Positions 1 to 64,000 are shown, numbered from the stretch's first letter. The stretch is DNA of 64,000 nucleotides from Eledone cirrhosa (GCA_964016885.1 OZ024745.1:53630001-53694000), one strand, 5' to 3'. Made by a program: numbers and translations. The notes: generated by a model from the sequence alone, not told the origin.

Positions 1-1204
1 CATTTGTATGTTTTGGAGGAAGGTGGTGATTTTAAGGATGGACAGAGGTCATTGGCTGAAGGATTTTAAAGAACTGAGTATAAGGGAACTGGAATTTTTC
101 GAACTGCAGCCGTCAAATTACGCAGTTTCTGTATAAGAATAGACATTAAACAATATCCATTATTACCTGCAGTGACTATAACCCCATTACGGAATAGGCC
201 TTGCCCAACTCTCTCCCGCTTACCTTTGACCTTAAACACTCAAGCAATTCCCCCAAGATGACGTGATATATATTTGCTTGGGTGGTGGAACTCAGGGCGG
301 TGAAACTCAGGAGAGTCAACGGCCACCCAATAAAGCTTTTTTGGTGGAGCGAGAGACAGTCTAGTCTTCATTAAAGCATCTCTCTAGAAGAAGGTTACTC
401 TGATATACAACCTGCAACTTCATTTGCATCCAATGATAGGGACCAGTTCTTTTTAGGTAAATACATTTGATGTTCAGAAAGTGGGATTGGCTCCGTGCAA
501 ATCCTTTCCTCACTTAAAAAAGCTTCAAGCACAGGCATCACTTGATATGTGACTTTTTTTGTGATGCATGGTATTGCTGGCCATAGGCAAGTCCCTAGCA
601 GGACTAAAAGGCCACATCAAAGATGCTCATGCTTCAGTATCAAGCGATGGCATTACTCGAAATCGAATTGCAGCCATCATGTTTGTAGATATGTGTGTAT
701 GTATGTACAGAGTATTGATGTTGAACTCCCGTCGGTTCCTTCGACAAATGCTCCAATTTTTCGAACAACGGAACTGTATACTCGTGAAATTAACGAGCAA
801 GAGGATGAACACTCTACGGACACGTAAACTCTTAACGTAGTTCTCAAGGGAGATTCAAAGTGACGCACCCCGTCGCTGGAAATCGAACTCATGACCACAT
901 TAACCACTAAGCCACATTAATTCCCTCATACATATATATATACAAATATATATAATATTCAACTATCATTACCCACATACTGCCGTTTTACTCACTACTT
1001 AACGAAATTGTCTGCACTCGGAGTTATATGTTTGTATTTCTCACGTACAAATCATATAATATCATTGAGTGAGCAAGTGACGGCCAGAGTTACATGGACT
1101 CTCTTCGGGGAGATTCATAAACCAATTTTTATTTCTTTTCTCCGCTGGTGGATTTGCTTCGAATGTAAGTTGAGCGTTTCCTATTTTTCTTTTTGTGCGA
1201 TATG

Positions 1205-1288
<84 letters not shown>

Positions 1289-1618
1289 TGCGCGTATATG
1301 TGTGTGCTTTTAGATGAGATGATAATATAACCACATAAAATCAAAGAAAATGTTAAAGCTCAGTGTGATTTTATAGTTAACAGCAAGATAGGTAAGAGAC
1401 AGTTCAGAGTTTAATCCAATCGGTAAATTTCAAATCACTGTAGTTTAACAATCTCACAAAGCATATATATAAAAGAAATAAAGAATAACCTGGGTGTAAT
1501 AGTTTAGTATATTATCTTAAGTTATTGCACGTTATATTTTTATCACTAATAAAATCTAATTGCGTATTTAAGTTTCCATAAAGTTTTAACGTTTTCCCAA
1601 CAGAATTTGAATTTTACT

Positions 1619-1654
<36 letters not shown>

Positions 1655-1914
1655 AGTGCGCGTATATGTGTGTGCGCGTGCGTGTGTGTGTGTGTGTGTG
1701 TGTGTTTGTGTGTATATATATATATAGTAATAATAATAAATTTGAAAACTAAAATCCAAAGAGGGCTCGATAAGGAAAAATATATATCAAATATATAAGA
1801 ACCCTAGAGCAAATATTTATTAAAATAACAGATTAAAGTTTAAGCAAAGAATCGCTGCTTTCACCCAGGTTTCTGCCTCAAAGGAGATCTTTTGAGGTGC
1901 AAAACCATGGTTAT

Positions 1915-1953
<39 letters not shown>

Positions 1954-2003
1954 TTGTGTGTGTTTGTGTGCGTGTGTGTGCGTGTGTGTGTGTGTGTGTG
2001 TGC

Positions 2004-2150
<147 letters not shown>

Positions 2151-3143
2151 AGTGCGTGTGTGTGCTTGGATAAATAGAATGCTAAAATCACTGCAGGAAT
2201 TCCAAGAAATAAGATAAGAGACATTTTCTATATTTTTTCCTTCTTCCTGCTAAAATCTCAGAATTTGTAAACAATTTTTTTTTTTATATTTGATTTCTTT
2301 TCTTTCTCATTTCTTCTTCAGGTAGTTGCTGGAGAAAGAGGAAGTCTAAAGTATATATTTGGTTATATAAGAAAGTTCTTTACCGAATTCGGACAAGTTT
2401 GTAGAATTCTCAAAGAATAACACAAAAGATTTAAAACAATATACTGATCAAAAGATACCAAATATTCTGTAAGTAATGGAAAATAGAGGGAAGAAGACAA
2501 AGAGATGGTTTTCTTTTTTTCCAGTCTGTTTATATAAACACATAAACAGAAACAGGTCTTTGATAAATACTTCCATAAATGGTAAACAGGAAAAAAATCA
2601 TGGATATATTGTTTTTCGTTGCAAGAGAATACGAAAATAAAGAGTGAACTATCGCCACAATCACTACTATTACTAGATGGAGCATCCGTATTGAGTCACT
2701 TGATTTGCTAAAAATAGTAACCATATCTCTATTGATTCACACAATACCTTCTAGAAATAAAGACCTAGTATAATATATTAAAGGGCACACTATTTCTGAA
2801 TGGAATTACGGATTTCACGGTGTGATTGTTCTTGATTAAATTGATGCTGGACCAAAGCCAAATCAAGTGAAGACATCGACAGCACCAAACACGTTATAAA
2901 TGGTCGTCGACCTGTAATATATAGCAGCTAAATGTTTATTAAAACACGTTATCATCTTTTAAAAAAAGCAGGAAGCTCACATTGAAATAAACCGTTTTAG
3001 CAGATGAGATTGTCACAACTAAATGGCATATTCGTGTGTGTATGTGTGAGAGAAAGAGAGGGGGGAGAGAGAGTGTGTGTGCGTGTGTGTGTGTGTATGT
3101 ATGCATGTGTGAGTGTGTGCCAGCTCTGTATAGGACTTAATTA

Positions 3144-3225
<82 letters not shown>

Positions 3226-3272
3226 GAAATGGGTCAGATCTGGAAAGTGATGCATTTCACCAGATTTATGCC

Positions 3273-3319
<47 letters not shown>

Positions 3320-3597
3320 TGAACATGTTGAGCATGTAAATAATAAAAATATTTCTGAACGTAATAAATTCTGTCAAACTTTTCATCGATTATTTCTACA
3401 ATACATAGATGTAAATAATATGAATTCAAAACTGAACAAGGACCTATAATTACCATGTACGTACGTATGTATGTATGTATGTATGTATGTATGTATGTAT
3501 GTATGTATGTGTGTGTGTATGTATGTGTGTATGTGTGAATGTATGTATGTAATTTTCTATGAATATATCTATGCATATATGTATGAATAAATGATTT

Positions 3598-3691
<94 letters not shown>

Positions 3692-3840
3692 AATAACTAT
3701 ACATATATATAGAGAGAGAGGTGGAACAGATGGGGCAAGGGGACAAGCCAGTCACCCTTTTCAGCGTCAGCGATGTAGAAAGGGAAAGGAAAGGCAAAGT
3801 CTGATAGAGTGTGGGACCATTGATGTCGAGTGAAATATAA

Positions 3841-4012
3841 GTTTCTACTTTTGGCACAAGGCCAGCAATTCACCAGTGAATTACTGGTACTTTATTTTAT
3901 CGACCCCGTAAGGATGAAAGGCAAAGTTAACCTCGGCGGGATTTGAACTCAGAATGGCAAGTAACCTTATGCGTCAAAGCATGACGTCCGATCCTCTATC
4001 GACACTGCCAAT
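3841..4012 (-). mobile_element. tRNA-derived SINE (dominant family in this window)
   Basis: Reverse complement has the B-box GAGTTCAAATCC, the conserved gcctttcatcct..ggggtcgataaaataaagtaccag domain and the tail ggccttgtgccaaaagtagaaac, shared with more than 10 other copies here. Confidence 0.85.
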
Positions 4013-4116
4013 GAGTGAAATATAATGTCTTGCCCAAAGGCACAACGCACCGCCCAGTAAAGGAACCGAAGTCACAACCTTACGATTATAAATCCAACTC
4101 CCAACCACTGAGGCAC

Positions 4117-4162
<46 letters not shown>

Positions 4163-4471
4163 TTTGTTACTGTTTTCTCTTTTCTTCCCCTTTACTTTCC
4201 TTCCCTCCTTCCTCCGTTTTCCCAATAACTTATCCAGTTATTGACGCCCTGGGGCGAGGTATATTGTCTTTAAAGCGTAGAAATATCCGAGACCCCCAGT
4301 AGACAACTGATGAGGACTCCTCCCCCCCCCCCCCTCCACCCCTCCACCCCCTCCACCCCGTTCTTGCTTTCTTCGTATTCCCACTGCATTTTAAGTTACC
4401 TTAAATAGCAACTACACAGCCATTTCTATTCTCCATATATATATATATGTGTGTGTATATGTATATATATA

Positions 4472-4573
<102 letters not shown>

Positions 4574-4644
4574 ATATTGAAACGAAGTCATGGAAGAACC
4601 GGTATATCTCCGACCGTTCTGTTCCTCAATGCCAGCATCACTAG

Positions 4645-5531
<887 letters not shown>

Positions 5532-5717
5532 TATATATATATATATATATACACACACACGGAGCAGAGCACGTGTTTGTTTAGTCAGCCAATTTGGGGA
5601 AGTGACACTATGTATATGTGGAGGGTGTGTGTACATTAGTCAGGTAAAGAGATATATTTAAACCCATTTTAGAAACTCTCGGGAGTTTAAATACACATTA
5701 GCCTTTATACACACACA

Positions 5718-5812
<95 letters not shown>

Positions 5813-5910
5813 ATCCAGTCCTCGATAGCTGTTCCATTTACCGAATTATTATTATTTTTATATGAGTCCCCAGTGTCCGCGCATTGCCTGGAGACTTGGC
5901 TGAGAATGAC

Positions 5911-5990
5911 CTCCCTGATGACGCAATGAAATTCTCAACAGTTCATTACGTAACTGTCTTTATCCCATTGCAGAAACATTGCAGTTGGAG
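5911..5990 (+). ncRNA. Type I hammerhead ribozyme (copy 1)
   Basis: ctcc-CTGATGA-(c)gcaatg...cattgc(a)-GAAAC-attgca-GTT-ggag. Confidence 0.6.
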
Positions 5991-6462
5991 TGAAAATTTA
6001 AGTAAGTAAGTAAATTTTAAAAAAAAAATTTTTTTTTAATTTTCTTATTTTACGTCTTTTATATTATTGTTCTGCATCCTCCTGCATTGAACCACCTAGG
6101 TACTATGACATAACCTGTGTATTTGCTGGCATTAGCGTACATCTGTGCGCTTATGTTAGTAGATATATTAAATTATCTATATTTATCTCCAAATCACTGA
6201 TTTGTCGAGCAAACCTGCCAAAACCACTTCTAAATTTTTTGGGGGTGTTAGTAGGCGTCTGTCATCTTACCATCCCATTCCTACTGACTAGCCTCTGTGT
6301 CACGTGATTGATTCTTTAGAATCGGCCATATGACCAGTGGCAGTGAGAATTTTCAGTACCTGGAATCCAGTCCTTGATAGCTGTTCCATTTACCGAATTA
6401 TTATTATTTTTATATGAGTCCCCAGTGTCCGCGCATTGCCTGGAGACTTGGCTGAGAATGAC

Positions 6463-6542
6463 CTCCCTGATGACGCAATGAAATTCTCAACAGTTCATTA
6501 CGTAACTGTCTTTATCCCATTGCAGAAACTAATTAGTTGGAG
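6463..6542 (+). ncRNA. Type I hammerhead ribozyme (copy 2)
   Basis: ctcc-CTGATGA-(c)gcaatg...cattgc(a)-GAAAC-taatta-GTT-ggag. Stem III actaattagt is palindromic. Confidence 0.7.
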
Positions 6543-6606
6543 TGAAAATTTAAGTAAGTAAGTAAATTTTTTTAAAATTTTTTTTTTTTAATTTTCTTAT
6601 TTTACG

Positions 6607-6647
<41 letters not shown>

Positions 6648-6698
6648 GAGTAAAAGAATGAAGAATAACAGTCGGCTGTACAAAAAGGGGTTTATTTA

Positions 6699-6811
6699 CA
6701 GTATTAACAATTGTTTCATTAATCAGGTGAGTCTAAAAGCCGCTGATCGCTAGAAATTACGTCACTCGACCTTAATTACAGTGTTTGCCTGATCAAATCA
6801 TCGGAATACTG
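6699..6811 (-). ncRNA. Type I hammerhead ribozyme in a solo pLTR-like fragment (~6649-6826)
   Basis: Minus strand: cagtatt-CCGATGA-t-ttgatcagg...cctgattaa-t-GAAAC-aatt-GTT-aatactg, then aataaa. 7-bp stem I, 9-bp stem II, palindromic stem III. Confidence 0.75.
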
Positions 6812-7561
6812 ATACCTTTTTATCATATATATATATATATATATACTGAAATTTAAAAGAAACAAATCGAGTTGAGAGGGGAGTGGGCATTTAATATATA
6901 TATGAAGAGTGTTGAGCGTTCACTAAGATACATACAAGCTTTTTGTGATAGCTTAAATATTTTTTGTTTATTTTTTTCTTTTCAATTTCATTAAGGAATG
7001 CGTTGTTGTCGTTTTTTATCTTCTATGAGAAACTGACCTGTATTGGCCTTGTTGCTACAAGACCTTCTTCTTTCTAGAACTTTCTATTAAATATCATAGT
7101 CTGCTTTGAAGTCTTTTTAGTATCGAAATGTAGTATGACCATCATATATTTCTTTCGCTTATCAACATATACGAAGAAGTGGTATGATTAATATTGCTTT
7201 GTTTGAATATATTCTCAACCATACATATGTAATGCTTTCATTCAATTGGAAGATGTGATGTGGTTGAGGAAAATTTAGCTTCATACACAGAATCGACTGA
7301 ACGTTGAATAAAAACTGCATTAGCGTTAGCTACAGATGTAGTACATCATATATAAAGACCTTTCTCACACGCAAGCCGGTTAAATAAATTGTTCCAGGAT
7401 GTTCATGAAAGAAGGCCAAGACATGTCTTTTGAACCAAGCATGCAATATTTAGTTGATTCACTATGGTTGCGTCTTTCACAGACGAAACACTAAAACGCG
7501 AAACTCACATTATGGAGAATGGATGGCAGTTATAGCTTCAAATAAATGAATAGAGATACAT

Positions 7562-7648
<87 letters not shown>

Positions 7649-7649
7649 C

Positions 7650-7681
<32 letters not shown>

Positions 7682-7780
7682 GTATGTATATATATATATA
7701 TATATATATGTATACATACATATACATATATATATATATGTGTGTATGTATGTATATATATATATATGTATATACACACA

Positions 7781-7846
<66 letters not shown>

Positions 7847-8057
7847 GGAGTGAAATATAGATACATGTATAGCATAGGAACATAGAATAGTGGAAGATAG
7901 GAAGAGACAAGAAGGATGATAAAACGATCTAGAGCAAAGAAGGGACGGGATAAGATGTGGTAGAAGGAGGATTAGAAGGATAAAATGAAGGGTAGAAATA
8001 GTGCGATAAGAAGAAGAATCTGTAAAGCCGAAATGCGGTCGTAAAGGAAGAGTACAT

Positions 8058-8322
8058 TTTGTTGTTGTTGTTGTTGTTGTGGTGGTGGTGCTGGTGCTGG
8101 TACTGGTGGTAGTAGTGGTGGTGGTGGTGGTGGTGATGGTGGTGGTGGTGGTGCTGGTGGTGCTGGTACTGGTGGTAGTAGTGGTGGTGATGGTGGTGGT
8201 GGTGGTAGTGCTGGTGGTGCTGGTGGTGGTGGTGGTGGTGGTGATGGTGGTGGTGGTGGTGGTGCTGGTGCTGGTGCTGGTGCTGGTGCTGGTGCTGGTG
8301 ATGGTGGTGGTGGTGGTGGTGA
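8058..8322. repeat. (TGG)n / (TGCTGG)n trinucleotide-type microsatellite
   Basis: Directly visible. Explains the poly-His and poly-Val ORFs. Confidence 0.95.
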
Positions 8323-8681
8323 CGGTGGCTTTTGTTCATTTACTTATTTATTCTTTTCTTTGTTGTTTTTCTCTGTTTATGATCAAAACTGAAAACGAAA
8401 ACAATCGTTCCTTGTAAGGAGTAAGAAGAGTAAAAGGAGGAGGTGAAGGAGGAGGAGGAGGGAATGAAGGAGAGAGTAATACTGGGTGAGGAAAAGGGAA
8501 AGGAAGGGGTGAAGCTGATTCATCTATTATCAAATGAACAATAAACAAAAAAGATAACTTAGGGAGTTGTAATGCTGATCAAAATCAATAAATATTATTA
8601 TTAAACAACACCCAAATAACACAGCATAAACCGTAATAATTGCTACCGATAGGCTCGTCGGTTACAGCAGCAGCAAAACCA

Positions 8682-8717
<36 letters not shown>

Positions 8718-8958
8718 TAGTGGTAGTAGTAGTAGTAGTGGTAGTGGTGTTGGTTGGGGGTGGCAAATGGCGGTGGTAGTGTAACTATGGCAACGTCATT
8801 GATGCAAGATTATTTGGCATCGATGAGCGGTGTGTAACGTAACATAACCACAACGCAGCCCCTCTCTCTCTCTATCTCTCTCTCTCTCTCGTTCTCTCTC
8901 TCTATCTATCTCTCTATCTATCTATCTATCTACATACATATCTCTTCTTATTGGTATG

Positions 8959-8991
<33 letters not shown>

Positions 8992-9595
8992 TTATATGTA
9001 TGTGTGTGAGAGTGTATTTGTTAGTATATGTATGTGTTGGTGTAAATCCATACGATTGCACCATGTTGTGATGGTGGCGATTGTGGGTAACGATTGCTGT
9101 GATGCACAGCACACTGGTAGTGATGATGGTAGTGTTAGAAGTGTTATTACTACTGATAATGATGGGAATGTTGATGATGATGATGGAGGAGGAGGGGGGG
9201 GGGGTAATTTTGATATGCTGTTTAACCCCAGGCCAGCCTTGATCGAGCAGAGCTACAACAAAAATCATTCCAGCCGTAACCGTTCCGTCTAGTTAGTATG
9301 TGCAGTGGACCAAATCGGCATTATTCAACGTGTACCGTTTTAGGGAGATTTGACTATGATTTGTAGCAAGTTGAACAACTCCATAACTGCTTTCATGGTG
9401 GTGGGGAGGGTTAATTGCTGTGGCCTTCTTACTTTGCCATTCATCCTTACGGGGTCGATAAAGTAAAGTACCAGTAATGAACTGAGTATGTGCTGGCCTT
9501 GTGCCAAAAGTAGAAACAATTATTGGTGTTCTCGTTGCCGTAATTGTAGTATGTGTAAAGGTGGTGGTGGTGATGGTGATGGTAATGGTAATAAC

Positions 9596-9722
9596 TGTTT
9601 CTACTTTTGGCACAAGGCCAGCAATTACCCAGTACATTACTGGTACTTTATTTTATCGACCCCGTAAGGATGAAAGGCAAAGTTAACCTCGGCGTGATTT
9701 GAACTCAGACCGTAAAGGGACG
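9596..9722 (-). mobile_element. SINE copy (partial)
   Basis: Same family sequence as 10078-10265. Confidence 0.8.
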
Positions 9723-10077
9723 TGATGGTAATAAGGTTAATATTTTATGGTCGTTCTTGTTTTCTTTAACTGTTTATTCAAGGAGGGAAGAATAATGCCT
9801 GTAGCTATATGCAAAGCTTTCGAGACTAATGGGTGGGGGAAGGGGAGAAATATATCTTTAAACCGGTGATTTGGCCCAAGCGCTTGCAACAGATTGGCCT
9901 CAGCTAAATATATCTAAGGACAAGGTCGTGTGTAGAAATCGAGCGTCAGATTAAGTTTTCTACCAAAGTTGGCATCTTTGAGATTTTAACACAGAATGCA
10001 AAGAGCCGGGATAAAATACCGCAAGGTATCTCATCCAACTTTCTAACCATTCCATCAATCCACCGCCAATTATTGAT

Positions 10078-10265
10078 GTGGATTGGCAGTATCGGTAGAG
10101 GGTCGGACGCCATGCTTTGACGTATAGAGTTACGGCCCCTGCCATTCTGAGTTCAAATCCCGCCGAGGTTCACTTTGCCTTTCATCCTTACGGGGTCGAT
10201 AAAATAAAGTACCAGTAATGCACTGGGTAATTGCTGGCCTTGTGCCAAATGTAGAAACAATTATT
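10078..10265 (+). mobile_element. tRNA-derived SINE, near full length
   Basis: A-box-like tggcagtatcggt, B-box gagttcaaatcc, conserved domain, tail ending agaaacaattatt. Confidence 0.9.
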
Positions 10266-10859
10266 GATACTTTATTCTATTGACCCTGAAACGAGAAAAA
10301 GTAAATACCGTAAAGCACATCATCGGCCGATAGGTGAGGTGTGACCCACAGAACCACACTTCCTAATGCACCACACATCGACCTAGTTGAGGACTACCCT
10401 TCATATTCAGATATGCACTGGTTAATTTCATCTGAAAACTTCGTTGGAATAGTTACATCAAAGTTTATAATGGCCCTTATTGTACATTACATCAATTCAT
10501 CCATGCCCAGTATTTTTTTCTAGTTTCATTGCATGCAAAATGCTTATATAAACAAACCAAAGATTATGGAGGAAGATGTATCACGCAATTGGATTCAACC
10601 CAAAGTATACAATTGCAAAATGAACTTCTTCTTCTCATGGCTAGAATAACAAACCTGAGTTCCTAGCATTTTCATTTAATATCCGTGTTGGTGTAATATT
10701 TCTACAGCCTGTAAGAGTGTGAAATACACAGTTCTCATTGTAGTTTTTTATAACTGCTGTTTGTGGAACACGATAAGTAACTGGCATAATCCTTTATGGA
10801 TCGAATGTATTGTCTGTATACTGATACTGGGGTTTATTTGTAAAAGCCAAATACATTAC

Positions 10860-11260
10860 TGGAAGATTTCTACCCTTTTCGTTGTCTTCTCCGTGTGTTT
10901 TAAGTATTGTAAAGTTGTTCTGGATGATTCCTAGTATATTTGTCGTTTATTTATGTGATATGCTTATGTTATTGAGTGTGATAGTCGAAGATAAATCATC
11001 TTTTCCAATGTTACTGATAAGAAGGAAGATAAGGAATTTGTTAGATGCAACGTTATGTTTGGAAGATAATAGCTGTTTGATGTAAATTGCAAAATGTTTG
11101 CTGTTGTGTCTGGGAAATGGTAGGAAGATATAATTGTAGTTTCGTCAATATATGAAGCAGTATATGTGTTTTGTAGAAATGTGAGAAGTTCGTATAGGCA
11201 AAGGTTTAAAAAGGGTGGGTGTGAGGAGGAATTTTGGGGGACTTTATTTGAGAAATTGCA
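10860..11260 (-). pseudogene. Highly decayed non-LTR reverse transcriptase fragment
   Basis: Minus-strand translations give VPQNS..P.FLNL (cf. GVPQGS.LSP.LFN), ASYIDETTI (cf. YADD) and ITLNNISI..NILGII in the expected order, with frameshifts and stops. Confidence 0.5.
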
Positions 11261-12514
11261 GATTTTAGATATATTGTCTAGTTTGTCAGCCAGATTTAAA
11301 GTAATATCTTATCACTCCATCATTTCCTTTTTAATCTGCAGCACAAAGCATATGAAACTACACCACATAAAATACAACACAGAAATGAGGGGTAAAATTG
11401 TAAAGAATACTACAGACGAGTCAAGCTAATATTAAAACTAAACCCAATGATAAAAATAAGACGATAGGTTTAAATACCCTAGCTATCATAGTAATAAACA
11501 ACAGCATCAACGTAATACTTGGGAGGATGAGTAAACTGAACAGTGTTGCTAATGGGTTACACACCAGGTGAATTACATAACATATATCTACACGGGGAGG
11601 ACTGAGTCTGATACAGATAGAATTCTACTATGAAGTAGCAACAGTGGGACCAGAGAAATACACACAAGCAAAGGGAAACTGTACTGTTTAGGGTAATAAG
11701 TACGTACACATTCATAGACACGACTGAGTCGGGAGAAGGTGGGGGTAGGGGTGATGACTCTTTAATTGGTCACTGGAGCCAAAAATATTGAGAAGAATAC
11801 ATTTGACAAAAACAATGAAGCATTACAAGAAACGAGTAAACACAAGGAAAATGGGCAACAAAAGTAACTAAGAATAATTACAAAAATTCCCTAATGGAGG
11901 GAAACAGCGGCCTGTAGTAATTAAAGAACCCCACAGATCTGAGATCACCCCGATCCCCAAGGGCAAATTACCTCTCTTATCACTATCCTTTCTAGCCTAC
12001 AGGTTCATGCTTAAAGTAGGCCATTCAAAAGGACTATTTTCGCTACATTTATTCATCTTTTAACAAATATACTTGAAGGCAGCACTTCCTTCACCACCTT
12101 CACCTAACTTTTCAAATGGAACTTTAAAATATCGATTAACGTTTTGCCGTAGAGTATATTTGCCATATGGGATATTACAAGGGCAGGTTGCATAGATTGC
12201 GAGAGTTTATGACGGTCGAACGATGATGAGTGTGAGGAAAAAAATTACTTCTAATTTAAGCCAAAACATTGTGAGGGGGAGAAGTTGATTCCATCGGTCC
12301 TAGTACTTGACTGGTACTTAATTTTATTGACCTTGGAATGGTGTGAAGCAAAGTTGACCTCGGTGGGATTTGAACTCAGAACGTAAAATGCCTGAATAAA
12401 TTTAATAAAGTATTTTGTTTGACGTTGTTACGAATTCATCATAATCCTTATCTTTATTGTTATTATGTTTTCATAATCATCATCTTCATTGGGGTGGGTG
12501 GGGGCCGAAATAAT

Positions 12515-12685
12515 AGTTTCTTATATAAGCACAAGGCCAGCAACTTTGGGGGAGGGGAAAGTCGATTAAATCGATCCCAGTGCGTGACTAGTACTTTATT
12601 TTATCGACCCCGTAAGGATGAAAGGCAAAGTCAACCCCCGCGGGATTTGAACTCAGAATGGCGTCCGACTCTCTACCGATACTGA
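12515..12685 (-). mobile_element. SINE copy (variant)
   Basis: Family domain and B-box on the reverse strand. Confidence 0.75.
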
Positions 12686-13007
12686 ATGTGTAGTAATCCT
12701 TGTGATCATTCATATCTGTTATTGCTGCTGCTGTTGTTGTTGCCTTTGTTGATTTTGCTGATTCTGATGATGATGATGTTTAGACAATTCTTCCTTAATG
12801 CTTGCGCTTTGCCCACAAGCGGCTTTGAGAGCTTAGTACTACATGTCAGCGAATCACCTGTCAAATTGAGAATGTCTCTTGCCGCCTGTAGCGCAGTGAA
12901 CTGTTGCACCTTTCTCTTTTCTCTTCCCATCTCTTTCGCTTCCTCTCTCCTTCATTCTTTCTATCCTTCACTCTTTTTCTTTCTCACCTTCACTTACTGT
13001 TTTTCCT

Positions 13008-13050
<43 letters not shown>

Positions 13051-13769
13051 GTCTCCTCTCTCTCATGTTTCCTCTCTCTCTCATGTCTCCTCTCTCTCTC
13101 TCATGTCTGCTCTCTCTCTCTCTCTCTCATGCCCCCCCCCCTCTCTCTCTCATGCCCCCCCCCCTCTCTCTCTCTCCCTCTCTCTTGTCTCCCCTTCTCA
13201 CTCTTATTTCCTCTCTCTTTCTCTATTATATATATCTCCGTAGTTCGTATGTTTACAAGAAACAAATGTTGTTATTACTTGTATGAATTACTTAGTGTTC
13301 CTCCTTTACAATAGTCAGTTGTTTACTGAAACATTAAAGGGCCGGCTGGATTAAGAGGTCTGACAACATTTCACTTTTCTGTTCACATTGAAAGGAAAAG
13401 TCCTCTAGAGAGAACCTTTCCGTCCATTCCTCAATTATCGATGACATGAATTACCTGTAAAATACTGACTCCACAAAATTATTTATCTACCCTACGTAGC
13501 ACCCTGGACAAATGTCTTCTACCATAGCCAGATATCATTCTGAGCCTTATATCTCGAAGTTTCCTTTTGTAATCAGATTCCGACATCGATTCAAAAAGCT
13601 GCGCCACGTTCTCTCAATGTGGGTGCACCTATGTCTTGATTTCACTCCCTTTCTTTCTCCTCTCTCTCTATCTCTCTCCACCACCACCATCACCACTCTC
13701 TCTTTCCATCTCATCTCTTTATTTCACTCACATCTTTCTTTTCCATCACAACTACCACCCTATCTATAA

Positions 13770-13807
<38 letters not shown>

Positions 13808-14121
13808 CATATATATATGTATATATATAAAAACAAATAACGAAACGAAATTAAATTTCGTTTCGTTTGTAACTCACTTTTGTATGACTGACGCTTAAAC
13901 AATTGAGTTAAAAATGTACATCCACATATGTATACTGAAATACTAGTATGCATATGAATACACACACGTGTACATATGTAGATGTACCGAGTTTTTCACT
14001 GGTCACTTTACTGTGAGTGTCCAGCTATTCTGTATGTAAACACACAGACAAACCGGTTTTTAGAGTCATACTGGTTTTTGAGGAAACACCTTTCCTCTAT
14101 TCTCCAGAAAGCCAGACAAGG

Positions 14122-14166
14122 AATATTGGACTAGTTTCGATGTTGTTACATCTCATCAGCAATATT
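14122..14166 (-). ncRNA. Minimal type I hammerhead ribozyme
   Basis: Reverse complement of the HHR at 14414-14458. Confidence 0.9.
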
Positions 14167-14413
14167 TACCCATCTTCCGGCCTTTCTAGAGAATCGTAAA
14201 AGCACATATCGTTATATGCTTTTTCTATGAAAATTAGTAGTGGGCAGACTAATTTGCATAGAGCGTGAGTACGTACCGGTTTTTTATCGTCTCCGTTGAA
14301 CCGGTACGTACTCACGCTCTATGCAAATTAGTTTGCCCACTACTAATTTTCATAGAAAAAGCATATAACGATATGTGCTTTTACGATTCTCTAGAAAGGC
14401 CGGAAGATGGGTA

Positions 14414-14458
14414 AATATTGCTGATGAGATGTAACAACATCGAAACTAGTCCAATATT
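14414..14458 (+). ncRNA. Minimal type I hammerhead ribozyme
   Basis: aatattg-CTGATGA-gatgt-aaca-acatc-GAAAC-ta-GTC-caatatt: canonical core, 7-bp stem I, 5-bp stem II, palindromic stem III (actagt), GUC site ending at 14451. Confidence 0.92.
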
Positions 14459-14879
14459 CCTTGTCTGGCTTTCTGGAGAATAGAGGAAAGGTGTTTCCTC
14501 AAAAACCAGTATGACTCTAAAAACCGGTTTGTCTGTGTGTTTACATACAGAATAGCTGGACACTCACAGTAAAGTGACCAGTGAAAAACTCGGTACATCT
14601 ACATATGTACACGTGTGTGTATTCATATGCATACTAGTATTTCAGTATACATATGTGGATGTACATTTTTAACTCAATTGTTTAAGCGTCAGTCATACAA
14701 AAGTGAGTTACAAACGAAACGAAATTTAATTTCGTTTCGTTATTTGTTTTTATCGTCTCCGTTGAACCGGTACGTACTCACGCTCTATGCAAATTAGTCT
14801 GCCCACTACTAATTTTCATAGAAAAAGCATATAACGATATGTGCTTTTACGATTCTCTAGAAAGGCCGGAAGATGGGTA

Positions 14880-14924
14880 AATATTGCTGATGAGATGTAA
14901 CAACATCGAAACTAGTCCAATATT
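14880..14924 (+). ncRNA. Minimal type I hammerhead ribozyme
   Basis: Identical to 14414-14458, 466 nt downstream. GUC site ends at 14917. Confidence 0.92.
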
Positions 14925-15151
14925 CCTTGTCTGGCTTTCTGGAGAATAGAGGAAAGGTGTTTCCTCAAAAACCAGTATGACTCTAAAAACCGGTTTGTCT
15001 GTGTGTTTACATACAGAATAGCTGGACACTCACAGTAAAGTGACCAGTGAAAAACTCGGTACATCTACATATGTACACGTGTGTGTATTCATATGCATAC
15101 TAGTATTTCAGTATACATATGTGGATGTACATTTTTAACTCAATATGTATA

Positions 15152-15183
<32 letters not shown>

Positions 15184-15186
15184 GTG

Positions 15187-15353
<167 letters not shown>

Positions 15354-17182
15354 TTAGATAGATAGAGTGGTGGTATATATATATATATATTCCCCACTAC
15401 TACACTCTCTCTTTGTCTCTCCTCTCACTATCTCTCTTAGTCTCTTTCCACTACCACCCTCTCCCTCTCTCTTTCTCTATGGATGTAAGGAGCCAGAAGA
15501 AACACTGCAATGATATTTTTTCCGACACTCTACCAATTTTGCCAATCCGGGAGAGAGACTGTCGATTATATCGACCTCAGTATTTAACTGGTACTTTATT
15601 TTATCGCCTACGAATGATGAAAGGTAAAGTTGATCTCCGTCAGATTTGAAATCTGAACCTAGAGATAGAACAAACGCTTCAAAGTATTTTGTCTGACGCT
15701 CTAACGATTCATGATCGAATATTAAGAAATACATATTACGAAAGTAAGCACGGCTGAATGTGTAAAAAGTTTGCTTCGAAATCATGTGATCGCTCGTTTG
15801 ATCCCATTGCGTGTCGTTTTGAACCAGTGTCGGCAAGAGCCGGAGAATGAAATTGGTTTGACGGTGACAGTGCGGATACAGTGTCATGTAATGTGTCAGA
15901 TTGATTCGGCTTAAGATGGAATACTCAGCCACATACACGTATATTTAACTAGTCAGACATTGATATGGTCAAACAACTTTTTAATTGATTCTCAGCAGAT
16001 TAAGTGTGACAGTGACACAATATGCGACAATATTTGCCTTTGAATTATAGGTTCAATCAAATTAGCGGACCTTCAAATAGTTCTATTTATCTAATATTAC
16101 TCAGAAAGATTGGATCAATGTACAGCTATATTAAGGGGCACTTGCCCAAAATACTCGACAGTTGGATCGAACCCGGAGGCTCATGGTCATGAAGCGAGCT
16201 TCTTAACAATTCGGCGATGCTGGATTCATTAGAAGTTGATGCTAACTCCATTTCTTCAACTGTATTTATTTTATTGAACTATAAAAGCATGAAAGGTAAA
16301 TTTCAACCAATGGGATTTGAAATCTAGACGTTAAGATTCTTAACTAAATACCACATGGCATTTTGTCAGCTGTTCTCAATATTCTGCCAATTTACCGCCC
16401 TGTTAAACAGTCAAATATGAACAACGTTCCAGAGAAACTATTAAGCGTAATGCAACTACGCCAATGTCTCAGATATGTTGTATGGTGAGTTTTAAAAAAA
16501 ACTTTGATCAACTAAAATTATCGAAGCAATTAGTAAACAGAATCTTCCTCTGGGGGTGTTTAAAACTAAAAACAACAAGCTCAGGAAATCATGCGACGTT
16601 TCCTTAATACCATCTCCCCTCTCTCTCTCTCTCTCTCTCTTTCTCTCTTTCTCTCCCTCTCTCCCCCTCTCTTTCCCTCGCTCTCCTTCTTTCTCTCTCT
16701 CTCTCTCACCCTCTTTCTCTCCCTCTCTACATCACTCGTTTTCCCAGTGTTGTTTTTCTTATCAACATGACAATAGTAAAATAAAATGTTTGCCAACCAA
16801 TGATTCTCTTTCTTTTTTTTTTTTTTTCGTTTTCTTTGTTTATATTTTTCCCTTTGTCTTCTTTTTCCCCTCTTCTTCATTTGAACATTCTCCAGTATTA
16901 ATGGTCTCATCAGAGAAATAGCAATTTCTTACTCTTTTGAAAACTTCGACTATTGAAACAGATGTTCGAATCACGGAAATTCTTGGCAGCAGAAACACTT
17001 TCTCCTTCAGACAAAGTCGGAAATAGTATATGTGTCCGTATATATATGTATAAAGATACACACACACACACACAAACACGCGCGCGCGCGCGTGTGTGTG
17101 TGTATGTGTGTGTGAGGGGTGGTGTATAGAAATCATGCGAAGTTTTCTTAATACCATCTTTTTCTCCTTTTCTTTCTCGCTT

Positions 17183-17252
<70 letters not shown>

Positions 17253-18522
17253 TGTACGTATGCATATGTGTGTGTATGTATGTTTGTATGTATGTTGGCA
17301 AAAACTTTTCCATTGAGAAACGAGTACGAAAAGATTAGTAAATAATTGAAAATGCGGAGAAGACTTTTCTGCCAAAAGGTAAGTATAGCAATATTGAAAT
17401 CATACTAAAAGTAACAAAAAAAAAATCAACATCAAAAGCGTTGTTTTTCAAGTATAATGACTTAAATAAAAACGATTTCTCAAAAGAAAATACATATTAT
17501 TTGTGACAAAAGGCCTGTCTAAAGAGGATAATTAATACACGTATTGCTATTCTCAAGTCTGGGCGAAGCAATGGGGTGGAGGTTAGTTATATTTAAAAGT
17601 TGGTATTGTTTTATAATCTATACAATGAAACCAAAGATGGCGGATATGATAAATTCAGCAGGTCTATTTTATCATTACCCTATTTCATGTTAGGATCCTA
17701 GACAGCTAATTTGAACAATCTTCGATCTATATAGCTGTAGAGGTACTGTCGTTGAAGAGCCCAAAGTTGACTCTGTTCGAGTATATATTTTGATAAAAGG
17801 CATTCAAACAGTCGCCTTTTTTTCTTTTTCTATTTTTTCCTTTTACTTTTGAGAAATGCTGTATCCCAGAATACATTGTCCAAATGTGTCCTCTTTTAAG
17901 ATGGTATTGAGGTGTGTTTAGTTGTTATTTCTAGTAAGAGGCGTCACAAAGTAGTTAATATTAGTTAACATAGATTAGTGTTGTTAGTGGCAGCAATGAA
18001 GAAATCAGTGTTTTGATTAACATGCAGTGCAAGAAGAAAAATGCACACCACCAGTCTATGTACCACAGAATACATTACCCCAATTGTATCCTGTTTTAAA
18101 TTGGTATGGGCTGGTTTAAGTGGTGGTTAATTGCTATTACTTGTCGGTGATGCAACTACGTAAGAAGTGCATATAGGTTATGGCAATGTGATCTAAACGC
18201 CACCAACTTTGATATGCTCTAAATGCAGATACGGTTTCCCTCTTACAAATTATTTAGCGATTATAGAAAAGTAATCGTTGAAACGTTATAGTAGATAAGG
18301 CAAAAGAGGATATATATCATTCCGTTTGTAGATGTAGGCAACTCCCTTAAGGCATAGGGAATGTCCTTTGTACAACTTCAGAATAACTATAGTTGTGTGA
18401 GGAGTGTGGAGAGACATGCTTTTCTCACGTACATACAAGCACTGAGATTAGCACAGGCACACATACACTCACAAACACGCACATACATACGCTCACACTC
18501 GAACACAAATGTTCTCTCTCAA

Positions 18523-18558
<36 letters not shown>

Positions 18559-18639
18559 ACACACACACACCTGCAAATTGAATTCATCTCACTCTCGCCA
18601 TTAAACTGTCAACCAAGAATAAAGTAAAATAAAACTTAT

Positions 18640-19122
18640 GGCTGAACCGGCAGTTCTCCCTAACATTGCCAAGACAAAATTTTTGGAATATAATTCATAG
18701 ACCCCGAACTAAAAGTCCTCCGTCTTTCTTCTCGTCGACAACCTCAGTCTCGCCGAGCAAGTCATTCTCACTTGTCCCTCACTGGTTCTCTATAAACTCT
18801 AGAGGAATTTTTACTTACCGCATTGCCCGATTAGTGAAGGACTGTGAGTGCCTCACAAAATTCTAGATACCAGGCACCCAGTGTCGCCTTCGTTTGACCA
18901 ACGACTGCAGCTCAGTCAAAGAGACGAGCTGCGATAAGACTTGTCTGACAAAGGGCGACCACACCTATTCACCATTTAGGAAACTGCCGTAGTCTCAACG
19001 CATGTTTGCACAACATCAACCACGGCATGCCAAGACCCCAGCGTGAAGTTTGGACTGGTGCAATGCACGATGGTCAGGCAGTAGAAGATGACGGATTCGA
19101 TGAGACCAGTGCCGATTACCTC
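18640..19122 (-). pseudogene. Decayed fragment of Tx1-type LINE ORF2
   Basis: Reverse complement matches the element at ~51920-52450, e.g. tccgtcatcttctactgcctgacc vs tccgtcatctactaccgcctgacc, and ggcatgccgtggttgatg vs ggcatgccgtggctgatg. Confidence 0.75.
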
Positions 19123-19141
19123 AATATACAAAGAATAATAA

Positions 19142-19490
19142 TTATTTCTACTTTTGGCACAAGGCCAGCAATTATCCCAGTGTATTACTGGTACTTTATT
19201 TTATCGACCCCGTAAGGATGAAAGAATACAAAGAATAATAATTGTTTCTACTTTAGGCACAAGGCCAGCAATTACCCAGTGCATTACTGGTACTTTATTT
19301 TATCGACCCCGTAAGGATGAAAGGCAAAGTCAACCTCGGCGGGATTTGAACTCAGATCGTAATAATAATGGTTTCTGATTTAGGTCAACAATTTACGGGA
19401 GGGAAATATCGATTAAATAGGCCCCAATGAGTTACTGGTACTTTATTTTCTGGGGCTGATAAGGATGAAAGGAAAAGCTAACCACGGTGG
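19142..19490 (-). mobile_element. Cluster of three partial SINE copies (local tandem duplication)
   Basis: Repeated aatacaaagaataata+SINE tail at ~19125 and ~19225, and a third variant at ~19370. Confidence 0.8.
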
Positions 19491-19527
19491 GAAGAAGAAG
19501 AAGAAGAAGAAGAAGAAGAAGAAGAAG

Positions 19528-19574
<47 letters not shown>

Positions 19575-19661
19575 AAACAGCATTTGTTTTGTTCAGATGA
19601 AAAAAGAATAGATGAAAACGAAGAAATAAAGGAAAAAAATAAAAAAGAACAGCAATGATAA

Positions 19662-20183
19662 TCTCTTTATAATATATAACCAGCAATTCCTCTGTCTGTC
19701 TGTCCGACAGTGGAAACACGTGCGCGCGTGCGAATGTTTTTTGCGCACGCGTAAAGAGAGAGTGAGAGTGAAAGAAAGAGACAGACTACAAGAGGGGGAT
19801 AGCGGGAGGGAGAGGGGGGGAATTGAGGAGTGCTACAGAAACATATATATATTTCTGTGTTGTGTAATATATATATATATACACACACAGAAATATATAT
19901 ATATACACACAGAAATATATATACATTTCTGTGTGTGTAATATATATATATATACACACAGAAATATATATACATTTCTGTGTGTGTAATATATATATAT
20001 ATACACACAGAAATATATATACATTTCTGTGTGTGTAATATATATATACACACAGAAATATATATACATTTCTGTGTGTGTAATATATATATATATATAC
20101 ACACAGAAATATATATACATTTCTGTGTGTGTAATATATATATATACTAGCAGAAAACCACCCGGTGGGTGGTTTTCTGCTAG
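19662..20183 (+). mobile_element. Non-autonomous Helitron-like element A (copy 1)
   Basis: A|TC start (tctctttataatatataaccagc), internal palindromic minisatellite, ends in a 37-bp palindrome terminating CTAG. Confidence 0.6.
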
Positions 20184-21067
20184 TCTATATATATAAAACT
20201 GAGGATGTCTGTGTGTGTGTGTGTGTGAGTTTGAATCCCTAAAACTCGAGAACCACTCAACCGACTCTTTTCAAACTTTACACATGTAATACTTGTTTCT
20301 GAGCAAAAATAATTTCAAATTTTCAATGCCCTAGAGACCGCATTAGGCGATTTAGCGATCTCTCTATATAATTCTTAGTCTTTCTCTTTTTAGATAGATA
20401 CATACATATAACGTTGCGCCCTTATAATATGTGTCTGTATGTCTGACTGTCTGCATTACGTCACTTCCCTGAGGATGTCTGTCTGTGTGTGTCTGTGAGT
20501 TTGAATCCCTAAAACTCGAGAAGTACCCAACCGACTTTTTTCAAACTTTACATGTGTATTACTTATGTTTCAACTTTTTTAACCTTTAGGGCCTGCATTA
20601 GGTGAAAAACTGCGTTTTTTCAGGTTTTTAGGGGTTTTTTGAGTCGTTACGTCAGACTGATTTCCTTGAAATTGTAACTATGTATTAGTCAGTCTTTTCT
20701 TCGTACGGTGAGCAAAGAAAATCCAACTTTTTTATGGCCTAGGGCCCGCGTTAGGTGAAAATTTCTCTTTTTTTAGCTTTTTAGGGCTTTTTTGAGGCGT
20801 TACGTCTAGCCGATTTTCACGAAATTTCAAGGCATATTATGCACATAAAAGAAATTCATTTTCTTGATCCCCTAGGGCCCGCATTAGGTGAAAACCTGCA
20901 TTTTTCCTGCTTCATCGAGGAAAATCTTAACGATTATCCAGCCTTCAGAGTATTCAGTTTATTTTCTTTACATATTGTCCAGGCATGCAGTTTTTCCACG
21001 ATTAGGTCTGTTGGCGGCTCGCATTCCAAAATACCTTATCCCGTGCAACGCCGGGTACCACTGCTAG
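20184..21067 (+). mobile_element. Non-autonomous Helitron B (copy 1)
   Basis: 5' TCTATATATATAAAAC, 3' hairpin cccgtgcaacgccggg followed by ...CTAG|T. Confidence 0.85.
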
Positions 21068-21500
21068 TAAGATTATATTTCTCGCTAAAGTAATTGATAG
21101 AAAGCAATAATTATCCTTTTGGGGGATGGGGACACTGCTGCATGCTTTCAAGGACAGAGTTCCCTATATGGAAAAAAATATTGAAGAGTTTCGTGAAAAT
21201 ATGGTCCGACTTCAGGACTCTCTCAACAGAGATCTATCCCAATTTTTGGAAACTAGAAAGCAATCGCTCTGAGCATATTTTATGATACTTCAATGACCTC
21301 TGTTCAAGCGAAATGCATACCACCACCAGGTTTAAACACCTTTCATCTTGTGGCTGGCCATCACCACCTACTGCACTACGCATCACTGTGCTCTTCCCAC
21401 CTCGCCGATTCTGTTTCTTAATAACCATTTTAATAATTTTTTTTTTCAGACATAGATTTTCGAAACTGTCGATTAAGATTATGTTAAAGAAATAGTAGAA

Positions 21501-21768
21501 ATGACATTGCGTTCCTGTATAAAATCTGTGATACTATTCTGGTTAATAATATTCATTGTCAACATAAAATTGGAAGGAAGGAATGATGAGAAAGACTGTC
21601 CACAAAACGGACAGAACGTTAATGAAATTCAATACGAACATTCGTGAAAAATGTATTTCTAGAAAATTCCATTTAAAAATATGTTTTAAAAAAGTCGAAT
21701 TAACAAAGCCTTGCCCTCTATATAATCCGCCTCGTCGAGGAAAGTCAACTTTAAATACTAAAAAATAA
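21501..21768 (+). pseudogene. Candidate small secreted-peptide gene interrupted by a 4-nt duplication
   Basis: Acceptor ttttttttcAG at 21449, ATG at 21501 with a signal-peptide-like N-terminus, frame restored by removing one ggaa at ~21572-21583, AATAAA at 21784. Confidence 0.3.
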
Positions 21769-22018
21769 CAAATATAATTCAATAATAAATCGCTTTTTAT
21801 TTCGCGGGAATTTAGTACGAAACAACAGTAGATATATCACTGATGCATATTTTGTCAACAGTGGAACAAGAAATTGCAAATAATAATAAAATACTAAATA
21901 TAATCAAAGTGTTTTTAAGAAAAACCGTTAAAAACAAAATATAATTAATATATAAATTGTAAGAGGGTGCTTGGTTGTAGCGCCTTAGCCACGCTATCAC
22001 CCGCCGTAACGCTGCTAG

Positions 22019-23381
22019 TCTCCTTATAATATATAACCAGCAATTTCTCTGTCTGTCTGTCCGACAGTGGAAACACGTGCGCGCGTGGTTGCTATCTCTC
22101 TCTCTCCAGCTATCCCTCTCTTTTAGTCTGTCTGTTTCTCTCACTCTCACTCTTTCTCTTTGTAATACACTAACATTCCTCCCCTCTATCGCTGTGACGA
22201 ATGGGGAGATGGAGGAGGAGGAGGAGGAGGAGGAGGAGGAGGAGAGAGTCACTTCGTCACTTCACCTCTGCCATTCTTTCTCTCCCCTCTCACTCCCTCA
22301 TTACGTACAGACATTAGGGCGGTGGATTGGCAGAATCTGTAGAGAGTCGGACACCATGCTTCATAGCATGGAGTTACGTCCCTTTACGGTCTGAGTTCAA
22401 ATACCGCCGAGGTTAACTTTGCCTTTCATCCTCACGGGGTCGATAAAATAAAGTACCAGTAATGTACTGGGTAATTGCTGGCCTTGTGCCAAAAGTAGAA
22501 ACAATTATTAGAAACATTGCTTCATTTTTACATATCTAAGCATTATTAAAATAACTAATAATCTCAAAAGTAATTTTTCAATTCCAATTGTTATAAACAG
22601 CAAAACATTAATAATAATTTTGTTCTAAGAAATATATATACATTTCTGTGTGTGTAATATATATATATATATATATATACATACAGAAATATATATACAT
22701 TTCTGTGTGTGTAATATATGTATATACACACAGAAATATATATACATTTCTTTGTGTATAATATATATATACACTCACAGAAATATATATATACACACAC
22801 AGAAAATATATATATATATACACACACAGAAATATATGGGCATTTCTCTGTTTGTATGTCTGTCTGTCTGTCTGTCCTTCCCTAAAACTCAAATGTAGGT
22901 GCTACAGAAATATTACCTTCCCCTTCCTTTCTCCACTTTGGTACTACCAAGAGAAACACTGTCGCTATAGAAACATTACCTTCCCCTCTCCACTGACTTT
23001 GGTCACTGAGGCCGAGGGAATCGCTGGTTGCTATAGAGACACCTTGCACAAGCCAGGAGTAACCAGTTCGAGGCGGTTCTGACTTGACACCATGCCAAGG
23101 ACCATTTGAAGATTTATTTCCATCGTTATATCATAACGTTTATGTATCATAACGTTTATATTTCCGTCACTAATCTCTTTTTCTCCTTTTTCGTTTTAAC
23201 ATATATTTATTTCAAAGATTTCACCGTATAGATAACATATATATTTATACATGCATAAAAGACACACCGAGAGACGGTGAACATGTGGTGCCGAAAACAT
23301 TTCTCATCCAAATCTCAACAATATCAGTATATACACTAGATTTGCTAGCAGAAAACCGCCCACCGGGTGGTTTTCTGCTAG
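22019..23381 (+). mobile_element. Non-autonomous Helitron-like element A (copy 2, with nested SINE)
   Basis: Same 5' end (tctccttataatatataaccagc), same minisatellite (22627-22840), same terminal palindrome ending CTAG. Confidence 0.6.
22317..22510 (+). mobile_element. tRNA-derived SINE nested in the Helitron-like element
   Basis: Full family sequence. Confidence 0.88.
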
Positions 23382-24452
<1,071 letters not shown>

Positions 24453-24909
24453 TATAATATAAAATCCACATATACATACATACACACACATATATATATA
24501 CACATATAAACATATACATATATATATATATGGTATAATTATTCTCTCTCGTCTACGATTTCACAGAACTTATGTTCATTGATTTCAAGGACTTGACTTC
24601 TTCTTCCTCCCGTTTGACCTATGCGAAATTCTTTCCTTACTCACATTTTGACCAGGTTTGATGGTCTTTATTCTCTCTCGTCCACGATTTCACAGAACTT
24701 ATGTTCATCGATTTCAGGGACTTGACTCCTTCTTCCTCACTTTTCGTTGCATTACCATCTTTGATTGTTTACTGTCTCGCTCGTTCCCCCTATTTACGTG
24801 TCCCAACGACTTTCTTTAGCCATTGCTCGCACCAACCGGAGGTATATGGTCTTTAAAGCGATGAAATACCAATGAAGGTTGGAAGATCACTGATGAAGGA
24901 CTAAATTTA

Positions 24910-24962
<53 letters not shown>

Positions 24963-24964
24963 TA

Positions 24965-25512
24965 GTGAAGGCGCATGGCTTAGTGGTTAGAGCATTAGCT
25001 TGCAATTGAAAGATTGTGAGTTCAATTCTCGGACCGGGTGATATGTTGTTTCCTTGAGCAAGACACTTTATTTCACGTTGCTCCAGTTTACTCACCTGAA
25101 AATGAGTACCAGCAATAGCTGGAGGTTTAACCCTGCGATGGACTGGCGTCCTGTCCAGGGGGGAGTCTTGTACTCTCAGTCGCTTCACGCCATGAAACCG
25201 GGATAAGCACCGGCCAAATGAGCCTTCTGTCTTAAGACAGTGGAGGCACGTGGCCTAGTGGTAAGAGTGTTGGACTTACGATTATAATGTCGTGGGTTCG
25301 ATTCCTGGGTTGCGTGTTGTGTTCTTGAGCAAAAAACTTCATTTCACGTTGCTCCAGTATACTCAGCTGAAAACGAGTACCAGCAATAACTGGAGGTTTA
25401 ACCCTGCGATGGACTGGCGTCCTGTCCAGAGGGGAGTCTTGTACTCTCAGCTGCTTCACGTCATGAAATCGGGGTAAGCACCGGCCAAATGAGCCTTCTG
25501 GCTTAGGACAGA
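24965..25512 (+). mobile_element. Head-to-tail dimer of a second tRNA-derived SINE family
   Basis: Two ~275-bp units (starting ~24965 and ~25240) with A-box tggc(t/c)tagtggt, B-box-like g(a/g)gttc(a/g)att, cttgagcaa and cctgcgatggactggcgtcctgtccag. Confidence 0.85.
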
Positions 25513-26933
25513 CTTTAGACTAGATATAATATATATATATTTATGTATATATACATACACAGCCGTGAATTGATATAAGAAGAAGAAGAAGAAGAAGAAT
25601 GATAACCGTTTCCTTAAGATGAAAATAGAAGGAAAAGAATAAAAAAGAAATAAGAAAAGTAAAAATAAAGAGAAAGAGTGATAACAATAATAATATAAAA
25701 TACACACACACATATACATTCACACATGTGCCACACACAACACACACGCAACTTACACATTCATTCACACACAAAGGTAATACACATGCTTGTACACAGA
25801 TACTTACACGCATACATATACACAAACGCACATATACCCACACACACACATACGTAGACACTCACATACGTACACATACATACACATACGTACACATACA
25901 TACACATACGTACGCACAATACATACACGTACATACGTACATATATACATACACATACACATACATACACGTGCATACATACATAAACATATATCCACAC
26001 ACATATACGTAGACACTCACATACGTACACATACGTATGCACAATACATACACGTACATACATACCTATATATATACATACACATACATACACATACACG
26101 TACATACATACATATATATATACACAAACATATACCCACACACATATACGTAGACACTCACGTACATACACATACGTACGCACAATACATACACGTACAT
26201 ACACATACATACACATACATACACGTACATACATATATACATACACACACATACGCATGCATACTGGCACTCTTACGCATACAGGCACACTTACACTCGC
26301 ACGTGTGTATACGCACGTACGGTGACATATACACGCACGCTCGCTTAAAGAGCAATAGTAGAGAAGCTGATCAATCCAAAACTGAAAGTCAGTTCATTGA
26401 GTGAGTTCAGCAAGAGAGGGGAGAGGTTATTGTGTGTAACCTTTGTACTTGGCAAATGCCATCATTAGAAAAACCTCTCACGATTGTAGGTGTCAAAACA
26501 TGCCACTCTTTCACGCAATTCAATTTTTCTACTTTCGACTGCCAGTTCAGGCAACGGTTTAATTGCCACGAGTAGCGTGCTACAGTCATAGATTGGATTT
26601 TATTTGTTTAGTTATTTATTTATTCGTTTATTTATTTATTAGACTGTTTGTTTGTTTGATTGTTTGGGCGATGTGGAGGGTAAAAGATACAGTATTCGAT
26701 CAATGAATAATTATATGTATACTATTATTTTTAACCAAAATGCCTGCTTTTTCTCCAAATTTTGTTCCGTTCTTTCCTTCTATCAGTCGCTATCTTTCTA
26801 TTTCTTATATTTCTCATTCTATTTTCTGGTAAATTACGAGTATCCGAAAAGTTTAAAATATGTTCTTATTATATCAAGCGTGAAACTAATACATTTCTTC
26901 GTTGTACTATATTGTTTGCCTTGTGTTTCTGTT

Positions 26934-27015
<82 letters not shown>

Positions 27016-27094
27016 TTCTCTCTCTTTCTCTTTTTCTTTCTGTCTCTCTCTCTCCCTCTTTCTCTTTATATATATGTGTATATACACGCACACG

Positions 27095-27177
<83 letters not shown>

Positions 27178-27193
27178 GTGTGTATATATATAC

Positions 27194-28765
27194 TCCAAGG
27201 TCACGGGAATCACTCCCGCGCAGATAGAAGAACACATCAACGCCGCCTGGACCAACATCTGCGACCGGCGGAAGCTCCCGAAGAAGCTGAGATACAACCT
27301 CCTCACGAGGAACAGCAGCCTACCGGCCTTCTACCACCTCGTGATAACACACAAACAGGGACCCGATCTGAAGATCAGGCCCATTGTATCGAGCGTGGAA
27401 GGACCACTCTACAAAATTTCATGGCTCCTAGCCAGAATACTCAAACCCATCTTAGACACCTTGCCGGGACACGTTAACAGCTCCGAGGAGGTGTTGAAGC
27501 GCCTGCATCAAATGGATTCCGACACCAGAAGGAATAACAGATATGCCTTCAGCCTTGATGTAGTCGCTCTCTACACCTCGGTCCCGGCACTCCCGGCCGT
27601 CAATATACTGATGGAACGCGTCCAATCCACCGACCTACACTGCTTCGGGCTCACCACCACTGACATCCACCAACTCCTATCCATCGTCGTCGACAACATC
27701 TACTTCGGATTCCTTGACCAAACATACCAACAAACCTCGGGATTGCCCATGGGATCAAGCCTGTCGGGTGTGCTAGCGATCTCTTACATGGACAACCTCG
27801 ATCGCAAGGCACTCAACGCCTGCCACCCCAACGCCGTCGCCTTTTTCTCAAGGTATGTGGACGATATCCTCATCCTCACATCTTCCCAAGACACGGCGAA
27901 CAGAATCTATGAGACGTTCAACAACACGGACGAGAACATTGACTTCAGTGTTGAACACCCCAACGAAGACGGATCACTTGCCCTCCTCGACTTCCGAATC
28001 AACATCACGGAACAGGGAAGAATTCACTGCAACTTCTACCGAAAGGCAGCCTGCAGGGACCTGTTCGTTCACTACAAGTCCGCCCTCCCTAACAGTGCCA
28101 AAAGAGGATACATCACGGACGAGATCGCGCGAATCAAAAACAGATGCAGCGATCCCGCGAGTGGTGTTACTCATACCAAGCGATTCCTCGAGGTGCTGGA
28201 GACGAACGGGTACCCTACCTCGCTCACAGACAGAGTAGGAGACACCAGACCCAAGAGACCCAGAGGCACCCAAGGCAAGTGCTTCCTTAAAATTCCACAC
28301 CTGGGCGAGAATACCACCAACGCTATCCGCAAGGCTATACGGAGGGAGGGCCTCGACATCCACCTGGCCCACTCGGGCCCCTCCCTGCGAAGATGCCTCT
28401 CCAGGAAACCCGGGAAATCAATTGACGCGTGCTCCCTCAGAGACTACCCGATACGCCATGCGAACTATTGCCTACGCACATACGTCGTGTATAAGATAGA
28501 ATGCAACGAGTGCAACCAATACTATATAGGTAGCACAATCCAACCTTTGCACATCCGGATCAAGGAACACACTAAAATCAGGGCCTCGTCTTTCCGGAAA
28601 CACATAGACAAATGCGGAAACAAAGACGGAAGGCCCATTGTCACAATTCTAGCGACTGAAAGAAACGTCGGCACGTTACGTATCAAGGAAGCACTTTTTA
28701 TCAAACGCCTAGAGCTGCAAATAAACAATCGATCCGAGAGAAGCGAAATGAGTTGGCTGGTTTAA
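27194..28765 (+). CDS. Penelope-like reverse transcriptase / GIY-YIG endonuclease (N-terminally truncated)
   Basis: [37 protein letters not shown]; [29 protein letters not shown]...KEALFI...INN. The upstream part of the ORF-track call (from 26762) is microsatellite. Confidence 0.93.
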
Positions 28766-28819
28766 GTTAACAAACGATGCAGCAACACACGCACACACAC
28801 ACACAAGCGAGACAACAAC

Positions 28820-28850
<31 letters not shown>

Positions 28851-29180
28851 GTAGCATTCCACCATACGAACATACTACACTGCCAATACAGAGGAACAAG
28901 GCAACAACACACGCACACACACACACTCAAGCGAGACAACAGCACACGCACACACACACACAGTAACATTTAACAAACAGGCAGAGAATGGACTGAAAGC
29001 TAGCGCCACCCCACTCCCACAATTGAAAGAACTACTTCGGCCGCTGACCTCTGCCCGACCGACCCCATTTCATGCGCACGCGCGCTCTGCTGAATACCTC
29101 AGATATTCAAAACAACGAACAGTGGAGGACGCGTTTCGTACCTTTCCGACAGACAACCCTTCCCCCACCCCGGAAAAAAA

Positions 29181-29216
29181 CCCCAGTTGATGGATGTGAA
29201 TCCGAAATATATAGGG
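29181..29216 (+). ncRNA. Variant or degenerate hammerhead in the Penelope 3' region
   Basis: ccc-CAGTTGA-t-ggat-gtga-atcc-GAAA-tatATA-ggg then attaaa. HHR topology is intact but the core differs from CUGANGA at two positions. Confidence 0.45.
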
Positions 29217-45127: not shown

Positions 45128-45719
45128 AGGAGGAAATTATCCTGGATAGTTTGCACCACCAAAGACGAACACTAACCTGCTTATGGATATTTTAGTAAAA
45201 CGAAATTCCGACCCCTGCTAAATGTAGAATTATACTCCTAAAGCAATGGATGATACTCCCGTCATCCACATCATCAGCACTACCCGTCTCATAGAGCTGG
45301 GGATTTTGTTAAAATGCTAATAGTTTTTGTTTTTGTTGTTTTGTTTTATTTTGTTTTTGTTTTTGTTTTGTTTTTTACTAACTGGAATGACTGCTTGGAT
45401 ATTCGGCTGAAACTCATCTTGTGAACTTCTGTTTTCCCGTATCGGGACCCAGGAAGGCATACAGTTGTGTTAAAGAAATGTACGATTTTTCCTATCTAAA
45501 TGTAATTTCCAGAGGAACTTGGGAAGTTGGCCATTATTGATCTTCCTCATATAAAAAATACTTGGAGATTCAGATGTTTATTACACTTGAAAACTTATCT
45601 TTTGTTACCGTTGTGAATCAAGGGAATGTAGTTAACATAAGCAAGTTCCAAGAGAAAATGAGTAATAGGCCGTTCCATTGTAATTAGCGCGAAAATGTTC
45701 TGATGGAGGGCGTTCTATA

Positions 45720-46769
45720 TTCTTGAAAAACACCTACATAACAAAACTTACTACTACTAACAACAATAATAAACCAACAAATACTACAATAAAACCGTTA
45801 GTACCACGTACAACTTCGGTGACACAAACTATAACTACGTCAATAAAAACCAAAAACAGCAGAAATCTTCCCTGCACCGGTTACAAAGTTCGTGTACCAG
45901 CATTCTCCTTCAAACAACACAAGACATGAAACTACCATTGATTTTCTTCTAGCAATGAAGATAAATATGGAAAGTGTTAACGAAGTAAGTATACACCAAA
46001 CTAGAGTTCAAATCTCAAAACACGAAGATTTAGTGGACTCAAAAGTCAGAGACAAGAATTATGATAGTGTAGAGAAGCTGCCATACAAGCCCAAATTGCA
46101 ACAACAAATATAACAAAATAACAGCACAACTACAATAATCAATCCTCAACTTCATTGTAGTTCGAACGAGCAATAAGAAGTTGGTGATATATTTTATCAG
46201 AAGCAAAAGGAAACGTATAAACATGTTTGGCAATAAACACTAGTGAAGAAAGCACCAGAAATATATAAAACGCCAAGGAAAAGGAAGAAATTTCTAATTG
46301 ATGCGATGCTATTAAAAACAAACTTAACAATCGAAATTCCGGGGTACAAAACTTTATGGTGTTGTAAAACAATTACACCTTGCACCCTGAAATTAAGTGT
46401 GATCTCTCATTTCTTTCGTCAATAGCAATAATGAGAGTGGGATGTATAAATGCAGGTGAACTAAGTCATACCTGAATGCAAGGTCACCTGCTAAGATAAA
46501 ACAAATCTCGAGAATTATAAGTGATAGCCACCATTAATACAGAAATATCTGAACCACATGTACTTCCACTTCGAAAGTGACTCGCGGAGGTTTCCCCCCC
46601 TATTGGAGAATTTTTGTTGTTTGAATTTTTTTAATTTGTTTTTTACACATTTCTATTTTCTTGTTATAACCTTTTTACACGGCCAAAACCCACTTTGTAT
46701 CGTCCTATACCGTTCTGTGCCGTCTGTAATGTTTTTCTTCGTGTTAGCCCTTGTGGACAATAAAGAAAC

Positions 46770-46771
<2 letters not shown>
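45720..46771 (+). mobile_element. Older, internally deleted relative of the Tx1-type LINE
   Basis: 46430-46570 translates MRVGCINAGELSHT*MQGHLL (cf. LRIGSINARGLGSSWKQGHLL) and is joined directly to a 3' UTR matching 53050-53230, ending aataaagaaacc(att)n. 5' boundary uncertain. Confidence 0.7.
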
Positions 46772-46810
<39 letters not shown>

Positions 46811-46811
46811 G

Positions 46812-47250
46812 TGTTGTTCTTTGAGTCTCAGCACCTTCACCTGATCGTTTTCTATCACCGACTCTGGCTTATGCTCATACCACTTCTCAGAATGTGGTAA
46901 ATTGTTTACTTTGCATATGTGCCAGTGGATCAACCTGCCCATCACATCATGTCTCCAGCGTTTATAGTATGTCTGGGCTAGGTGTTTACACTCGGATACA
47001 ATGTGAGCCACAGTCTCCTCTCTCTCTCCACAGATCCTGCACAGTGGGCTAGCCTCATCCTTGTAAATATGGTGTTTCAGCCACTTCGTTTTGAGGGCCT
47101 GCTCTTGCGCAGCCATTAGCATTCCTTCTGTAGCCTTTTTAAGGTCTCCTCTTTTCAACCAGTTCCATGTCTGTGGATCTCTGAATTCAATTTTCTCAAA
47201 GAAGGTACTATGAAGGAATTTTTCATGAAGGTTGCTCTTTCTCCTTGTTG
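46812..47250 (-). mobile_element. R4/Dong-clade (RLE) non-LTR retrotransposon fragment
   Basis: LKKATEGMLMAAQEQAL...CRICGEREETVAHIVSECKHLA...RHD...WYEHKPESVIEND (CCHC and RHD motifs). Flanked by (TTA)n. Confidence 0.88.
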
Positions 47251-47253
47251 TTA

Positions 47254-47317
<64 letters not shown>

Positions 47318-47526
47318 GGCGACCTACGTAGGAAATCGTATTATCGTGAGCTCCGCAAAGGTTTGTTATTTCCGTTTGTTTAAAAATTGCCATTTATGGA
47401 AAATTTTATTGTAAACTGTTTATAAGCACACATACATTGTTTTCCGAAAAGGACACCCAAAAAGATTGGGGCCTTGTGCCCAAAATTTTAACTTTTATTA
47501 TTATCCAAAAATTTCTTTGAAAAAAA

Positions 47527-49513
47527 ATGGCTAATTCCCCTGTGCACGAAGCAGCTGAAAGCCTTCCTCACAAAATAACACCTCACACCGACACCACCAT
47601 TGTAAATGTTACTACGTTTGCCAACACAAAAAAAAATATAAGCAGTAGCAATATTTTAAATTTGTCTCAGGCAGACATTCATTTCCCGCCATTACCAATG
47701 ACTGCAGGTGTTAAACCCTCCACCACCACCACCACCGCGACAACCACCACCACCACCACCACCGCGACAACAGAAACAAAAGAAGAAAAAAATAAATTAA
47801 CTCGTGACGTCGAAATGAAATCAAGCAAAATGGACTCTTCCCCACCAAAGACGACTGACGTCACCACCACCACAACTGAAAATAAAATTAATATTAACGA
47901 TAGCAACAACAACAACAATGACATTATAAAACCGACCCTCAGTTTCGCCATCGTAGCAAAACAATTCGAAGCGTTCACGGTAACTCAAGAAGATTTAGAA
48001 AATGCCAAACAAATGGTAAAGAAAGATGGGTACAGGGTCAGCCTCACCCCCCACCTAATAAAATGGAGCATCGGCGCCTGTGCACCGTGTCGTATAGAAC
48101 AATAAATGTAAAATCGCGCCGAGTGGAACGGGCATCCGAGTCCCAAATCCAAAAAGCTTTGGGACATGTGTGGGCAAGAAAAACCCACATCAGACGTGGG
48201 CAAAAGTATGGAACCGTGGATGTGTTCTTTGAAACACCAGAGGAGGCTAGAGAACACTCCATGGCCCCATTAAAAAGTGACGACCTCACACTCGTCCTAA
48301 GCTATTGTGGCCAGAGACTCGTAAAGATCAGGGTGACCCACGTTCCACCGGCCATCGAAATTCCCTGGCTAATAGCGGCTGTCCTCGCCGGCATCGAAGC
48401 CAACACGAAAATAATAGCAGTAGCAAAAGAAAAGCAGGAAAACTGGTCCGGATCTGGGATGGAGCTCCTGATCCAAGCGGACCAAAAAAGCATTGAGGAG
48501 ATCCCAGAGGTAATAGACCTCACTTACGGCAGCCACCTCACGGTAATTGTCGAGGGCAGAAGACCTAGGTGTGTCGTTTGTGGTGAAGGAACCCACCTAA
48601 GGGCTTTCTGCCCTCAGGCTAAAAGGTTGAGGCCACCTCTCCTACCCACCCCAGTGACACAACCATCAACACCACCAGTAGCAGAGATGGCAGCAACAAC
48701 TGTAGCAGCAACAACAGAAGCAACTATAACAGCAACAACCCCAGCAACAGTAGCAAAACCAACACCACTACCACCACCAGCAAAACCAACACCACCACCA
48801 CCCAACGCTTCAGAACTAGCACCAGCGCCTACACCATCCACCACACCACAACCAAAACTAACGGCTGTGGAGGATTTTCCACTCCCCGGCCTATCACAAC
48901 TGGAGACAGATTGTGACGACGAGGAGTGGGAAACGATATCCGGAAAAAAAAAAAAAGAAACCAAAAAAGAAAAAATTCTCTTCCTTCCCCCTCCAAAAAC
49001 AAAATACAGAGGGAAACAAATAAACTAAGAAACAAAAAAGTTAGGACAGATATGCCACCATCCACACCAGCATCACCAACCCCATCAACCCAAACACCAA
49101 CACCATCACCATCATTAACTCCTACACCACCATCACCTACACCACAAAAGTCACCAAAATGCGAAACAGAAACAAACCCACAACAAACGCAAACAAAACA
49201 AAACAACCAAAACGATACACACTACACAGCATTAAATTTGAACAACAAGCAATTATTGCACTACATCCAACACAACACCAGCATCACAGAAAAAGACTAC
49301 ACAACAACCCCAAAATTCACACCACCTCCACACATACAAATCACTCGCATCACACAGAAAACGTACATGACACTAAAACAAAAATTCCCCAAAGACATCG
49401 GAGACTTCCGACAAGCACTCTCCAGGAGGATTTATAAGGACATCATTCCTGAGGAGGCCACAAGCAGTGAAAAGGATGGAAAAGCCGTCCTTCCCCTACG
49501 AGAAGTAAGGTAA
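47527..49513 (+). pseudogene. LINE ORF1 (frameshifted; CCHC zinc knuckle, Pro/Thr-rich)
   Basis: Three overlapping ORFs (47527-48105, 48063-49028, 48926-49513), EGRRPRCVVCGEGTHLRAFCP, frameshifts at A-runs. Confidence 0.8.
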
Positions 49514-49547
49514 GTGGTCTTTCCCATCTTTTCCACTCCTTTTCAAC

Positions 49548-52500
49548 ATGACCTCACTCAGAATAGGCAGCATAAATGCGCGTGGCTTGGGATCGTCATG
49601 GAAGCAGGGCCACCTGCTCAACGACCTCAGGTCACTAAACATAGATGTAGTGGCCATCAGCGAGACCAGAATCTCCGAAGCACAGGCTTTCGCACCGATC
49701 TTCGGCGGCTACGATGTGTACGCATCTCCCAGCCGTCCGGGATCGGGGGGAGGAGTTGCTGTGCTTTTTCGGAGAGGTTTGGATCTTGCCATACGGGCCA
49801 TCTTCCTGGACCCAGAAGGTAAGTTGGTGGTGCTGGACGTGACCAGCGGAGACGGGCAAGCTTTCAGGTTAGTGGCCGTCTATGCCCCGACAGGAGCAGG
49901 GCGGCCTGATTTCTTCCGGCGTCTGGAGACCTTTCTTGGAACGTCCCGCTCTTTAGTGTTAGTGGGCGACTGGAACGGGATCTTAGATGCACGCTGGGAT
50001 TGTGTGGGATTAGTGGATAGGGAAGGAGGGTGCAAGAGTCTCACCAACCTGCTCAGACGTTTTGAACTGTCTGACAGGTACCGAATGGATTTCCCGAATG
50101 TACCAATGTGGACTTGGACAAATCGCATAGGGTCATCCAGATCATATCTAGATAGAGTATTTTGTAGGGAAATAGATAGGTCTAGCATAGGCTGTCCACA
50201 ATTCAAGATAGTCAGCTACACGGACCACAAATTCGTGATCTGTGTGCTTGACTTAGATAGGCTTCATAGACGAGGACCCGGCTACTGGAAGTTAAACGCG
50301 TCCTTACCAGCGCGCAAGGCCTACAGAGACCGGATTAGCGAACTAGTTAAGCGGGCGTTGACGGGGGCCATCGTTAACAACAAGTGGTGGTTTGCTCTGA
50401 AAAGAGCAATTAGAATAGAGTCCATTAGGTTTAGTAAGACTTTAGCAATAGAGAAAAATAGAGCAGAGGGAGAATTAGTTAGAAAATTAGATGAGGCGCT
50501 TAGCAAAGGCATCGCGACCGACGTACTTGCGGCGAAATTGGCCCTTGACCAATTCTTCAATGCAAAGCACGAAGGCTGCGTTGTCAGAGCTAGGGTGCGT
50601 GCTCTCAGACACGAGGGGACGAAAGCCGTTCAATGGGTCCGAGTGGCGGAGGCGCGTCGTGGCAACAAAGCCACGATCCGGTCTTTGGTGGACCACGACG
50701 GGCGCATGCTACTCGATCCCGGGCAAATGTGTGAAGCTTTTCAGCGACACTTCGCTCAACTGTTCGGGGGCAGTGGCGGGCCGGATCGAGGAATGGACTT
50801 TAGTGTCTACCTCGACGGACTGCCGCGGCTTTCGGCCACTGAGGCGGAGTGTTGCGAAAAGCCGATAACAACCGCTGAAGTACGGGATGCAATGACTAGT
50901 TGCACAAGGGGTAAATCGTCTGGTTTGGATGGTCTGCCCTATGAACTTTACGTACAAATGCCAAACTTGTTCGGAGGCCTCTTGGCGGACGTCTACTGCA
51001 ACTGGCAACAGAACGGGAGAATTCCCAGCTCTGTGAGCCGAGGAGCGGTGGCGCTGCTGAGAAAGGATCCGAACAAGGGGGATAACATAGATAATTTTAG
51101 GCCCATAACTCTGCTAAACACAGAGTTCAAGATTTTGGCCAAGGTGCTAGCAAAGAGGTTGGCGCTTGTCGTTGGTGGTCTGGTGGGAGAGGCACAGACA
51201 TGCGCCATTCCCGACAGATCCATCCACGACAACCTCCACCTCATGCGATACATCGTAGAGAGGGTAGCTAGGGAACCTGGCACGGGTGGGTCTTTGATCA
51301 ATTTAGATCGTCGAAAGCCTTCGATAGGGTCGACCATCGTTACCTAACGGCAGTCCTGAGGGCGGCTGGCTTTGGGCCCGTCTTCAGAGGCTGGATCGCT
51401 GCCATGCACAGCGACATCTGCTCTGTAGTGAGAGTGAACGGTCACCTTTCGGAACCGTTCAACATCATGCGCTCGGTCCGCCAAGGATGTCCCCTCTCGT
51501 CCCTATTGTACGCATTGACTCTTGAGCCATTACTGCACAAACTGGAGACGTTGAGGGGGGTCCCGCGCGAACTAGGATGCGGAAGATCCGTGTCAGCATA
51601 TGCCGACGATGTCACCGTAGTGGTGTCGAACGCCAAACACATCGAGGCGATCGGCACTACACTAAGAGAATACGAAGCGGTGACAGGAGCAATGATCAAC
51701 CAGGAAAAGTCAGTGGGCCTGCAGCTCGGCACCTGGAGAGGTAGGTCCATGCCGTCCAACAGCGTCGTCGGGCGCGGGACGGACGGACCGGTTAAATTGC
51801 TAGGGGTCTGGTTCGGTCCAGACCTCCAGACGGACAAAAACTGGGACGAGGTGACGAGCAGGGTGACTTCTCTCACCCAGAAATGGGCCGAGAGGAAGCT
51901 ATCCCTGAAAGGTCGAGCGGAGGTGGCGAATGCGTACATCGCATCCGTCATCTACTACCGCCTGACCGTCGTACCTTGTCCTAAGCCCCGCCTGACTGCG
52001 CTGGAGCGTTTGCTCTTTCGCTTCTTGTGGAAGGGACGCGCCCCGATGGTCAGGCGGTCCATCTGCTGTCAACACCCGCTACGTGGAGGGCTGGGCATGC
52101 CGTGGCTGATGATGCGCAGACACGCGCTCAGGCTACGACATCTCCACCTCTTCCTCGACGGTGATCAGGTGTGGTCGCCGTTTGCAAGACACGTTTTTCC
52201 CCAGCTCGTCTCCTTGACGGAGCTGCAGTCCTGGGTCAAGCGAAGACCGAGAGGGAGCGCTTGGAGATTGGAATGTCTTCAGGCGCTCACAGCCCTCGAC
52301 CAATCGGGCAATGTGATCGGTGGAAACTCCACCTTGGCGTTCTATAGGGGATTAGTGGAGGGGAAGAGCGACGACGTACTTGGAGAAACTCTAGGCGTCG
52401 ACGAAAATCAACTAGCCAATCTCTTCGGAAGGACTTTCGGGCCGGGGCTTATGGACAACTTCCAGAAATCCCTGGCCTGGCAGTGCTACCGAGGAGCTTT

Positions 52501-52966
52501 GCCAGTTCGGGATAAACTCTACAGGCATGGAGGTGCCGTCAGCCGGGCATGTCCGAGATGCGCGCAGGGCGACGAAACCGTCCTGCACGCACTCGTCCAG
52601 TGTCCGAGCATTGCTGACTTGTGGGTTTATGTCGAACACCTGCTGTCACGTGTAGGACGGATCCAGCTATCAGCTGAGTCCATCGTGAGGATTGCCCCAC
52701 CCCCTTCCTTTAGCCTGGAAGGGCAGGCAGTTTTTATCTGTCTGGTGGCCATGGCGAAAGAGATAGTATGGTGGACACGTTTGAAAGGGCTGAAGACGAG
52801 CACTTACCTCTTCGGTGATGCCCTGATTAACTTTTTCAAATTTCATTTGAAAAGGAAAATCAGGGTAGAGAGGGAAGTGCTCTGTTCCCAGCATTTTGTT
52901 GAAAGATGGGTGAGAGAAGCAAGTATGGCCCGAATGAATGGGCCTTCTCTGAGTATGTGTCTGTAA
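49548..52966 (+). pseudogene. LINE ORF2 (APE endonuclease, RT, C-terminal zinc finger) with a single frameshift at ~51310
   Basis: SINARGL, ISET, VYAP, GDWN, YLDR, YTDH; FRPITLLN; LD(Q)SKAFDRV broken by a 1-nt deletion; RQGCPLS, YADD; CPRC..ETVLHALVQC. Confidence 0.95.
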
Positions 52967-53239
52967 ATTAAAGGTGGAAAACTGGGAGAGGGCACTTGCC
53001 CTGGTGGTCAGGGCCGCTGTGGTCTTTTAATGGGCTTTCTCCACAAATGTCCCTTGGAAGTCTCCCCCCTATTGGGGAATTTTTCTTTGTTATTTTATTT
53101 CAACCTCTGTTTTTTTACACGCAGAAATGCCCATTTGTACCGTCCTGTATTGTCCTGTACCGTCCTGTATTGTCCTGTACTGTCCTTAATGTCTACTTTA
53201 TGTGAACCCTTGTGGTTAATAAAGAAAACATTATTATTA

Positions 53240-53285
<46 letters not shown>

Positions 53286-53857
53286 CATCATCATCATCAT
53301 CATCACTACCATCGTCATCATCAACACCTCCACTACCATCATCATCATCATCATCATCGCCATCGTTACTATTTACAATTCCTTGGTTTTGATTTGGAAG
53401 GATACTGTCATTTCATTAACTCTTTCGGCAAATCTGTTTGTCGTACGAATGCATTTTAAGCAAGAAATTTAGTATATCTATTCAAACTAACAGTAAATTA
53501 CCTTTTCTTCCTTTTGCTGAGACCTTCGTCTTCTTTATTGTGAAGTTCATACGTATTCCTTGTGCCACGGAGGCATTTTTTGTGTGCTTTGATTGGTTTA
53601 TTTTTAAATTCAATTCATTCTCTTTGCAGATATTTCTACAGAATTGTAGTATTACTCTTTTAGGCGAGGGTATTTTCTGACTACTTTGTTTATATTCATA
53701 AATCATTTTATTTTGCTGCAATTAATCTATTCTTTTATCAAACCTCTTTATTCTCTGCTTTTCCGCCTTTGGCTCTTGGATAATGTTTTCATTTTGTTTT
53801 TTTAATCATATTTCTGCTCATCTGTAATTTTATGCCATTTATGTAGTTTTACTTGTC

Positions 53858-53948
<91 letters not shown>

Positions 53949-56001
53949 TTTCTCTCTCTCTCTCTATCTATCTCTCCATCTATCTCTATCTCCATCTCTA
54001 ACTCTCTCTATATCTCTCTATCCTTCTCTCTCTCTCTCTCCTTCTCTCTCTCTTCCTCTCTCTTTCTTTCTCTCTCCCTCTCTCTCTCGCTCTCTATATA
54101 TTTGTCTTTCTCCCTCTCTTGGATTTCAGATATTATTGCTGTTTTTATAAACTATGTTCTGCTGTTTATTTTGTAATATTTTTCATTGATTTCAATGTCG
54201 GCCATTGTATAATATGTTAGTTATATTTATGTTATTTCATTCTAGTTTTATCACTATTTATATAGCTTCTGTAGTTGGATTTATTATTGTTCTAGTGTTT
54301 ATATTGTATGGTATCTTTGTTTGGGGTGGTGCTGCTGGCGACTGTACTATGTGACGTCTACTGATTCTAATTTCACCGTTCACTGTGCTAAACGTAGTGA
54401 GAATCAGCTTTCTTGCTGGATAGTAATATCGGTTTGTCCCTGGCTTTCTTTTTACTGTCTTTTAAGAGAGGGAAGGACATGCCCACGACCCTTTTCAGCG
54501 CCTTCGAGATTAATGGAAAGGAGAATGGTATCATCGTACTACAAACCTAGTACGAAGTCTTGCAGCTGAGTGGATTCCGCTAAAGACATTAAAGGGTCTG
54601 GTAGTGGTGTTTCACTAAGAGACCTATTAAATCTACCGTCCAAGTAAGCCACAACAGTATTTTAACTCAAACCACAAAGAGCCGAGACAACTACTACAAG
54701 GCATACCAATAATTCTATTAATCCACCGCCTTGAACAGTTACTATATCGACCGTGGAAGGATGAAAGGTAAAGTTAGCTTAGTTGGGACTTAAACTCAGT
54801 GTAGGGAGCCGAAACAAACACCACAAGCCATTTCGTCCTCAATGCTAACGATTCTATCAGTTCGCTCCAAGCATTGTAAAACTAACGAAACATTCAACAG
54901 TTTAAAACTGATGATTTGTATTAACCATAATTCTGTTTTGCACATTTCAGTCAAAGTATGGCCTTTAAATTCAACTGTTTTAATCTTTTAGCTTATTTTT
55001 TTAATTAGTTAAGTGGTGACACGGTAACAGAAATATTATGGTTGTGATAGTAATTCATATAATGAATACTCCGTCGGTATCTATGATGAGCATTCGTTTG
55101 TTCGATTAACTGAACGTTCTACTTGTTAAATTAATTTGTAAGTAGTTGAGTATTCTACACGTGTACACTTAACGTTATTTCCACGCCGAATGTAACATAA
55201 TTGCAGCCACAGTTACTGATAGAAAACTGTGTATTATATTGAGAACGGCAAATAGCTAAGTCAATATGTTTTATTCAGCTGTGAGCATTCGTTGTCTATG
55301 GTAAAGTCTCTTAGATTATTGACGGCCATGACCACTTAACTATAAGTTATTATTTAGACTCTAGGTAAACTTGGTTAAGCAGACTTATAATCAGGGGCAT
55401 TTCACCCATGAGAATATTTTGTTTTATTTTTTATGAATATCAGGACTACATAGTTAAACTTGTCTTTCTTTTCAAGAGCTACAGTGTGGTCTGCAGGTGA
55501 TGTGTCTGTTAGTTCTTACGAGTCAAGTGACCACATTTAAGCTTCCTTCATAGACGTGAATGCTATATGGTGCTATAAACAATGCAAGTACTGTAGTTAT
55601 TAATGAGTATTTTGTTGTCTTAGAGTATTTCATTGAAAACTCGTTGTGTGCAAGAGACGAACATTTTGAACTTAACGTCCCTATCGACGTAACTGTAAAA
55701 AGATTTGAGCTTTTAATATAAATCATGGTAATAAACACTGCCGACATCATTAATTTTGGTTCAAAAAATTGGAACAAGGCCTCAAATATTCTTTCTCGCT
55801 TTCTATTCTATGCTATACTGTACAAGTTATCCTGGGCTCCCTAAACACAGGAAAATCGGGATAGCCACGCCCGGGATGCATTTGTCCATAGGTCTGCTCG
55901 ATCAGTTCTTACCTGGGCTAAGGAACAACCGGTATTTATTTCATCGTTCGGGAATAGTGCAAGTCTTCTACTACTACTACTACTACGACTACTACTACTA
56001 T

Positions 56002-56080
<79 letters not shown>

Positions 56081-57712
56081 TGATGTTCCGTTTTGCCTGA
56101 TCAACTAAATGTGTGATCAAAAGAATTCCAGTCATGAACTGCTAATCGTTTTTATTTTTGTTTTGATATTTTTTTATTTTATTTTATTTTTATTTTTAAG
56201 TGGCTGTGTAGCACTGCATTATCCACTGTTTTCTTCTCGTATTTTAACATGGAAATACGTGGATTGAGAGAGTATTGACTGATGTTTCCAACAAGTCAAA
56301 GGAATGTTTAAAGGCTCCATTCTTAGCTCATTTTTAATGATGTGGAGATTTTCTTTATTAGCCTCAAAACTTTGAACTCATGAAATTCATATTTCACAAA
56401 GAGGAATATTCATGATATCAGAAATATAATAGTTTACAGAAAATTCTAAACAAGAAGGTAATGATAACTCCTCAAAAATTCAAAGACGGTGAAAAGTAAA
56501 TTTATCCAATAATTCAACTATAACAAACCATAAAAGTGAAATGAAATTTAAAAAAAAAAGAAATAAACTGAAGACAATACTGAAAATCAGTTTTGACATT
56601 TATAGAAATGTAAAAGGTAGAAATAGCATTGTTATTGTTATTACTGTTGTTATTATTGCTATTGTTGGTGGTGGGGTAATGTATAACCCTCAAGGCAACA
56701 CTAATCGGGTGGAACAAGGATTAAAGACGTTCCTCTCTTGACCTTTCCATCGATGGTCTAGCCTACCAAAATAACAATTCTTAGTTCATGGCTGCTTTTT
56801 GTGGAGTTCCTTGTTATGCAAGCAAAATAGATCTTCAGTTAGATGATTCCCTGCAGCTGAAAGCCAAAACCACTTTATCCAATGTGTCCTTTTCTAAGAC
56901 GGTGCGGTGTGATTTGAGAGATATTTAGTTATTGGATGCTTTCTTTCTTCCTGAAAAACTAAGAATTTTGAGCTTCTGTCATCTGTATTGTAGTAGTTCT
57001 ATGCCCGCCAGATCCTTTTTCGCCCTTGTAGAAGAGCCGGTTTTATTGAAGTATATATCAATTCTGTTTATAGTAGGCAGAAAAATGGGATTTTCTTCTT
57101 CTTCAGTAACTCGTGTATTTCAAAATATATTGTGCCTGCTTCGAGAAAAATAGCAATTTAATTTTTAATATCCATATAAGCATAGAATTTCTTTTTCTTT
57201 GAAGGCATATCAAACACGAAAGAAAATACATGGCTTAATCTGGCTATTCAAGTTGTAATTAGAGCTATTTATGCACAACTTTTGATTCCAACGTTAAAAT
57301 AAATTTCTTCAACACTTCGTTTAAAAGGAAACCTAAAGTACACCTGTTCATATTTTAATACTTTCTAAAAAAATTTGTTATCATGAATAACAATCCAAAA
57401 TAACCCTATCATCCATATTCTGTATGTAAAAGTTTATTCTCTTCTGTTTTACCTGAGATAATGGCCCTTAAGGAAAATATTTCAAAATCTAGAAATTTTG
57501 AGTTTCGTTTTTCTTCGTAAATGTCTATATGCAACATTGTAAAACACATTTTTCTCTTTAAAATGCTATTAAGAGCCTGTGGGGAAACTATTGCAGCGTT
57601 TGAAGGAGATAACCTATTGAAATTGCAATATCTATTACATTTTAAGATCCTATATTTGCAAAAACAGATTTGGCTCACTTTTCATCGTGTGTGTGTGTAT
57701 GTGTGTGTGTAT

Positions 57713-57811
<99 letters not shown>

Positions 57812-58149
57812 AGAGATTATCTTATATTTAGTGGCACATAACACAAGCAACGAGCAAAAACTTGCGTGTGCATTCGAGGATTTTGTTTGCATACGCCATC
57901 TTCTGTTTGAGTGCGGGCGGGTGTGTGTGCACGTGTGTATGTGCTTGTGTGTGTGTGTTTGCGCGTGTGTGTGTGTGTCTGTGTATGTGTGTGTCTGTGT
58001 GTGTGTGCGTGCGTGTGTGTAACTGTCTGTCTGTCTGTCTGTCTATCAGTCTGTGTCTGTGTGTGTGTGTGTGTGTGTGCGTGCGTCTGTCTGTGTGTGT
58101 GTGTTTACATAATAACCTTCAATTCTTTCTACAATGAGATTAAAAGAGA

Positions 58150-58334
58150 TAATTGTTTCTACTTTTGGCACAGGGCCAGCAATTACCCAGTGTGTTACTG
58201 GTACTTTATTTTATCAACCCCGTAAGGATGAAAGGCAAAGTTAACCTCGGCGGGATTTGAACTCAGAATGGCAAGGGCCGTAACTCTATGCGTCAAAGCA
58301 TGGTGTCCGACCCTCTACCGATACTGCCAATCCA
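58150..58334 (-). mobile_element. tRNA-derived SINE, near full length
   Basis: Reverse complement of the 10078-10265 family. Confidence 0.9.
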
Positions 58335-58651
58335 AGAGATAATACTCTTGTGTACTACTTATTGTCATGATGTTTGTTATATCTTTCCAAACTTCCATTT
58401 GAAGGTGCTGATATATTTTTCACCACAGCAAATCAACTCCCGGCTGGAGTCCAAGGTGGACATAACGTGATGCGTACAACTGCTGATTGAATTCGTTACT
58501 GGTGCATTGCAAATGCATCAGTGTATATAGACTTTATACGCATGAAACGAGTTGTATTGTAAATCTCTTATAATATTTGTGCTTCAGATTATTATACATT
58601 TAACTCTGCTACCAAAACAGTGGGTGCAGTCGTTATCTATTTACCCACTTA

Positions 58652-58707
<56 letters not shown>

Positions 58708-58768
58708 AAAAAGATGAAATCGAAAATGCAACTGGAGTCTTTTTTTTTTTAAATATATATTTATTTGG

Positions 58769-58810
58769 CTCCTTTACCGGTTTCGCAGTTCTTCTGCTTT
58801 TCAAAAGTAG
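58769..58810 (-). ncRNA. Minimal hammerhead ribozyme with U3-A8 core variant
   Basis: Minus strand: ctactt-TTGAAAA-gcag-aagaa-ctgc-GAAAC-cg-GTA-aaggag then aataaa. Palindromic stem III accggt. Inside a ~135-bp insert in (TA)n. Confidence 0.7.
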
Positions 58811-58838
58811 AATTGAGATGGAGGGTTTGTGGTTTTTC

Positions 58839-58958
<120 letters not shown>

Positions 58959-59094
58959 ATATATATGTATAAATATAGTTTCCATTTGTTAATATATTGT
59001 ATTTTTACTCCAAAAATTTGTTGAGTGCTTTATATCAGTTATAAAAATATTTGCTTGTTGTATCCCAACAAATTAAATATAACTTCTACATATA

Positions 59095-59227
<133 letters not shown>

Positions 59228-59296
59228 AGTTAAAAACAAAAACAATAACAAAGAGTGCAGTTACGAACAGTGTTGTGTTGGTATTAGGTTCCCGCT

Positions 59297-59334
<38 letters not shown>

Positions 59335-59854
59335 TTACCTTTTACACACGAGCACATATACACATACATGTATACATAGATATACATATATATATGCATA
59401 TACGTACGTGCATGCATACATATATATACATACATATAAAAATGACATTCTGTTTCCAATTTTTATCAGCAAGCATGTGAGCATATAATGTTGTTTCAAC
59501 CCAAGGGAAGGGTTGTTTTTATAGCTAACGCTTTGCTTCTCTTCATATCACTACTTGTAACATCTGCTATCACAAACGTGTTGGACCGAACAGGCTATGC
59601 CTATCCTTGATGATGATGTCGTTTGTTTTGTTTTATTTTGATTTTCCCTTCAGTTTACTTGTTCTCATTCATTTTCTTCTTTTTCATCTTCGTTTCATTT
59701 TCTCTGCTCAAATTATTGATTTCAGACGCCGTCATTTCCAGTGGCTTATTGATTACGGAAATTCATTACAACACCGCCAAAATTCGGAAATCCGTTTCCA
59801 AACGGTCGAAGAGTTTAATAGGTTATAAGCAGACAAACTGTTATTTTGAATTTT

Positions 59855-60246
<392 letters not shown>

Positions 60247-60293
60247 ATATACAAACATATACACACATATATATACATACACACATATACATA

Positions 60294-61890
<1,597 letters not shown>

Positions 61891-62222
61891 ATATATTTGG
61901 TAAATCCGAAATAGCAAAATAGCAGTCTATGTTTAGCAGGTTTAAAATCTGCTAAACTGTTATGTATATATTTCGAATATAGTAGATATAGAGAGGGGGA
62001 GAGTTTGGTGCTCATTGACATAGAGAGGGGTATTGGAAGAGAGTTCCGTGTAGTAGATATAGAGAGGGGGAGAGTTTGGTGCTAATTGATATAGAGAGGG
62101 GCATTGGTAGAGTGTGTTGTATGGTTAATGAAGAGAGGGTGTGAGTTTGGTGGTAATGAATAGAGTAAGAGGATTGATAGAGATAGGTGTTAATATATTT
62201 ATACATATACATATATGTAGAA

Positions 62223-62253
<31 letters not shown>

Positions 62254-62274
62254 CGGCCGTCGGGGTCCTGACTC

Positions 62275-62340
<66 letters not shown>

Positions 62341-62519
62341 TATATATATAGGCATGCATACATGTATGCATATATATATATATATATATATATATCCCGG
62401 CTTCAATCGGGGGTAATATATATATATATATGTGTGTGTGCGTGTGTGTGTCTGTGTGCGTGCGTGCGTGTGTGTGTGTGTCTGTCTCTGTGTGTGTGTG
62501 TCTGTCTCTGTGTGTTTGT

Positions 62520-62794
<275 letters not shown>

Positions 62795-63577
62795 TGTTTT
62801 TGTTTGTTCATGTTCTGTAATTTAGCTGTTCGACAAAATGTGATTGATAAAATAATTACCAGACTAGAAAACAATTAAATACTGGTGTTGATGTAATCGT
62901 CTAAATCGACGTGTTGCCGTGGCATGGCCGTAGTCTAATGACTGAAGCAAGTATAAGAAAAATTATATTGTTTCTTTCTGTTGGTCAAATGGATTACCTA
63001 TCATAGCACGAATTTTATTTGTGTAACCTTTAGTATATCTTTTATAACGTTGTTTTGATTGTTATTGTGCTGCTGAGTATAACCGTCTTAAAAATTGAAA
63101 GTTGTTTTAAATAGTTGTTTCTACTTTAGGCACAAGGCCAGCAATTACCCAGTACATTGAAAGTTGTTTTAAATAATGTAATCCTGGATATACTAAATTT
63201 GTTATAATAAATAGGATGGAACGTCTTGAGCTATAAATCGTTTTAATCAGATTTCACCTGAGGATAAACAATAACAGCAACAACAATATGTGGTTTATGC
63301 ATCCATCCATGTAGTTACGAAATCGGAAGAAATATTTGACACTGTATTAACCAAAAATTTAACTAATGAAAATTAATATAAACGTTATTTCTCCAAAATA
63401 ATGTTTGAAAATAGTTTCTACTATTAACTATTATAGCCATTAATACCTGGAAAAAACAGTGTTGCTATGCAACTAGAAGTATAAAATTATTTCTCCTGCA
63501 TTTCTATTGAATGTATTTCTCAGTCGTATTTATATTGCAATTCGTTTCTATCAAATAAATGATTATATGTTGCTGCT

Positions 63578-63624
<47 letters not shown>

Positions 63625-63633
63625 GCGTGTGCG

Positions 63634-63731
<98 letters not shown>

Positions 63732-64000
63732 ACCGTCATTCATATAGTATGTGGGAGTATTTAGTAACAAAATAGCTTTGCTAAAAGGCAATTTTTGAAA
63801 GGAGCTATACTGCTAGCGAACAGGTCACAGGGGGGCGAATAGCGATACGGTCACCAGATACGATGGTTAGGTGCGATATAAACGCGCAGCTGCCCGGACC
63901 ATCAGCGGTAGACTACTAAGGGAAATGAAGTAATGGGTGACACCTGTAGCTGCCAAGAAAACTCTCACAACCCAGTGATGTAGCTATGTCGAGACGAGTA

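Follow-up and report, generated by a model that had tools for sequence, protein, structure and literature searches.

The window, a 64,000-nt stretch of Eledone cirrhosa DNA, holds an insertion of a 466-nt unit with a predicted hammerhead ribozyme, and the family to which it belongs is almost certainly a real, active-looking non-LTR retrozyme family, added to a known class. The anatomy of the insertions and the A>G changes that they carry point, quite probably, to a rolling-circle mode in which the enzyme of a Penelope-like element (PLE) copies one circle, edited in some cases. On balance we favour the fuller reading that each insertion would be the fossil of one ADAR-edited circular RNA, copied from both strands by a Neptune/Nematis-type enzyme, and that the unit would have its own U6-type promoter element.

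The first-pass annotation had described three near-identical copies, two in tandem and one inverted, with a single substitution among them, and this was confirmed by comparing the locus with itself at period 466 and in mirror image. The + arm (14281-15144) repeats with one mismatch, at 14333; the minus copy (13827-14281) equals 14299-14753 except at the mirror of 14333, and the second unit matched it fully. A whole unit is found only from cut to cut, at 14452-14917; the three copies as such are all incomplete. Of the two arms, the minus copy has the tail and the tandem lacks it (Table 1). We read the substitution at 14333 as a post-insertion mutation. The same C>T change, at unit position 348, recurs in single units of loci L049, L052 and L064, and the position is a mutation hot spot that is not a CpG. 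The epithet "very young" suits this locus and its subfamily and not the whole family, which spans ~88-100% identity. Elsewhere in the window, a LINE at 47922-52963 (+) comprises ORF1 and an endonuclease-RT frame that continues after a frameshift. An inverted repeat of ~7 kb (37067-44146), whose arms are 88-100% alike and have a 13-bp tandem at their centre (40604-40660), has long AT runs on either side and no long ORF; it is either a true fold-back duplication or an error of the assembly.

Table 1. Features of the retrozyme insertion, in window coordinates, and example loci of the sister family
Feature	Position	Strand	Remarks
AT microsatellite	13761-13829		(AT)n array, left flank
Left copy, likely target-site duplication	13815..13828	+	12-14 bp, inside AT microsatellite; last 2 bp overlap element end
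Tail-bearing arm, ~1.0 unit	13827..14281	-	fixed long end 13827 (unit position 302); 5'-truncated at 14281
PLE-type tail, ~75 nt, with 13-bp hairpin	13827..13901	-	missing from the end of the other arm
Type I hammerhead, minus arm	14106..14177	-	predicted cut between 14129 and 14128, mirror of 14451
U6-type upstream motif ATGCAAATTAG, minus-arm copy	14249..14259	-	
Second arm, 1.85 units in tandem	14281..15144	+	ends at short fixed end, unit position 227/228
ATGCAAATTAG, likely promoter element	14321..14331	+	motif of U6 and U6atac genes at -76 to -78
Sole substitution among copies, T for C	14333 (unit position 348)	+	period-466 self-comparison
TATA-like box	14364..14368	+	43 nt after motif start
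Type I hammerhead 1	14403..14474	+	predicted cut after 14451
Cleavage-to-cleavage monomer, exactly 466 nt	14452..14917	+	predicted cut sites
Short fixed-end sites, unit positions 228 and 233	14679..14684	+	putative second RT start
13-bp hairpin between both fixed-end sites	14713..14741	+	
Long fixed-end site, unit position 302, internal here	14753	+	putative first RT start
U6-type upstream motif, second unit	14787..14797	+	
Type I hammerhead 2	14869..14940	+	predicted cut after 14917
Right copy, likely target-site duplication	15143..15156	+	start of (AT)n array 15143-15352
Family B examples	L051:2306-3000, L037:3430-4560, L060:7580-8610, L089:2695-3264		

Results of a search with the Rfam model HH9 showed three matches at 37.3 bits (E 6.5e-7), short of the gathering score of 52, which bear out the earlier proposal of a hammerhead with a GUC site and a palindromic stem III in each copy. 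In hammerhead 1, helix I has 7 bp and a long extension (14386-14420 with 14452-14481), helix II has 5 bp and the loop AACA, and helix III has 2 bp and the palindrome ACUAGU. The GUC sites end at 14451 and 14917, so that the spacing of the predicted cuts is exactly the 466 nt first put forward. By the definitions in PMC4209133, the "minimal" form known from PLEs gives way here to a canonical metazoan type I hammerhead with a short palindromic helix III, which is expected to work as a dimer (PMC4209133). The core was intact in 580 of 596 units of the family (family A). When nine rows of A and of its sister family B were aligned, two of them without part of helix I, 6 of 14 pairs had changed on both sides, in few independent events, and 91% of the cells were paired as against at most 46% when the rows were slid. 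One of these events, inside A, replaced A-U by U-A in helix II and was accompanied by a change of GUC to GUU.

The 466-nt monomer has 36% G+C and, as a circle, is predicted to be 65% paired. Its minimum free energy was -152.4 kcal/mol when folded as a circle (z -10.8 against 60 shuffles) and -152.9 as a linear molecule (z -8.2), and its two ends are predicted to pair over ~30 bp. The dense self-complementarity noticed at first sight was recovered on folding the circular monomer, with every hairpin that had been named present in the predicted fold. The circle has no stop-free frame above 70 codons, that is, no protein coding capacity. The label "viroid-like" is apt for this structure alone: the copies are genomic DNA and each unit has one hammerhead polarity; the mark of viroids of the Avsunviroidae, ribozymes on both strands, is missing. 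Matches to miRNA models were below the gathering score, arose from hairpins and (AT)n, and were discarded.

The ends of the insertions were fixed. The long end, at unit position 302, was found in 32/32 loci of a first set picked by similarity and in 33/39 of a second, the remaining 6 loci ending at 228/233; in 59 of the 65 long-end loci of both sets (AT)n followed. Both the long end and the border on the far side could be seen at 114 of 141 loci. The opposite arm ended at 220-235 in 75 of these and at a stub of the short site in 13 (together 88/114), and had another end in 6; the remaining 20 lacked an inversion. Run X1 contained the same three fixed ends with ATAT beyond. The fixed ends of two head-to-head arms lie 69-75 nt apart, and this stretch is the tail; the sister family has a related hairpin at the matching place between its fixed-end sites. 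Duplications of 11-14 bp were seen in 12/20 informative cases, with borders blurred by (AT)n. Left out of the alignments were one piece of L033 that overlaps an AT run, the AT-run region of the sister unit, pieces below 80-100 nt or below 88-93% identity, and 4-5 nt at truncated ends. Termination by Pol III was considered as the cause of the long end and rejected: A ends on a T5 run, but B ends 8 nt past a T run or without any.

The insertions thus carry the PLE signature of an inverted 5'-truncated arm, a one-sided tail and (AT)n targets. Endonuclease PLEs have an inverted arm and a tail on one side (10.1101/2021.04.23.441226); for a PLE of the anole, in vitro work places two internal start sites of the RT at the borders of the tail and has each strand of the target cut and then extended (PMC11167929). 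With internal initiation, the template requires no 3' end. The earlier proposal that a Penelope-type RT mobilises the unit in trans is supported, and the insertion signature goes with it.

Across the 3.0 Gb genome, exact matches to the long end with ATAT directly beyond it numbered 1,978, and the hammerhead motif of family A occurred 9,276 times; the reversed-pattern control gave 0 in both searches. Sister family B accounts for 24,121 hammerheads, which brings A and B together to more than 33,000. It is 64-76% alike to A and has the same two-end anatomy, with units of ~420-500 nt and a tail of 64 nt. Its cleavage triplet is GUA, and it contains an internal (AT)n whose length varies. Arms reach 26.8 units, and the longest run has 31 hammerheads in a row without an ORF. 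At least seven further hammerhead families lie in the flanks of L033, L034, L038, L043, L045, L054, L057 and L098, several of them as inverted pairs and often nested in the same (AT)n tracts. The stretch 14281-14770 of the window also turned up, at ~95-99% identity, in three other organisms (runs X4, X5 and X6). X4 and X6 have one contig each, of unit length plus overlap, and X5 has three; tandem DNA would look alike, and these contigs are not taken as signs of expression or of a circle. Among the data sets listed as containing the unit none is recorded as RNA, which speaks neither for nor against transcription. The hammerhead-unit pattern had no match in viral or metagenome contigs.

One way to account for ends, tail and target that are common to PLEs is that the copies are merely truncated pseudo-LTRs (pLTRs) of an autonomous Penelope-like element. 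We therefore consider a positional sample of 70 long ends, independent of similarity (contig 1 from its start, 71 ends less one that was already among the loci studied), in which the whole insertion was visible in 51 cases and the units ran to the edge in 19. None of the 70 long ends, and none of 33 hammerheads of family B, ran into an ORF as its terminal repeat, and the RT + GIY-YIG ORF between pseudo-LTRs that defines an autonomous PLE was lacking in both samples (0/70 and 0/33). The first-pass annotation had named copies that are all pLTRs on an RT ORF as the case against its retrozyme reading, and had asked after copy number and linkage to an RT. With 1,978 long ends in the genome and none of the 70 sampled ones on an ORF, that case was absent and the retrozyme reading is supported. 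Past the long-end site comes the next unit, in arms of up to 31 units without an ORF, and the pLTRs of the PLEs observed carry CCAAT/TATA and minimal hammerheads instead. PLE protein matches lay near 8 of the 70 positional loci, six beyond an AT run and two as direct fusions, and near 3 of the 33 B loci, all beyond AT runs. In favour of truncated pLTRs, a PLE ORF sits directly upstream of a truncated unit at L227, which is outside the positional sample and one of the other 71 loci, and the GIY-YIG candidates examined were 50 of 10,597. On this evidence we hold it exceedingly unlikely that the family consists of such remnants.

PLEs are present in the same genome, with RVT_1 + GIY-YIG frames of 523, 636 and 938 codons. 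No autonomous PLE that shares sequence with the unit was found among the 50 GIY-YIG loci (30 + 20) of the 10,597 candidates. Links to particular PLEs came from junctions: at L273 and L297 a retrozyme arm is fused without an AT gap to pieces of one PLE family, 95-100% identical, and at L256 to another PLE family, at 82%. By their linker cysteine motif (clade by motif, without a tree) the families at the fusions are of Neptune/Nematis type; insertions of these PLEs themselves also lie in (AT)n targets, and their tails measure ~41-50 nt. We read the three fusions as putative template switches within one insertion. They may instead come from later deletion between neighbours, given that the outer ends of L273 and L297 are beyond the DNA examined and that the L256 piece ends without an AT run. 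A Neptune/Nematis-type PLE is the most likely source of the enzyme, an assignment that we make with reasonable confidence; L227 joins a PLE of another clade and points to a second one. The window itself contains a 5'-truncated PLE between (AT)n runs (27190-29425, +), which has the 523-codon frame with RVT_1 + GIY-YIG. It has no sequence in common with the retrozyme unit, and in its 3' region a hammerhead-like stretch near 29188-29215 was left unscored by the descriptor.

Each locus has its own set of variants, fixed across all units of both arms. An origin of the arrays by unequal crossing-over, which would have expanded insertions of one or two units in place, makes different predictions; this route has been proposed in the discussion of bioRxiv 10.64898/2026.07.22.740005. 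In columns covered by at least five units, 287 of 336 within-locus variants were singletons, whereas stepwise duplication predicted 159, and longer arrays were not older (rho -0.30, p 0.02, 62 loci). Thirteen arrays had no variant at all in such columns. There were arrays of 7-14 units without a variant, and both arms can be long and mutually identical, as at L058_L059, where 17 pieces contain 1 variant. Local duplication does take place: L031_L032 has periodic shared variants that mark a later block duplication, L053_L054 has doubletons, and 49/336 variants were multi-unit. As the source of the arrays in general, however, crossing-over is already disfavoured by these data, and we put it down as very improbable.

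The truncation points bear on the form of the template. In 82 loci with two arms, the 5' truncation points (164 in total) were uniform round the unit (KS p 0.16), and only 3 of them fell within 10 nt after the cut. There is no pile-up at the cut, and therefore the template had no end there. Junctions across the cut were clean in the aligned units, and fixed indels lay elsewhere.

Changes private to a locus and fixed in its units showed an excess of A>G when read on the hammerhead strand. A first count gave A>G 19 vs T>C 4 of 29 (p 0.0014), and the positional sample 14 vs 3 of 35 (p 0.007), or 33 vs 7 of 70 with changes in up to three loci. Pooling 139 loci and 789 pieces, we found A>G 44 vs T>C 9 among 86 distinct changes, and 30 vs 5 among those seen in both arms, which are on opposite DNA strands; the both-arm subset of the positional sample alone (6:3 and 13:6) was not significant. 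A replicate of 39 loci that were the nearest neighbours of two queries had no excess (1 vs 1 of 9); these loci were chosen for few differences, a choice that selects against edited copies. Sister family B, whose loci are near-identical, gave no signal, with two rare fixed variants, neither of them A>G. The marks were clustered in few loci, and locus-level tests were modest (p 0.02-0.12): 9:2 (sign p 0.065) and 14:6 (p 0.12) in the positional sample, 14:4 (p 0.03) and 24:10 (p 0.024) in all loci, with Wilcoxon values of 0.009 and 0.002. Most loci have no edit mark.

ADAR favours a 5' U, disfavours a 5' G and prefers a 3' G. The neighbours of the changed A's look ADAR-like, with a 5' U in 21/44 vs 26/104 (p 0.011), a 5' G in 3/44 vs 21/104 (p 0.05) and a 3' G in 11/44 vs 14/104 (p 0.10). 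Sites 314, 315, 336, 342, 383 and 432 recurred as A>G across subfamilies. In the predicted circle, changed A's were paired no more often than other A's (paired fraction 0.58 vs 0.59).

DNA mutation would be strand-symmetric, an RT error would hit one unit, and editing of a multimer would leave a mosaic; marks that are all-or-none in both arms consequently speak for one edited monomer that was copied repeatedly, most simply as a circle. These data suggest that each insertion was copied repeatedly from one, sometimes edited, circular RNA. The same PLE-mobilised element could also have been copied from an uncleaved linear multimer, transcribed from a homogeneous parent array, with a slow or incidental hammerhead. 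An RT that starts internally can do without a circle, such a template would account for arms that are homogeneous and truncation points that are uniform, and the loci without an edit mark, which are the majority, are neutral between the two. In the anole PLE uncleaved RNA was the main substrate in vitro (PMC11167929), and Xenopus dimers cleaved in 1/9 (bioRxiv 10.64898/2026.07.22.740005). Editing of a multimer, however, should mark single units, yet A>G was not enriched among single-unit mutations (22:33 in the 39-locus replicate, 18:22 in the positional sample) or multi-unit variants (8:5). The marks are instead all-or-none with both arms included (30:5), and the pairing of the hammerhead has been kept by compensatory changes. 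We regard the linear multimer as unlikely.

Equal all-or-none marks would also be left by one edited monomer without a covalent RNA circle, if the RT jumped from the 5' to the 3' end of the cleaved molecule or if a DNA mini-circle was rolled. Template jumping is known from non-LTR RTs, and the ~30-bp pairing predicted between the monomer's ends, with helix I holding them together, would assist it. Jumping at the ends fits poorly with stops that are not piled up at the cut site (3/164) and with clean junctions across the cut beside fixed indels elsewhere; circles, moreover, are the form measured for the retrozymes of coral, mussel and axolotl (PMC7229834). This route therefore appears distinctly unlikely, and we retain copying of a covalently closed RNA circle as the preferred reading.

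The best-kept block outside the ribozyme that A and B share is ATGCAAATTAG followed by a TATA-like box, and ATGCAAATTAG is a likely promoter element. U6 genes and the best U6atac gene have the motif ATG(C/G)(A/T)AAT(T/G)AG upstream, at -76 to -78. It is present at the U6 sites C5, C9 and C19, absent at C10 and C2, and found at 1/8 U6atac hits, the top-scoring one. The motif of the unit equals that of U6 at C9 over 14 nt and is kept in both families, and no unrelated hit occurred in 500 kb counted over both strands. It was intact in 481/573 A units; in family B it was found in full in 15/33 loci, and several others were truncated or read ATGCAAATTGG. The spacing from motif to TATA is 42-43 nt, 4-5 bp shorter than the 46-48 nt of U6 genes, and runs of T4-T5 inside the unit would hinder Pol III. 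A U1/U2-type promoter was rejected, as the motif was absent upstream of 15 U2 and 15 U1 loci. With a start 30 nt after the TATA box, transcription would begin near 14394 and reach the hammerhead shortly afterwards. The + arm, with a promoter element and two hammerheads, would thus hold the minimum to yield a monomer. As to the snRNA genes themselves (upstream regions of L165-L194 and L145-L164), those for U1 and U2 have TCAGT near -57 and, near -30, a run that resembles TATA, an uncommon feature of such genes; those for U6 and U6atac have the motif at -77 plus TATA. In several U6 copies of the C19 array (L151-L157), an inserted repeat element separates the gene from its upstream motif.

These elements can be joined in a working scheme. 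The U6-type motif and the TATA box in one unit would start transcription just upstream of the hammerhead. Two hammerheads are predicted to pair via ACUAGU and to cut, which would free the 466-nt monomer, and a host ligase to close the circle. To judge by the A>G marks, ADAR would edit some molecules. A GIY-YIG/RT protein would then nick both strands of an (AT)n target, a chemistry known in vitro for another PLE, and cDNA would start internally, at unit position 302 on one strand and 228/233 on the other. Each cDNA would round the same circle between 0.1 and ~31 times and stop at random, and both would be joined head to head.

The family shows these marks of non-LTR retrozymes: non-coding tandem units that each have a type I hammerhead, low G+C, a self-paired monomer, dispersed insertions, duplications above 4 bp and PLEs in the same genome. 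In the same way, the metazoan retrozymes of coral, mussel and axolotl have non-coding tandem units of a few hundred bp with one canonical type I hammerhead per unit, G+C under 45-50%, a self-paired predicted circle, duplications above 4 bp and PLEs in the same genome (PMC7229834). The U-U pair at the base of helix II in sister family B is as in HHR_Amex2, and the unit of 466 nt lies above the range of 150-450 bp given for those retrozymes (PMC7229834). Circles were measured in that work, where the copying of a circle into tandem DNA by an RT is a hypothesis and a link to PLEs is proposed; here, from DNA alone, insertion anatomy and A>G marks bear on that copying step. PMC7229834 makes no mention of "inverted", "rolling", "cephalopod" or "octopus". 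Vertebrate non-LTR retrozymes share tandem hammerhead units, co-occurrence with Neptune and Poseidon and a proposed mobilisation in trans, the evidence being co-occurrence and pLTR homology, and their arrays are ascribed to local amplification of stray pLTRs (bioRxiv 10.64898/2026.07.22.740005); no mollusc is among its 35 genomes as described in the text. In contrast, we found no homologous pLTR (50 GIY-YIG loci), arrays that look made in one step, and direct PLE fusions.

Endonuclease PLEs share with the present family the inverted 5'-truncated arm, a tail confined to one of the ends, targets that are AT-rich or (TA)n, two fixed internal start sites and a hammerhead with palindromic helix III (10.1101/2021.04.23.441226, PMC11167929, PMC4209133). 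The family differs from them in that it has no ORF, in a tail of 69-75 nt (64 in the sister) instead of 30-40 nt, in a canonical and not minimal hammerhead, in a U6-type motif and not the CCAAT/TATA of this genome's PLE pLTRs, and in both arms being long concatemers. Non-autonomous elements in multiple head-to-tail copies are mentioned for Chlamys (10.1101/2021.04.23.441226), and according to the abstract of the same paper its PLEs with an N-terminal endonuclease are without hammerheads. Newt satellite 2, cited in PMC2220036, is likewise a hammerhead repeat with an snRNA-type upstream element in each unit; its promoter drives Pol II, whereas the motif here is of U6/U6atac type and not of U1 or U2 type. 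A literature search, with most subscription journals and the repeat databases outside it, brought up neither this family nor any such use of edit marks. The evidence on mechanism, namely A>G marks fixed within loci and truncation points that ignore the cleavage site, looks new.

For retrozymes, whether tandem arrays come from a circle or from local expansion becomes testable from a genome alone, and the answer here points to the circle. The family ties retrozymes to the two-site internal initiation known for a PLE enzyme, with candidate partner families named. It also suggests that an RT exists in nature that can turn a circle of 466 nt into concatemers as long as ~14 kb. If the proposed reading is true, these insertions would show directly, in genomic DNA, the step from circle to tandem that has long been hypothesised for the retrozymes of animals, and the element would not be a deleted PLE. 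Should the A>G marks go back to inosines, edits made in RNA would have been written back to the germ line at the scale of two families and more than 33,000 hammerheads, and RNA editing would feed heritable genome change.
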